Positions 1-49,666 of a stretch of 49,666 nt of DNA are shown here, piece after piece. Both the position numbers and the translations under genes were made by a program. The stretch spans positions 1 to 49,666 of IMG/VR virus record IMGVR_UViG_3300009515_000002; one strand, 5' to 3'. The DNA is from a virus. Position 1 is the first letter of the stretch, and each line of letters opens with the position of its first letter. The notes under the pieces are model-generated. The model saw nothing but the letters and a program-made list of their open reading frames with translations, had not been told where the DNA came from and ran no database searches.

Positions 1-79
1 TGTAGCGTTTCGCTCCACGCGTAAGTCGTTGCCCTGTAGGGGTTTGCGTTTGGTGTAGCGTTTCGCTCCAACGCAAGTC
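1..79. repeat. Left copy of an exact 79-bp terminal direct repeat. It contains two copies of a ~27-bp unit (1-27 and 53-79).
   Basis: Bases 1-79 are identical to 49588-49666 by direct comparison. TGTAGCGTTTCGCTCCA occurs at 1-17 and 53-69. Confidence 0.95.
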
Positions 80-95
80 TGGCACGCAACTTGCT
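80..95 (+). promoter_or_regulatory. Sigma-54 (RpoN)-type -24/-12 promoter-like element P1, pointing rightward
   Basis: TGGCACGCAACTTGCT equals TGGCAC-N5-TTGC and matches the RpoN core consensus TGGCACG-N4-TTGCW. It starts at the first base after the terminal repeat. Confidence 0.4.
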
Positions 96-97
96 AA

Positions 98-114
98 GAT
101 CAAGAACCGTGCCA
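98..114 (-). promoter_or_regulatory. Sigma-54-like element P4 (one mismatch in the -12 box), pointing leftward
   Basis: The reverse complement reads TGGCACGGTTCTTGATC (TTGA instead of TTGC). With P1 it forms an imperfect inverted repeat, TGGCACG...CGTGCCA. Confidence 0.25.
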
Positions 115-151
115 CGTTATTATAAAGCACTTTGAAACGCAAAGTACTCCG

Positions 152-168
152 CCGCAAGAAGCGTGCCA
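152..168 (-). promoter_or_regulatory. Sigma-54 (RpoN)-type -24/-12 promoter-like element P2, pointing leftward
   Basis: The reverse complement reads TGGCACGCTTCTTGCGG, which equals TGGCAC-N5-TTGC. Confidence 0.35.
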
Positions 169-237
169 TCGGCCGGGGGGTCATTGAGGGGTGGGGTTTT
201 AGGGAAAACATAGCACCTAAATCTCCCGACAAATTTT

Positions 238-262
238 TCGTTTCAGGTGGAGTCGTTTCAGG
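238..262. repeat. Direct repeat TCGTTTCAGG x2 (238-247 and 253-262) in the non-coding leader
   Basis: Two identical 10-mers 15 bp apart, seen directly. Confidence 0.6.
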
Positions 263-291
263 AAGCTGGTTCTTACGGTGATTCACAGGCT

Positions 292-318
292 CCTTGCCCC
301 GCGCCAGCGCGCGCAAGG
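292..318. other. GC-rich hairpin in the leader (CCTTGC ... GCAAGG)
   Basis: 6-bp stem 292-297/313-318 enclosing a self-complementary GCGC-rich loop. Function unknown. Confidence 0.4.
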
Positions 319-427
319 GATAAAGGTGATAGCCTGGAGTAGGGGGGTTGCGTGGGAGGACACTGCTATATATGTTGGTTACGTGGGCGGCGAAGTCGGA
401 TGATAGCTCACTTGCGTGGCTCTGAAT

Positions 428-502
428 GCAGGCCAGGTTGAAGCATCGGCGGGAGCAAGAGTGGCACGGATCTCCCACTTCCTGCTTGGCTCCCTGGCCT
501 GC
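428..502. other. Long inverted repeat/hairpin in the leader upstream of the late operon
   Basis: GCAGGCCAGG (428-437) is the exact reverse complement of CCTGGCCTGC (493-502). An inner GGGAGC/GCTCCC pairing is also present. Confidence 0.5.
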
Positions 503-601
503 ACGCCACAAGACTCTGAAAGATCGCTAGAAAAATGAAGCCTGGATGTGGAGCGGGGAGAAGTCTCCGTCCGCAACAGGCTTTTCTCGTAGGAGGACGT
601 A

Positions 602-868
602 GTGGATCTGCAGATGCTGCACAGCCAGGTACTCGTCCGACCTTACGTGGTGACTAGGTACAACACTGGGGTGTTGGTTACGTCAGAGGATCGTACAGAC
701 AAGATGCACCCCCAGCAAGGCAATGTGATTAGCATCGGAAAGGACGTGACGATGTTGGGTGTTGGAGATACAGTGATTTACGGTCGGAGCGTCGGACGGC
801 GAGTGTACTTGAATGACGAGCCCTTGCTAGTGATGCAAGAGAGTGACATAATCGGAGAGATCGAATAA
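602..868 (+). CDS. GroES/Cpn10-like co-chaperonin (phage gp31-like)
   Basis: 88 aa, GTG start 6 nt after AGGAGG. Aligns along its whole length with the GroES pattern: LHSQVLVRP..GVLV...QGNVISIGKD...VGDTVIY......LLVMQESDIIGEIE. Confidence 0.65.
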   Translation: MDLQMLHSQVLVRPYVVTRYNTGVLVTSEDRTDKMHPQQGNVISIGKDVTMLGVGDTVIYGRSVGRRVYLNDEPLLVMQESDIIGEIE

Positions 869-1404
869 TGCCTCTAGAGCGTTTCGATCGGGGGATCGAC
901 GAACTCAAGCCCTGGGAGCCCAACGAGCTTAGTGATAGACACATGCACGTGATTGCACTAGCTGCAAGCGGCATGAAGAACAATGCAATTTCGGCTGTGT
1001 TGGATATGAGTGAGAGTCGGGTCTCAGTGATTCTCAACGATCCACGTAGCCGAGCTATTCGGGCAGAGCTCTCCAGTGATTTCGTCGGGAAGCTAATGAC
1101 GGATACACGGGAGGTGATCCAAGGACACGCTCTAGAGGCAGTTTACGCAGTTGTGGATCTCATGAGGAACGGAGTCAGTGAACAGGTTAGACAGAGATCA
1201 GCTTTCGATATCCTCGATCGAGCAGGCTTTAAGCCAGTGGAGAGAAGTGTCAGTGCAAAAGTCAACCTCCCGGATGGGGCGGTTGATGCTATCGTTCAAG
1301 CTCTTAATGAGTCCAAAGAAGCTGATTCGCACGTTGTGGACATGGTAGAGGATAGCTCGGGGCTCTTCAGGGAAGCGAATAGTGAAGTCTCCGCACGCAA
1401 GTAA
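868..1404 (+). CDS. terS: Terminase small subunit candidate (HTH protein)
   Basis: 178 aa, directly upstream of and overlapping TerL. Has a LuxR/sigma-r4-like HTH (MKNNAISAVLDMSESRVSVILN). Confidence 0.5.
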   Translation: MPLERFDRGIDELKPWEPNELSDRHMHVIALAASGMKNNAISAVLDMSESRVSVILNDPRSRAIRAELSSDFVGKLMTDTREVIQGHALEAVYAVVDLMRNGVSEQVRQRSAFDILDRAGFKPVERSVSAKVNLPDGAVDAIVQALNESKEADSHVVDMVEDSSGLFREANSEVSARK

Positions 1405-2941
1405 GAAAGTCCAAGCGACTGTAGCGGAGATCGAAGGTCTCCCTACAGAGGACTATTACGCCTTCCGTAAGTCGGTGACAAGTGATCTGTATGTCTGGTC
1501 CAAAGGGGTTATGGGGTACAAGGATCTTACGCGACAGACACACGGGGCGTTTTGTAACTGGTTGCAGGACAGAGGCCCAGAGATAGGAAAGCGGCGGAAG
1601 CTAGGGCTGATGCCTCGAGGGCATTTCAAGACAACGATCGACATGGCCGATTGCGTAAGACTCCTCGCAATCAACCCGAACGAGAGAATCCTGCGGGTAG
1701 CGGAAAGTGCTCTGAATGCTGAGAGCATGCTCCGAGAGATCCAGGGACATTTCATGGGGAACCAGGTTCTAGCTGCGTTCTTCCCAGAGATCATTCCCGC
1801 AGATTTCAACAAAACGACATGGACACGGAACGCGATGATTATCCCGCGTCCGTATCAGAATAGAGAGCCCAGCATTGAAGCCGCAGGGATCACGTCGAAG
1901 CTAGTCTCCCGACACTACACGATTATCAAGTGCGACGACCTTGTATCCGACGAAGCGATGTACTCGCCTCAGGTGATGGACAAGGCCGTCGCTTTCGTGA
2001 ACCGTTTGGTCAGTCTCTTGACCAACCCTCGAGAAGACGATATTCACATCATCGGAACTCGTTGGGCGTATTATGACATCTATCAGCATATCATCGACGA
2101 AATGCCTGAGTTCGATGTCTTCATCCGCAAGGCGATTATCCGAGACCCAGAGACTGGCGAAGAAGTGCCATTCTTCCCACAGCGGTATACGATGGAAGAT
2201 TTCGCCGGGATCATCAAAAGAGACCCAGCACAATGGGCAACGCAATATGCGAATGACCCGCACGACACCTCTGTTGCTGACTTCCGGAAAGAGTGGCTCC
2301 AATACTTCCGTTTTGGGCCAGATCGGAACATAAGGTACAATGATGACGAAAACCGCTTACACATGGTTGAGACTGGTTCACTTAGAACGTACATCCACGT
2401 TGACCCCTCCCGTGGCGAGACTCCTCACAGCGACTATACAGGGATTGTCGTTATCGGTGTTGCCCCGGACGAGCGGATCTTCGTCCTCGATGCTTGGACA
2501 GGGCGTGTTGATGGACTGCAACTCTCGAACAAGATCCTAGAGCTCTCCAGCCACTGGCACCCATCACTGGTAAGCATCGAAAGAAATGGCTTCTACGCGT
2601 TCAAATCCTTCCTTGATGCAGAAGCACGTCGTAGGGGTATGTACATCAGAACTGATGACCCCCCTGCCCCTCGCGGACTTAAAAAGCATGCCCGAATCCG
2701 AGGAGCGCTTCAACCACTCTTCGCGACGGGGCAAATCTGGATTAGAGAGGGACTTGTCGAGCTCATCGAAGAATACCTCCGTTTCGGAAAATCCAAGCAC
2801 GAGCACCTTCTAGACGCGATGGCCCAAGGACCCACGGAGAACTACTGGAAGCGTCCGATGGGCGATGCAATGCTTTCACGGTATGCCAAGCTCAAGGCTA
2901 AAATGGGCGTTGATCGCGGTGTAACAGGGTACGGGATCTAA
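1382..2941 (+). CDS. terL: Terminase large subunit
   Basis: 519 aa. Walker A-like LMPRGHFKTT, Walker B-like IIKCDDLVSDE, and a C-terminal RNaseH-like nuclease segment (HVDPSRG..SDYTGIVVIGV...LDAW). The start codon is uncertain (GTG). Confidence 0.85.
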   Translation: MKSPHASKKVQATVAEIEGLPTEDYYAFRKSVTSDLYVWSKGVMGYKDLTRQTHGAFCNWLQDRGPEIGKRRKLGLMPRGHFKTTIDMADCVRLLAINPNERILRVAESALNAESMLREIQGHFMGNQVLAAFFPEIIPADFNKTTWTRNAMIIPRPYQNREPSIEAAGITSKLVSRHYTIIKCDDLVSDEAMYSPQVMDKAVAFVNRLVSLLTNPREDDIHIIGTRWAYYDIYQHIIDEMPEFDVFIRKAIIRDPETGEEVPFFPQRYTMEDFAGIIKRDPAQWATQYANDPHDTSVADFRKEWLQYFRFGPDRNIRYNDDENRLHMVETGSLRTYIHVDPSRGETPHSDYTGIVVIGVAPDERIFVLDAWTGRVDGLQLSNKILELSSHWHPSLVSIERNGFYAFKSFLDAEARRRGMYIRTDDPPAPRGLKKHARIRGALQPLFATGQIWIREGLVELIEEYLRFGKSKHEHLLDAMAQGPTENYWKRPMGDAMLSRYAKLKAKMGVDRGVTGYGI

Positions 2942-2953
2942 AACCTCCCTGCC

Positions 2954-2968
2954 GTTCACTCAATAAAC
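2954..2968 (+). promoter_or_regulatory. Copy S1 of the recurrent dyad motif (GTTCACTCAATAAAC)
   Basis: Intergenic, 15-29 nt upstream of the ATG at 2983. Has 2 mismatches to GTTCAC-N3-GTGAAC and 13/15 identity to the copies at 48309 and 37238. Confidence 0.4.
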
Positions 2969-2982
2969 CCGAGGGGTAAAAC

Positions 2983-3345
2983 ATGGCAAGTCTAAGAGGA
3001 GGGGATGTAGCTACAATCCCGTTGAAGATCCTCAATGGCGCGTCGTTGACAGAGGAGGTGGATCTCGGCGCAGCCGCCTCCGCGTCAGTAATCATGCCAA
3101 CAGCCTGGACAGCGGCAAACATTACAATCGTCGTCTATCGGCCAGGAGTTCAGGACTATGTTTCGGTCTACAAGGACGATGGGACTGAGTACGTACTCAC
3201 TGCAGCGGTAGATAGGGCAATCACACTTGACGCAGCCATCTTCGCGATTGCAGGAAGTAGAAAGATCAAATTGCGTAGCGGCACAGAGGCTACGCCAGTG
3301 AACCAGGGTGCTGACCGTACACTCTTTCTAACAATCAAGAGGTAA
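2983..3345 (+). CDS. Hypothetical virion protein, paralog A of a ~120-aa family (paralog B at 6619-6984)
   Basis: SD GAGGGG. Shares MPTxWxAAxIT, KDDGxEYxLT and LKLRSGT..VNQ..DRTL.LT blocks with the 6619-6984 product. Confidence 0.6.
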   Translation: MASLRGGDVATIPLKILNGASLTEEVDLGAAASASVIMPTAWTAANITIVVYRPGVQDYVSVYKDDGTEYVLTAAVDRAITLDAAIFAIAGSRKIKLRSGTEATPVNQGADRTLFLTIKR

Positions 3346-3347
3346 TC

Positions 3348-3815
3348 ATGGCTGCTGATAAGTGGAGGTGCTACAACAAGTGGAAGGAGTACATGAGCGA
3401 TGGTGCCGTCGATATTGACGCTGACACGTTCAAGTGTGCCCTTTACTTGAGCACGTCAAACGCTGCAACGCTCAGTGTTGGAACTGGAATCAAGGCAGAT
3501 CTGACAAATGAGCACGCAAACGCCAACGGGTACACGACAGGTGGACTGACGCTGACGACCACCTGGGTTGAGTCTTCAGGGACTGTCACGTTTGACGACA
3601 CCTCCAACCCTGTCTGGACCGCAAGCGGCGGCTCTATCATTGCACGATTTGCCGTGATCTACGACGACTCCACAACTACGCCTGTTGATGTTCTCGTCGC
3701 GTACTGTCTGATGGACAACACCCCAGCAGACGTAACAGTAACCGACACAAATACGCTTACCATCAACATGCATGCCTCTGGCGTGTTCACGGTGAGTGGT
3801 GGAGATACTGCATAA
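3348..3815 (+). CDS. Hypothetical structural (fibre-associated) protein
   Basis: 155 aa, Thr/Ser-rich beta-type composition, SD AGAGG, 3-nt gap after the previous gene. Confidence 0.5.
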   Translation: MAADKWRCYNKWKEYMSDGAVDIDADTFKCALYLSTSNAATLSVGTGIKADLTNEHANANGYTTGGLTLTTTWVESSGTVTFDDTSNPVWTASGGSIIARFAVIYDDSTTTPVDVLVAYCLMDNTPADVTVTDTNTLTINMHASGVFTVSGGDTA

Positions 3816-4087
3816 TGACGAACGATCCGGATGGGTTCTCCTTGACAATTCACGCCGTCGCATGGATGCTATGGCTCATGGCCTTTATTGGTTATGAGTT
3901 CTATGCCTTGGGGAATCCTGATCCGAAGTTCATCCCCCTTACACACTTCGTTCGAGAGCTTGCCTCGACGCACTTGATCATCCGTGCGGGAATCACATTC
4001 CTAACCATCTGGTTGTTCTTCCATTTCGGTGGACGTGATGTGTTCATGGAAGTTCTGCGCTTGCCGTTCGCGCGATGGTTGTCGTAG
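3815..4087 (+). CDS. Small integral membrane protein (holin-like candidate)
   Basis: 90 aa with 2-3 hydrophobic helices (AVAWMLWLMAFIGYEFYAL; IIRAGITFLTIWLFFHFGG). Confidence 0.45.
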   Translation: MTNDPDGFSLTIHAVAWMLWLMAFIGYEFYALGNPDPKFIPLTHFVRELASTHLIIRAGITFLTIWLFFHFGGRDVFMEVLRLPFARWLS

Positions 4088-4144
4088 CACGCAGGGCTGC
4101 GGCGGCCGGGATCTTTTCCTCGCCCGCGATGCCGCGCGTAGCGG

Positions 4145-4157
4145 GCCGCGAAGCGGC
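4145..4157 (+). other. GC-rich mini-hairpin GCCGC-GAA-GCGGC inside an ~86-bp GC-rich intergenic spacer
   Basis: Contains the GCGAAGC core known as a very stable DNA/RNA mini-hairpin. No U-tract follows it. Confidence 0.35.
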
Positions 4158-4173
4158 TGGAGTGGAGTAGGAC

Positions 4174-5265
4174 GTGGCTCAGTTCATCCGACCTGTCTCT
4201 GATGTTTCAACAGGTTCTTGGACATCTACACCGTTATGGTCGAAGCTTGATGACAACTCTGATGCGGATCTTGTTACTTCTGATGATAACACTAATCCAG
4301 ACACGGCAGAATTAGAAGGTACAAACTCAGGCATTAACGATCCTACGTCAAACGTCAATCATGTTCTTCGAGCTAGGATCAGAAAAGAGGCATCTGGCGG
4401 GCATAATGTTACATTCAATGGACGCTTGTACCAGGGAACAGGAGGTGGCCGTTCATTAATTGCTACAGTGACTGAAGCTGATGGCTCTGCTACTATGCAT
4501 ACCATCAGTGCTACACTTTCAGGCACTGAAGCGGATAACATCTCAGACTACAACGATCTGTATTTTGAGATTGAGCGGGCTGGTGATACTGGTGGTCCTC
4601 CTGGTAATCGACGCTTTTTTGAGTGTGCATGGATCGAACTTGAGGTTCCTGACGCTACAGTAAACACTCAAATCGATCCTGGTGTAGCAGCAATCAGTCT
4701 TGCAAGTTTCGCGCCAGCAGTTGTCACGCCTGTTGCAGTTGCTCCAGGGCTTGCAGCAATCAGTCTTACAAGCTTTGCACCGACAGCAGTTGTTCCACTC
4801 TTCCGAGAACAGGCCAGCTTTCGTGGCCGCAATGATGACGGAACTGACGAGACTGACGCAACGTGGATAGCAGCACTTAACACTGACTGGAATCAAGCAG
4901 CTGATGCTACGTTTCGTGTGCGTTTTCTGGTGAAGAACCTGGGAAACCAGGCTGGAGCTGATCAGACTTTCCAGCTCACAGCCAGCCACAACGCTGGAGC
5001 ATACTTCGATGTCACAGGTTCTTCGACGATCATCAAAGCAGTTGCGTCAACGAAAGTTGTTGAGGGAGCTAACACTACACAACAACTCGGTGCTGGAACG
5101 TTTGTCACGCCTAATGCAGGTATCGACGAGGTCGATGGTCAGGCTGGAGGTACTGCCCTCGATTTTGCAGGATACGATGAAGTAGAGCTAGAGTTCGTTC
5201 TGCAAATCATTGGCGTTGACGTGTCTGACTCTGACACAATCGACTTGAGGCTGAATGTCCTCTAA
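4174..5265 (+). CDS. Tail fibre-like protein with two PGxAAISLxSFAP repeat units
   Basis: 363 aa, GTG start after GGAGTGGAG. The N-domain is followed by repeats at aa 169-207 and a C-terminal beta-rich domain. Confidence 0.55.
   Translation: MAQFIRPVSDVSTGSWTSTPLWSKLDDNSDADLVTSDDNTNPDTAELEGTNSGINDPTSNVNHVLRARIRKEASGGHNVTFNGRLYQGTGGGRSLIATVTEADGSATMHTISATLSGTEADNISDYNDLYFEIERAGDTGGPPGNRRFFECAWIELEVPDATVNTQIDPGVAAISLASFAPAVVTPVAVAPGLAAISLTSFAPTAVVPLFREQASFRGRNDDGTDETDATWIAALNTDWNQAADATFRVRFLVKNLGNQAGADQTFQLTASHNAGAYFDVTGSSTIIKAVASTKVVEGANTTQQLGAGTFVTPNAGIDEVDGQAGGTALDFAGYDEVELEFVLQIIGVDVSDSDTIDLRLNVL
4678..4794 (+). repeat. Two coding tandem repeat units (PGVAAISLASFAPAVVTPVAVA / PGLAAISLTSFAPTAVVP)
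   Basis: Near-identical DNA (gcagcaatcagtcttgcaagtttcgcgcc vs gcagcaatcagtcttacaagctttgcacc). Confidence 0.85.
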
Positions 5266-6343
5266 TTGGTGGTTTTGGGCTGCTGTTGCAGCGGGAGCAT
5301 CTGGAGCTAATCTAGAGGCTTATACACAGACTCCGACGATCACAATATCGGCGGGGATTACAGTCAGTCCAGGACAAGCTAGTGTAACACTCACTGGCTT
5401 TGCGCCAACGATCGACGTCACGCAGAACCAAGTCGTTGATCCTGGTGTTGCGGACATTCAACTCACCAGCTTTGCACCAACAGTAGACGTCAGTGACCAC
5501 ATAGAAGTTCTACCTGGTGTGGCTGGAATCACACTAAACAACTTCAGTCCTGACGTTGTACTCAGTGACAACAAGCAAGTATTCCCAGGACTTGCAGCAA
5601 TCTCACTAACTGGGTTTGCTCCAACGATTGCGGTCTCTGATCATAAGACTGTCGATCCTGGACTCGCTGCGATAGATCTAGCTGGGTTTGCTCCGACAGT
5701 TGTAACACCTGTAGTTGTTAATCCTGGGCTTGCTGTAATTGATTTAACTGGATTCGCTCCAGACGTTTCGGTCGGCTCCAGTGTAATCATCACACCACCA
5801 ACAAATGGTATTAATGTAACGTCGTTTGCACCAACAATTGACGTTACGGATAACGTTGGTGTGGCGCCTGGATACGCAGCGATTTCTCTTGCAGGCTTCG
5901 CTCCGACTGTTCAAGTATCTGATAACATAGTAGTTCTGCCTGATGTTGCGGCAATCTCACTTGCAGGATTTGCACCATCAGTCGTCGTTGGTCAGAACAT
6001 CTTTGTTGATCCAAGTTTTGCTGCAATCACGCTCAGCAGCTTTAGCCCAGTCGTTGCACTTTCTGATAACAAACTAGTTGAGCCTGGTTTTGCTGCAATT
6101 GCTCTGAACAACTTTGCGCCAACGATCGACACTACGGATTACCAAATCGTCTTGCCCGACCTCAGCTCGATTGTGCTTATTGGCTTCGCACCTACGATTG
6201 ACATTACAGGCCACGTAGTTGTCAATCCTGAGAATGCAGCGATAGTGCTTACTGCTGAGCGTCCGACGATTATAGTTTCCAGCGATCCAGTGGACGGCAC
6301 TGGACGCAAGTGGTGGATCACACACATTCTGAGGTCTGAATAA
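5255..6343 (+). CDS. Repeat-only fibre/fibril protein (13 units of ~22-24 aa)
   Basis: 362 aa. ATG preceded by GAGG, overlapping the previous gene by 11 nt. Has a hydrophobic N-terminus (WWFWAAVAAGA), then 13 x PGxAxIxLxxFAPTxxVxDxxxV. Confidence 0.6.
   Translation: MSSNWWFWAAVAAGASGANLEAYTQTPTITISAGITVSPGQASVTLTGFAPTIDVTQNQVVDPGVADIQLTSFAPTVDVSDHIEVLPGVAGITLNNFSPDVVLSDNKQVFPGLAAISLTGFAPTIAVSDHKTVDPGLAAIDLAGFAPTVVTPVVVNPGLAVIDLTGFAPDVSVGSSVIITPPTNGINVTSFAPTIDVTDNVGVAPGYAAISLAGFAPTVQVSDNIVVLPDVAAISLAGFAPSVVVGQNIFVDPSFAAITLSSFSPVVALSDNKLVEPGFAAIALNNFAPTIDTTDYQIVLPDLSSIVLIGFAPTIDITGHVVVNPENAAIVLTAERPTIIVSSDPVDGTGRKWWITHILRSE
5369..6280 (+). repeat. Coding tandem repeat array, 13 units of ~66-72 bp
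   Basis: The consensus P-G-x-A-A-I-x-L-x-x-F-A-P-T recurs 13 times, counted in the translation. Confidence 0.9.
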
Positions 6344-6609
6344 TGCCACGATTCAAAGGACATCGTTCTGTAGAAAGTTCCGCAAGTACGACGGAGGCAA
6401 GTGCGTCTTTTCATGTACAGCGTGTTGTGTACATCGTAAACGACGGCGGGGAGGATATTCTCTTCAACTTTGACAGTCCTACCAGTGGTGCGAACGCTTT
6501 CACACTGAAGCCTGGTGGTATTCTTGAGGAAGAAGATATCGCTGTTAAGGTCCTGTGGTGGAAGACAGTGACAGGCACGTCTGATTTTCGTGCCTTTGGG
6601 CTTACGTAG
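6343..6609 (+). CDS. Hypothetical small protein
   Basis: 88 aa, SD GAGG, TAATG-type coupling to the previous gene. Confidence 0.45.
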   Translation: MPRFKGHRSVESSASTTEASASFHVQRVVYIVNDGGEDILFNFDSPTSGANAFTLKPGGILEEEDIAVKVLWWKTVTGTSDFRAFGLT

Positions 6610-6618
6610 GAGACTGTA

Positions 6619-6984
6619 ATGGGAATTGAATCACAACAACCGACAGGACGCAGGACTACTACGATCTCGAGTGGAACGTCGCTTTCAAGTGCCCCGATCT
6701 TCATTAGCAAGTATCGAATCATGCAAATCCACATGCCAACAACATGGGATGCGGCAGTGATTACTTTTGCGGCAGCACCGTCGGAAACAGGTACCTACAA
6801 TCCTGTGACGAAGGATGACGGTAGTGAGTACCAGCTCACGGTTGCCGCAAACAAGGTTGTAGTCTGTGACGCGACTGCTATGGCGATCGCTTCTACACAG
6901 TGGCTGAAACTACGCTCCGGCACTAGTGGTGCTGCTGTGAACCAGACTTCTGATCGCACACTAGAACTCACTCTACTGGACTGA
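6619..6984 (+). CDS. Hypothetical virion protein, paralog B of the 2983-3345 family
   Basis: 121 aa, SD AGGAG. Conserved blocks are shared with paralog A (see 2983-3345). Confidence 0.6.
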   Translation: MGIESQQPTGRRTTTISSGTSLSSAPIFISKYRIMQIHMPTTWDAAVITFAAAPSETGTYNPVTKDDGSEYQLTVAANKVVVCDATAMAIASTQWLKLRSGTSGAAVNQTSDRTLELTLLD

Positions 6985-6986
6985 CC

Positions 6987-7532
6987 ATGGCAATTGTTGA
7001 AAGTGATATCGTCTATCGTCTCTCAGTAGACACTGGTCCTGGAGACGCAAACGCGCAAGCTGATCCTAATCTATCCTTTGAAGACTTCTGTTCAACGACT
7101 GTTCTCAGTCTTGGCACACCGCTGAACAATCTTTGGGACGACGTTACCAGCGGCGAGGCTAGTGCTGGTGACACAGAGTACCGGAACCTGTTCGTTTACA
7201 ACAATCACGCAACAGATTCATGGGACAACATCGTCGTCTGGCTAGATTCGGAGGTCTCTGGTGGTGCTACTATTGAGATTGGTATCGACACGACAGCAGC
7301 AAGTGCTGTTACTTCTGCTAGTGCTCAGGCCTTGACGATTGCTAACGAGAGCACCGCTCCTGCCGGTGTAACGTTTTCGTCACCTGTGACAAAAGGTACA
7401 GGGCTGTCGCTAGGAAGTTTGGCTGCACAGCAGGTTCGAGCAATCTGGATCAAACGTTTGGTAGCAGTCTCGACGGCGGCGAAAAGTAACGATGGTGTCA
7501 CGCTTCGTTGTGAAGGAGATACGACAGCATAA
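6987..7532 (+). CDS. Hypothetical structural (fibre-associated) protein
   Basis: 181 aa, 3-nt gap after paralog B, the same position as 3348-3815 in the first cassette. Confidence 0.5.
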   Translation: MAIVESDIVYRLSVDTGPGDANAQADPNLSFEDFCSTTVLSLGTPLNNLWDDVTSGEASAGDTEYRNLFVYNNHATDSWDNIVVWLDSEVSGGATIEIGIDTTAASAVTSASAQALTIANESTAPAGVTFSSPVTKGTGLSLGSLAAQQVRAIWIKRLVAVSTAAKSNDGVTLRCEGDTTA

Positions 7533-9520
7533 TGGCGCTGCAGCGAACCATTAACCCGACTCTTAACGGTCCTGCTGTTAACTTGGGGGATGCGTCTGTC
7601 AAAGAGCGTCATATTCTCATTCAAGCAGGCTCATACACAACGCCATTTTTCCTGAAGGTGTATCCTTCGCAACAGTTCACGCAAGTCTTTTCGCTTCCAT
7701 TCAGGGTTCAAGTTGCAGCGTCTAGCATTCAGATCCTGGGTACTGTTCCAAACGTTGGACGGGACATGACGTTGGAATGGAATGTTCTCAGTGCGAATCT
7801 TGTAGGACAAGCACAACGGCCAAATCTGTCATCCATCTCTCGTTTCTTGGATGCTGAGTACACGTCGATCAAAGCGTCAAACGAGGTCGTGATTGATCCT
7901 GGTGGTGGTGGTGATTTTCTAACGTGGGAAGCATGGAAAACTGCCGCACCAGCATCCTGGAATCGGCCAGTTTGTGTAACGTTCAAGAAGGGTGTTTTCC
8001 ACACGCTACCGTCTGGTCCTGCGGAGGGACGTATTTACCCAGGTGACGTACCTGGCACAGGCAAGGTCATCATTACTACTGACGGCACGTTACCGACACA
8101 GTCTGCTTTTTCATCAGACCTGAGTGTCAAACCTTCTACATCAAGCAGAATCTACCCTTCTCAAATTGGTGAATGTGCGTGGTTTGAAACGCCAAACTCA
8201 ACAAATCACACCATCTTCGGTCTTCGTGATAATGACCGTGACATCTGGTTCCGAGGGATATATAGTTTTCAAAATCAGGCCGTAGCAAACAGTCGTGGAT
8301 TCTGGAACTCAGCTACACCATCAAGCTCCGCTGGATTTATGACAGATGTCCAGTGGGATCGGTGTATGTTCAATGGTGGTAACATCAACCGGAATCTTGA
8401 GCTACGAAAGTCTGGCGCTTTCAACGGTCGGCGTATTGGGATGTTCGACTGCTACATTCACAACCTCAATGCCGGTCCGCAGTCTACGGCAGTTTCTAAT
8501 GCTACGTTCGGTCAAGCAGTACAAGAATGGGTAGTCTGGAACTCGCACCTTGAAGCAATGGGTGCTAGCTGCTACGTAGACTCTGGAATAACATTGCCAG
8601 CGTCTGACATGCTTGCTCGAGACGGAGCGATCGCGTACTGCCATATGTACAGACCGCTCAGTTGGCATACGTCACCACCATCCGACTATCGTCCGAAGAC
8701 TTTCTACGAGCCTACTTGTGGTGATCGTTTGATGCTTTACCGAACGTTGATGGAGAACGGTCTCCAGTCCATCGACGGTCAGCCTGGCATCAACATGAAA
8801 AACAAGTACGGGATTGGTGATCCTACGCCAGGTTCGCCGCATGCACTTGGAGAAGGTTTCCACAGTTACGATCTTATTGTCCAAGAGTGTTGGATGCGTA
8901 ATCACCGAGAGCCAACTAGCCTGGCAGGACGAGGATATTGCGCACGATGGTCAATCAAAGATCTCGTCTGCGAAAAACTTGGACGGAACGCTACAGGTGC
9001 AGGTACTGCTAACTACTTCATCACTGTTGTCCGTGGTCCTAACGATGTCACCGGCATTACTAGCCCGGAGAATCTGTATCGAGAAGGCATCATCTATGCA
9101 GACGCCGACTTGAATTGGGCACATCATTACTCTGGCGTCTCTTCGCCCATGGTGGCTTCTGTTTTCAAGAACTCGATTGTACCACAGTCAACGTGGGGAC
9201 CGTACTCTACGTCACTCGGTGGTGATGGTGCAGTTGGAGACAAGATTGACAGCGCTCATGACGGTCGTGGTAACATCTTCATCAGTGAAAATCCAAACTT
9301 CTTTGACGACGTTCCTGGCATGTTCAGCAGCTGCACATTTCCTGCTAACGAAGTTGGATTGTATGCTGACGCGTCAACAGGGGATTACCGTATCAGTCCT
9401 GCGCACGCTTCTGCAGGCACTGGTGTTGATGGATATGCCGATCCGGGTGGAGCTGCAAATGTAATTGCAGCGATTGGCCTGCGCGGTGCAAATGTACGTA
9501 GCCTAGAGGTGACTCCATGA
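7532..9520 (+). CDS. Putative tailspike/depolymerase (possible right-handed beta-helix)
   Basis: 662 aa in the fibre cassette. The segment VVIDPGGGGDFLTWEAWKTA resembles the start of pectin-lyase-fold enzymes. The fold is not verifiable by eye. Confidence 0.35.
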   Translation: MALQRTINPTLNGPAVNLGDASVKERHILIQAGSYTTPFFLKVYPSQQFTQVFSLPFRVQVAASSIQILGTVPNVGRDMTLEWNVLSANLVGQAQRPNLSSISRFLDAEYTSIKASNEVVIDPGGGGDFLTWEAWKTAAPASWNRPVCVTFKKGVFHTLPSGPAEGRIYPGDVPGTGKVIITTDGTLPTQSAFSSDLSVKPSTSSRIYPSQIGECAWFETPNSTNHTIFGLRDNDRDIWFRGIYSFQNQAVANSRGFWNSATPSSSAGFMTDVQWDRCMFNGGNINRNLELRKSGAFNGRRIGMFDCYIHNLNAGPQSTAVSNATFGQAVQEWVVWNSHLEAMGASCYVDSGITLPASDMLARDGAIAYCHMYRPLSWHTSPPSDYRPKTFYEPTCGDRLMLYRTLMENGLQSIDGQPGINMKNKYGIGDPTPGSPHALGEGFHSYDLIVQECWMRNHREPTSLAGRGYCARWSIKDLVCEKLGRNATGAGTANYFITVVRGPNDVTGITSPENLYREGIIYADADLNWAHHYSGVSSPMVASVFKNSIVPQSTWGPYSTSLGGDGAVGDKIDSAHDGRGNIFISENPNFFDDVPGMFSSCTFPANEVGLYADASTGDYRISPAHASAGTGVDGYADPGGAANVIAAIGLRGANVRSLEVTP

Positions 9521-10326
9521 GTAAACTTGCTGGTGGCAATTACTTTGAGCTGGCTGGAGGGATTGGGGGAATTGGACTTACCCCTAATGCTACAGCTGAT
9601 ACAAAAGGAAGTTACAGTGAACTGGCGTCGTCAACAGCGCAGGATTGGGGTGGATTTCATATTACAATATCCCGACGACCAAACTCTGGAAACTTCGAGT
9701 ACTTGTTTGACGTTGCTGTGGGTGCAGCCGCGTCAGAAGTTAACATTGTCTCTAATCTTCGCTTTTCGGGACTTGGTTCGTCGTCAGCAGATACAGGCTG
9801 GAGTATGTGGTGTCCAATCCCAATTCCAGCTGGTACTAGAATCTCTGCTCGGTGCCAGTGTGGATCTGCCTCAGGCTCGAACATTCATATAAACGTCACA
9901 GGCTATGGCCCACATCCAGACATTCCACAAGCAGGCTCAGCCACTGTCTATGGGTCTAACGCAAGTACGACGATGGGTGATTGTGTACTGGCTGCCAGTG
10001 GTGGAAGCAAAGGCTCTTGGTCACAGATTGTAGCGTCTACAACCAATGACATGGGCATTCTTTACGTACACTTTGGCGGAGCTGACGATTCTGCATTCGC
10101 TACACAGTGGGGAGCCTTTGATATTGGCATAGGTGCTAATCCAAATGAAGTAGTACTGATTCCAGATATCACGTGCCAACATAACGTCGGTGAGCAAGCT
10201 ACTACATTGCACGGACCGTACTTTGTAAATGTTCCTTCTGGTGTACGGCTTAGTGCTAGAACGTGGAGCCAGTCAGGTTCAATGGATTCAGTAGACGTCA
10301 CTGTCATCGGATTCAGTCGGGGATAA
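9517..10326 (+). CDS. Tail fibre/receptor-binding candidate with an internal domain duplication
   Basis: 269 aa. Its two halves share KGS(Y/W)S...FD(V/I)..GA...EV......P.G.R(I/L)SAR......S..(I/V).(I/V)TV.G(Y/F). Confidence 0.45.
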   Translation: MSKLAGGNYFELAGGIGGIGLTPNATADTKGSYSELASSTAQDWGGFHITISRRPNSGNFEYLFDVAVGAAASEVNIVSNLRFSGLGSSSADTGWSMWCPIPIPAGTRISARCQCGSASGSNIHINVTGYGPHPDIPQAGSATVYGSNASTTMGDCVLAASGGSKGSWSQIVASTTNDMGILYVHFGGADDSAFATQWGAFDIGIGANPNEVVLIPDITCQHNVGEQATTLHGPYFVNVPSGVRLSARTWSQSGSMDSVDVTVIGFSRG

Positions 10327-10328
10327 TA

Positions 10329-10664
10329 ATGGCAATCACAGAAGAAAACTCTGGGACACAGACGGCAGTAATCAGCACGAAGTACACAGTGCCTGGATCT
10401 GCAATTACAGCAGACGGAGCTTACGCATTCGCTATTGACGTGTCCAACATGGTGAACTCTGACGTTCTGAAGATAACCAAGTTGCGGCAGGTTGAGTCTA
10501 CCAGTGGCATAGTTGAAGAAACTGTGGCAATTCTGTCTCATGCTCAAGCAAATGGGATTTTTGAAACTGAGCCCGAGCCGTCTTTTTATAGTCTTCAGTA
10601 CTCGTTTACACAAACTGCTGGCACTGGGCGTTTGTTTGAATGGTCAATCGCTAAAGCATCATGA
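10329..10664 (+). CDS. Hypothetical protein (start trimmed to the ATG at 10329)
   Basis: 111 aa. The ATG follows GGGGA and the stop of the previous gene. The longer 10263 start would overlap the upstream gene by 64 nt. Confidence 0.45.
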   Translation: MAITEENSGTQTAVISTKYTVPGSAITADGAYAFAIDVSNMVNSDVLKITKLRQVESTSGIVEETVAILSHAQANGIFETEPEPSFYSLQYSFTQTAGTGRLFEWSIAKAS

Positions 10665-11008
10665 AGAATAGCTGGTATCTATATTCTGGTGGAGTATCTA
10701 TCGTAGGTAAAGATATTCCCATGAATTGGGATACAGACGGTGTCGTTGGAAAAGACATCGAACAACAGTGGAATGTCTTGTCAGGAACCGGTGTCAGTGC
10801 TGTGCTGGATTGGCATGTACTGGAAACTGTTGGTCGTAACATTCCAATGAACTTCAACGTAGCTGGTGCTGTTGGAAAAGACATCCCGATGGAGTGGGAT
10901 ATTATCAAAATCATTGGGACTAACGTTACTCTGCAATGGAACACAGGAGATATCATTGGTCTGGATCGACAAAAGTACATCGTTCTTTTGGACACCATCC
11001 CTAGCTAG
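10661..11008 (+). CDS. Hypothetical repeat protein (7 x ~14-aa VGKDIPMxWD-type repeats)
   Basis: 115 aa, ATGA coupling. Repeats: GKDIPMNWD, GKDIEQQWN, GVSAVLDWH, GRNIPMNFN, GKDIPMEWD, GTNVTLQWN, GLDRQKY. Confidence 0.5.
   Translation: MKNSWYLYSGGVSIVGKDIPMNWDTDGVVGKDIEQQWNVLSGTGVSAVLDWHVLETVGRNIPMNFNVAGAVGKDIPMEWDIIKIIGTNVTLQWNTGDIIGLDRQKYIVLLDTIPS
10700..10975 (+). repeat. Coding 42-bp-period repeat (7 units)
   Basis: 14-aa periodicity with a conserved G..(I/V)....W/F, counted in the translation. Confidence 0.7.
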
Positions 11009-11017
11009 GAGCTAAAC

Positions 11018-11308
11018 ATGCCATCTGCGGCTGATCAAACGATCACCCATTTTGGGGGGATCAATCTCAAAACGTTTCCAGTGGCTGGCGCAGCTGCGGG
11101 GAACCTTACGGTTACTGGGATTACTACGGATGACAGACTTGTCTCTGTCGTTGGGTTCATTCTCGTTGAAGGTGCGCCGAACACGCTCACTATTCTCGAC
11201 CTCACCAGTGAGTTTACAATCACTGCGGCTAACACAATTAACAACACTGGTGGGACTGCATCCACTGCAGGTATGCTCTTCGTGACGTATCTCGATAAGG
11301 ATGCCTGA
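11018..11308 (+). CDS. Hypothetical protein
   Basis: 96 aa, SD AGGAG, Thr/Gly-rich. Confidence 0.45.
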   Translation: MPSAADQTITHFGGINLKTFPVAGAAAGNLTVTGITTDDRLVSVVGFILVEGAPNTLTILDLTSEFTITAANTINNTGGTASTAGMLFVTYLDKDA

Positions 11309-11567
11309 GCATATGCTTGAGCTGAAGTTGTTACTCCTGGCTACACCTGCGCTCTTTGTCGTAGCTGGCACTTCAGCCTTGTACGCAGCGATGCAAGACG
11401 GAGGCGTTGTAATTAAAGACGATGCTTTAATCCCCCTCGGATTGGCTGTCATCGTATTGTGTGCGGCTGTAGCTGCTGCTTGGAAACTATCTCAGTACGC
11501 GGCTAAGTGGGATGCACGCCTTGCAGCTGTAGAAAAAGAGCTGCAAAAACAAACTAGTAAAGGATAG
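11301..11567 (+). CDS. Small membrane protein with two TM helices and a charged coiled C-tail (holin-like candidate)
   Basis: 88 aa. LELKLLLLATPALFVVAGTSALYAA and LIPLGLAVIVLCAAVAAAW, then KWDARLAAVEKELQKQTSKG. Confidence 0.45.
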   Translation: MPEHMLELKLLLLATPALFVVAGTSALYAAMQDGGVVIKDDALIPLGLAVIVLCAAVAAAWKLSQYAAKWDARLAAVEKELQKQTSKG

Positions 11568-11572
11568 TAACA

Positions 11573-11851
11573 ATGCCACACACAGAGACGACTCTGATGT
11601 TGCATTCGACCAAAGATGGTCCGTGGGTTGCGGTCAAGCGTTTGGTCAAGATCGTCGTACGAGGAGCTACTACGAACGATATTCTAGAGCTCAGATTCAA
11701 AGACCACGATCTGGCATACGATCCGGAGCCAATGCGGACTAGAGGCAATGGCGTGTTTCATCTGAACTTTCCGCGAGGAAAGGTACAGGTTACTCGTATT
11801 GCTGGTTCACAAGCGGTTACTGTCTTTGGACACTGTAAGGAGTACATCTAG
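11573..11851 (+). CDS. Hypothetical protein
   Basis: 92 aa, SD AAGGA. Confidence 0.45.
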   Translation: MPHTETTLMLHSTKDGPWVAVKRLVKIVVRGATTNDILELRFKDHDLAYDPEPMRTRGNGVFHLNFPRGKVQVTRIAGSQAVTVFGHCKEYI

Positions 11852-11853
11852 TC

Positions 11854-12219
11854 ATGGGATTGAAGCCATTCGGTGACACCGTTTTTGGGGAGGTGATCGA
11901 ACATCGCGGCAATGAAATGCTGCTGGGCGATCTACACAACGCAGTTAGTACTTTTGATGGTGGCGCTAACGCTCATATTTTTGAGCGCGAGGCGAGGGCA
12001 CTCGCAGCGGTGCTTGAAGCACCAGAAAAGCAGTTGTACCAAATGCGGGTAAGAGAGTTAGGACCTGACTGCAAGGAAGACCTGCAAGTCGGAGACATCG
12101 CGATCCTACCACCGTTGTCAGGGACTATGCTGACTATCGTGGACGAGGAGACAGACGAATACATGCGTATCTTTGCAATCAGTGAATCCTTGATCCTCGC
12201 TGGATATCGAGAGGACTAA
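11854..12219 (+). CDS. Second, divergent GroES-fold-like protein
   Basis: 121 aa. LKPFGDTVFGEVIE at the N-terminus and LQVGDIAILPPLSGTMLTI..ETDEYMRIFAISESLILAGY at the C-terminus mirror the GroES termini, with an inserted middle segment. Confidence 0.4.
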   Translation: MGLKPFGDTVFGEVIEHRGNEMLLGDLHNAVSTFDGGANAHIFEREARALAAVLEAPEKQLYQMRVRELGPDCKEDLQVGDIAILPPLSGTMLTIVDEETDEYMRIFAISESLILAGYRED

Positions 12220-12222
12220 CAG

Positions 12223-14121
12223 ATGCCAGCACAGGACGTTCCAGATCTGAGTATCAGTAAAGAGAAGCTAGAGGAAATCAACCTCTGGCTGTACGATCAG
12301 ATCACACATACGAAACAGGACATGGATCCTGTTATTGACCTCTGGCAAGAGATCAACAAGCTGTACGAACAGACGGAACTACCTGCCAAAAAGGACTTTC
12401 CGTTTGAGGGTGCTGCGTATCTGATGATCCCAATCATGCCTACCATCGTTGAGATGATGAAGAGCATGCTAGGGAACACGTTGTGGGCACCTGCAGATCC
12501 CTTCACACCAAGACTAACTCGGAAGGATCTGAAGGATTTCCTCAAGCCGATGCGGAAGTTTATGACGTGGGCTACGCACAACGAGTTGATGCTCCCAGAG
12601 TTGATGGAGAGTGTGTGGCTCGAGATGCTCAAGCTAGGGACGTGTGTGGTCTACTGCGGATACGAACAGAAAGACGCAAGACGGTTTGAATACGACGAGG
12701 CAACTGGCTTCCAGGAGATCATTGAGCGTGTTGTAGATCGGCCTGATGTGATGCATATCTCCAACGGTGATTTTTTGATGCCGCTCGAAACCAGACGTAC
12801 TGCCGATGCTCGTTGGAAGGCGCATCGAGTGCGGCTTGATTGGCACGAAGTGAAACGGCGTGAGCGTGCAGGGATCTATAAGAACGTTGATCGAATCGAG
12901 GCATGGGTCGAGAAACGGCAGACAGAGTACGAGGATGATCGAGAGGATCAGACTGACGCACGTCCTACTTTCATGGACGAGTGGGAAGTCTGGGAGATCT
13001 GGTTTGAGTACGATGTCAAAGAAGACGGCACGGCGGACAAGCTGGTTTGGAGTTATCATCTAGACTCCAGGACAGCCCTTCGCTATCAGTACAACTGGTT
13101 CCCAGCACAGCTTGACCCGTATGAGTTTGAGGTCTTCGAGGAGCGTGAGCACAAAGTACATGGGACTGGTATCGGACATATCGCGAAGCCGTACCAGCTC
13201 GAGATCAGTACCATGCACAATCAGCGTCTCGACAACCACACGATCGCCAACTCTACGATCTTCAAACGCAAGAACGATGCACTAGGACCGAACGATATTA
13301 CACTGAGGATGGGCTCGTCAATCGGTGTGGATGAGATGGATCATCTGGAAGTCTTGAACATGGGTCAGCGGTTTGACTCAGGCATCCAAGACGAGCAGCA
13401 TTCCCTGGGCTTGCTTTACCAGCGTGTGGGAATGCAAGACTTTACTGGTCAGCAGGCGCTCATGGACGCGCAGGCAACCACCGCCATCGCACAAATCGCG
13501 GAGGCGAAAAAGCGGTTCGACGCAACGATCAGACGACAACGCAAGTTCCTTGGCCGCATCATGACCAAGTGCATGCTACTGTATCAGAAGTACTATCCGG
13601 AAGGAAAGACCGTTCCGTTGCTGGGAGAGGATGCGCAGTTCACTGAGATCGCGCTGGAGTTCCCAGATGAGTGGTTCATCAACGGCATCGGCATTGACGT
13701 CACTGCCACCACGAGCGCCACGAGCAAAGAGCTAGAGCGACAGAACAAACTCAGTCTCTTTGGTCTGGTGACACAGTACTTTGGACAACTTACTAGCTAC
13801 ATTATGCAGGCCGAGAATCCAGAACTTCCGGTCACTGTGCGCTTGGCTCTGCTTCGTATCGTCGATGGGCTTACTACGCTTGTCGAGGACATTCTGGAGG
13901 ACTACGACCTACGCTACTCCAGTGACCTTGCCATCAGCATGGACGAAATACGTGCAGCGGCTGAGGCGGCAAGAGCGAGTATTGATGGTCAAGAAGTTGC
14001 AGGAGTCCCCTCCGAAGGGTTGGCAAATCGTCGTGCACTTGCAGGTGGATCTCCTGCAGGAGGCGGACAACCAGATCAAAACGGGCAACCTGCGGGGCAG
14101 GGAGCTGGAATTGGCGGTTGA
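12223..14121 (+). CDS. Portal protein
   Basis: 632 aa, immediately upstream of the scaffold/capsid genes. Size and position are typical, with a Gly/Gln-rich low-complexity C-tail. No motif was checked against a profile. Confidence 0.65.
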   Translation: MPAQDVPDLSISKEKLEEINLWLYDQITHTKQDMDPVIDLWQEINKLYEQTELPAKKDFPFEGAAYLMIPIMPTIVEMMKSMLGNTLWAPADPFTPRLTRKDLKDFLKPMRKFMTWATHNELMLPELMESVWLEMLKLGTCVVYCGYEQKDARRFEYDEATGFQEIIERVVDRPDVMHISNGDFLMPLETRRTADARWKAHRVRLDWHEVKRRERAGIYKNVDRIEAWVEKRQTEYEDDREDQTDARPTFMDEWEVWEIWFEYDVKEDGTADKLVWSYHLDSRTALRYQYNWFPAQLDPYEFEVFEEREHKVHGTGIGHIAKPYQLEISTMHNQRLDNHTIANSTIFKRKNDALGPNDITLRMGSSIGVDEMDHLEVLNMGQRFDSGIQDEQHSLGLLYQRVGMQDFTGQQALMDAQATTAIAQIAEAKKRFDATIRRQRKFLGRIMTKCMLLYQKYYPEGKTVPLLGEDAQFTEIALEFPDEWFINGIGIDVTATTSATSKELERQNKLSLFGLVTQYFGQLTSYIMQAENPELPVTVRLALLRIVDGLTTLVEDILEDYDLRYSSDLAISMDEIRAAAEAARASIDGQEVAGVPSEGLANRRALAGGSPAGGGQPDQNGQPAGQGAGIGG

Positions 14122-14186
14122 GCGGTACAAGGCTATTCGTGACGTGGTAAAGATACCACAGTATATCATCAACCAGGAGCAGGATC

Positions 14187-14924
14187 GTGGCGACAATTCG
14201 TGAATCTGATTTGCCTCCAATCGAGGACGATGGCAAGGCTAGTCAGGGCCAGGAAGGACCTGGCGAGAGAGAGAAGGAGCCTGTGGTGGAAGCACCGCCA
14301 CTTGAAGCCTCTCCGTTTGTAGGAACTGGAATCCCAGAGCTTGAAGGCAAGACTGCAGCTGAGGCTGCTGCCCTTTACGGACAGCTTAAACAAACTGCAA
14401 CAGGTCTGCTGAGCGTCGTCCAACAGGGACGACAACCTGCACCAGCACCACCACCTGAGCCTGAGCCTGTGAAGTTTACAGGAGAGGATTTCGAGGAGGG
14501 CAAGGAGGAACAGTTGCAGGAAAAGATGGGTCGGTACTTCGAGACAAAGGCTGCACCGTTCGTTGAGGAGCAGTACCGAAATCTCGCAACTCTGCAATAC
14601 CAAACTGCGATGAAAGATCCAATCATTGCACAGTACCCAGAGGAAGCGCGCCAAATGTTCTCGCAGCGATCGGTCCGTGATGTGGCTAACCCTGCAACGA
14701 CGCAGCAGATCAGTGACCAGCTACGTAGGATACATCACGCTGAACTCGTGGCTGCAGAGATGGCAAAGAAAGAGAAGCCCAAGGTTCCACATCAAGAGCG
14801 TGTGTCAGGTCAGACTGAGGATGACATGCCACAGATGACTGCGCTTGAGAAGGAAATCTGGGTAGGACTTGGCGCAGACCCAAAAAGGGCTCTGGCTATC
14901 AAGAAGCAGATGCAGGGGCGATAG
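14187..14924 (+). CDS. Scaffolding protein candidate
   Basis: 245 aa, acidic, Glu/Pro/Ala/Gln-rich, predicted helical, between portal and capsid. GTG start after AGGAG. Confidence 0.55.
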   Translation: MATIRESDLPPIEDDGKASQGQEGPGEREKEPVVEAPPLEASPFVGTGIPELEGKTAAEAAALYGQLKQTATGLLSVVQQGRQPAPAPPPEPEPVKFTGEDFEEGKEEQLQEKMGRYFETKAAPFVEEQYRNLATLQYQTAMKDPIIAQYPEEARQMFSQRSVRDVANPATTQQISDQLRRIHHAELVAAEMAKKEKPKVPHQERVSGQTEDDMPQMTALEKEIWVGLGADPKRALAIKKQMQGR

Positions 14925-14927
14925 ATC

Positions 14928-15458
14928 ATGGGTGCTTTTGATAAGGAACACGCGGAGAAGGCAGCAGCAGCAGCGATCGTTGGCCCTGGCGTAGAAGAGG
15001 CCAGAGAAGAATTGTCTGCGGAAGAGGAGCAGTCGAAAAAGAAGTTGTTGATTCAGCATCTACACATGGCTTCTCTCGCAACACCTTTTACTCGGAGGCT
15101 TCGAGTAACAGATAAAGAAGAAGGCTTCCATTATCGGTGGGTAAGGGATGACCCTGACGCTATCGACCGTAGGACCGAGATGGGATTCAATCTCGTCACG
15201 GATGAAACCGAGAAGGCTCGGGGTGGGGAAGAGGCTGACAAGATTGACAACGTGCGGCGAGCTGCTGGACGGTACGTCTTGATGCGTCAGCCCCAGGAGA
15301 TTCACGAGGCGTATGTGGAGTTGCAGAAGGAGAAGGCTGCTAAAGCAGTCCATGGTCCTCGGGAGATCTTCAAAACCATCGCTGCCCGCAGCGGTGTTGA
15401 GACGGAAGATCATACACGCATTTCCAGGGGTGCCCCTGGACCTGCTGCAACGGAGTAG
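14928..15458 (+). CDS. Hypothetical head-assembly protein
   Basis: 176 aa, charged. Position between scaffold and decoration/capsid genes. Confidence 0.4.
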   Translation: MGAFDKEHAEKAAAAAIVGPGVEEAREELSAEEEQSKKKLLIQHLHMASLATPFTRRLRVTDKEEGFHYRWVRDDPDAIDRRTEMGFNLVTDETEKARGGEEADKIDNVRRAAGRYVLMRQPQEIHEAYVELQKEKAAKAVHGPREIFKTIAARSGVETEDHTRISRGAPGPAATE

Positions 15459-15461
15459 AAC

Positions 15462-15905
15462 ATGGCTAAACTAAGACCATGGCCAGCTCGTTGGGGCACT
15501 GGTTCGCGTCCTTTTACTAAGCGGTATCCATTGAAGGCTGGAGAAACCTTCAAAGCGGGTGACATCGTTGCCCTGGATGCTAACGAGGATGTGGCCGAAG
15601 TCACAAGTGCTGACCAAACACCAATTCTTGGCTTCGCAGCTGAGAATGCAGCCGATGTAGTTGAATCGGGATATGTGACGGTGTGGGTCGCTGACGAAGG
15701 AACGGTGTTCGCCATGCAAGGCGACAACGCACCTGTCAAGGCTGACATCAACCAGTCCTACGGCTACATCGAAGACGGTGACGGTGTGTATACTGTTGAT
15801 GGAACGGACACGACTAACGTCGTTCTGTACGTCGATGGTATTGACACCAACCGCGAACTTTACTTCTGTAAGGTTCTTGTCGCCGATCGCCAATACGCCG
15901 GATAA
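15462..15905 (+). CDS. Head decoration-like protein
   Basis: 147 aa, directly upstream of the major capsid gene. The beta-rich G..V.L......V pattern resembles DUF2190/gpD-type decoration proteins. Confidence 0.4.
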   Translation: MAKLRPWPARWGTGSRPFTKRYPLKAGETFKAGDIVALDANEDVAEVTSADQTPILGFAAENAADVVESGYVTVWVADEGTVFAMQGDNAPVKADINQSYGYIEDGDGVYTVDGTDTTNVVLYVDGIDTNRELYFCKVLVADRQYAG

Positions 15906-15918
15906 GGGAGACTGACTA

Positions 15919-16827
15919 ATGCCAGCTACTAGAGGCCAATTCAGTCCCCTCCTTGCTCCGGGGCTAAACGACATCTTCTTCACGCAGCTCAGAAAGCATG
16001 CTCGTAAGACAGAGCACACTCTCTGGTGCAACGTGATGAGATCGTCACGAGCCTACGAAGAAGAGTACAAGGTTGCCGGACTGGGCCAAGTGATTCAAAA
16101 GGGTGAAGGCGAAGTGTACACGTACGACACGCCACTCAGTGGTGCTGTTATTCGGTATACTCACTTGACGTATGCCCTAGCCTTCCGCATCACCCGTGAG
16201 ATGTTGGAAGATGACCTCTACGGGGTCATGAACAAGATGTCCAGCGAGCTTGCGAAGAGCGCTGCATACAACAAGGATGTGCAGGCTACGAGCATTCTCA
16301 ACAACGCTTTTAACAACGCGTACACCGGGTTTGACGGGCTCGAGCTCTGCTCGGATGTTCACGTGAACCTCGGCGGCGGGACTCAGGCGAACAAGGCTGC
16401 GACAGACGTAGACCTTGACCTGCCTGCGCTCCAGGCGGCTGTTGAGACGTTCGAGAGCTGGACTGATGATCGTGGATTCAAGCTGGATTATGCAGGGAAG
16501 ATGCTTCTGCATAACGTGGGTGACATCTGGACGTCCGGTGAAATCCTCGGGTCGGAGTTCATTCCGACTTCGGCTGACAACGCGATCAACGTTATCAAGA
16601 CGAAGTACAACATCACGCCACATCTGCTCAAGCATCTGACTGACGCTGACGCCTGGTTCCTCGTGGGGGACAAGAGCGATCACGACATGAAGATGTGGCT
16701 GCGTGTCGATGACGAGTTTGACAACGACGATGATCCTAACAACGGTGATGCGATCTTCAGCACGCGCCATCGCCTCAGCACTGGTCATGGTGACTGGCGC
16801 GGGATCTACGGTTCAAGCGGTAACTAA
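15919..16827 (+). CDS. Major capsid protein (HK97-fold type presumed)
   Basis: 302 aa, strong SD AAGGGAG. Position after scaffold/decoration, typical size, followed by a small stem-loop. Confidence 0.7.
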   Translation: MPATRGQFSPLLAPGLNDIFFTQLRKHARKTEHTLWCNVMRSSRAYEEEYKVAGLGQVIQKGEGEVYTYDTPLSGAVIRYTHLTYALAFRITREMLEDDLYGVMNKMSSELAKSAAYNKDVQATSILNNAFNNAYTGFDGLELCSDVHVNLGGGTQANKAATDVDLDLPALQAAVETFESWTDDRGFKLDYAGKMLLHNVGDIWTSGEILGSEFIPTSADNAINVIKTKYNITPHLLKHLTDADAWFLVGDKSDHDMKMWLRVDDEFDNDDDPNNGDAIFSTRHRLSTGHGDWRGIYGSSGN

Positions 16828-16872
16828 CCAGAGTTATAGGGGAAGACCCCGAAGCTCTACACTGGAACTGAG

Positions 16873-17502
16873 ATGACATTTCTCGAGATGTACACTGAGG
16901 TTCGACAGTACCTTGGGAATCGTGCAGACTACACGATTGATCAAGCCAAGCTCGACGTGAACAGGCAGTATCAACGGTTGATGCTTAGCTACCAGTTTCA
17001 CGAGACTGAGTTCGTGGATTCGAGCATCTCGACTGTCGCTACGGTTCCAACAGTCACAGAACCCGCTGGTGCTCGCGTCATCACTGGTATGCGGGACACC
17101 ACGAACGATTGTGAAGTCGTTCCAAAAGACCATCATTGGCTCGTCGAACAAGACACGGTATCGACGGGACCACCTGAGTTCTTTGTACGGTATGAGGATG
17201 GGAGTGTCACTCTGTGGCCTATACCAGATGCGATTTACGCACTGAAGATCTGGTATAAGAAAGCACCTGATTACATGGTCGCAGACACCGACGTTCCTAT
17301 CTACCCAGCGGACTGGCATGAGATCATCGTGCTTCTTGCAGCCTCGAGAGCATTCTTTCGTTACTCACTCGATGCGAAAGCACAGAATATCAAGAACGAA
17401 GCACTTTCGGATATTGCTTCTATTCAAGAAGAGCTCACCATGGACAGTCGATCCAGAATCGGTCAAGTAAGAGTGGAGAGGACACGTGGCGCGACTTCGT
17501 AG
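16873..17502 (+). CDS. Putative head-to-tail adaptor / tail tubular A-like protein
   Basis: 209 aa, first gene after the capsid gene. Called by position only (T7 gp11-like slot). Confidence 0.35.
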   Translation: MTFLEMYTEVRQYLGNRADYTIDQAKLDVNRQYQRLMLSYQFHETEFVDSSISTVATVPTVTEPAGARVITGMRDTTNDCEVVPKDHHWLVEQDTVSTGPPEFFVRYEDGSVTLWPIPDAIYALKIWYKKAPDYMVADTDVPIYPADWHEIIVLLAASRAFFRYSLDAKAQNIKNEALSDIASIQEELTMDSRSRIGQVRVERTRGATS

Positions 17503-19030
17503 TTCTCCGCGACTGGCGGACCGTCATACTGGAGACCAGTGGAATCGCGGGTTCCAGTTTAGTCCTCCGAATAGATTTCGCTTTACGCTAGGTCCGTGGC
17601 GTCGTGTTGCTATTGACGGTCTTGGGGATTACGTTAGATCAGATGAATTGCGTAGTATCCAAAGTGGTTGGCTAGACTCAGAAGGTCGTATCGTGTTTGA
17701 CAACGTACGGTCAGGAGTTGGATATCTTATAGCCGGAGAAACTTGGCTGGCTGGTGGATTCGAGCTAGGAACTACTGGTGTTGTTATTGCAAAAAATGCG
17801 TCCGACGAATTGGTAGTGATTGTAAACGTGTTAGGTACAGTTGTACATATTACGCATGTAGGCTCATCTGTCGTAGGTGCGACTAAAGCTACATACGCTC
17901 GTTGGGGTGCTTTTCTGTATATTACCACAAACGTTGATGCCACAAACGTTTATAAGTTTAACTTGACTACTCAAACGTTTTCGGCTGACGTTACTACAAT
18001 GCCTGCGGGTGCAGCACAGTTTCTAGTCATAGATAACAACTTCGTTGCAATAGAGGATGATGTATCTACGAAAGCGATTAATGTAAAGTGGAGTGTTGAT
18101 TCTTCACCAGAAGACTTCACATCGACAGGTTCAGGCAGTTCTTTGCGTTACAATATGGCTATGCCATTGTCAGGTGCTGTTGCAGTGGACAACACTGCAA
18201 TTATCATCGGTCGATCAAAAGCTGTACGAATGATCCCAACAGGTACAGCACGTCCAGCATTCCGATTCCAAGACGAGCCCTCAATTCACGGTGGTATGTG
18301 TGCTGCACCGACAGGTGTTGCAGCAAAAGACTCTTCCGTATATTTCGTAGACGCTACTGCGAGATTAATGGTATATAGGAATGGGCAAGTTGCACCGATT
18401 TACAATACCAGAGCTGATTTGTATAACGATGGTGGTGTGATTGCCTATAGTGAGTCCGAGGACGTAGTTGTATTTCAGCATAGTGTCGCTAGTAAGCCTA
18501 TAGTACTGATTAATCCTAACAGTAATGATGTCATTGGAACATTTGACATATCAGTAGTGCTAAAAGGTGCATACGATTTTCCGATTCTTTCGGCGCCAAA
18601 CACGATTGGACTTTTGCTAGAAGGTGAATCTGGGAACTCTTGGTTTAGTACTGCAACAGACCCAACACTCTTTGGCAACATTGGTGGTACTTTTGACACA
18701 GGATATGTTGACCTTGGGGTAGATGCTCAGGTTGAGTTTGTCGAAATAGAAACAGAATCTGGACACACGATTGCGATTACAAATGACGATCAGGTAACTG
18801 TTGAAGTCCTGAGTTCAACTGGAGCGTCAACTACAGTTGATTACGGTACTACGGCGCCAGCAACAGCTCGATGGGATTCTGGTGGTACACGTATTTATCC
18901 TGTCGGTATTGGTGGTCGTTGGATACGAATACAACAGGGTAATAACACTGGTCCACAATTCATGGTGATCAACAGCATTTCGGTCATCGGACAGGTGCAG
19001 AAAGACTCTGACCGAGGCGTCTTCAGATGA
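17486..19030 (+). CDS. Putative tail tube/nozzle protein
   Basis: 514 aa, GTG after GGAGAGGA, beta-rich. Called by position only (T7 gp12-like slot). Confidence 0.3.
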   Translation: MARLRSSPRLADRHTGDQWNRGFQFSPPNRFRFTLGPWRRVAIDGLGDYVRSDELRSIQSGWLDSEGRIVFDNVRSGVGYLIAGETWLAGGFELGTTGVVIAKNASDELVVIVNVLGTVVHITHVGSSVVGATKATYARWGAFLYITTNVDATNVYKFNLTTQTFSADVTTMPAGAAQFLVIDNNFVAIEDDVSTKAINVKWSVDSSPEDFTSTGSGSSLRYNMAMPLSGAVAVDNTAIIIGRSKAVRMIPTGTARPAFRFQDEPSIHGGMCAAPTGVAAKDSSVYFVDATARLMVYRNGQVAPIYNTRADLYNDGGVIAYSESEDVVVFQHSVASKPIVLINPNSNDVIGTFDISVVLKGAYDFPILSAPNTIGLLLEGESGNSWFSTATDPTLFGNIGGTFDTGYVDLGVDAQVEFVEIETESGHTIAITNDDQVTVEVLSSTGASTTVDYGTTAPATARWDSGGTRIYPVGIGGRWIRIQQGNNTGPQFMVINSISVIGQVQKDSDRGVFR

Positions 19031-19509
19031 GGCGTTTCGAGCACGTAGTACAACGTGAGGAGTTTGATCACAATGATGTTAACAGAGCTTTTGAGCGTGC
19101 GGAAACTGTCCTCGATCGAGAGCTTCCACTAATCTCCGTCACGTTCTACCAAGACAACATAGCGGCAAGCCAGACAGACGTAGTGCTCCCGCACAACGCA
19201 GGAACGAACACTAGTGTAATCATCCTCAGAAAGTGTTACGTCAGAAAGATTGGTGTTTACACTAACGATCCAGGCACGGCAGGAACACTCACAGTCACGC
19301 CACGCATCAACGGGACCAAGCTGACTGGTGGCGCAGAGCTTAGCAGTACGACCGACTGGACAAAGAACATCATGGAGTATGATAAAATCGAAGAAGCATT
19401 CGCAGAAGAGGAGGACATCCTGGACTGCGTGATTACCACTGACGGCTCTTGGCTCCCCACCACAGCCGACATCAACGTAGAAGTACTCTTGGAGGCTACT
19501 GGTGAGTGA
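19027..19509 (+). CDS. Hypothetical virion protein
   Basis: 160 aa, ATGA coupling. Confidence 0.45.
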   Translation: MRRFEHVVQREEFDHNDVNRAFERAETVLDRELPLISVTFYQDNIAASQTDVVLPHNAGTNTSVIILRKCYVRKIGVYTNDPGTAGTLTVTPRINGTKLTGGAELSSTTDWTKNIMEYDKIEEAFAEEEDILDCVITTDGSWLPTTADINVEVLLEATGE

Positions 19510-20164
19510 CGTAGCACTACGCTTGGAAGAACCGAGCACGCTACTAACGGTTGTGAGTGAAGACGGAAACACGTACTACACTACACCTTTCGTGGCATCT
19601 GAAGCAGTCCTCAGTGACCTCTGGCAAAAAGCTCAGAAGTTCAAGTTCCTGTTTTCAGACATGACAGAGGGGAACGAAGTACGTTTCCGTCAGCATATTA
19701 TTTCTCCTGGTGTGGTGTTGTTGAACATCTACCAGGAGGATGTAGCACTGCCTATTGGCCTTGCATACATGGACCGTCTGCGCCCAAAGATGGATGCACA
19801 CGTGCACTATCTATTCTGGGACCAGACACAGAAGGGCCGGCACCGACTGTTACTCTCTCTTATCCGTTGGGCGATAGATGAGTTTGAGGTTCACCGAGTG
19901 AACATCGAGGTTCCAGAGTATGCCTACTCAGCACTGCGAAGAATGCAGCGAATGGGTATCCGTCTGGAAGGTCGACGTAGGGGCGCAGTACGCTGGCGTG
20001 AACAGTGGAAAGACATCCTCACGTTTGGCGTAGTGGATGGAGAGATTTCTGATGAAGCCATCAAAGAAGCAAGACTTGCGCGCAAGCCAGCTGAAGACAA
20101 CTGGTTCGGACTACTCGAAGACGGTAGTGTAATGTCAACTGCTGTACTGAGGGAGAAAAGATGA
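19502..20164 (+). CDS. GNAT-family (RimJ/RimL-like) N-acetyltransferase
   Basis: 220 aa. C-terminal signature HRVNIEVPEYAYSALRRMQRMGIRLEGRRRGAVRWREQWKDILTFGVV matches the RimJ/L-type pattern (v...v...N..s.r...k.GF..EG..R......g.w.D). Confidence 0.6.
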   Translation: MSDVALRLEEPSTLLTVVSEDGNTYYTTPFVASEAVLSDLWQKAQKFKFLFSDMTEGNEVRFRQHIISPGVVLLNIYQEDVALPIGLAYMDRLRPKMDAHVHYLFWDQTQKGRHRLLLSLIRWAIDEFEVHRVNIEVPEYAYSALRRMQRMGIRLEGRRRGAVRWREQWKDILTFGVVDGEISDEAIKEARLARKPAEDNWFGLLEDGSVMSTAVLREKR

Positions 20165-22794
20165 GCGGCTTTTTCTCGCCGGACCAAGTCTCGATTGACA
20201 GTCTAGCACCTGAGCTTGCACCACTACGGGACGCTGTAAGTAGGCTTCTCCAGGGGCAGTTGAGTGCTGGGCCGCAGCAACAACCTTCACTCTATCCTGG
20301 ACTGCCAGGACCGTTTGAGCAGCTGTATGGAGTGGGACAAAACCCGCAGGCAGGCGCACCGTCGTTCTACAACGCGACGCCACCACAAGGGAACTTTGGA
20401 GATCCGACGACAAGTCCAGTGCCAATTCCGTTAACTGGTACTGCACCAAACCCAACGGGTCCCGTGAATCCTGTCACTACACAACCGCCGTATAACCAGC
20501 AGCCTACTCTTGATCCAAACTTGCTGTCTGGTGCGGCAGCTCCACGAGGTGTGTTTGGTGTTGGATCACAGAACTTCGGTCCGTTCCAGCCATTGCAGAC
20601 CAGTGCTCAAGCCCCAACAACTGGACAGAACCAACAGTTCACACCGAGCTTTCAGAACCAGGTGACACAAGATCCTGGAGCACAGCTGAGGGCTGCGTTT
20701 GAGCCTGGGAACGTTGACAATGATCCTGGTGGAGCTGATGATCCGACGCCTGATGATGGTCTTGACGACGGACAGGTGACACCTGGCGGTGATCCAGATG
20801 GTGGACGAAATAGGGGTGGTGTGCCAGGACCTGGTGGAAGTCTTCCGTACAACCCATTCACAGGAAGTGGCTCGCTTGATCTCGCACAATTCGGAGGACC
20901 GTACAGTGCGCCACTCTTGGGAGGACAGCTCAATGCGCTTAGTGGAGTCAACAACCTGTTCAACCCAACTCCAATCGTTCAGAATCAGGATATGCAGGGT
21001 GCACTCTTTCGGGCTCTCTCCGGAAACCCGACCTTCAACCCTAACCTCGGAGTTTCATTCGGAAGTACTGTTGCTCCGTTTGATGTAGCAAGTGCTGCTG
21101 ACCCGTTCTTCACTAGTCTGTTCGGCGCACCACCTGGACCTACGCAGTACCAGCCGATGTCCAATCCGTTCTTCAACACGCGATCACCCACACCTTTCGT
21201 TCCTGGGAACGGTGGAGGGATTGGACAGCTACCACCGGGTAGTGTGCAGCCGCCCGCGACGGGTGCTCCTGCGCCATCTGGCGGTGCGCCGGTTTCCTCC
21301 CCTGGTGGTGGAGGAGGCAGCCCGACTCCGCAGCTTACGGGTTCCGCGAGTCCGGTGGGTGCGGGGGGCGCCGCCAGCGGGGGCGATCTTCTTCCACATC
21401 AGCAGGCTATACTTGCACAAGGTAGTCCATGGCAACAATTCTTGTTTAACGGTTTACAGAGTGGTCAGTTTGGACTTGGGCCAAACTCTGGAAGTTTTAC
21501 CGATCCATCGTTGGTGCCTATGGGTACGTCAATGCAAGGAATTGCTAATGCTCTTGCGTCGTTCGGGTTTGGTGGGCAGCTGGATAACGTTGCACAGCAA
21601 GTAGGACAGCCTGGGTTTTTCTCAGGAGTAGATGCGTCTCAATTCCATCCAGACTTTGCATCAAGTCCCTTACCACCAGTTCAAGGTCTGGCAACGGGAG
21701 GTTTCCTTAATCCAAATGGGCTTGACATTGTTGGTGAGAATGGTCCTGAGTTGATTCCACCGGGGAATCAGCAGGTGATTCCGTTGGCTGGTACTGGAGG
21801 AGGCTTTACTCCACCTCCACAAGCGGCAACAACTGGTGTGCCACAACTAACGTCAAGTGCTGGAAGTCAGACACAACCAACAGCACAACTGACGCCGCCA
21901 CAACAAGCATTGCCACAAACATTCACTCCACCAGCTGTCAGTACATCAGTGCCTACAATGTCGGCACAATCTACGCAAACACTAGGCGCTCCCGAACAGG
22001 TACTCGGTGGGCCGATTCCAGGACAAGCGCCGACAACTGGTGGCTTTCCAGGCTTTGGTGCAGGAGGTCCAGGTGGTACTGCATTCCTGGATGCCCTTCT
22101 TCCACAGTTCTTGCAGTCTTACGGGACCGCACTACAAGCCCCTCGTTTCGATCTGACGGATACTTTCGGTGCAGGTGAGAGGGTATTCCAACGAGATCTG
22201 GAGGATCAACTTGCTAATGTTAGGGAAGAGTTCTCCGGACTGGGCTTGGGACCTGGATCTACGGACAGGGAAAATCGTCTACTGCAAACTGCCGGTGACT
22301 CTACTGCCAGGTTCCGTCTTGGCCAGTTGGGTCAGGCGAGAGAGAGCTTCGAGAATGCTGAAGGACGCAGGATTAATGCCCTTGGAGTCGGACCAGGAGC
22401 CGCCAACGTTCTAGACGCTCCTTTCAACAGACAGCTTCAAGCGTTGCCATTCTTGCAGAACAGAGAGCAGCAAGCTACGAATAACTTCTTCGACGTAGCG
22501 AATCCTGCTCAACAGCAGATGATGCAAGCATTGTCTCAACTGCCTGGGTTCTCCAACCTGCCGTTCGACCAGGGACAACAGACATTCCTGATGAACGAGA
22601 TGGCACGAATCACTGCGGACACGGACTTGCAGCGTAGGCTTGGCGAGTTCCAGAGAACACAGGGTGGATTGCTCGATCAGATCATTGGTCTGCTTGGTGG
22701 CATTCCGCCACAAAATACAGGCTTCGGTCCAAGTCCGTTTAGCCAGATTGGTAGTCTGGTTGGTGGAATTGGCAGCTTCTTTGGAGGAGGTTGA
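20161..22794 (+). CDS. Large Pro/Gly/Gln-rich internal-virion/ejection-like protein
   Basis: 877 aa, mostly low-complexity. Contains GGFLNPNGLDIVGENGPELIPPG, a GE.GPE motif common in tape-measure/ejection proteins. Confidence 0.5.
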   Translation: MSGFFSPDQVSIDSLAPELAPLRDAVSRLLQGQLSAGPQQQPSLYPGLPGPFEQLYGVGQNPQAGAPSFYNATPPQGNFGDPTTSPVPIPLTGTAPNPTGPVNPVTTQPPYNQQPTLDPNLLSGAAAPRGVFGVGSQNFGPFQPLQTSAQAPTTGQNQQFTPSFQNQVTQDPGAQLRAAFEPGNVDNDPGGADDPTPDDGLDDGQVTPGGDPDGGRNRGGVPGPGGSLPYNPFTGSGSLDLAQFGGPYSAPLLGGQLNALSGVNNLFNPTPIVQNQDMQGALFRALSGNPTFNPNLGVSFGSTVAPFDVASAADPFFTSLFGAPPGPTQYQPMSNPFFNTRSPTPFVPGNGGGIGQLPPGSVQPPATGAPAPSGGAPVSSPGGGGGSPTPQLTGSASPVGAGGAASGGDLLPHQQAILAQGSPWQQFLFNGLQSGQFGLGPNSGSFTDPSLVPMGTSMQGIANALASFGFGGQLDNVAQQVGQPGFFSGVDASQFHPDFASSPLPPVQGLATGGFLNPNGLDIVGENGPELIPPGNQQVIPLAGTGGGFTPPPQAATTGVPQLTSSAGSQTQPTAQLTPPQQALPQTFTPPAVSTSVPTMSAQSTQTLGAPEQVLGGPIPGQAPTTGGFPGFGAGGPGGTAFLDALLPQFLQSYGTALQAPRFDLTDTFGAGERVFQRDLEDQLANVREEFSGLGLGPGSTDRENRLLQTAGDSTARFRLGQLGQARESFENAEGRRINALGVGPGAANVLDAPFNRQLQALPFLQNREQQATNNFFDVANPAQQQMMQALSQLPGFSNLPFDQGQQTFLMNEMARITADTDLQRRLGEFQRTQGGLLDQIIGLLGGIPPQNTGFGPSPFSQIGSLVGGIGSFFGGG

Positions 22795-22796
22795 TC

Positions 22797-24404
22797 ATGC
22801 CACAAGGTGGAAACGTATTCTTCATCCCACCTGAGTTCTACGGCCTTCCAGGGATTGGCCAAGGGCTGGAGAGGTTCAACGACAATCGTAGACGGAGCAG
22901 GGAAAATGCTCAGGCTGATGCTCGCTTTGAGCAGGAGCAGCAAGCGAACGAGCTAGCGATCAGAGCAGCAGAACGGCAAGAGCAACAAGCGAATCAGCAA
23001 CGTGAGATGGGACTACGTGCTCTTGAAGAGTACAATAATGTTATCGCTCTTGGCGGTACACCAGAAGATGCTCGGCTGGCCGTAGGACCGATCGCAACAC
23101 AGTTCATGTCACAAGAGTTCTTCGGTGGCGTGGATCCTTCGATTGCGTTTGAGTCAGGTGCGCTAGGTGTTGCTGAGCAGCGTGCGAACGTTGACTTCAT
23201 CTTGCAGAATACATCTCTGACTAAAGAGGAGATTGGACGTGTTCAGCTTCAGACTCAGGAGATTCAGAACGCACTGGATGATCGTCAGTCGTTCGTCGAT
23301 GCTGCACGTGCTGAAGGTAAGACACTAGGCATGTTGACGCTCGAGGCTCGTAATGCTGAGATAGCAGAAGTCACTGCTCGAACAAACCTCTTAGGTGAAC
23401 AAGCAACGACTGAGGCGACGCAACGTAGCTTGATGCGTGCTCAGATCGATGCAATGAGAGCAGAAGCTGCTGGGCAGGGTGACGATGCCAAGCTCATGGC
23501 GACGACAGTTGAAGCCATTCATCTGTTTACGAATGGTGAGATCGTCAGTGGACAACCCATCACGCCTGAGCACATCCGAGCGTATCTCACAGGCGGCGCA
23601 GGACTGAGCCCTACTCAACAAGCGTACATTGCAGCAGCTCATGATAAAGTGATCGCGAGTGCAAACGCGGACTTCGCAAACAAGATGAAGTCAGCAGGAC
23701 CGGATGCACGCCTACAACTGGATCTCTTGAATGGCGCCATTGCGATGAACGAAGCCGGTGTTACGAGTCTCGAGGAAGAGGACCTGCTAGGCTTTTTCGT
23801 TCGAGCGGCTGAGAGTGTGACGGGTGGTCCAGTAGCAATCAATCGCACTCCAGCAGGGTTCTTCGGACGAAGCTTTGAAGATACTCTCGAGTTTGGGTTC
23901 TCGAACTATGCTGACTTCGAGCAGTACGTTGGCGGACTCGCTCCTGATCCTGCACTGTTTGATCCTGCCATGAGCCAAGAAGAGTTCATCGAGAATCTTC
24001 AGGATGCTCCTACTGCTCAGTTGCAGGATATTGAAAACGATACAGACAACCCCGCGATCCGAACAGTAATCCAAGGGATTCTTCAGGATCGTGAAGTAGA
24101 AACTCCGCGAGAAGTTGTGAGAGAGACTAACCCAGTTGCTGGTAGGACTTCCCCTGGAGGCAGAACACTAAGTGCGATCAGCTCACTCGTTGGTGATTCA
24201 GGGTTTGATGAAACAGCACACCTTAGACGTCCATCAACTAGTCCTGTAACTGCCGCTCGGAGTCGAAGAATCAGCCAACTCCAAAGCGAGCTTGATCAAC
24301 TAGATGCACAAGCACCTCTTGCAAACGACTCTACCTATGCTACTTGGGTGCGACGTCGTAGAGCGAAGGCGGACGAGCTTACAAGGGTCAGAGGAGGTAA
24401 CTAG
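22797..24404 (+). CDS. Coiled-coil internal-virion-like protein
   Basis: 535 aa counted from the ATG 7 nt after GGAGGAGG (the track start, TTG 22791, is less likely). Gln/Glu/Ala-rich heptad-like N-half. Confidence 0.45.
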   Translation: MPQGGNVFFIPPEFYGLPGIGQGLERFNDNRRRSRENAQADARFEQEQQANELAIRAAERQEQQANQQREMGLRALEEYNNVIALGGTPEDARLAVGPIATQFMSQEFFGGVDPSIAFESGALGVAEQRANVDFILQNTSLTKEEIGRVQLQTQEIQNALDDRQSFVDAARAEGKTLGMLTLEARNAEIAEVTARTNLLGEQATTEATQRSLMRAQIDAMRAEAAGQGDDAKLMATTVEAIHLFTNGEIVSGQPITPEHIRAYLTGGAGLSPTQQAYIAAAHDKVIASANADFANKMKSAGPDARLQLDLLNGAIAMNEAGVTSLEEEDLLGFFVRAAESVTGGPVAINRTPAGFFGRSFEDTLEFGFSNYADFEQYVGGLAPDPALFDPAMSQEEFIENLQDAPTAQLQDIENDTDNPAIRTVIQGILQDREVETPREVVRETNPVAGRTSPGGRTLSAISSLVGDSGFDETAHLRRPSTSPVTAARSRRISQLQSELDQLDAQAPLANDSTYATWVRRRRAKADELTRVRGGN

Positions 24405-27400
24405 TGCCAGAAACATACTCTCAAGCATTGGCTCGACTGAACTCGATTCAAGAACGGGATGCAGAAGATCCGAACAGTGCGACTGGTGTAGTCAGCCGTA
24501 TCCAGCTTGAACGTCGTCGGACAGGTGTCACTAACTCCCGTGTAAACCTGCTTGACAGGCAGAGAGACGATGTTGGGATTTTTGGACAATTCGCCCGTGG
24601 CGCGGTTTTGGGGGCCGTTGAACCCTTTGCCTTCTTGCGGCCCGTAGGTTCCGTTGTAGAAAGCCTGGAGTCCGCCGTGCCCGACAGTGGGGCCGAAACG
24701 GTGGCCCGAGTAGCCGGAAACCTAGCGGGCTTCTTTGTCCCCCTTACTCCCGCGATGAAAATCGGTGGGACAGCTGCAAAAGCTCTGCGACTCACACGTA
24801 ATCCTACTGCTATTCTGGAAATTGCGGATGCAGGAGCTAATATTACAAGGCTCTCTGCGAAGGGTAGATTCGTTCAGGGTGCTGTGGCAGGTGCGGCAGT
24901 TACGGCAGGAGCTCCAGCAGAGGATCCAGCTGAGAGGCTCGTAAACACGGCTCTTGCTGCGTCGGTCTTTGGAATTGGTGACGCGATTCTTCCTGTAGTA
25001 GGCAAGGCTATCTGGGGAATGATGCCGACAGGAAGAACTGTCAAGGCTCTTGATCGTGCGACTACTGAGCTGGTTGAGAATGGGTCGATCGTTGACGAGA
25101 GTTCTGCGGCAATTCTTGGTCGTGCTGCGGCTGCAGCAGACGCTCTGTTTCCAAAAAGAGCCCTTGATGACATAGGTATCGCTGCTCAACGTGAGGCTAT
25201 CCAGAATGGAACTGCCAGGATGTTTTCGTCCGACCTTATTCCAGGACATGTTAGAGTCGTCCCCGGACTGCCCAGAGAAGCTGGGATCAGCATGGACAAG
25301 GTCCTCGGAAAAGCTGGAGGATTTGACTTTGCAGCTGTTAAGCCACCAGTTGCACGAGGACAGTCAAAGACGATTGACTATCTTGTCTTTCCGAAAGGTG
25401 AGATGCGCGCGGAGATCGTTCAGCAGTATGAAAAACAGGGGTTTCTCAAGGGACAGAAGGTAGCGATTGACGGGAATGACTGGACAATCATCGGATACAA
25501 CAGCGCAAACAAGAACGTCCGTCTGAAATACCAGGACAAAACGAAAACGGTGTCTCAAGCTGATTTGCTTGATCGTGGGATTTTGCACCCTGTTGCCTCT
25601 TGGACGATTCCGAAGGTGAAGGATGCACCAAAGCTCTGGACTAAGTATCTGGATGAAGTAGGTATCGAACCAGGAAAGCCTTTTGAGGCTGAGTTTGCTA
25701 AGTTCATCGAGCGCCACGGTGTTAAGCCTGAACAGGCTGAGCCATTGCGAGAGTACTTTACTCAGCGGCTTGTGCTTGACCTAGCCAGGATCGCACCTGA
25801 AGAGTGGTCGATTCTCAGTGCGATCAAGAAAAAGAAGTTTGTGGTCGGAGAGGAGTTGGAAGATCCTCTCGGAACACTTAGAGCAATGGCAGCACAACAG
25901 GGATACTCAGTACATATGGGTGGGCCTGTTAACTCTGGTACTGTCGGTAAGGGTGTGTTTGAGTTGGTCAATGCCTTTCAACCAGGAGCTTCACAAAAGT
26001 TCCCAAGTGTACGTGCAGCAATGGCTTGGATCAGAGAGAATCCACAACCAGGGATACCGAGGATTAGTGATCTGGTTCCAGGGCTGCCGCTGCCAGAAGA
26101 GATCCTCTTTGGTTATGAGGGTGCGGCAACACAAGTCACCAGAGGCGCTGCTGGCATGGGTGGGATGAACCATCCGAAGATGAACCGGCTTGACCGTCTG
26201 TTCGCTCCAGTGACTCCGCGGCTGAGTGCAATTCGCAACTTTGCTAACAGATTGACTGAGCAATCCGGCGGTGAGTTCCAGGGTACTAAGCTCTGGGGTG
26301 CGTTGTCAGACCTGCAGATTTCGTTGGGTAAGGCACGTAACCAGATGAACCCACACGTTAAGACGCTCGAGAAGATCAGAGGTCGGACATGGAATCAGAA
26401 TGTCAGGCCTGAGAAGATGGCAGCGGTGAATGACCTGATTGAAGCTCCGACTAAGGGCTTCAATTTCATCATGGAGGATGGTCGCAGGATTGCACCGTCA
26501 CTCAGGGATGACATTATCAAAAACAACAATCTCAGTGCGAAGGAGATCAAGTTCGCAGATGAGATGCGTCAGTGGTGGGATACTCTGTTCAAGGAGATCA
26601 CTCCTCAAGCCCGACTTACTGCGACGTCGGAAGAATTCCTTCAGGTTTATGCTCCTATTATGCGGAGTATGGAGCATGATGCTGCACTGAAACATCTCAA
26701 AACTACGCTCGGATCGAAGTTTGACCAGAACCTGTTTGATCTACTTTCGAAGGTTGACGCTAGTGGGCTGACTTTCGCGAACCAGGTGAATCCTGTTACC
26801 AATGCTGCACACATGCTACGCGGTTCCATGATGCACATCTGGGCAGGACCACAACAGGTTGCTGCGAATCAAGAAGTCAACGGAGTGTTGGCGTTCTTTG
26901 GTCGTAAATGGGTTGGTGGTCGACGTGGTACGGAACCTGCGACAGGTAAGGAGATCGTTGCTCAGGTTGAGGAGTTGGTAAAGAAGGGTCGCCAAGACAT
27001 TGCCGACAGAGTCGCAGGTGCTCCAGGCAAGGAGGTCCAATGGGATGGCTCAGCATACGAGCAGCTGTTCAACATGGGGAAGGAGTATCTGAGTGCTGTT
27101 CGTGGAGGTGCACCAGAGACTTGGTACAGTGTTAGAATCGTAGCCGACGACTTTCTCAAGAGCACCGGAGTTAAGCTCAGCGAGAAGGACGTTGACAAGC
27201 TGGTGAACACTGTGATCTCGTTGAACTACGGTGCGTTCATGGGGTACCGTCCGGCGCTTGCGGTGAGGAACATGATCCAGCCCTTCGTGACGACGTATCC
27301 AATGGTTGGAGCGAAGTACCTAGCGCATGGGCTGAAGATGGCAGGGAACAAAGACAACTACAAACAACTCCGTCGGGCTGGCGCAGTTGTGTCAAACGCT

Positions 27401-28477
27401 CACGCACCATTTACTGAAGAAGTGTGGATGAGTGACCTAGCAAACATTGCTAGGACTAGTGGCACGAAACGTGGTGCAGTTGTGGAAGCTGGAGCTAAGG
27501 CTCTTGAGAGCGCACGAGCATTAAGTGCAGCGTCTTTAAGTGGACGGGGAGCTTTCTACACCAGAGCTGACACTTGGAACCGGGCAGTGAGTTTCTTTGC
27601 ACAGCGTAAGAAAACTCTCGACGCTTGGAACAAGTATAAGAAGCATGGGGATGTTGATGTCTTCAACCAGGAAAGCGGGCTCGACTTTCTTGGTGGTCAG
27701 AGCATGACACAGAAGTTCTGGGATTTGGTGGAGAATGGGAATCCGAAGAGTCTAGAAACTGCGCTCGACTGGTCTGGGACCATGATGGCGAACGAAACTC
27801 AGTGGATCTACCAGAGTGGTGCAGGACCGAGTTTGATTTCCCAGGGCATTTGGAAGATGGCAGGACAGTATGGTACGTGGCCTGCATGGTACATTGAGCA
27901 CTTCCGGAGAGGTCTAACGCGGGGACTGTTCTACGGAAAGGGCGGAGCCAGACAGCAGTTCAAGAATCCTGATCGGATCAAGTTCGCGTTGAGGACTGGT
28001 GCACTTCATGGCGCGATCGTGTCGAGTGCCGCCGCGACAGGAATGGCCATGTATCGTTGGTCGCCGCTTGCGAGTATGTCCTTCTCTGGTGGACCGATGG
28101 TGGAGTTCGGCAAGGACATCACAGCGTTGATCGGAGGGAAGCTCACGACGGGAGGAAGCACGGCAGAACGTATGCTAGTTCTCGGTAAGTATGGTGCGCG
28201 GGACACTGGACATGGTGTAACAGGGGTTGACATGTTCGACGTGCTTCCGTTTACAGAGTTCCTTCCGTTCACGCCAGGGAGTGGGATCGATATCAAAGGT
28301 GTCGAGGGTTGGATGAAGCTGTTCACGAATGGTCCAGGGAAGTTGATTCCAGGGTCGCTGTTGCTCAATGACTTCCGGAAGGCATCGGAGCAGCCAGACG
28401 GGTTTAGTTTTGCACTAAGAGCCGCTGGCTTCCCGATTCGAGCACAGGGTAGTGAGTGGGGGGCGTTGAAGTTCTAG
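24404..28477 (+). CDS. Very large internal-virion/ejection protein (T7 gp16-slot)
   Basis: 1357 aa, GTG after GAGGAGG, last gene of the + block. Called by size and position. No transglycosylase or peptidase motif was recognised. Confidence 0.45.
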   Translation: MPETYSQALARLNSIQERDAEDPNSATGVVSRIQLERRRTGVTNSRVNLLDRQRDDVGIFGQFARGAVLGAVEPFAFLRPVGSVVESLESAVPDSGAETVARVAGNLAGFFVPLTPAMKIGGTAAKALRLTRNPTAILEIADAGANITRLSAKGRFVQGAVAGAAVTAGAPAEDPAERLVNTALAASVFGIGDAILPVVGKAIWGMMPTGRTVKALDRATTELVENGSIVDESSAAILGRAAAAADALFPKRALDDIGIAAQREAIQNGTARMFSSDLIPGHVRVVPGLPREAGISMDKVLGKAGGFDFAAVKPPVARGQSKTIDYLVFPKGEMRAEIVQQYEKQGFLKGQKVAIDGNDWTIIGYNSANKNVRLKYQDKTKTVSQADLLDRGILHPVASWTIPKVKDAPKLWTKYLDEVGIEPGKPFEAEFAKFIERHGVKPEQAEPLREYFTQRLVLDLARIAPEEWSILSAIKKKKFVVGEELEDPLGTLRAMAAQQGYSVHMGGPVNSGTVGKGVFELVNAFQPGASQKFPSVRAAMAWIRENPQPGIPRISDLVPGLPLPEEILFGYEGAATQVTRGAAGMGGMNHPKMNRLDRLFAPVTPRLSAIRNFANRLTEQSGGEFQGTKLWGALSDLQISLGKARNQMNPHVKTLEKIRGRTWNQNVRPEKMAAVNDLIEAPTKGFNFIMEDGRRIAPSLRDDIIKNNNLSAKEIKFADEMRQWWDTLFKEITPQARLTATSEEFLQVYAPIMRSMEHDAALKHLKTTLGSKFDQNLFDLLSKVDASGLTFANQVNPVTNAAHMLRGSMMHIWAGPQQVAANQEVNGVLAFFGRKWVGGRRGTEPATGKEIVAQVEELVKKGRQDIADRVAGAPGKEVQWDGSAYEQLFNMGKEYLSAVRGGAPETWYSVRIVADDFLKSTGVKLSEKDVDKLVNTVISLNYGAFMGYRPALAVRNMIQPFVTTYPMVGAKYLAHGLKMAGNKDNYKQLRRAGAVVSNAHAPFTEEVWMSDLANIARTSGTKRGAVVEAGAKALESARALSAASLSGRGAFYTRADTWNRAVSFFAQRKKTLDAWNKYKKHGDVDVFNQESGLDFLGGQSMTQKFWDLVENGNPKSLETALDWSGTMMANETQWIYQSGAGPSLISQGIWKMAGQYGTWPAWYIEHFRRGLTRGLFYGKGGARQQFKNPDRIKFALRTGALHGAIVSSAAATGMAMYRWSPLASMSFSGGPMVEFGKDITALIGGKLTTGGSTAERMLVLGKYGARDTGHGVTGVDMFDVLPFTEFLPFTPGSGIDIKGVEGWMKLFTNGPGKLIPGSLLLNDFRKASEQPDGFSFALRAAGFPIRAQGSEWGALKF

Positions 28478-28612
28478 TTCACCTACAGAGGTTTCGCACC
28501 CCCACACTCAGCCTTTCAGACGCCAATTCTAGCATCTAATCATCTAAGTTCCGTAGTCACTAACATGCCGATCACGTGCTCTGCACATGTAGGATGGCTA
28601 CGATAGGTGTAG

Positions 28613-28684
28613 TGCTCGGGGCAGGAATCGAACCTGCGACCTACCGGGCTTCAACCGGACGCTCTACCGCTGAGCTACCCGAGC
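28613..28684 (-). tRNA. tRNA, anticodon GAA (Phe) by manual folding
   Basis: The reverse complement folds as GCTCGGG-TA-GCTC-AGCGGTA-GAGC-G-TCCGG-TTGAAGC-CCGGT-AGGTC-GCAGG-TTCGATT-CCTGC-CCCGAGC-A. The cloverleaf is canonical except for a U27:U43 mismatch and G37. CCA is not encoded. Confidence 0.75.
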
Positions 28685-28688
28685 TGCT

Positions 28689-28703
28689 GTTCACCGAGTG
28701 AAC
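28689..28703. promoter_or_regulatory. Copy S3 of the dyad motif (GTTCAC-CGA-GTGAAC, perfect half-sites)
   Basis: Overlaps the last codons and stop of the 28691-28888 gene, 5 nt from the tRNA 5' end. Identical 15-mer at 19889-19903. Confidence 0.4.
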
Positions 28704-28888
28704 CTCTTTTCAGCGTCTGTTACTGCAAGCTCTTCTACCGTAAAGTAGTTTTCAGCCTGCAGCATGTTTAACGGCGTGCGGTCGTCCAGGTCTGGATGCG
28801 GTGCTCTTAACCACCGTAAACATTCATCGATATCCCATTGTGTAAGCTGATGAATGCGTGGAGCATACAGACCTGCTGTATCATACAT
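28691..28888 (-). CDS. DUF2384 (Xre/MbcA/ParS antitoxin C-terminal domain)-like small protein
   Basis: 65 aa counted from the ATG preceded by GGAGAA, overlapping the upstream gene as ATGTATGA. CLRWLRAPHPDLDDRTPLNMLQ matches the DUF2384 core W(L)..P.p.Lgg.tPl.ll. Confidence 0.5.
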   Translation of the reverse strand: MYDTAGLYAPRIHQLTQWDIDECLRWLRAPHPDLDDRTPLNMLQAENYFTVEELAVTDAEKRFTR

Positions 28889-29417
28889 TGAGAAACTTCT
28901 CCACTCGTTCCTCGTCTCCCTCAAACACCGCTATCATGATTGCCCACTCTCCGCAGGCTTGCCGGAAACACTTTTCGCTAGATAGGCCAGAATTGATAGG
29001 GTCGTCCTCAAGTCCTGTAGGGTATCCGTGTTCGCAGGGACCCCACGCTCCTTGTAGAACATACTCAATTGCTCGGAATCCATATCCAAGGGCTCGGAAG
29101 AATCGGGTGTCTGTCCCAACAGCGTAATGTGCGGCGACACGATCTACTCCTTCGATAAGGTTGAGGACTACAGTAGAGTACAGGTCATGATCGAACGGTA
29201 AGTCGTTGTAACGAAAGAAGCCACGGGGCTCGAGAGCTCCAGTTGCTACAAACATGGTCCATGGGATGATCGGTACGCCGACTCTCATGGCCTTTTCTCT
29301 TTTGTTGAACCCAGGGTCAGAACCGACGAGAAGCATGTCGGTTTCCTTGGTGACACTGGACTGGATCTTCGCACCGAGCATTAGCTCAAAGTGTTTGGTG
29401 GCTTCGTCGCGGGTCAT
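28881..29417 (-). CDS. BRCT-domain protein with an uncharacterised ~115-aa C-terminal domain
   Basis: 178 aa. TRDEATKHFELMLGAKIQSSVTKETDMLLVGSDPGFNKREKAMRVGVPIIPWTMF aligns position-for-position with the LigA BRCT (SRDDAK..LGAKV.GSVSKKTDLVIAGE.AGSKL.KA.ELGI.VI.E.EM). Confidence 0.6.
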   Translation of the reverse strand: MTRDEATKHFELMLGAKIQSSVTKETDMLLVGSDPGFNKREKAMRVGVPIIPWTMFVATGALEPRGFFRYNDLPFDHDLYSTVVLNLIEGVDRVAAHYAVGTDTRFFRALGYGFRAIEYVLQGAWGPCEHGYPTGLEDDPINSGLSSEKCFRQACGEWAIMIAVFEGDEERVEKFLNV

Positions 29418-29605
29418 GAGTTTTCCTTCACGGGAATGACTGCGAACACTCCCTGTTTGTGTAAAAGATCGAGCACTCTAATCCACTCAGGTGTAGGAAA
29501 AAGGGTCTCGCCATCACGATTTACAATGTCGTAACTGTAGCCATCACACTTTCCACAGTCATCGAAACGGACGTACGCGATAGCTTCAATTAAATTTGAG
29601 GTCAT
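29414..29605 (-). CDS. Hypothetical protein; its C-terminus may supply BRCT strand beta-1
   Basis: 63 aa. Ends in GVFAVIPVKENS, then an ATGA junction to MTRDEA. Joined, the two match LigA GKTVVLTGSLSQMSRDDA in register. Confidence 0.45.
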   Translation of the reverse strand: MTSNLIEAIAYVRFDDCGKCDGYSYDIVNRDGETLFPTPEWIRVLDLLHKQGVFAVIPVKENS

Positions 29606-29888
29606 CTCTCCAAGCTCCTATTGACTTCGTGTCCATGGCTCTGCCTTTCCACTCATGGTGCAGTCGCTGCGCCAGATCCATGAAGTTGATGCGCAGACGG
29701 TCACAGACTTCGCGCTTTCCCTCTTTATCTTTCGGGCCGAGGAAGTCGATACGGATAGAGCGCAGGTCACTCTCGAGATGGATGTCCATCCGCTCGTCCT
29801 TGTCGGACTCAGCGAACATTACCTGTTGAGTAATGCTGCGTGATTTGTCTTGCACCGCTACAGCGGTGAACGACAGTCGTTTACTCAT
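29586..29888 (-). CDS. Hypothetical protein
   Basis: 100 aa counted from the ATG overlapping the upstream stop. The longer 29939 start would overlap the upstream gene. Confidence 0.4.
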   Translation of the reverse strand: MSKRLSFTAVAVQDKSRSITQQVMFAESDKDERMDIHLESDLRSIRIDFLGPKDKEGKREVCDRLRINFMDLAQRLHHEWKGRAMDTKSIGAWRDDLKFN

Positions 29889-30084
29889 TGGACTTAACCA
29901 CAAGTATAGGGAACGGCTCTGGTCGGGCGACGACGCCAATGTGTGGATGATTCTCCTCGTCTAAAGCCTCCTCGCAAAGAAAGCATGATGCTTCCTCACC
30001 CCTCCAGTATGTGAAGGTAGGCTCGTTCAGCATGTAGCACCAGTATACATCACGCTCATGAGGCAGCTTAGCTCGTTCACTCAT
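29881..30084 (-). CDS. Hypothetical protein
   Basis: 67 aa, ATGAGTGA overlap with the upstream gene. Confidence 0.4.
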   Translation of the reverse strand: MSERAKLPHERDVYWCYMLNEPTFTYWRGEEASCFLCEEALDEENHPHIGVVARPEPFPILVVKSNE

Positions 30085-31228
30085 TGGGCATGTACCATTG
30101 TTTACCAGCTTTGATCTCCATCTTTACAACTCCCATTGCGAGAAGGTTTGAGAGTATCCCATCTAGCTCTTGGTTGGTGAGAGCATGATGGTTTCTTGAT
30201 ATAATTTCACCGCGCGTGAGGCCACCATTCGATCTAAGCTCTTCCGCAATTCTTTCGAGGTCTCCGCTAACAGGGTTGCGACCAACGGCTGAGAAGGTCT
30301 GTGCCATCCTGTCTTCGAGGCCTTCGAGGAGATCCTTTGCGGTCCGAAAGTGGTCCCGTCGTATAACAAGTTCATCCGTCTCTGCGATACTGAGAAGCAT
30401 GGAGAGCCTGAGGATATGTGTTGGCTTACGTGCCAGATACCCTTTGAGCCTATAGTCCAGGTGGGTGTTACTCGGGTCCCACTTTTGTTCGTACCAGTTG
30501 TTGAACCAGTCCTTACCATCAGGGTCCCAGACGAACTCTCCTTCCAGGTCCATGATGTGTTGCAGGTCTCGCACCAACTTCTCCCGCATGATGAGCATCT
30601 TGGGAGTAATATTAACGTCGGCACGTTTGAATCTAGGTTTGTCTTCTCTGATAAAAATGGTTCGAGAGGCAAAGCCTCCGGAGATGAAGTTAGCATCGAG
30701 CTCGGAACTAGCAAACCACTCTGGGACCACGCCTCCAAGAAGAGAGAGGAAGGGAGTCTCGACCCTAGCAGTGCCACCGCCCTTTGTTGTATATTCCCAA
30801 TTGTCATCGCAGTCGTATATGTCTGTGAGGAACTCGACCATGTTGCCGCCGCTCGGACGGATGAAACTCGCAAACTCTGATGCGGTGACAGCCAAGGCAC
30901 AATTTCCACCACCACCACGTCGCGTCATCTGCTGAATTAATGCTTCCTTCGTGATGGCTTCGCTTGCTGTCGGTACACCAGCATCGAAGAGCATCTTTCG
31001 GGCAAACCGGATAGCGGCGGACTTGTGGACAATACCAGGCGGACCCACCAAGAGTACGAAGATGTTCGGAAAGAACTTGTAGTAGATCCATCTTGTGAAG
31101 AGATTCCTCTGGGTTGCGGAAGAGAGGATGGCTAATGCCGTCCACGTCAGGTAGTTGTCTGGACATTCGCTCTCGCTGGTGTAGTATCGGAAACCGTCTA
31201 GCCAGTTGGGGACTTCACGTTTGGACAT
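30077..31228 (-). CDS. P-loop NTPase, putative replicative helicase (DUF3987/VirE-like by eye)
   Basis: 383 aa from ATG 31228 (the track start 31261 is TTG). Walker A-like LLVGPPGIVHKS, Walker B-like CALAVTASEF. Lies next to the DNA polymerase gene. Confidence 0.4.
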   Translation of the reverse strand: MSKREVPNWLDGFRYYTSESECPDNYLTWTALAILSSATQRNLFTRWIYYKFFPNIFVLLVGPPGIVHKSAAIRFARKMLFDAGVPTASEAITKEALIQQMTRRGGGGNCALAVTASEFASFIRPSGGNMVEFLTDIYDCDDNWEYTTKGGGTARVETPFLSLLGGVVPEWFASSELDANFISGGFASRTIFIREDKPRFKRADVNITPKMLIMREKLVRDLQHIMDLEGEFVWDPDGKDWFNNWYEQKWDPSNTHLDYRLKGYLARKPTHILRLSMLLSIAETDELVIRRDHFRTAKDLLEGLEDRMAQTFSAVGRNPVSGDLERIAEELRSNGGLTRGEIISRNHHALTNQELDGILSNLLAMGVVKMEIKAGKQWYMPNE

Positions 31229-31406
31229 TGAGCTTCTCTTGTAGCTCCGTGATAGACTCAACTAGCTTCAGGTTCTGCCATAGCAGATATTGGATGAGTA
31301 TGTATACGTCGTGACTCATTCCACCTTGGATACCTGCTAATGCGCCCGAGACCCTATAGTCTTCTGTGTATGTGTATGGAGTTGCATGCTCCTCGAAGTC
31401 ATCCAT
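31215..31406 (-). CDS. Hypothetical protein
   Basis: 63 aa, ATG overlapping the polymerase stop (TATGGATGA). Confidence 0.4.
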   Translation of the reverse strand: MDDFEEHATPYTYTEDYRVSGALAGIQGGMSHDVYILIQYLLWQNLKLVESITELQEKLNVQT

Positions 31407-33891
31407 ACTTCTCTAGCTCCCCGTAGTTAGGTCCGTAAGCGGCGTCGACAGGAATGATCACGTTGTGAGTTTCGAGAGGAACCGGTACGGTCATTAGTTC
31501 CATAGCCTTGGGGATAACCTCCGAACGAAGCTCGGTCGGGTACTGGAGTAGTAACGCATCGTGATTCTCGAGAACAATACGAGAGCTATTATGTCCACTA
31601 GCGCGCAGTTCACTAAAGATACCATCCTCGACTCTCCTCATTCCAATGCGAATCATGTCTGCGACGGCACTCTGTGCGAAGTGTGAGTATCCTTCCCGGA
31701 ACGTCTCCTTGTTCATCCGTCCGAAGAAGATTCGCTCTCGACCAAAGGCGTTGACCAGCTTACCGTTCTTTCGTATCTCGGAGGTGATCCACTCCCAGTA
31801 ACTTTCCAGCTCAGGGTAAGCTGCCATGTGAGCGGCTCGCATGACTTTGGCAAGTTTCCTAGTGATTCTTGGAACTCCGGGTTTGCCAGCGTCTCTTGCA
31901 AGTATCTTGTAGAACTTCTCTGGACCCATTTCATAATTGAATGCATGGTTGCATCTCTTCGCAAGGTAGCGATGGGGATACTCCTCAACGTCGTCCCAGT
32001 CAATGTCTAGGACCTTCGTCGCAGTGAGTCTATGCACGTCTTGGCCAGCTTCAAAGCACTCAATCATCGCCTTGATGCCAGCTTGGTAGGCTACGATCCT
32101 GGCTTCTGCTTGGGAATAATCCAGATAAGCGAATTCATATCCACGTTCTGCGACGTACATAGAGCGAAGTTCATGAGGCACGGTCTGCATGTTGATTCCG
32201 TAACCTTCAATTGTCTTAGAACATGCGCTACGTCCTGTCTCGGTACGTACAGGATTGTATGAGAAATAGGTGTACCCCTTTCCATCACACTTTACCTTGA
32301 GGTAAGAGGAGATCCGCTTGAGCTTTTGACGGATGGAGATGATAAGGAGTAGGCTCTCGTCACCAGTTTCGTTGTAAAGCTCACGCAATGAATCCTCGTC
32401 GGCACTGAGAGCTTTTGTCTTTCTGTTTCGTTTCTCCTTGAACTTTCGTATTCCATAGAGATACTCCAACAGATCCTTTCGTCCATTGACGTTGATTGCT
32501 GGCTCACCTTTCTGCACCCTCTTGGCTAGTCTTGCTGTGAACTCACGGATCTCAGGTTCTCTCTGTGGTGTGGTCTTGACAATATCGATCAGGCTCTCCA
32601 TCACGAAGATGTCGAGAGCCTCGTACTCAGCGTCGGCCTCGCCTTGAGTCTCTTCTTTCTGCCGCTCCATCTCAGCGACGTCGACCTTGATTCCATTCAC
32701 GATCATGTTCACGTAGATCGGAATGTCGGAGGTCATCAGACGATCATACAAAGTCCGATGACGAGGATTAGTAAGCTCGTCACTTTGCATAGCTTGAAAG
32801 GCTTCAAGTGTGGTACAAACATCCTTACCATTATACCGCAAGAATTGGAGGATGTCTGCTTCGTCCTTACCACCAGTCTTCCAGACTTTACCCTCGTCTT
32901 TGTAGTACGGCTCGCGAGTGTAGACTGATGCAATTACATCTAATCCTTTCCGAAGTTCTGGATATGCCACGTGTTGAGCAACCATTGTATCTTCGCGGTA
33001 GTTCTCAACTCGTATCCCATTATTCTTGAGAAGAAATGACTGATCGAAAATGCCATTCTGCGCGAGCTTCGGTGTGGGATTAGCAAGCAAGGCTTTGGCA
33101 ACAGCCATACGACCTGCGTCCCGTGTGGTAAGTATAAGAGCCCATGAGGGGTCCGTAGAAAAGCCCACGCAGTAGAGTTTTTGCTGGACGCACTCGATGT
33201 CATAGCTAAGAAGATCTCCTTTGTTGAGGGCGTCCAAGCATCTGGCAAGTGTAGTTGGATCTGGATCGATGTAGTATTCTCTCTCTGGGAGTCTGAGATC
33301 TGAAAACTTGGCATCAGTTGCAATCCTTTTAAAGTCCGTCGCAAGAAACACCAGCATTTGGTACTGCCGAAGCACCGCCGCAGGGTGAATCGTGGGGATA
33401 ACCTTCCGGCCCTCGATACGAGCCCAGGCCGCCGCAAGCTCGTCGTCCAACAGCCCGTGCGCGGCGAACAACTGCGCGCGCTCGAGATCCAACGTGACCG
33501 GCATGATCGAGCCACGACGTTTCGTGATGGCCTGGTGTCCTGTCAGTGCCCACAGAGCGTAGTTTCCGAGGGGGACAATGACGTTGCTGTCTGCCTCAGC
33601 CAGGTCCAGGATCAGCTCACGCCAACCGTGCATTACTTTCTCATTCGGAATCACCTTGCCCTTTTTGATTGGAGCCCAGGCTTTCATCTGATTACCTGGA
33701 GGCTGATACGGACAGAGATTCGTGATGAAGATGTTAGCAAGGTTGATCTTTGCGTCGGCGATTACATTACGCAGTAACTGACCAGAGACGCCCACAAAGG
33801 GGCGTCTCTGATGGACTTCATCACGTCCTGGCGCTTCGCCTACGATGGAGATCGGTGCTGGTTTGGGGCCAGAGGAGGGGACACGGGTCAT
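31399..33891 (-). CDS. Family-A DNA polymerase with 3'-5' exonuclease, fused to an N-terminal family-4 UDG-like domain
   Basis: 830 aa. UDG-4 motifs GEAPGRDE...PFVGVSGQLL and IHPAAVLR. Exo motifs YDIECV, NGIFDQSFL, YNGKDV. Pol motifs A DYSQAEARIVA, B RYLAKRCNHAFNYEMG, C ENHDALLL. Confidence 0.9.
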   Translation of the reverse strand: MTRVPSSGPKPAPISIVGEAPGRDEVHQRRPFVGVSGQLLRNVIADAKINLANIFITNLCPYQPPGNQMKAWAPIKKGKVIPNEKVMHGWRELILDLAEADSNVIVPLGNYALWALTGHQAITKRRGSIMPVTLDLERAQLFAAHGLLDDELAAAWARIEGRKVIPTIHPAAVLRQYQMLVFLATDFKRIATDAKFSDLRLPEREYYIDPDPTTLARCLDALNKGDLLSYDIECVQQKLYCVGFSTDPSWALILTTRDAGRMAVAKALLANPTPKLAQNGIFDQSFLLKNNGIRVENYREDTMVAQHVAYPELRKGLDVIASVYTREPYYKDEGKVWKTGGKDEADILQFLRYNGKDVCTTLEAFQAMQSDELTNPRHRTLYDRLMTSDIPIYVNMIVNGIKVDVAEMERQKEETQGEADAEYEALDIFVMESLIDIVKTTPQREPEIREFTARLAKRVQKGEPAINVNGRKDLLEYLYGIRKFKEKRNRKTKALSADEDSLRELYNETGDESLLLIISIRQKLKRISSYLKVKCDGKGYTYFSYNPVRTETGRSACSKTIEGYGINMQTVPHELRSMYVAERGYEFAYLDYSQAEARIVAYQAGIKAMIECFEAGQDVHRLTATKVLDIDWDDVEEYPHRYLAKRCNHAFNYEMGPEKFYKILARDAGKPGVPRITRKLAKVMRAAHMAAYPELESYWEWITSEIRKNGKLVNAFGRERIFFGRMNKETFREGYSHFAQSAVADMIRIGMRRVEDGIFSELRASGHNSSRIVLENHDALLLQYPTELRSEVIPKAMELMTVPVPLETHNVIIPVDAAYGPNYGELEKYG

Positions 33892-34259
33892 ACCTTATAC
33901 GTCCACTTCTCAAACCCCTTCCAACGCTCGACGATTACAGTGTCGTCATCATGAACCTCAGTGACCACACCGTAAGGTACTGTACGCTTGGGACTGATGG
34001 CAACAATGTCTCCGTGCCGGTTGAACGAGACTAGAGTGCCGACTTCAACCACCTCGCCAGGGGCTAGTGGTACCCGGATGATGGTCCTGGGTTTGATGTT
34101 CAGAGCGTCGAGGGTAGAGACCATAGTCTCTGGCGTGAGTTCTGGTTCCTCCGGTAGAGTATCGAAGTCTACAGACTCAGGGGCTTCACCCTCACCGACC
34201 ACGGACATCGGAACAACTGCACTAAGCCCGAGGGCTTTTAGGAAATCAGATCTCTTCAT
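33888..34259 (-). CDS. Exported protein candidate with a Tat-like (KR) signal
   Basis: 123 aa counted from the ATG overlapping the upstream stop (AAATGA). The N-terminus MKRSDFLKALGLSAVVPMSVV resembles the twin-arginine pattern (S/T)RRxFLK with KR. No Cys or lipobox. Confidence 0.45.
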   Translation of the reverse strand: MKRSDFLKALGLSAVVPMSVVGEGEAPESVDFDTLPEEPELTPETMVSTLDALNIKPRTIIRVPLAPGEVVEVGTLVSFNRHGDIVAISPKRTVPYGVVTEVHDDDTVIVERWKGFEKWTYKV

Positions 34260-34615
34260 TTGCTTTTGCTCCACCACGCTACTTCTTGCGGGAAGTCCGG
34301 TGCAGGACAGTCATCCAGATGGATGTGCCGATCATAAACACCGATACGAGTAAAACCCACCACGAAAGCAGCTCGTAGAATGTGATATCGATGACGAGAA
34401 CTAGTGCAAGAAATGTCCACAGCATGACCTTGACCATGACACTTGGGATCTCCTTCTCTGAAGTGAGACGTAAGCATGAACGGTACGTCTGCTTCCGTGC
34501 GAGTCTCGTCGAGCTTAATGAGGAATTCTTGGTCCATGTTTATTGCATGCCGCCCGAACTCGTGTGCGGCGAAGTGTTCCAGCGTGTCGAAGAACTCAAC
34601 TGTTGCTCTTGGCAT
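34256..34615 (-). CDS. Peptidase M15 (VanY/M15A-type, Zn D,D- or L-Ala-D-Glu peptidase); endolysin candidate
   Basis: 119 aa. LTSHFREGDPKCHGQGHAVDIS and GFTRIGVYDRHIHLDD match the SxHxxGxAxD and G.Y...hiHvD zinc-ligand motifs. Confidence 0.65.
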   Translation of the reverse strand: MPRATVEFFDTLEHFAAHEFGRHAINMDQEFLIKLDETRTEADVPFMLTSHFREGDPKCHGQGHAVDISCTSSRHRYHILRAAFVVGFTRIGVYDRHIHLDDCPAPDFPQEVAWWSKSK

Positions 34616-34946
34616 TCGCTTTCTCCGTGAGATGAGCCATTAACTTTCCTGTGATCTCTACCCAGGCTGCGTAAGAGACTCGGAAGTGGCAACCGAGCTC
34701 TTCAAAATCTACAACTTCTTTCTTGTCGTTGATGCTCCACCGGACTCCATCGATCCTCCCGTTGAGCTTGTGCCAGTCACGTTTGCACTGTTCAATTAGA
34801 ACTGCGAGAGTGTTAGGATGCAAGTCCCTGACAAGCATCTTCGTGATCCGTTGACCGTAGACGATGTAGTCACTGGTCGCGAAGTCTAGATTGATCATCG
34901 GATCAGCTAAGTAATGATCAGGAAGTTTCTTTAGTCGTCGCGGCAT
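34596..34946 (-). CDS. Hypothetical protein
   Basis: 116 aa, overlaps its neighbours by ~20-30 nt. Confidence 0.4.
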   Translation of the reverse strand: MPRRLKKLPDHYLADPMINLDFATSDYIVYGQRITKMLVRDLHPNTLAVLIEQCKRDWHKLNGRIDGVRWSINDKKEVVDFEELGCHFRVSYAAWVEITGKLMAHLTEKANAKSNS

Positions 34947-35220
34947 CTTTCTCTTCCATGTTTTTCATGACCTGTGCCGCCACCTTGAATATGACATCGA
35001 CCATGACTCTGACCTTCGCACCATCGACAACAAACAGTGCGTAGTCGCCATCCTTGCTTAGCCAGAAGTCTCCACCACACTGAATGGTGTAGCCCTGAAG
35101 CGTATTCACGTTGCTCTGGCTGTTACCTGGAACGAAAGAACTGAGGCCCTGGCCGTACATACTCATGTTCTGCAATGCGAGATGATCGTAACGCAGTTTT
35201 TGTTGAAGTGCTGTTCTCAT
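34918..35220 (-). CDS. Hypothetical protein (trimmed)
   Basis: 100 aa from the first ATG downstream of the methyltransferase stop. The 209-aa track version overlaps the MTase gene by 290 nt in another frame. Confidence 0.35.
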   Translation of the reverse strand: MRTALQQKLRYDHLALQNMSMYGQGLSSFVPGNSQSNVNTLQGYTIQCGGDFWLSKDGDYALFVVDGAKVRVMVDVIFKVAAQVMKNMEEKDAATTKETS

Positions 35221-35257
35221 TCCATAGATGTCATCTTGCAGTAGCTGCGCGAATGCA

Positions 35258-36550
35258 CTATACGACTGCGCTGGGAACGTTTCGAACGAGAAGCTCGACG
35301 CACTTTTGGTGGTTGTCCTTGTCCTTTTCACAGCCGACGAAAGACCGACCGAGTCTATCAGCGGCGACAAAGACAGAACCAGACCCAAACGTGGGGTCAA
35401 GTACTGCCATGCTTCCAAAAGAGAAGCGTTCCAGAATGTCTCCCATGAGATCCACAGGTTTCTGAGCGTAGTGGATTCTTGCGCTGCTATCCACCATAGG
35501 ATACGACAGTACATTACTCCTCCCTGTTGCGAACATCCTGGGATCACCCTTCGCGACTAAGAAGAAGGGCTCGTAGGCGTTAATGGTAGTTCGAGCTGGG
35601 TCATTTTGGCTGCCTTTCTTGTTAGTCTTGAACCACATGAAGGGCACCGGAAAGACTTTAAAGCCAACAGATTCAAGAAGGGTGTAGAGTCTCTCGTAAT
35701 ACTGGATGCCAAACCAAGCAACCGCGTAAGTGTCCTCTCTAAGGACTCGATAGAGTTCAGGTACGAGGTTGACTGCTGTTTGGATTCCTGTTTCGGCGTC
35801 GTCGTCGAAGGTTCCATAGTGGTGGTGACGGTCGTAAGAGTCAATTCCGATTCCCCAGGGTGGGTCGAAGTTGACAAAGTCGATGCTGGCGTCTGGAACT
35901 TTGCTGATCCACTTGATCGCGTCGCCACAGTGCAGTGCCTCCTTGTACTCCATCACCTTGTCAGGACGTTCCTTCTGACTACGGGCAATGAGCTCTTCGA
36001 GTTTGACTTTCGTTTTGAGACTACGGTATGCACCAGCAACGCTGTTCGCTTGAAGTAGCTCTGCTCGACCACCCTTCACAGCCTCGGCTACAGTCAGTGC
36101 CATCGAGACGTGACCTTTTGAACGGCCCAGCTTCTTTGCCATTTGGCGAGTCGTGATAGTCTTACCGTCCTTTGCCTCGAAGACTGTCTTGAGCTTGGCT
36201 ATCGCGAGGGCTTCTTCTGCCTTGGAGAACTGCTTCCGGTAGACGTTCTCTTCGTACTCGATAAGTAGTTGGTCGTACTCTTCCAGATCTTTGAAGTCGA
36301 CCGCGAGGATCTGACCTGGGTCTAATCCCTTGATGCTCCGAGGAGGGTCCTCCGCACCAAGAAAGATTGCAGCTGTGAGTCGTCGAAACCCTGCGACTAG
36401 TTCACCGTTGGACACTACAATCGGTTGTATCTGTCCGTTGGCGACAAGACTCTCACCTAGTTCTGTGATGTTTCCTGGATCTTTCCTGACACGCTCACCG
36501 ATTTTGACGCCGGTGGCCTGGAGTGTCAGGATCTTCTTGGTCATTGTCAC
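35258..36550 (-). CDS. ParB-like N-terminal domain fused to a beta-class N6A/N4C DNA methyltransferase
   Basis: 430 aa. ParB box IQPIVVSNGELVAGFRRLTAA; motif IV DFVNFDPPWGIG precedes motif I VLDPTFGSGSV. Confidence 0.8.
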   Translation of the reverse strand: MTMTKKILTLQATGVKIGERVRKDPGNITELGESLVANGQIQPIVVSNGELVAGFRRLTAAIFLGAEDPPRSIKGLDPGQILAVDFKDLEEYDQLLIEYEENVYRKQFSKAEEALAIAKLKTVFEAKDGKTITTRQMAKKLGRSKGHVSMALTVAEAVKGGRAELLQANSVAGAYRSLKTKVKLEELIARSQKERPDKVMEYKEALHCGDAIKWISKVPDASIDFVNFDPPWGIGIDSYDRHHHYGTFDDDAETGIQTAVNLVPELYRVLREDTYAVAWFGIQYYERLYTLLESVGFKVFPVPFMWFKTNKKGSQNDPARTTINAYEPFFLVAKGDPRMFATGRSNVLSYPMVDSSARIHYAQKPVDLMGDILERFSFGSMAVLDPTFGSGSVFVAADRLGRSFVGCEKDKDNHQKCVELLVRNVPSAVV

Positions 36551-36703
36551 GGGTTAGTATCTCCAGAAGGAGTAGCTACTGGCCGGTACGATCAAACCGG
36601 AGCTTATGTTAGGCTCTTCTCAAGTCCGCTAGTCGTTCGTCTGACTCCACAGCTTCCTAACAAACGCAAACGCAGTAGCTACCCCGTCTCAGTTAGGGAA
36701 AAT

Positions 36704-36791
36704 GGTAGGGGCCTGTCCGTCCGGTATAACGAGTAACTGAGCCAGGGTTGCTGGACAGTTCAACTCCTCTACGCTAGCCGCGACCCCTACC
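36704..36791. other. Long-range inverted repeat just after the stop of the 36799-37209 gene
   Basis: GGTAGGGG (36704-11) pairs with CCCCTACC (36784-91); inner CTGTCC (36713-18) pairs with GGACAG (36753-58). On the - strand it is followed by ATTTTCCC. Confidence 0.4.
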
Positions 36792-36798
36792 ACTCTCG

Positions 36799-37209
36799 TT
36801 AGGGAAGTACGCGTTCAACAGTGTTGCTGTCTCGCCCAGCGTACTCACCCTCACCAATTCGAATCCCGAGGTACGCAGTGAACGTCTTGCCTGCGAAGTA
36901 CTTCATCGGATCTTCGTAGATGTTGGCGACGGATGTCTTCTTCAGATTCACGCCGCAGGCTTCAGACAACTGCCGGATCTTGAACAGTCCAAAGCTCGCG
37001 CCCTTGCCTTCGAGCATGACGTAGTCAAAGACACGTTTCCCTGCGTCTTCGCCTGTGCCAGCGATGATGTGCTGGAAGGCCAACATCTCCTCACCCTTTG
37101 CACTGGAGTGCGTCGCTTCTACCGACTCACACTGCATGGGATACTCTCCCTCTGGTGCAGGCTGGTTCGGGTCAGCGATGTCAGCGAGGTTTGTGTTCAT
37201 GTGTGACAT
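36799..37209 (-). CDS. DUF669-like protein (putative ssDNA-binding partner of Sak4)
   Basis: 136 aa. PEGEYPMQCESVEATHSSAKGEEMLAFQHII..GEDAGKRVFDYVML fits the DUF669 pattern. Sits immediately downstream of the Sak4-like ATPase, as in many phages. Confidence 0.5.
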   Translation of the reverse strand: MSHMNTNLADIADPNQPAPEGEYPMQCESVEATHSSAKGEEMLAFQHIIAGTGEDAGKRVFDYVMLEGKGASFGLFKIRQLSEACGVNLKKTSVANIYEDPMKYFAGKTFTAYLGIRIGEGEYAGRDSNTVERVLP

Positions 37210-37237
37210 TGGTGCTCTCTCCTGTTTGGAACATGGG

Positions 37238-37252
37238 GTTTACTCAGTGAAC
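37238..37252 (-). promoter_or_regulatory. Copy S4 of the dyad motif (minus strand reads GTTCACTGAGTAAAC)
   Basis: Spans the Sak4 stop codon, ~30-45 nt upstream of the ATG at 37209. The extended 16-mer GGTTCACTGAGTAAAC is identical to 48308-48323 (+). Confidence 0.4.
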
Positions 37253-38068
37253 CTGCTCTTCTTGCGCGACTTCAAAAGCCTCCTTGATGGTTTCGTAGGT
37301 GGGGTTGTCGATACGCTCGATGCCGTGGCGTGTCTTGGCAGTGATGATACCATCACTCTCGGTTCTCAGTATCCTCTGTCCACCACCACCGACTTCAAGG
37401 TACCATACTTCATCGAACCACCGACCTATCTGGGCACGGATCGAGGAGCCGATAAGATACGGTCCTCGCTTGGTGAGGATGTCACCTTTGTACTCTGCAC
37501 GCTCATGTGCGAGGAAGAGTACGTTGCATGGGAGAAGGATAGCCTGGTTCATGAACTGCTCGAACGCAGCCATTTCGCTCCCGTAGTCAGCCTGAGTTGG
37601 GACTGCGACAGGGACTTTGCCTTGGGCTCGAGCATTCAGCAGCGAATGGGACTTCCGCTTCGCACCACTAGTGGACTGGCCAGCCAGTTCCATCCCTACG
37701 TGCATGCCGAGGACCTGGACCATAGTGATGGAGTCGAAGACTATTGTCTCCGGCGGGTCGTCATCATCTAGAAGCTCGTTGATGAAATCGAAAATCTGAA
37801 AGAATGCTAGGTCCCGTGGATCACGCGGCTTCTTGAACAGACCGTATTTGTCTACGGGATCTGTGAAGCTCTCATAGCGAATGAGTTCAGCTTTACCAGG
37901 ATGAGCCTTGCGAAACTCAGGGTTCTTGAAGACCTTCATCCCGAAGTCAGTATCCACGAACGCTGGTCCTGGAAACGTGCCAGCAAGCCAGGTCTTCCCG
38001 GCTCCCCAATCAGCAAAGATCATCGCTACGATCCTCTCATCGGCTTCGATGTCTGCAATGGTCTTCAC
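37244..38068 (-). CDS. Sak4-like RecA-fold ATPase (AAA_24 type)
   Basis: 274 aa. Walker A IFADWGAGKTWLA followed by AFVDTDFG; Walker B TIVFDSIT. Confidence 0.7.
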   Translation of the reverse strand: MKTIADIEADERIVAMIFADWGAGKTWLAGTFPGPAFVDTDFGMKVFKNPEFRKAHPGKAELIRYESFTDPVDKYGLFKKPRDPRDLAFFQIFDFINELLDDDDPPETIVFDSITMVQVLGMHVGMELAGQSTSGAKRKSHSLLNARAQGKVPVAVPTQADYGSEMAAFEQFMNQAILLPCNVLFLAHERAEYKGDILTKRGPYLIGSSIRAQIGRWFDEVWYLEVGGGGQRILRTESDGIITAKTRHGIERIDNPTYETIKEAFEVAQEEQVH

Positions 38069-38364
38069 TCGGCTTTCATACCTCCGAAGTTATCGTGCGA
38101 GATGCGGGCACAGAGGCAGCAGGTGTAGAGCCCGCGAGTGCGTTCATGGGTGACTTCGGATGCTGGGTGAGGACAGGAGGCTTGGAGTGACATCAACTCA
38201 GCATAGTCAATCTCAATCTGTTCAAGCAAGTCTTCAGCAGCAGCTCTCGTCTCCTTATACCTCTTCTTCCGAATGGGATCTTTCTTCCCATCAGGCTTCA
38301 GCCTGTCATGCCTGTTGGCAAAGGCGTAGGTGAACTCACCAATGTTCAGAGCATTGTTACGCAT
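38065..38364 (-). CDS. Hypothetical protein with a C-terminal Cys cluster
   Basis: 99 aa, SD GGAGAAGGAGA. CPHP...CCLC. Confidence 0.45.
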   Translation of the reverse strand: MRNNALNIGEFTYAFANRHDRLKPDGKKDPIRKKRYKETRAAAEDLLEQIEIDYAELMSLQASCPHPASEVTHERTRGLYTCCLCARISHDNFGGMKAE

Positions 38365-39232
38365 TCTCCTTCTCCTTTTCTTTGGTCATCCAGTCCCAGA
38401 CTCTGGGCTCGAAGTCAGCCTTGAAGGTACCTTCCCGACTGTCACTCTTCTTGATGCAAACGTCATGCATGGGACACTTGCCGTACTTGTTGACGCAGGA
38501 GTCCCAACGTGGTCGATAGATTCCGTTCTTTTGTGCCCACGCTATTTCGCCGTAGCGGACAAGGGTCATCTCTTTCCACTCGTTGATCTTCCACTCAGGG
38601 TACTCGATCTTCTTTCGCTGGAATCGGATGTGGGGGGCTTTGTTGACGGAGTGGGTAACGATACAGTTAAGCAGAACCCCTCGGACGTTAGCTCCCAGCT
38701 CCCTACCCGCCCAGACGTAGCCAGCCATCTGCGAAGACAATCGGAATTGGTTCCAATACCCCTCACCTCCAAAGCGACTTGTAGTCTTGTGGTCGAAGAT
38801 CCAGGCATCTCCGTCGGCGATAACGACACCATCAAGAACCCCGCCCCAACGGAATCCATCATCGTCCTCCAGCTTGAATGCTTTCTCGGTGAAGAGGACC
38901 TCACTGATCCCAAAAGCTGACTCATCCCCGTAGTAGTTCATGTACTCGTACACAGTTTCCATCGCCCGCGCTTTTGTACGAAAGTCGGGGCTGCCATCTG
39001 GCTTCACCGGGTCTTCAAACTCTTCATCGAGCATGACCTGGATGGCGGCCTTCTGATCCCACGACTTGTACCACTCAGCAAGACCAAGATGAACGAGACT
39101 ACCGTATCCTAACGCTGGACTGACTCGCTTCGCTCCCATGTGCATGTTGTGCTTGACGTTGTAGAGCCTTGGGCAGCGTTCCCAAGTCTCCATCATTGAG
39201 TTGTCGTGTGTTCGGACCTCAAGAGGTATCAC
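38357..39232 (-). CDS. PD-(D/E)XK exonuclease, Cas4/RecB-like with a Fe-S Cys cluster
   Basis: 291 aa. N-terminal ERCPRLY, core GGVLDGVVIADGDAWIFDHKTT, C-terminal CVNKYGKCPMHDVC. Confidence 0.7.
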   Translation of the reverse strand: MIPLEVRTHDNSMMETWERCPRLYNVKHNMHMGAKRVSPALGYGSLVHLGLAEWYKSWDQKAAIQVMLDEEFEDPVKPDGSPDFRTKARAMETVYEYMNYYGDESAFGISEVLFTEKAFKLEDDDGFRWGGVLDGVVIADGDAWIFDHKTTSRFGGEGYWNQFRLSSQMAGYVWAGRELGANVRGVLLNCIVTHSVNKAPHIRFQRKKIEYPEWKINEWKEMTLVRYGEIAWAQKNGIYRPRWDSCVNKYGKCPMHDVCIKKSDSREGTFKADFEPRVWDWMTKEKEKENA

Positions 39233-39419
39233 CAGCTGGCTCCATCGGCATGAGTTTGTCGTAGATGTCCGTGATCTTGTAGCTCTCCGGGTTGTCTCTC
39301 CTCCAGTCTACATAAATCCGGAGAAGATCCCTGACCACAGGACTCTTCTTGACGTGCGGAGGCAGAGCCTCTTCAAACTCTGCATTGAGCGCGTCATCAA
39401 CTTCCAAGGTGAGCTTCAT
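39219..39419 (-). CDS. Putative ribbon-helix-helix (CopG/Arc-like) DNA-binding protein
   Basis: 66 aa. KLTLEVDDALNAEFEEAL....KSPVVRDLLRIYV fits the beta-strand/helix/helix RHH pattern. Confidence 0.4.
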   Translation of the reverse strand: MKLTLEVDDALNAEFEEALPPHVKKSPVVRDLLRIYVDWRRDNPESYKITDIYDKLMPMEPAGDTS

Positions 39420-39759
39420 CTTCCTCTACTCCTATAAGCATGGTCTCCGCGTCGAAGGGCCGTAGGATATAGTCTTGGTACAGCGGGTCCCAATACAGGA
39501 AGTTGACAACGCCAAACCTTTTGACGAGTGCTGCCGCACAGATCCCTGTAATGAGCGGTGACCCTGATGCTAGGAGATAATCCTCGGCTTCTGCACTTTC
39601 GAGTTTTGTTAGGATTTCCCCAGCAAGACGATCAGTATGGAACAAGTCCACGCGACCGCGTGTCAGGACTACTAAGTCTCCAAACCTCTTGGCCCCTTCG
39701 TAGTTGTGATACCCAAGATTCGTTATGAAGACCTTGCGGCCAGTGGGTGATTTAGACAT
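39397..39759 (-). CDS. Hypothetical protein
   Basis: 120 aa from the ATG sharing one base with the upstream stop (TAATG). Confidence 0.45.
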   Translation of the reverse strand: MSKSPTGRKVFITNLGYHNYEGAKRFGDLVVLTRGRVDLFHTDRLAGEILTKLESAEAEDYLLASGSPLITGICAAALVKRFGVVNFLYWDPLYQDYILRPFDAETMLIGVEEDEAHLGS

Positions 39760-39965
39760 TACAGTGCCTTCAATCCTTTCCAAGGTTTGCCTGTCTTTGA
39801 AGACACGTTAGGAGCTAACCATCGGTGGTGTGGGCATCGCTGACCAGGACCAATCAGTTTTCCTGTACCGAAAGCCTTCTTGCAATCAGGGCAAGGATGG
39901 CAATGTTCGCGGTATTCCCTGCGACTGGTGTTCACATCTTTCCAGAAATCACCAGAATCTCCCAT
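39759..39965 (-). CDS. Small Zn-ribbon protein
   Basis: 68 aa. HCHPCPDC...CPHH. Confidence 0.45.
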   Translation of the reverse strand: MGDSGDFWKDVNTSRREYREHCHPCPDCKKAFGTGKLIGPGQRCPHHRWLAPNVSSKTGKPWKGLKAL

Positions 39966-39977
39966 TATACCTCTCCT

Positions 39978-40217
39978 CTAGAGTACGTCCGGCGGCCTCG
40001 ATAGGAACATGTCTGAGCCTCTGAGCCGGACATCTCTGGGTCCATCAGGCAGCTTGAATTGTCCGGCGTGGTTTGGAAACACGTGAATACTGATGGAGTG
40101 CGCGTCAAGATGGAAGGAAATGTTGTCCGTATGTAGCTCGAACTTCATCGCGATTTCCTTCACGATCTCTCGGATGGTGGGGTCGTCCAGCAGCAGGCTT
40201 CGCGCCTCTGTGGTCAT
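39978..40217 (-). CDS. Hypothetical protein
   Basis: 79 aa, ATGA-type coupling to the downstream gene. Confidence 0.4.
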   Translation of the reverse strand: MTTEARSLLLDDPTIREIVKEIAMKFELHTDNISFHLDAHSISIHVFPNHAGQFKLPDGPRDVRLRGSDMFLSRPPDVL

Positions 40218-40642
40218 TTCATTATCTCCAGTGGGGGTCCAATGAGCAGTGAGTAGCCTTTACTTCCCACCCACTGCTTGACTACTTCGATGTTTCCGTT
40301 GAACGCTGTAAAGTGTACGCATTTCTCTCGTGCCTCATCGGTGCGAGTGACTACGTCGAACTCGTTGACCTCTTCGGTAAAGACTCGTGGAGCCTCTCGA
40401 ATTTCAGTAACGAGATCCGCCTTCGGTGTAACGAGGACACCCCAAGGCATGACCTTGAGGCTTACACGGATGTTCTCGTACTTCTCGACTTTGTTATTAC
40501 GAGCGGCAGCAAGAGCCTCTCGTATTTTCCAACACAAAGTTCTTGGATCGCTTGAACGCATCTCCAAGGTCTTGCCTTCGAGCATGTTATCGAGCCAGTG
40601 TTGGGCTCTGGCGACCGTCGTCAGTCGCAGGTCGTAACCCAT
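40214..40642 (-). CDS. Hypothetical protein
   Basis: 142 aa, in an operon with its neighbours. Confidence 0.45.
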   Translation of the reverse strand: MGYDLRLTTVARAQHWLDNMLEGKTLEMRSSDPRTLCWKIREALAAARNNKVEKYENIRVSLKVMPWGVLVTPKADLVTEIREAPRVFTEEVNEFDVVTRTDEAREKCVHFTAFNGNIEVVKQWVGSKGYSLLIGPPLEIMK

Positions 40643-40905
40643 TACCTTGGTCCCTTGTAGATGATTCGCTTGAAGACCTCGAACTCACCAGCAGACAAGA
40701 GATAGTGGATCATCCCGTCTGCCGATGGCCGATGGCCTTGCTCAAGAACATACTTCTGTTGCTCAGGTCCGAGCTCTGCCAAGTGAATGGCTGCCATGAT
40801 GTTCTGTTCTTTCGGATAGACCTTGAGAACACCCATGTTCATGCCGTGGTACGGTCCATCGTCTAGGCATTTGATCCGGTCACCAGGTTTCACGTCGAAG
40901 ATCAT
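40642..40905 (-). CDS. Hypothetical protein
   Basis: 87 aa. Confidence 0.4.
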   Translation of the reverse strand: MIFDVKPGDRIKCLDDGPYHGMNMGVLKVYPKEQNIMAAIHLAELGPEQQKYVLEQGHRPSADGMIHYLLSAGEFEVFKRIIYKGPR

Positions 40906-41096
40906 AACATCCTCGTAACTCGATGAAGTTCTTTGACCTCATCAGGTGTTAGATGCACAGTGATGTGATCGCCGCTCGGGACAGACATGACAAGCATTAA
41001 AAAGCGTGGGTGTCCACTCTCTGCAATGTTCTCATTTACTCTGAGATCAAACAAAAGCTCGTCGGTGTCTGCTGGTACGACTGATCCCATGATCAT
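40902..41096 (-). CDS. Hypothetical protein
   Basis: 64 aa. Confidence 0.4.
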   Translation of the reverse strand: MIMGSVVPADTDELLFDLRVNENIAESGHPRFLMLVMSVPSGDHITVHLTPDEVKELHRVTRML

Positions 41097-41269
41097 ATTC
41101 TGTTAATGATCGCAGTCACCCTGTCACGAAGAAGCTCAAAGGTTCTGTTGAGTGGATGAGGATTTGGTGAGTTGTCATCTTCCAACTGCTCTAATCCTGC
41201 TTGAGCATCAGTGATATCTTGTCTGAGCGCGTGAAGTTCTGTCGCGATCTCAGCTTTAGTTATCGCCAC
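41093..41269 (-). CDS. Small coiled-coil protein (below the 60-aa track cutoff)
   Basis: 58 aa (VAITKAEIATELHALRQDITDAQAGLEQLEDD...). GTG start 8 nt after GAGGAGG; its stop overlaps the next ATG (ATGA). It fills an otherwise 160-bp gap. Confidence 0.4.
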   Translation of the reverse strand: MAITKAEIATELHALRQDITDAQAGLEQLEDDNSPNPHPLNRTFELLRDRVTAIINRI

Positions 41270-41690
41270 GGATGGCCTCCTCTACTGCGTCAAGGAAGGA
41301 ACGGTGTTGGGATACAGTGTCGACTTTATGAAGCCACAGAACTCCTGCCTGGCCGTCAGTCTGTACGATGTACTCAAAAGATCTTCCTGTGCCATGACGG
41401 TCACGACCCAAGTTGTCGAAGAACTGTTGTGCACGAAGTAAACGTCCGTACATGCTTGGACCTTCGGGGTCAGCAGCCTTGGAGAGTGCAACGTGAAGCC
41501 TCTGTGCCATTGCATCACCGTGCGGTCCTGCTGAAAGACTAGCAAAGAACCTGTATATCTCTAGATACGCCGTTGGCAGCACTGCCACCTCATACTGCTC
41601 CTCCTCCAACGTCTCGATCATCTCGTTCACTGTCATACTACCATGGAGTGTTCCGTCGGCAAGCAGTGCGATGACTTTGTCAAGATCCAT
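41256..41690 (-). CDS. Hypothetical protein
   Basis: 144 aa from the ATG 6 nt after GGGAGA. Confidence 0.45.
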   Translation of the reverse strand: MDLDKVIALLADGTLHGSMTVNEMIETLEEEQYEVAVLPTAYLEIYRFFASLSAGPHGDAMAQRLHVALSKAADPEGPSMYGRLLRAQQFFDNLGRDRHGTGRSFEYIVQTDGQAGVLWLHKVDTVSQHRSFLDAVEEAIRGDN

Positions 41691-41886
41691 TATCATTCTC
41701 CCAGATTCGGTCATGCCAGAAGTGGGCATCAGGAGCATCGGTCATTGTCTTTCTGACCAAAAGCAATCCACTCAGTACCACCCAGAAAGTGTAGAGCAGT
41801 AAGACTGCTATCACAAACACAATGCCCATTGCGGCAAGTGCTTGAGTGTTGGTGAGATTCTGGATGAGCAGCTCTTTAGTGGTCAT
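41680..41886 (-). CDS. Small membrane protein
   Basis: 68 aa with a long hydrophobic stretch ALAAMGIVFVIAVLLLYTFWVVLSGLLLV. Confidence 0.45.
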   Translation of the reverse strand: MTTKELLIQNLTNTQALAAMGIVFVIAVLLLYTFWVVLSGLLLVRKTMTDAPDAHFWHDRIWENDNGS

Positions 41887-41937
41887 GGCGTCTTCACCGG
41901 TACGGGGACGAGCTCACGCTCACGTTCAACCTCTCGC

Positions 41938-42750
41938 TCAGGACTCGGCACTATCGTGTGCTCCTTCGGCAGAGTCTGAGGCTCCACTTTGTGAATCCTT
42001 TGCGGCTTTCCAATCTCCATAGGTCATTACCTCACATCCGTAGAATTGTCCGAGTGCGTCAAACAACCACCGAGCAGTCTTTCTGCTTGGCAAGAGGATT
42101 GTGTCGATCACCGCACGTTCTGCACGGTAACCCTGCTCGTGTTCGATAACGATGCCAGACATACGCACGATACCGAATACGAAGCCATCGACGTACTGTC
42201 CTTTTGCGTCTATGTTGGTGTGTTCTATACTATCAAGATAGCTCTCGAACTTGTTCACGTAGATTCCGAGACGATTCTTTGTACTACTGCCGTGAGCCCT
42301 GTGGATACTCTCATGAAACCTGGGCGGCTCCGGCGACTGGTACACAGGGCCATCCCAGATCTTGCGAGCAGTGATCGAGCTCAGCCGCGGTCCGTCCTCT
42401 CCGCCAAGCTCAATCCTCCAACGACGATAGCCATAGATCTCTTCCGTCGTTGGGATAGGCTCAGGAATGTGCGTGATTGGCTCAGGGTCGTACATGTAGC
42501 CTGAGCCTGCAGGCACCCAAGCTGTGCCCACTGGCGTTGGATTGCTCAACGCAGGCAGCTGATCCAACTTGATTGTCTTCTTCGCTTGCTGCTTGGTAAG
42601 CAAGTCCTGCACTTCCAACAACGACTTAACCCCACCAAGCGCCTGCCATTCCTTCAACAGTCCTGCCTGGCGCGGCATGTCACCTTGTTTGAACGCGTCC
42701 GCCATTGCTTCCCAAAGCAGGCGGAGTTGTTTCGTTTTTGAAGATGGCAT
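41938..42750 (-). CDS. Conserved-looking phage protein of unknown function
   Basis: 270 aa. C-half pattern GYRRWRI....L.S......W .... GIYVNK .... GIVRMSGIVIEHEQGYRAERA recalls a widespread uncharacterised phage family (from memory only). Confidence 0.45.
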   Translation of the reverse strand: MPSSKTKQLRLLWEAMADAFKQGDMPRQAGLLKEWQALGGVKSLLEVQDLLTKQQAKKTIKLDQLPALSNPTPVGTAWVPAGSGYMYDPEPITHIPEPIPTTEEIYGYRRWRIELGGEDGPRLSSITARKIWDGPVYQSPEPPRFHESIHRAHGSSTKNRLGIYVNKFESYLDSIEHTNIDAKGQYVDGFVFGIVRMSGIVIEHEQGYRAERAVIDTILLPSRKTARWLFDALGQFYGCEVMTYGDWKAAKDSQSGASDSAEGAHDSAES

Positions 42751-42774
42751 TAAGAAACCCCGGTGAAGTACTTT

Positions 42775-42803
42775 AATTTACGGCAACCCCCGGCAAATTG
42801 CAA
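42775..42803 (-). promoter_or_regulatory. Sigma-70-like promoter candidate
   Basis: On the - strand: TTGCAA (42803-42798), a 17-nt spacer, then TAAATT (42780-42775). Lies in the 84-bp gap upstream of the 41938-42750 gene. Confidence 0.3.
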
Positions 42804-42834
42804 GTGTCGAGAACAGGGGGAAGGGACTACCAGG

Positions 42835-43191
42835 TTAAGTACTCGGCTCCCGGCTCGGCTCCTCCAACTTCACCACCGCTTCCTGCTGCAACCCTGACAG
42901 GCTGTCCCATGTGACCTGTGATACGTGGTCAGGGCGCTTGATTCCCGGCTCCTCGGTGCGGGAAATCCAAACCCCGCACTGAACACACCATACGCTTTCT
43001 GCTCGGTGTTCTCGGATGTGGGTCTTGTGAGTGTTCGCGGGCTCCTCGGTGCGGTCAAGTAGGGCGAGGAGGTCAGCTTTGGCAGTGTTCGCGAATGCTC
43101 GCGAAGCAAGGCCCTGTACGTGTTGAACTTCTGCCGTCACCAGTCGCGCAATCGCATCCTTCAGCGCTTCTCGCCTCACGTCGTCACTCAT
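42835..43191 (-). CDS. Hypothetical protein (GC-rich island)
   Basis: 118 aa from the ATG after GAGGAGG, overlapping the upstream stop. Confidence 0.45.
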   Translation of the reverse strand: MSDDVRREALKDAIARLVTAEVQHVQGLASRAFANTAKADLLALLDRTEEPANTHKTHIREHRAESVWCVQCGVWISRTEEPGIKRPDHVSQVTWDSLSGLQQEAVVKLEEPSREPST

Positions 43192-43756
43192 TACGCGCCT
43201 CCTCTTCGGGGTGGAGGGCATCACCAAGAATCTTGTAGGCACGGCTATTAGCAGGGGTTGCTGTGGTCATTAATTCACGCTGCGCCTCGTGTGCTGCCTT
43301 TTCCAGCCTGTCGCGTTCGGTCTCAACAGCCTGCAACCGTTGCCAATAACTACCGCGCGCATCCCGCTCCAACTCAGGCACACCGTAGGCGCGGAGGTAG
43401 CCTCGGATCTCGTTCAAGTCGGGCTCACTGCCCGTGACCACGCGATACCACTCTGCCGCCCTCTCCAACCCATCCGGGTCAGGGGTCCAAGTGGGCGGTG
43501 TAATCTCCACAGGTACAGGCCGTTGGCGACCCTTAGCGTCTGTGAATGAAGCTGGGGCCCGGCCGGAAGCCTTCGGTTCCAGGACTTTACTAGTATCGTC
43601 GCCCTCTCGGGCCGCAGGCCCCAACTCCATTAGCTCGTCAACGACATCAGTCATTAGCTCAGTATGGATGCGATTCATGATGGGCTGGAAACCAAATTCA
43701 ATCGCCTCCCGCACGCGCCGTGACATCCGCAACCGCTCCCGTCTCTCGTCACTCAC
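43184..43756 (-). CDS. Hypothetical Arg/Glu-rich protein (GC-rich island)
   Basis: 190 aa. Confidence 0.45.
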   Translation of the reverse strand: MSDERRERLRMSRRVREAIEFGFQPIMNRIHTELMTDVVDELMELGPAAREGDDTSKVLEPKASGRAPASFTDAKGRQRPVPVEITPPTWTPDPDGLERAAEWYRVVTGSEPDLNEIRGYLRAYGVPELERDARGSYWQRLQAVETERDRLEKAAHEAQRELMTTATPANSRAYKILGDALHPEEEARNE

Positions 43757-44079
43757 TTGGTATCTCCCTCGCTGTCGTGGGAGAAGAGGGCACGAGCAAA
43801 ATGCCTATAACCGGGCTCGTTGGGTGGTGTCAGGTTGTGATCGTAGGACTCGTCAGCACCAAACAACCCCGTGCGGTACCACCTATCGTGTTTGTCGAAG
43901 TATCCTGTCTCGTAAGCCACCGGCTCCCTCGCCTTCTCCTCGGCCAGTGCTTCGAGTACTTCGGGCCAAGGGCAGTCAGGCTCGTGTAGGTCCATACCCG
44001 TGACCTCATTCGCACAGCCGGGGCAAGGTGTGTCGTAGTCTCTCAGCCTCTCCACCCCCTCCACCAGTCGGCTATTCAT
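43753..44079 (-). CDS. Hypothetical protein (GC-rich island)
   Basis: 108 aa from the ATG 8 nt after GGAGGA. CPGC...CPWP. Confidence 0.45.
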   Translation of the reverse strand: MNSRLVEGVERLRDYDTPCPGCANEVTGMDLHEPDCPWPEVLEALAEEKAREPVAYETGYFDKHDRWYRTGLFGADESYDHNLTPPNEPGYRHFARALFSHDSEGDTK

Positions 44080-44182
44080 GACCTTTCCTCCGGTCAAGAA
44101 TCCCTAACCATAACCACGCCACTGTGAAAGCCACGAGCAGAATAATGGCTACGTTGATTCCTAGTCCTATGATCTCTCGCAT
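44072..44182 (-). CDS. 36-aa single-TM peptide (below the track cutoff)
   Basis: MREIIGLGINVAIILLVAFTVAWLWLGILDRRKGHE. SD GGGAGAG; its stop overlaps the SD/ATG region of the next gene. Confidence 0.35.
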   Translation of the reverse strand: MREIIGLGINVAIILLVAFTVAWLWLGILDRRKGHE

Positions 44183-44195
44183 TTCTCACTCTCCC

Positions 44196-44210
44196 GTTTT
44201 CTGAGTGAAC
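44196..44210 (-). promoter_or_regulatory. Copy S5 of the dyad motif (minus strand reads GTTCACTCAGAAAAC)
   Basis: 14-28 nt upstream of the ATG at 44182. Two mismatches to the dyad consensus. Confidence 0.3.
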
Positions 44211-44224
44211 CTGCCTTTGAAAAA

Positions 44225-44288
44225 GCAGGGGACAGGAATCGAACCTGTCCGCTCAGAGCCGCCACCCCAAGCCTATCCTTTCCCTGCT
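44225..44288 (-). other. tRNA-like fragment: T-arm plus acceptor stem, without a canonical D or anticodon arm
   Basis: Minus strand: AGCAGGG...GGACAGG-TTCGATT-CCTGTCC-CCTGCT. It has a perfect T-loop and a 6-7-bp acceptor pairing, but only ~32 nt lie between them where ~42 are needed. Confidence 0.4.
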
Positions 44289-44408
44289 GAGAGGACGCCC
44301 CGTTTAGAGGTTACTAACCTCTTGGTTCCTCGCCTGTACGTCCGGCGCCGAGTCAGTCACCCTGCAGTAACCTTTCCCGATCTCTTCCCGCCTCTCATCA
44401 AGCATCCT

Positions 44409-44798
44409 TTAGGTGATGCTCACACCCTTGGCACGCAGAAGCTCCATGATGGCCTCCACGCTTCCAGCCTCCTCCAGCTCAGTAGCGTCGACTTCCGGCG
44501 CTCCGAATCCACCCCGACGTCCGGGACGGTAAGAACTGGCAGCACGCTGGGCTGCGGCACTCCAGTCCATCTCAGTCTCTGCATCGCGCAGGATGGGACG
44601 CACCGCGTTCATCTGGCGGCGAATCTGGTCTGCCTGAATGGACTTGAGCGCCTTCGCTTCGTCGCCGTACCACTCGATGCACTCCTCGATGGAATCCGAC
44701 ACCGTGCAGATGAAGCTGGCCTCGATATCGACCGGGTCTCCACCTTCACCGTTGAGCACCTTGTTAGTCGTGGTGACGGTGCTTTCCACTTCAGCCAT
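44409..44798 (-). CDS. Hypothetical protein with a C-terminal HeH/SAP-like motif
   Basis: 129 aa, SD AGGAGAGG. The C-terminus SVEAIMELLRAKGVSIT is paralogous to the C-terminus of the 48923-49381 product. Confidence 0.5.
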   Translation of the reverse strand: MAEVESTVTTTNKVLNGEGGDPVDIEASFICTVSDSIEECIEWYGDEAKALKSIQADQIRRQMNAVRPILRDAETEMDWSAAAQRAASSYRPGRRGGFGAPEVDATELEEAGSVEAIMELLRAKGVSIT

Positions 44799-44856
44799 TT
44801 TACCTCTCCTATTGTGGCGGATGTCCGCCGGTGATGTTACCAGGAAGCATCTCTCC

Positions 44857-45015
44857 CTAACGGTAACGATTCTCCAAGATAAGATCTCTTACCTTGTCCC
44901 TACACATCTCGTTATGCAGAGGTCCGAAGTCGACCTTCCCATCGAAGATCCACCAAGCCATAACCCCTCGCCGAATCGGCTCACTGCACATCTTGCAGTA
45001 TGCCTGTTCATACAT
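44857..45015 (-). CDS. Small Cys-containing protein (short version)
   Basis: 52 aa from the ATG 1 nt after the upstream stop. The 100-aa track version overlaps 45017-45199. Confidence 0.3.
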   Translation of the reverse strand: MYEQAYCKMCSEPIRRGVMAWWIFDGKVDFGPLHNEMCRDKVRDLILENRYR

Positions 45016-45016
45016 C

Positions 45017-45199
45017 TTATACTCTTTGATTACGAGCCCCGAATCTGATTTCGAGCCAGAGTCTTTCGACGGTGTAGTCATGGATTTCTCGCATGTTTTC
45101 TTTGACTGCCGCCCCATCTTCAGCGGCTCCCGACAAGCCGTGCGTTTCACCGGCTTCAAAGTGTGTTGTAAGCAGTAACTTCAGTTGTTTCTTAGTCAT
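45017..45199 (-). CDS. Hypothetical protein
   Basis: 60 aa. Excellent SD AAGGAGG 7 nt upstream of the ATG. Confidence 0.45.
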   Translation of the reverse strand: MTKKQLKLLLTTHFEAGETHGLSGAAEDGAAVKENMREIHDYTVERLWLEIRFGARNQRV

Positions 45200-45389
45200 C
45201 CTTTGGCCTCCTTGTAGTCGCCCCGATAAACGGATGCTCTTCCTTGAGCTTGATAACCGCGAGTGCGAGATTCATGGCCATCGGTGCGTGTTTCTTACAG
45301 AGAGGTCGTTTTCCCACGTATACTTTCGGGAACCTCACAGGTCTGTCACACACCAAGCATGGTCGGGATGGTAGCGAGTCGAAGTTCAT
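45192..45389 (-). CDS. Small Zn-ribbon-like protein
   Basis: 65 aa. CLVC...CKKH. Confidence 0.4.
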   Translation of the reverse strand: MNFDSLPSRPCLVCDRPVRFPKVYVGKRPLCKKHAPMAMNLALAVIKLKEEHPFIGATTRRPKDD

Positions 45390-45763
45390 TTGAACCCCAG
45401 CAGTGTTTCCCAGATACCCTGGAGAAACGCAAAAGTCAACGGTGCAGCTTTCTCAAGCTGTGCGAGTCCTGTGCCGACGCCGTCCTCAGGAAGAACTACG
45501 AGTTCGTTTCTCATGAGATGTCGCCACACTGGAGCGAAGTCCATGATGAGACTGTCACAATGAGCGTTGTAATCCTTGTCGCTCCAGAACACTCCTGGTG
45601 ACTCCAGCGTCGCGATTCCAATTGCGTTAGGCTCACCTCGCATCTCCTTTGCTTGTCCGCCTAGTCCGACGCGGCGCTCGTTGTCTCCGAAGACGTAGAG
45701 GACTTCGCGATTGGCGATCAAGTCCTCTCGTTTGATCCACTTTTGTGTGATGACTGGCATCAA
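45386..45763 (-). CDS. Hypothetical protein
   Basis: 125 aa. The segment VLYVFGDNERRVGLGGQAKEMRGEPNAIGIAT recalls a phage non-structural protein family (from memory only). Confidence 0.45.
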   Translation of the reverse strand: MMPVITQKWIKREDLIANREVLYVFGDNERRVGLGGQAKEMRGEPNAIGIATLESPGVFWSDKDYNAHCDSLIMDFAPVWRHLMRNELVVLPEDGVGTGLAQLEKAAPLTFAFLQGIWETLLGFK

Positions 45764-46017
45764 ATCACCCTCCCGTTCGCGAGTTTGAAGTGGACTACTG
45801 GATCAGTGTCCACGAGGATAGTCGGTGTCTCGTCGTAGGTCCAACCTCCTGGCTCGATACTCCCAACGACTAGTGTCATCAGGAAGCTCATGAGATTGTC
45901 TACGGTTGTGTCCTTGAAGGACATGACATGCAATCCACCAAGAGACGGTGTGCCAAGACGACCGATGCAGGCTACTACCTGCTCACCCTCTTGTGTGATT
46001 GTGATGCTGAGTCTCAT
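45760..46017 (-). CDS. Hypothetical protein
   Basis: 85 aa, SD AAGGAGA. Confidence 0.45.
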   Translation of the reverse strand: MRLSITITQEGEQVVACIGRLGTPSLGGLHVMSFKDTTVDNLMSFLMTLVVGSIEPGGWTYDETPTILVDTDPVVHFKLANGRVI

Positions 46018-46157
46018 AGGATCTCCTTATCTCCAGGGCCTTAGGTGCCGCAGGGTACGAGAGAAACCCTGTGGGTCGTTTCCGAGAGCGTCGACTGATG
46101 AAACCTAGCTCCGAGGTCTTAGCCTCTCCCCCCACCATAGCCCGATTAGTCATGGGT

Positions 46158-46454
46158 TTAGTTCCGTCGCGTCACTGGATCGTCTGCAAGCACCTCGCTT
46201 TTGTGCGGATCTAGCACAAAGCCAGACTTTGCTGTGGTTTCGGTGAATCCCATCTTTACAAGCCAGTCGTCAAAGTCCCAACAGTTGTTAGGATCTCTCG
46301 CCTGAGCTTTGAACCTTGCAACTTGCTCTTTCATGTTGAAGTCACGCACAACGGTGACTGTCCGGTGTTCACGATCCACCCCATATGACCAAGAGAGACT
46401 GATCTGCCAGCCTTTCTTCACGTCATATCGGTCCATCGTTTTGATAGTGCTCAT
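46158..46454 (-). CDS. Hypothetical protein
   Basis: 98 aa from the ATGA-coupled start. Confidence 0.4.
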   Translation of the reverse strand: MSTIKTMDRYDVKKGWQISLSWSYGVDREHRTVTVVRDFNMKEQVARFKAQARDPNNCWDFDDWLVKMGFTETTAKSGFVLDPHKSEVLADDPVTRRN

Positions 46455-46681
46455 CGTCGTCGCCTCACTTCGAGATTCCTCTTGTTCACCCAAGTCTTCT
46501 CACCGTCTTCCCAGAGAACTTTGACGAGTTCTGAAGAAGCAGCAAAAGACTCACCATTCGGCAAATCAACTACCACTCCTCTCGCGAATGGTCCGAAGTG
46601 CGTCGGTGGTGGTTCGCCTGTCACCTGTCCAGTGTTCCTGAGAAACTCTGGAGAGAATTGAACTCTGTCGTTGACTTTCAC
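46451..46681 (-). CDS. Hypothetical protein
   Basis: 76 aa. Confidence 0.4.
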   Translation of the reverse strand: MKVNDRVQFSPEFLRNTGQVTGEPPPTHFGPFARGVVVDLPNGESFAASSELVKVLWEDGEKTWVNKRNLEVRRRR

Positions 46682-46893
46682 GTTATCCCACCTCCCGCAA
46701 AGTTGCGGATTGCTCGTCCGATCTCTTCAGATGCTCGACCCAGGTTGCGTACTCCTGCGTGGAATGTACACCGTCGCCAGGTCTGATTGTAGCCTTTCGT
46801 ACAGTCAGGACAATCAGAGTACGCAGGTCGATCCTCCAAAAGCGTTGCTTGTTTGTTGTCAAGCTCTCGTTTGAGTGCGTGCAGGCGTCTCAT
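46678..46893 (-). CDS. Hypothetical protein
   Basis: 71 aa. CPDC...C..H. Confidence 0.4.
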   Translation of the reverse strand: MRRLHALKRELDNKQATLLEDRPAYSDCPDCTKGYNQTWRRCTFHAGVRNLGRASEEIGRAIRNFAGGGIT

Positions 46894-47111
46894 GACTCGT
46901 CCTCGTAGTGGAACCCTTCGATCTCATCATTCCTGATGAGGTTCGGCTCAACAACGGCTTTCCAAGCACTCCACAGAACACCGTCATCAGCTTGTGTTGT
47001 GCGTGGGTACTTGGACATAAACCGTTCGAAGAGCGAGAAGCTCGTCTTGCGAAGCTCGCTGCGGAGCTTTCGTTGAATGAGATCGTCATGGATCTGATCA
47101 AAGTCTCTCAT
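46890..47111 (-). CDS. Hypothetical protein
   Basis: 73 aa from the ATGA-coupled start. Confidence 0.4.
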   Translation of the reverse strand: MRDFDQIHDDLIQRKLRSELRKTSFSLFERFMSKYPRTTQADDGVLWSAWKAVVEPNLIRNDEIEGFHYEDES

Positions 47112-47308
47112 GACTCCATCTCCATTGGTGACCAAAGCACCTCCCAACACGAGCCACACGTACCTGAGATCAGGAGCTCTCGCAAGTCATTACTGACCTC
47201 TGGCATCGCGTTCTGAATAAGCATTCCATCCCGCCACTTGTCGACCTGCTCTTCGGTCACTGGAATGGAATAAGTCATGTCGCAGTAGTTGCATCTCTTC
47301 TTTAGCAT
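47108..47308 (-). CDS. Small Cys-pair protein
   Basis: 66 aa from the ATG 8 nt after GAGG. CNYC.......W..G.LIQNAMP.....RELLISGTCGSCWE. Confidence 0.45.
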   Translation of the reverse strand: MLKKRCNYCDMTYSIPVTEEQVDKWRDGMLIQNAMPEVSNDLRELLISGTCGSCWEVLWSPMEMES

Positions 47309-47312
47309 GATT

Positions 47313-47675
47313 CTACCTCGCGTCACATAGACGAAGCTCACCTTCGATCGTGTTGTCACAGCAGTCAATCAAATACTGAAAATTCCCGGTCCACAGCTGC
47401 ATGTGACCGTCAGCATCTGAACTAATCTCGATCCACTGGTTCTCAGTGTGAACTCGAATAGTCTTGCCGTTCTCAACGATCACGTGCTGGCCTCTGAAGT
47501 CAGGCCAGTTAAACGGGTGTTTGAGAGTGTACTCCTCAGTGTACTCTGTGTCCCTCTTGAACCACGAGCGTTGGTGCTGAAACTGAGTACTGATTGTCAT
47601 CGGGTCCAGTTTTGCTACGTTAACCTTGGCGCAGTCACTGACTCCGAAAACTTCTCCCTCGACGAAGATGCTCAT
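47313..47675 (-). CDS. Hypothetical protein
   Basis: 120 aa from the ATGA-coupled start. Confidence 0.4.
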   Translation of the reverse strand: MSIFVEGEVFGVSDCAKVNVAKLDPMTISTQFQHQRSWFKRDTEYTEEYTLKHPFNWPDFRGQHVIVENGKTIRVHTENQWIEISSDADGHMQLWTGNFQYLIDCCDNTIEGELRLCDAR

Positions 47676-47869
47676 GCTTGCCCCCAATCGTCTTCACAAC
47701 TGAGGCAGATACCGTGGAGTAGGTCTTCGACCTCGTACTCCTGTTGGCAGTCTAGGCACCTGGCTGTCTCAACAGGACAGTCGAGCTTCCAGTTGTGATA
47801 CCCACCACATCGATCACACCAAAGTGCTGACTCGATTGGTTCTGGGGCCACGTGGTGATTCTCTCTCAT
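47672..47869 (-). CDS. Small multi-CxxC Zn-ribbon protein, first gene after the ori-like region
   Basis: 65 aa, SD GAGGAG. CDRC..., CPV...CLDC, CLSC. Confidence 0.45.
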   Translation of the reverse strand: MRENHHVAPEPIESALWCDRCGGYHNWKLDCPVETARCLDCQQEYEVEDLLHGICLSCEDDWGQA

Positions 47870-48222
47870 TGGATCTCCTCGTTCTGCGGAGTTCGTTCCG
47901 GGGCGGGTTTCCCCGGTAAGGAAAGGTAACCCCCGGGCGTTAGCTTGTCAAGGCCGAGGGAAGTCAGTCGCTCCGCTACTCCAGGGTGAAGGTAAGCCAT
48001 GTGAGGCTAGGGATTCTTGGCTGCGGCAACCAAGTGACTGTCCTTCTCCGCCTCGGCAGCCAAGTACTATCCTCTACGTACTATCACTTGAGCCCAACTT
48101 CTCCAAACCCAACAAACTCACCAAATCTTGCAATTCATAACTTCCAACCGCCCTCCCTTCCTTGGAAAAGTGGAAAACGGCAGGCTTCGTTATGAGAGCC
48201 TTAGCATGTTCTTATACGTAAG

Positions 48223-48251
48223 AAAAAAAAAATAAAAAAAAATAATTATAT
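48223..48251. other. 29-bp pure A/T tract (A10-T-A9-TAATTATAT), a DNA-unwinding-element candidate
   Basis: Read directly. It is the only such tract I noticed in the window. Confidence 0.5.
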
Positions 48252-48308
48252 GCTTTTAAGAGTATGCTAGATAGCCTCTGCTAGCTTCTTCTCGTCACTA
48301 AAAAAGGG

Positions 48309-48323
48309 GTTCACTGAGTAAAC
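48309..48323 (+). promoter_or_regulatory. Copy S6 of the dyad motif (GTTCACTGAGTAAAC)
   Basis: One mismatch to GTTCAC-N3-GTGAAC. Lies inside the ori-like non-coding region. Confidence 0.4.
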
Positions 48324-48392
48324 GCGATAGAAGTAACCTGCCGTTTTCACCTTGGGAGAGGAAGGGACCCCCTTTGGAACTTATGATTTGCG

Positions 48393-48428
48393 TGTTTTGG
48401 TGGTTTTGGTGGGTTTGTTGCTTTTGGG
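48393..48428. repeat. G/T-rich tandem ~9-mers (GTTTTGGTG x2, GGTTTGTTG, CTTTTGGG)
   Basis: Read directly. Confidence 0.55.
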
Positions 48429-48435
48429 AATCCCG

Positions 48436-48460
48436 TAAACCCTTTGGTGGCAAGGGTTTA
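48436..48460. other. Perfect 9-bp-stem hairpin (TAAACCCTT-TGGTGGC-AAGGGTTTA)
   Basis: The arms are exact reverse complements. Confidence 0.6.
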
Positions 48461-48473
48461 GGTAATTATCGGC

Positions 48474-48549
48474 GCGACCAGATGATATAAGCTCTGTCTG
48501 GCGCGACCAGATCACAAGGGAGCGGCGAGACCAGAATCTCGCGACCAGA
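48474..48549. repeat. Four iteron-like direct repeats GCGACCAGA (one copy is GCGAGACCAGA)
   Basis: ACCAGA cores at 48477, 48506, 48530 and 48544, giving spacings of 29, 24 and 14 bp. Confidence 0.6.
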
Positions 48550-48573
48550 GACGAGCATGAGGGAGGGAGAAGA

Positions 48574-48595
48574 GAGCTCCCCTCTCGGGGAGCTC
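48574..48595 (-). terminator. Stem-loop terminator candidate after the two early genes
   Basis: GAGCTCCCC-GAGA-GGGGAGCTC on the - strand, 6 nt after the stop at 48602. It is followed by TCTTCTCC, which is only partly U-rich. Confidence 0.45.
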
Positions 48596-48601
48596 CTTTC
48601 C

Positions 48602-48847
48602 TCATCTGTGGGGTCGTTTCTTGGGGTGGACTGGGGCTGGATTGTGCAAGTTGTAGTTGCGTCCGATCGACTCGTGCAGGCTGTCGTTGAGTGCCTCCTC
48701 GAGATTGTCTGTCACGATCGAAGCTCGAATGTGAATGATCAGCGTTTTGCCTCGAATCGAGCCTGACGCTTTCTGTAGAACCACCCTTTGGTCTTCGCGG
48801 CAGGAATCTTCAAGAGTTTTGAAGGCTGCCCGAATCGGGTCTATCAT
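48602..48847 (-). CDS. Hypothetical early protein
   Basis: 81 aa, SD AGGGAGAA. Confidence 0.5.
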   Translation of the reverse strand: MIDPIRAAFKTLEDSCREDQRVVLQKASGSIRGKTLIIHIRASIVTDNLEEALNDSLHESIGRNYNLHNPAPVHPKKRPHR

Positions 48848-48922
48848 TTTGATTCTCCCTTTTGCGGTTTGTTCTCACGTTTCACCCGTTTGAAAACGGG
48901 TCAAGGGCTAGCTTGGTTTGGT

Positions 48923-49381
48923 TTAGGTGATTGTAACGCCGATGCTTGCAAGGTAATCTTGCAAAGCCTGCCCTTCAAGCTGGGCCAGCTTTTCGGCGCT
49001 AGCTTCTGGCGCTTTTCGCGTCACTCTTTGCCCGGGCGCCAAACCGCCGGACAATGCGATCTCCTGAAGTTGTTCCAGGGAAAGTGAAGGATTCTCCCGC
49101 AACATTCCCCGCAAACGCTCCCTTGCGTTTGTCCTGTTGAATCTGAAAACGGCGGCGGAAACGCCTTTGAGCGTTTTCGCTTCTTCGGAACCGTCGCTCA
49201 AAATCGTTGCGACTTTGGTTCCGTAGTGCGCCAACCACTCTTTGTTCCCGTCAGCGTTGATTGGCAATTCACACAGAATCTGCCCTTCAACAGTGGCCCG
49301 CGCTTTGCCGTCTTCGGTAGCCGTAAACGGTTTGCCCGAAGTCAAATCCACCCACGCGAATCCCTTCCTTGCCTCTCTCAT
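48923..49381 (-). CDS. First early protein; C-terminal HeH/SAP-like motif
   Basis: 152 aa, SD GGGAGA. C-terminus LEGQALQDYLASIGVTIT, paralogous to the C-terminus of the 44409-44798 product. Confidence 0.55.
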   Translation of the reverse strand: MREARKGFAWVDLTSGKPFTATEDGKARATVEGQILCELPINADGNKEWLAHYGTKVATILSDGSEEAKTLKGVSAAVFRFNRTNARERLRGMLRENPSLSLEQLQEIALSGGLAPGQRVTRKAPEASAEKLAQLEGQALQDYLASIGVTIT

Positions 49382-49466
49382 TTTGCGTCTCCCTGAGACG
49401 CTAGCCCCTGACCCGAATTTTCAAACAGCGTGTCGGGGTTTTCGTTCCCCCGAACGCTAGTCTATA

Positions 49467-49483
49467 TTGCAAACCCCGTGCCA
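49467..49483 (-). promoter_or_regulatory. Sigma-54 (RpoN)-type -24/-12 promoter-like element P3, aimed at the early operon
   Basis: The reverse complement reads TGGCACGGGGTTTGCAA, an exact TGGCACG-N4-TTGCA. It lies ~85 nt upstream of the ATG at 49381. Confidence 0.45.
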
Positions 49484-49572
49484 CGGTTTGGGCTAAACGC
49501 AAAGCTCGTAACCCGTTGTCGCCAAACGACTTACAAGATCGCGCCGCAATGGCAGACCATGCTAGGGTGCCT

Positions 49573-49599
49573 CGAAACGCTACACCCTGTAGCGTTTCG
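49573..49599. promoter_or_regulatory. Perfect 12-3-12 palindrome CGAAACGCTACA-CCC-TGTAGCGTTTCG
   Basis: The arms are exact reverse complements. The right arm is the first 12 nt of the terminal repeat. Function unknown (enhancer-like site, packaging site or ori element). Confidence 0.85.
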
Positions 49600-49666
49600 C
49601 TCCACGCGTAAGTCGTTGCCCTGTAGGGGTTTGCGTTTGGTGTAGCGTTTCGCTCCAACGCAAGTC
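49588..49666. repeat. Right copy of the exact 79-bp terminal direct repeat
   Basis: Identical to 1-79. Confidence 0.95.

Follow-up and report, generated by a model that had tools for sequence, protein, structure and literature searches.

A conserved BRCT-domain gene, an isolated DUF2384-like reading frame and a tRNA gene at the end of the replication block of an uncultured phage

In this article, I describe the genes that close the replication block of an uncultured phage and discuss the roles they may play. The window, by which I mean the whole stretch of DNA that was analysed, is a complete phage genome of 49,666 bp (a JGI contig with 51.8% GC and an exact 79-bp terminal repeat), and the closest PolA from a cultured phage is 27.6% identical to its own. 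The virion genes lie on the plus strand up to position 28477, the last of them encoding a 1357-aa protein, and a minus-strand block of replication and recombination genes extends from about 49.4 kb to 28691, in which profile scans recognize a PD-(D/E)XK exonuclease, a Sak4-like annealase, an SSB, a ParB-methylase, a UDG-exo-PolA and a DUF3987 primase/helicase. The tail of this block consists of three small ORFs (67, 117 and 63 aa) and, after them, a 178-aa ORF (BRCT-C below), a 65-aa ORF and a tRNA-Phe(GAA), laid out as follows.

29414-29605, minus strand: orphan ORF of 63 aa, overlapping the BRCT-C start by ATGA.
28881-29417, minus strand: BRCT-C protein, 178 aa, from a 7-sequence metagenomic phage family whose place after the DUF3987 primase/helicase is conserved.
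29238-29417, minus strand: LigA/RFC1-class BRCT sub-domain, residues 1-60 of BRCT-C, beginning at helix alpha1, with beta1 not encoded.
28884-29237, minus strand: C-domain of BRCT-C, residues 61-178, with three long predicted helices (77-100, 104-125 and 140-166).
28691-28888, minus strand: DUF2384-like ORF, 65 aa (MYDTAGLY...KRFTR), lacking an HTH and a cognate toxin gene.
28724-28837, minus strand: conserved core of the DUF2384 similarity, residues 18-55 (WDIDECLRWLRAPHPDLDDRTPLNMLQAENYFTVEELA), from the alignment with antitoxins.
28612-28684, minus strand: tRNA-Phe (GAA), called by ARAGORN and scoring 70.7 bits with Rfam.

An earlier interpretation made from the letters of the DNA (the sequence-only reading) had put the ORFs at these coordinates on the minus strand, with an 8-nt overlap between the last two and a tRNA abutting the end, all of which is confirmed. 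The overlap of the ATG of the 65-aa ORF with the stop of the 178-aa gene reads ATGTATGA, a GGAG lies 10 nt ahead of that ATG, SD-like motifs stand at the starts of both BRCT-C and the 65-aa ORF, and the latter is probably translationally coupled to the former. Its length is counted from the ATG; an alternative TTG at 28924 would give 77 aa. The tRNA-Phe, the sole tRNA of the genome, lies 6 nt past the stop codon of the DUF2384-like ORF. Promoter and terminator scans stayed at background level, the search for repeats bordering the DUF2384/tRNA insert found none that were convincing, blastn of the region against phage records matched tRNA genes only, and PADLOC gave no meaningful output.

The LigA-like BRCT domain that had been proposed for the 178-aa protein stands, as an N-terminally incomplete one. 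With the window protein alone, Pfam PF00533 remains sub-threshold (E 1.4e-3, 19.3 bits against a threshold of 21.3), pairing residues 1-51 with profile positions 19-69 of 78; the PHROG 3869 NAD-ligase profile matches at E 3.9e-8 and NCBIfam LigA at E 1e-7. All six members of the family are matched by PF00533 (best E 2.9e-9), and the family profile finds the solved BRCT domains of LigA (Thermus and E. coli) and human RFC1 at E 3-5e-6, as well as the BRCT of a T5-type ligase subunit B. On these profile matches, the 178-aa protein is assigned a BRCT domain of the LigA/RFC1 type. Arg3 and Lys39, which I take to be phosphate-contacting positions in the RFC1 and LigA BRCT domains, are invariant in the family alignment.

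What is unusual is where this domain begins. The alignments enter the BRCT about 20 residues in (from residue 23 in 1L7B and from residue 612 in E. coli LigA), and the complete beta1-alpha1-beta2-beta3-alpha2-beta4-alpha3 unit is absent, strand beta1 not being encoded. An AF2 model of the BRCT part from the six-sequence alignment has zero predicted strands across residues 1-60, at a low-confidence pLDDT of 36-55. Because the relatives share an identical start residue in the family alignment, because an in-frame stop precedes that start by 0-20 codons in all seven loci (two codons or fewer in four of them), and because the upstream genes and their frames vary between loci, each start having its own SD-like motif, the missing beta1 is, as judged by comparing these sequences, not an annotation artefact. 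These same features weigh against the idea that the 63-aa ORF and BRCT-C are a single gene, split by a -1 frameshift or an assembly error and encoding a full BRCT. In favour of such a fusion, the Pfam BRCT score rises from 19.3 to 23.2 bits and the match then reaches profile position 13, the fused string ..GVFAVIPVKENS-MTRDEA resembling beta1 plus its loop; however, the 63-aa ORF bears no relation to the DUF7768 gene found at that place in the relatives. I consider the fusion very improbable and reject it, the gain in score being specific to the window and probably a coincidence.

How widespread is this gene? In word-indexed homology searches, the 178-aa and the 65-aa protein each matched nothing but itself, and an exhaustive phmmer search with the C-domain through 1.84 billion representatives found one relative. 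A profile search then gave six BRCT-C sequences at 33-37% identity to the window protein, to which the cluster member P0010 adds a seventh among about 15 billion, all of them metagenomic. Scans of IMG/VR found no further homologue of BRCT-C or of the 65-aa ORF, the GTDB genomes and JGI metagenomes scanned gave LigA BRCT matches only, and tblastn against phages gave matches to the BRCT part or none. The neighbourhood of the gene is conserved as well: in the loci L001-L006, the order is primase, DUF7768, BRCT-C, variable ORFs and a convergent large virion gene homologous to that of the 1357-aa protein, with PolA preceding the primase, and across the clade the order is exonuclease, Sak4, SSB, ParB-methylase, UDG-PolA, DUF3987 primase/helicase and BRCT-C. 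Compared with the window, the primases of the relatives are 50% identical and the large virion proteins 27-39%.

The slot that follows BRCT-C is a different matter. In L001 it holds a MazG-like ORF and a secreted protein of 126 aa, and in the other relatives it holds membrane or secreted ORFs (with a signal peptide or transmembrane segment) of 62-119 aa, the one in L006 running off the contig end at 99 aa. A DUF2384 ORF is found downstream of BRCT-C in none of the five related loci and hence in one of the six distinct family loci, namely the window. No tRNA was found in L001, the only related locus scanned for one; L064, also without a tRNA, is an unrelated LigA locus. By this comparison, BRCT-C is a conserved core gene specific to this lineage, at the end of the replication/recombination block, and the DUF2384-like ORF and the tRNA are variable-slot cargo unique to this genome. 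BRCT-C deserves attention in its own right, since it represents a conserved and uncharacterized replication-module family with an oddly truncated BRCT, in a phage clade without cultured relatives.

The remaining 115 or so residues of BRCT-C, which the sequence-only reading could not place, are still without a place: the C-domain has zero matches in Pfam even at E<=10, and Foldseek of its model against PDB and BFVD found no match and no ART. That model, taken from an AF2 prediction on the six-sequence alignment with a mean pLDDT of 58 overall, shows three long helices of moderate confidence (pLDDT 70-84). As far as these sequence searches reach, the C-domain is without a known homologue outside the BRCT-C family. 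It had also been suggested that a motif at the beginning of the domain was compatible with NAD-utilizing toxins of the RES/ART type, and the string GFFRYNDL...Y...E is indeed present in the 178-aa protein; however, the six-member alignment is least conserved over the F-R-x-N...Y...E stretch (residues 66-90), no catalytic R...E/Y...S/N motif of the RES kind is conserved in the family, and aligning the family with three RES toxins in hhalign yields a probability of 0.1%. Because there is no Pfam match, the hhalign probability is this low, the predicted fold is helical and the motif is unconserved, the RES/ART assignment of the C-domain is not supported. Of the profile and structure comparisons that had been proposed as checks, the DUF2384 one came out positive, as set out below, and the RES one negative for the C-domain, with Foldseek of its model drawing a blank.

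With this assignment falls most of the case for the first of two hypotheses raised earlier, that BRCT-C is a BRCT-tethered, NAD-utilizing (RES/ART-like) effector and the DUF2384-like ORF its dedicated inhibitor. The 8-nt gene overlap, with the co-translation that it makes likely, and the fact that DUF2384 domains usually pair with an adjoining toxin speak for such a module. But the C-domain has neither the profile similarity to RES toxins nor the fold or conserved motif that the hypothesis needs, and the five relatives retain BRCT-C with no DUF2384 ORF downstream. A toxic effector would not be expected to persist without its inhibitor, yet BRCT-C does so in the relatives; the hypothesis therefore fails, I find it scarcely credible, and the description of the 178-aa/65-aa gene pair as a toxin-antitoxin-like module is not supported.

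The second half of the earlier proposal, that the small ORF is a DUF2384-like domain standing without an HTH, fared better. PF09722 (DUF2384) matches residues 24-45 of the 65-aa ORF at E 1.8e-5, its 25.0 bits passing the threshold of 24.5 by a margin of 0.5 bit, and the NCBIfam models TIGR02293 (E 3.7e-4) and Xre_ParS_antitoxin (E 2.5e-3) match the same stretch, both falling far below their full-length cut-offs. When compared by hhalign with the solved antitoxins 6GW6_B (Pseudomonas putida Xre) and 6FKG_C (Mycobacterium tuberculosis MbcA), a comparison not biased by query-based selection, residues 20-55 align to residues 99-135/137 with P 3.9e-4, and a BLASTP comparison with 6GW6_B reaches E 1e-4. 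The weak tblastn matches of the ORF in plasmids include four annotated MbcA/ParS/Xre antitoxin genes; hhalign against three RES-linked plasmid antitoxins, which were chosen by similarity to the query, gives a probability of 96%, and an HMM built from three RES-linked antitoxins finds the 65-aa ORF as its only match among the 658 six-frame ORFs of the genome (E 1.5e-8). In the alignment, moreover, the ORF stops at most a few residues away from where bona fide antitoxins stop. The N-terminal HTH/linker region, a feature of many PF09722 members though not of all, is absent, the ORF measuring at most 77 aa from stop to stop and aligning to the C-terminal third of antitoxins of 122-225 aa.

The similarity is nevertheless short (22-36 residues). 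Its DxDGRTPL core has a likeness to the ankyrin-repeat consensus as well, a phmmer search of PDB with the ORF found no match, and a single-sequence AF2 model has three helices at a low-confidence pLDDT of 58, for which Foldseek against PDB returned nothing better than E 1.8 and no antitoxin structure. No homologues of the ORF were found in the other phage and viral contigs searched, and its slightly low GC and its GC3 of 0.44, against 0.53-0.60 in its neighbours, come from an ORF too short for interpretation. Taken together, the profile and pairwise alignments make the DUF2384 match more than chance would give, over about 36 residues. The gene order, too, is reversed relative to xre-res pairs, as had been claimed: in all three plasmid xre-res loci examined, the antitoxin gene lies directly upstream of RES. 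Thus, the earlier interpretation survives in part, with the BRCT, the DUF2384 similarity, the overlap, the tRNA and the gene order retained and the RES/ART C-domain and paired module given up.

If the DUF2384-like ORF is not the inhibitor of its neighbour, what could it be for? A RES partner was looked for elsewhere in the phage, and an HMM of three RES toxins matched none of the 658 six-frame ORFs, while Pfam scans of about 40 phage proteins, including the adjacent 1357-aa virion protein, found no RES/ART domain. This absence of a RES gene, together with the tight coupling of the ORF to BRCT-C and its divergence to far below the NCBIfam cut-offs for full-length antitoxins, would suit a DUF2384 domain co-opted as a regulator or adaptor for a non-RES partner, be it BRCT-C, another phage protein or another host enzyme. 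I judge this co-option decidedly unlikely, as RES/ParT toxin binding is the role of the domain in every characterized case (PMC7758455; PMC12204516) and as the BRCT-C of the relatives works without a DUF2384 ORF. The ORF might instead be a non-functional remnant of an antitoxin gene captured from a host xre-res locus, or a chance look-alike, brought in with the tRNA insertion; being a singleton, it has no homologues with which selection could be tested, its match is short and marginal, its GC3 is lower than that of the neighbouring genes and it lacks the N-terminal half of full antitoxins. That account is unlikely, given that the frame is intact, that it has an SD motif and that its ATG is coupled to the stop of the preceding gene, that core motif and C-terminus both line up with genuine antitoxins, and that dead DNA is rarely kept by phage genomes.

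Set beside what is observed (domain assignments, synteny, no RES gene among the scanned phage proteins and no such pair in the relatives), the explanation I prefer is that of two independently inherited genes and a tRNA, with BRCT-C serving as a replication adaptor and the DUF2384-like ORF acting against RES/ParT toxins, although as a whole it falls somewhat short of probable. For the small ORF, the best reading is that it may be a stand-alone antitoxin domain directed against RES/ParT toxins of the host, drawn as this is from one short match in one genome; it is the simplest account of a bare toxin-binding domain in a cargo slot. What was found, an antitoxin homologue with no cognate toxin, in a variable accessory slot, is what an orphan antitoxin looks like.

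On the side of BRCT-C, the class of the BRCT domain, the invariant Arg3 and Lys39, the position in the replication block and the lack of a ligase gene among the phage proteins scanned suggest that the domain could bind DNA ends, nicks with a 5'-phosphate or else a partner of the host LigA, and that the helical C-domain would dock onto another replisome or host factor; alternatively, BRCT-C could mimic the LigA BRCT as a replication adaptor. [quoted passage not shown] A bolder combination, in which the ORF is a working minimal DUF2384 plug against NAD+-targeting RES/ParT toxins and BRCT-C is an incomplete BRCT that folds only by partner strand complementation at replication nicks, strikes me as doubtful.

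RES-Xre, MbcTA, ParST and NatRT systems are widespread, including in Mycobacterium tuberculosis and Pseudomonas aeruginosa. T4 Dmd is a phage orphan antitoxin used in counter-defence. Where such RES systems have been characterized, the toxin is bound by the DUF2384 domain, whose C-terminus blocks the toxin's active site (PMC7758455; PMC11535050; PMC12204516), and there is precedent for phage orphan antitoxins as counter-defence against DarTG (PMC11825919; PMC13309987). As of 2024, no RES toxin-antitoxin system had been implicated in phage defence, and NatRT had no effect on >50 phages (PMC11535050); according to a survey, complete RES-HTH toxin-antitoxin pairs occur in some phages (PMC9503650). 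In the literature searched, no phage orphan of the DUF2384 type is described. The counter-defence reading, coming from a single short match in a single genome, would matter if true: an anti-RES plug would be the first hint that RES toxin-antitoxin systems act in abortive-infection immunity, a bare toxin-binding domain in a phage would be indirect evidence that phages encounter RES toxins, and a natural protein of minimal size that inhibits NAD+ phosphorylase toxins could become a useful tool.

How, then, do these two proteins compare with what is known? To the RES-domain toxins (PF08808; MbcT, ParT, NatT and the P. putida RES), BRCT-C has no demonstrable likeness, the neighbouring DUF2384-like ORF being the only link: it is predicted to be all-alpha rather than of the alpha/beta ART fold, with no profile similarity to these toxins and no conserved catalytic motif. 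To BRCT domains of the LigA/RFC1 class (1L7B, 2OWO, 2EBU/2K6G and the T5-type ligase subunit B 9HU3_B), the likeness extends from alpha1 to alpha3 at E 3e-6 to 4e-4, with the Trp (W53), Arg3 and Lys39 positions retained, whereas every BRCT-C member lacks some 20 residues at the N-terminus, the central strand beta1 among them, and the domain is joined to a novel helical domain of about 115 aa instead of to a ligase or a clamp-loader. With the Xre/MbcA/ParS antitoxins (PF09722; 6GW6, 6FKG, 6D0H and 8GUG), the 65-aa ORF has in common the W-x-x-x-P...(G/D)-R-T-P-L core and the C-terminal helix, their last 40 or so residues aligning with it and ending at the same point; in contrast to these proteins of 113-225 aa, it is missing the N-terminal HTH/linker half, it has no adjoining RES/ParT gene and follows an unrelated gene instead of preceding a toxin, and it is encoded in the replication block of a phage of apparently lytic type. 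Finally, while the known phage orphan antitoxins target DarT or RnlA/LsoA and have been validated experimentally, the 65-aa ORF shares with them (the T4-like anti-DarTG1 NADAR/antitoxin-like enzymes, PMC11825919, and the chimallivirus DarG2-like protein, PMC13309987) the arrangement of a toxin-less antitoxin homologue carried in accessory gene space.

The window contig ends in an exact 79-bp direct terminal repeat (positions 1-79 are identical to 49588-49666). The phage genome is complete in this contig, which is either a terminally redundant molecule or a circular assembly. Two proteins of its replication block have composite architectures:

31399-33891, minus strand: DNA polymerase A, with an N-terminal UDG-superfamily domain followed by 3'-5' exonuclease and polymerase domains
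35258-36550, minus strand: fusion of a ParB N-terminal domain with an N6/N4 DNA methyltransferase

The UDG-superfamily domain (PF03167, E 4.5e-19) covers residues 6-182 of the polymerase, and the closest polymerase from a cultured phage is just 27.6% identical. Among the early-region ORFs only two have family matches, and nine further ones, of 111-270 aa, have no match in Pfam or PHROG; the two with matches are listed here with the first plus-strand ORF.

45386-45763, minus strand: DUF7831, E 5e-40
39397-39783, minus strand: Pam3_gp32-like, E 7e-15
868-1404, plus strand: LuxR/GerE-type HTH, 23.5 bits, exactly Pfam's threshold

This plus-strand ORF possibly encodes a small terminase, or else a regulator.

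In the window, the orphan antitoxin domain, a 65-aa DUF2384 (PF09722) ORF downstream of the BRCT-domain protein BRCT-C, adjoins the genome's single tRNA, tRNA-Phe(GAA), at 28612-28684 on the minus strand, and across 15 long ORFs the Phe codon TTC is commoner than TTT (229 versus 149). Candidate roles for this tRNA are codon supply and the replacement of a host tRNA that a defence nuclease attacks. A search of the PDB with the antitoxin profile also returned designed ankyrin-repeat proteins, which match because the motif D-x-D-G-R-T-P-L is common to both; false positives among short DUF2384 matches arise in this way. The cargo slot, the variable stretch between BRCT-C and the convergent large virion gene, holds a MazG-like ORF in one relative (L001, 802-1119; a weak Pfam match) and signal-peptide or transmembrane ORFs in the other relatives.

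BRCT-C itself lacks the central strand beta1 of the BRCT domain in every family member, that is, in the window (29238-29417, minus strand) and in the related phage loci L001-L006; in the window only, a string like the missing strand, QGVFAVIPVKENS, stands at the C-terminus of the 63-aa ORF directly upstream. Immediately 5' of BRCT-C, relatives carry a DUF7768 gene:

L001, 26-403: DUF7768 gene
L002, 1539-1868: DUF7768 gene
L005, 3-197: DUF7768 gene
L006, 1-189: DUF7768 gene

This gene overlaps BRCT-C by 4-77 nt in the related phages, and its product, compared by eye, resembles a nucleoside 2-deoxyribosyltransferase. The window differs from these relatives in that three orphan ORFs take the place of the DUF7768 gene upstream of BRCT-C.

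Follow-up and report, generated by a model that had tools for sequence, protein, structure and literature searches.

At the left end of phage T7, early genes are headed by the tandem host-polymerase promoters A1-A3, which are of the sigma-70 type and activator-free, and the phage later uses its own polymerase. The late promoters of phage T4 carry a single -10-like element and undergo enhancer-like activation by gp55, gp33, and the sliding clamp. For sigma-54, a factor of universal specificity, the closed complex formed by the holoenzyme needs an ATP-driven enhancer-binding protein (bEBP) to open, and sites for IHF lie between the enhancer and the promoter, e.g., at Pu and nifH. Since sigma-54 promoters are silent until this activator acts, one would not expect a virulent-looking phage to use them for its first genes. 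Described bacterial examples include the divergent pairs hycA/hypA and zraP/zraS(hydH) of Salmonella (PMC3844500). According to the same source, activator-free sigma-54 holoenzyme forms stable closed complexes, and some bacteria possess activators that lack a DNA-binding domain and are able to act at any sigma-54 promoter (PMC3844500). In the full texts searched, a scope outside which most subscription journals fall, sigma-54 appeared in connection with phages only through promoter-prediction software, rpoN phenotypes linked to receptors, and a predicted sigma-54-like phage protein (PMC7693777); main phage promoters of the sigma-54 type were not described.

We analyzed a 49,666-nt viral sequence (IMGVR_UViG_3300009515_000002), hereafter the window, at its full length. 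Bases 1-79 are an exact copy of 49588-49666, which identifies the window as a complete phage genome with 49,587 unique bases; the 79-bp duplication may be either a product of circular assembly or a short terminal repeat. Genes on the plus strand (602 to 28477) encode a GroES-like protein, both terminase subunits (small and large), and SU10-type portal, adaptor, and capsid proteins. Those on the minus strand (49381 down to 28691) encode a family A DNA polymerase/UDG fusion, a primase/helicase, a ParB-methylase, a recombination module, and many small ORFs. These two arms face away from a shared non-coding stretch of ~800 bp (49382..49587 joined to 1..601), the genome's sole divergent intergenic region, and meet at a tRNA-Phe gene. 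The single tRNA-Phe was uninformative for host identification, and a host search among genome contigs returned two distant matches only, one of them an Actinomycetota metagenome-assembled genome whose locus carried no site of the kind described below. Searches of Pfam, PHROGs, and PDB matched nothing in the family to which the first leftward ORF belongs, for which 12 homologs in all were found. Within the polymerase gene (31399-33891, minus strand), the fused domain is N-terminal and belongs to the uracil-DNA glycosylase superfamily. Between large terminase and portal (2983-10326), ten consecutive ORFs of up to 662 aa had no Pfam match, and the three largest had no PHROG match either.

The features of the control region are collected in Table 1.

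Table 1. Sequence features of the divergent control region and the genes that flank it; promoter names denote predicted elements
Feature	Position	Strand	Remarks
P_L1, putative sigma-54-type -24/-12 promoter, TGGCACGGGGTTTGCAA	49467..49483	-	Exact consensus; 19.0 bits; orthologous sites in L155, L156, L157, L154
P_R, putative sigma-54-type promoter, TGGCACGCAACTTGCTA	80..96	+	Faces GroES/terminase/structural arm; exact match 80-94; 19.8 bits
P_L2, putative near-consensus sigma-54-type site, TGGCACGGTTCTTGA	100..114	-	One mismatch: A replaces -12 C; 15.6 bits
P_L3, putative leftward sigma-54-type site, TGGCACGCTTCTTGC	154..168	-	Exact match; 54 nt from P_L2
Conserved 27-bp inverted repeat, GTAACCCGTT-N7-AACGACTTAC	49508..49534		-51 to -77 relative to P_L1
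Extra half-site of the conserved inverted repeat, GTAAGTCGTT	21..30	+	= 49608-49617
Perfect 12-3-12 palindrome, CGAAACGCTACA-ccc-TGTAGCGTTTCG	49573-49599		Right arm within terminal duplication
Second direct copy of TGTAGCGTTTCGCTCCA	54..70	+	= 49641-49657; ends 10 nt before P_R
Weak sigma-70-like element, TTGCGT-N13-TATATA	347..371	+	13-nt spacer; did not pass consensus scan
Terminator-like hairpin with U-run	537..590	+	Just before GroES ribosome-binding site
First rightward gene, GroES-like co-chaperonin	602..868	+	Followed by small and large terminase subunits
First leftward ORF, 152 aa	48923..49381	-	Weakly conserved family; first leftward gene in eight related phages

Exact matches to TGGCAC-N5-TTGC occurred at 80-94(+), 154-168(-), and 49469-49483(-), and together with the one-mismatch copy they span 287 bp. 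At the three exact sites the GG and GC doublets lie exactly 10 nt apart. The first-pass annotation had reported three exact matches, all near the terminus, with ~0.1 expected on both strands of the window, among them an exact RpoN consensus in front of the first leftward ORF, and both statements held: shuffled sequence contained 0.13 exact matches on average, with three or more in none of 100 shuffles, and 86 nt separate the end of the P_L1 motif from the ATG at 49381. That annotation had interpreted the leftward match as a promoter, a reading that is strongly supported, but the sites do not amount to one promoter: the cluster is predicted to fire in both directions and includes face-to-face pairs. 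P_L2 and P_R confront one another with their -12 elements 5 nt apart, a geometry also found in L155, the closest of the metagenomic relatives described below, at 1158(+)/1194(-). P_R starts right behind the 79-bp duplication, and the palindrome straddles the right-hand copy of that duplication.

To score the sites, we used a weight matrix made from 29 intergenic Salmonella sites bound by sigma-54 holoenzyme in vivo (PMC3844500). P_R and P_L1 scored at the median of these true sites (19.3 bits; range, 16.2-23.6), P_L2 fell just under their range, and P_L3 scored <10 bits on the 18-mer matrix because of the G/C that follows TTGC. First-order Markov resampling yielded 0.18 sites of at least 16 bits per genome. 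The four best-scoring sites of the genome all lie in the control region, in divergent intergenic non-coding DNA. Within ORF 4174-5265, two back-to-back sigma-54-like motifs with one mismatch each, TGGCGCGAAACTTGC (minus) and TGTCACGCCTGTTGC (plus), were also seen at 4702-4736, with scores inside the shuffle range.

Deposited phages included no close DNA or protein relative, TerL identity being at most 30%. The nearest cultured phages are Zobellviridae (CRP-5, CW02, PSA11, and Pecta), and these four contained no site of 15 bits or more; hence no cultured model was found. Metagenomic relatives shared 41-58% TerL identity with the window. A set of 157 TerL-related loci was reduced to 132 non-redundant ones, 976 kb in all, which contained 57 sites of at least 15 bits versus 7.6 expected. 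Fifty of the 57 were located upstream of TerL, at 0.144 per kb, compared with 0.011 per kb, the null level, in TerL and downstream of it, and many loci had clusters of two to four sites. When the spacer of TGGCAY-Nn-TTGCW was varied from 0 to 12 nt in the relatives, 14 occurrences were counted at n = 5 versus 0-3 at the twelve other spacings, and a second locus set gave 12 at n = 5 versus 0-5 elsewhere. Positions that had not been selected for also matched the sigma-54 consensus: TGGCAY was followed by G, and TTGC by A or T, each in 21 of 30 sites.

Four relatives share the layout of the window, L155 (58% TerL identity), L156 (55%), L157 (50%), and L154 (43%), each with a leftward first gene of the same weakly conserved family and a rightward GroES/terminase arm. 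In each of them the leftward site before the first gene was top-scoring (20.4, 18.2, 20.7, and 16.8 bits, respectively). An alignment of the control regions showed TGGCAY and TGCA to be invariant among the P_L1 orthologs while the four spacer bases differed in every phage, so the leftward motif of the first-pass annotation is kept at 43-58% TerL identity with its contact bases fixed and its spacer free. The conserved P_L1 precedes the homologous first gene by ~65-265 nt and shares its orientation. The tandem leftward sites of L155 and L156 align with P_L3; in all, L156 has four sites, and L155 has a near-consensus fifth besides four of at least 18.0 bits. Rightward counterparts of P_R were found in L155 (1028, 1158), L150 (8933), L154 (8914), L002 (921), and L087 (6, 50), and in L152 and L157 internal sites occupy gaps before genes and are oriented with them. 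Across eight genomes with called or clearly delimited genes, the window included, all 21 tallied sites were non-coding. Two of the 21 touch called ORFs that look mis-called, one a spurious-looking 41-aa ORF and the other an ORF with a misplaced start codon, for which protein alignment puts the true start further downstream.

The motif also occurs outside this lineage. A scan of viral contigs for AACGACTTA-N3-6-TGGCAC, which combines part of the conserved inverted repeat with the promoter motif, returned 120 loci. By a rough estimate this bare pattern appears at about chance frequency and was rejected as a signal; only the subset that bears a -12 element is meaningful. In that subset, 16 of the 120 loci have nTGC at the sigma-54 spacing versus 1.9 expected, the other 104 being at about null density. 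Fifteen of the 16 are new contigs with no protein in common with the window (GC 0.33-0.67; up to 151 kb long), and they carry up to seven sigma-54-type sites each, often in 27-nt-spaced trains with the inverted repeat upstream of the first. Four to seven sites each were counted in L209 (511-2129), L228 (8863-10515), L184, L176, L260, and L181, in trains with 27-nt spacing and in modules that recur about every 800 nt. At the level of DNA sequence, the sigma-54 pattern is confirmed to extend to a phage lineage and beyond, and the sharing of one bipartite motif by unrelated phages favors a host factor of universal specificity over a phage-specific protein. No conserved protein was found to be encoded beside the repeat/promoter composite in the unrelated contigs.

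Median-level matrix scores, a sole enriched spacing, the non-coding position of the sites, the conservation of the leftward one, and the failure to find a leftward sigma-70 consensus in the control region strongly support the sigma-54 promoter reading of the first-pass annotation, and we consider it probable that the four sites are genuine -24/-12 promoters bound by host RNA polymerase with sigma-54 (RpoN). We infer holoenzyme binding here and take the left arm to be the early one. P_L1 would express the leftward arm beginning with its first gene, replication genes and small ORFs included, from a start predicted near 49457 that leaves a 76-nt leader up to the ATG; P_L2 and P_L3 would add upstream leftward starts, near 88 and 142, and P_R, with a predicted start near 106, would fire rightward toward the chaperonin, terminase, and structural genes. 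Several observations count against sigma-54 promoters: some sites are packed 27-54 nt apart or lie face to face 5-7 nt apart, which is unusual for promoters and means that two holoenzymes could not occupy such pairs together; P_L2 is without the -12 C; no activator was identified; the control regions of L001 and L152 have no site, though L152 has two inside its early arm; and relatives also have sigma-70-like candidates ahead of the rightward arm.

Compared with the described systems, the sites have the TGGCACG-N4-TTGCW motif of bacterial sigma-54 promoters and score in the range of sites bound in vivo. Like the divergent sigma-54 pairs of Salmonella, they are non-coding and include divergent pairs 100-190 bp apart, with repeats in between and an inverted repeat at the usual enhancer distance (80-150 bp). 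Unlike bacterial sigma-54 promoters, they lie at the main control region of a virulent-looking phage, with four to seven sites per cluster arranged as trains or as facing pairs, and with neither a linked activator gene nor a recognizable known activator-site consensus. As at T7 A1-A3, host-polymerase promoters (here predicted) are packed into a few hundred bp by the terminal repeat and head the early genes; unlike T7, the phage has no detected polymerase of its own. As at T4 late promoters, the predicted promoters could not be opened without an accessory activating device. However, T4 encodes its own sigma-like factor and parts of its activator, and its -10-like element differs from the -24/-12 elements here.

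How the closed complexes would be opened was approached through the coding capacity of the phages. Pfam searches of all 79 ORFs revealed no Sigma54_activat, sigma-54, sigma-70, or RNA polymerase domain, and no GAFTGA-like motif was present in any of the six frames of the window, which bears out for every ORF the first-pass finding of no phage RNA polymerase and no bEBP signature. Activator domains were likewise missing among the called genes of the relatives, and no bEBP was encoded by ORFs of at least 130 aa in six of the unrelated contigs. As there is no recognizable phage bEBP, opening must come from a host activator or an unrecognized phage factor; the former, which the first-pass annotation had proposed and which might tie infection to a host signaling state, could be bound nearby or be a promiscuous activator of the type that lacks a DNA-binding domain. 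It is possible, at low probability, that the phages carry a non-AAA+ device of their own that opens sigma-54 closed complexes, either an unannotated early protein or a factor that docks at the conserved inverted repeat just upstream of the -24 element. If host-type sigma-54 promoters do drive these genomes, infection would depend on host sigma-54 and an activator (a host sensor or a phage factor) and would be gated by host physiology, and a second class of host promoter would be added to phage biology. If the phages do carry their own opener, whole lineages could run on sigma-54 promoters that the host alone cannot fire, escaping sigma-70 control, and the composite element in unrelated contigs with up to seven sites would make this a widespread undescribed mode of transcription. 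The comparative data supply defined fragments, a conserved 27-bp repeat, and a simple signature with which such phages can be found in viromes.

The best candidate for the site of a protein partner of the promoter is not the palindrome. The first-pass annotation had proposed the perfect 12-3-12 palindrome, 90-116 nt upstream of the TGGCAC of P_L1, as an enhancer. Its existence and distance were verified (it lies 68-94 nt upstream of the TGGCAC of P_R), but the enhancer role was not supported by the comparison: in the alignment L155 and L156 lack it, the stretch that contains it is present only in the window, and the repeat at 49508-49534 is conserved instead. Two direct copies of TGTAGCGTTTCGCTCCA are present, the first of them forming the right arm of the palindrome, and L157, the only relative with anything similar, carries related CGTTTCGCTCCAA direct repeats that precede its site by ~90-130 nt. 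The inverted repeat at 49508-49534 is the best-conserved block of the window/L155/L156 alignment and recurs near TGGCAC in 10 related loci in all, most sites being without it. The repeat precedes TGGCAC by 3-6 nt in L011, L012, L016, L017, L021, L049, L065, and on one side of L155; the gap is 25-27 nt in L156, in the window itself, and on the opposite side of L155. The two gap classes are ~21 nt apart, i.e., two helical turns, so a bound protein would be expected to face the promoter alike in both. We regard this repeat as the best candidate for the site of a protein, regulatory or architectural, that may cooperate with the promoter at either of the two distances.

IHF is one known architectural protein with which the repeat can be compared. 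The repeat lies at -31 to -57 or -51 to -77, a usual position for IHF sites, but of the IHF consensus only the CAA-N4-TTA core is present, in its right half. It differs from IHF sites in its 10-7-10 symmetry and in the conservation of bases within the N4, and the control region of the window has no full WATCAANNNNTTR IHF consensus. No conserved canonical upstream activating sequence was identified. In three distant relatives, L049 (2010-2180), L050 (2170-2290), and L021 (1580-1710), four GTGAGYACTCAC palindromes were noted 130-250 bp upstream of a leftward sigma-54-type train; these are a better-placed enhancer candidate than any in the window.

A role for the TGGCACG...TTGC units as binding sites of a phage protein, such as a small terminase acting on a packaging signal, a replication initiator, or a repressor, appears unlikely. 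It would suit their closeness to the terminal duplication, upstream of the terminase genes, and the LuxR/GerE-type helix-turn-helix of the small terminase subunit. The two units at 80-114 are near-palindromic, as are those of L155 at 1158-1194, and the copies have both orientations, as they do at lambda cosB. Against it, the units have the universal sigma-54 consensus, at unselected positions too and solely at the sigma-54 spacing. The motif is unchanged at 25-35% TerL identity and in unrelated contigs, where one would expect the specificity of a phage's own protein to have drifted. Units are as a rule single and asymmetric, and the gaps within pairs vary (5, 47, and 59 nt), which leaves no fixed dimer geometry.

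We consider it quite unlikely that the holoenzyme binds mainly without productive initiation, the sites then serving as a sink for polymerase or sigma-54, as a roadblock or insulator between the arms, or as a mutually exclusive switch. The stability of activator-free closed complexes, together with the lack of an encoded activator, would allow it, and trains of 27-30 nt and face-to-face pairs fit occupancy better than independent firing. It would also be compatible with the sigma-70-like promoters that appear to serve the rightward arm of relatives. L155 has TTGACA-17-TACTAT at 1351-1379, before the rightward arm, which passed the consensus scan; by eye, counterparts of the 347-371 element with an N17 spacer were seen in L150 and L156, and similar elements in L002, L152, L154, and L079. 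These candidates imply that sigma-54 is not the sole route, at least rightward. The leftward arm tells against non-productive binding, given that P_L1 keeps a promoter-like distance and orientation before the homologous first gene, that the internal sites of L152 and L157 precede genes in their own orientation, and that no other leftward promoter signal was found. A leftward sigma-70 consensus (TTGACA-16..18-TATAAT-like) was absent from the control regions of the window, L155, L156, and L157, and in the early arm 10 sigma-70-like sites were found versus 12.3 expected, hence no excess. A conserved TTGAAA/TTGACA block at 49417-49433 was considered as a leftward sigma-70 promoter and rejected because its -10 element and spacing are inconsistent between phages.

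Very unlikely, in our assessment, is that the motif and inverted repeat together form the promoter of a cryptic phage or virion RNA polymerase or sigma-like factor, by analogy with the hairpin promoters of phage N4. Many sites do have a hairpin-capable inverted repeat immediately upstream, no homolog was detected for several large proteins (1357, 877, and 662 aa), and two unrelated array contigs related to each other, L209 and L228, encode, besides PhoH, a protein with sigma-70 region 2. However, the 79 ORFs of the window include no polymerase or sigma domain, the three large proteins, which had no PHROG or PDB match, have no polymerase catalytic motif (DxDGD or T7-like), most sites lack the inverted repeat, and the motif is the host sigma-54 consensus. 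A chance cluster, for which nothing speaks beyond the small size of the motif, is practically discounted by the shuffles and by enrichment that is family-wide, at one spacing, and in one region of the genome.

Several elements of the leaders and of the early arm were recorded alongside the sigma-54-type sites. The rightward leader (207-250, 381-390, and 537-590; L155 1230-1540) has conserved CCCGACAAnTTTTT blocks and a family-wide CCACGTGGG box. Hairpins similar to the one at 537-590 are present in L155 (1514-1533) and L156 (2117-2133), and the order in relatives is sigma-70-like element, leader, hairpin, and GroES. The sequence of the leader blocks and hairpin suggests attenuation or antitermination control of the late arm. 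On the other side, a ~27-nt inverted repeat brackets the first leftward ORF, with one copy in the 5' leader (49400-49426) and the other just past the stop codon (48884-48912), and pairing of the two in the mRNA could give a long duplex that resembles RNase III-type processing sites. Within the leader copy lies the block TTnTCAAAnAGCG, which is conserved in L001, L152, and L154. Further into the leftward arm, a 311-nt gap holds a terminator-like hairpin (44230-44250, minus strand) whose stem-loop GGTTCGATTCC resembles a tRNA T-arm; ARAGORN called no tRNA there, and in an Rfam search of the window tRNA was the sole match. About 1.2 kb into the leftward arm, a non-coding gap of 380 nt contains a long A/T homopolymer run (48223-48242), and similar runs occur at the corresponding place in L001 (1249-1260) and L002 (1-18), one of which ends a contig there.
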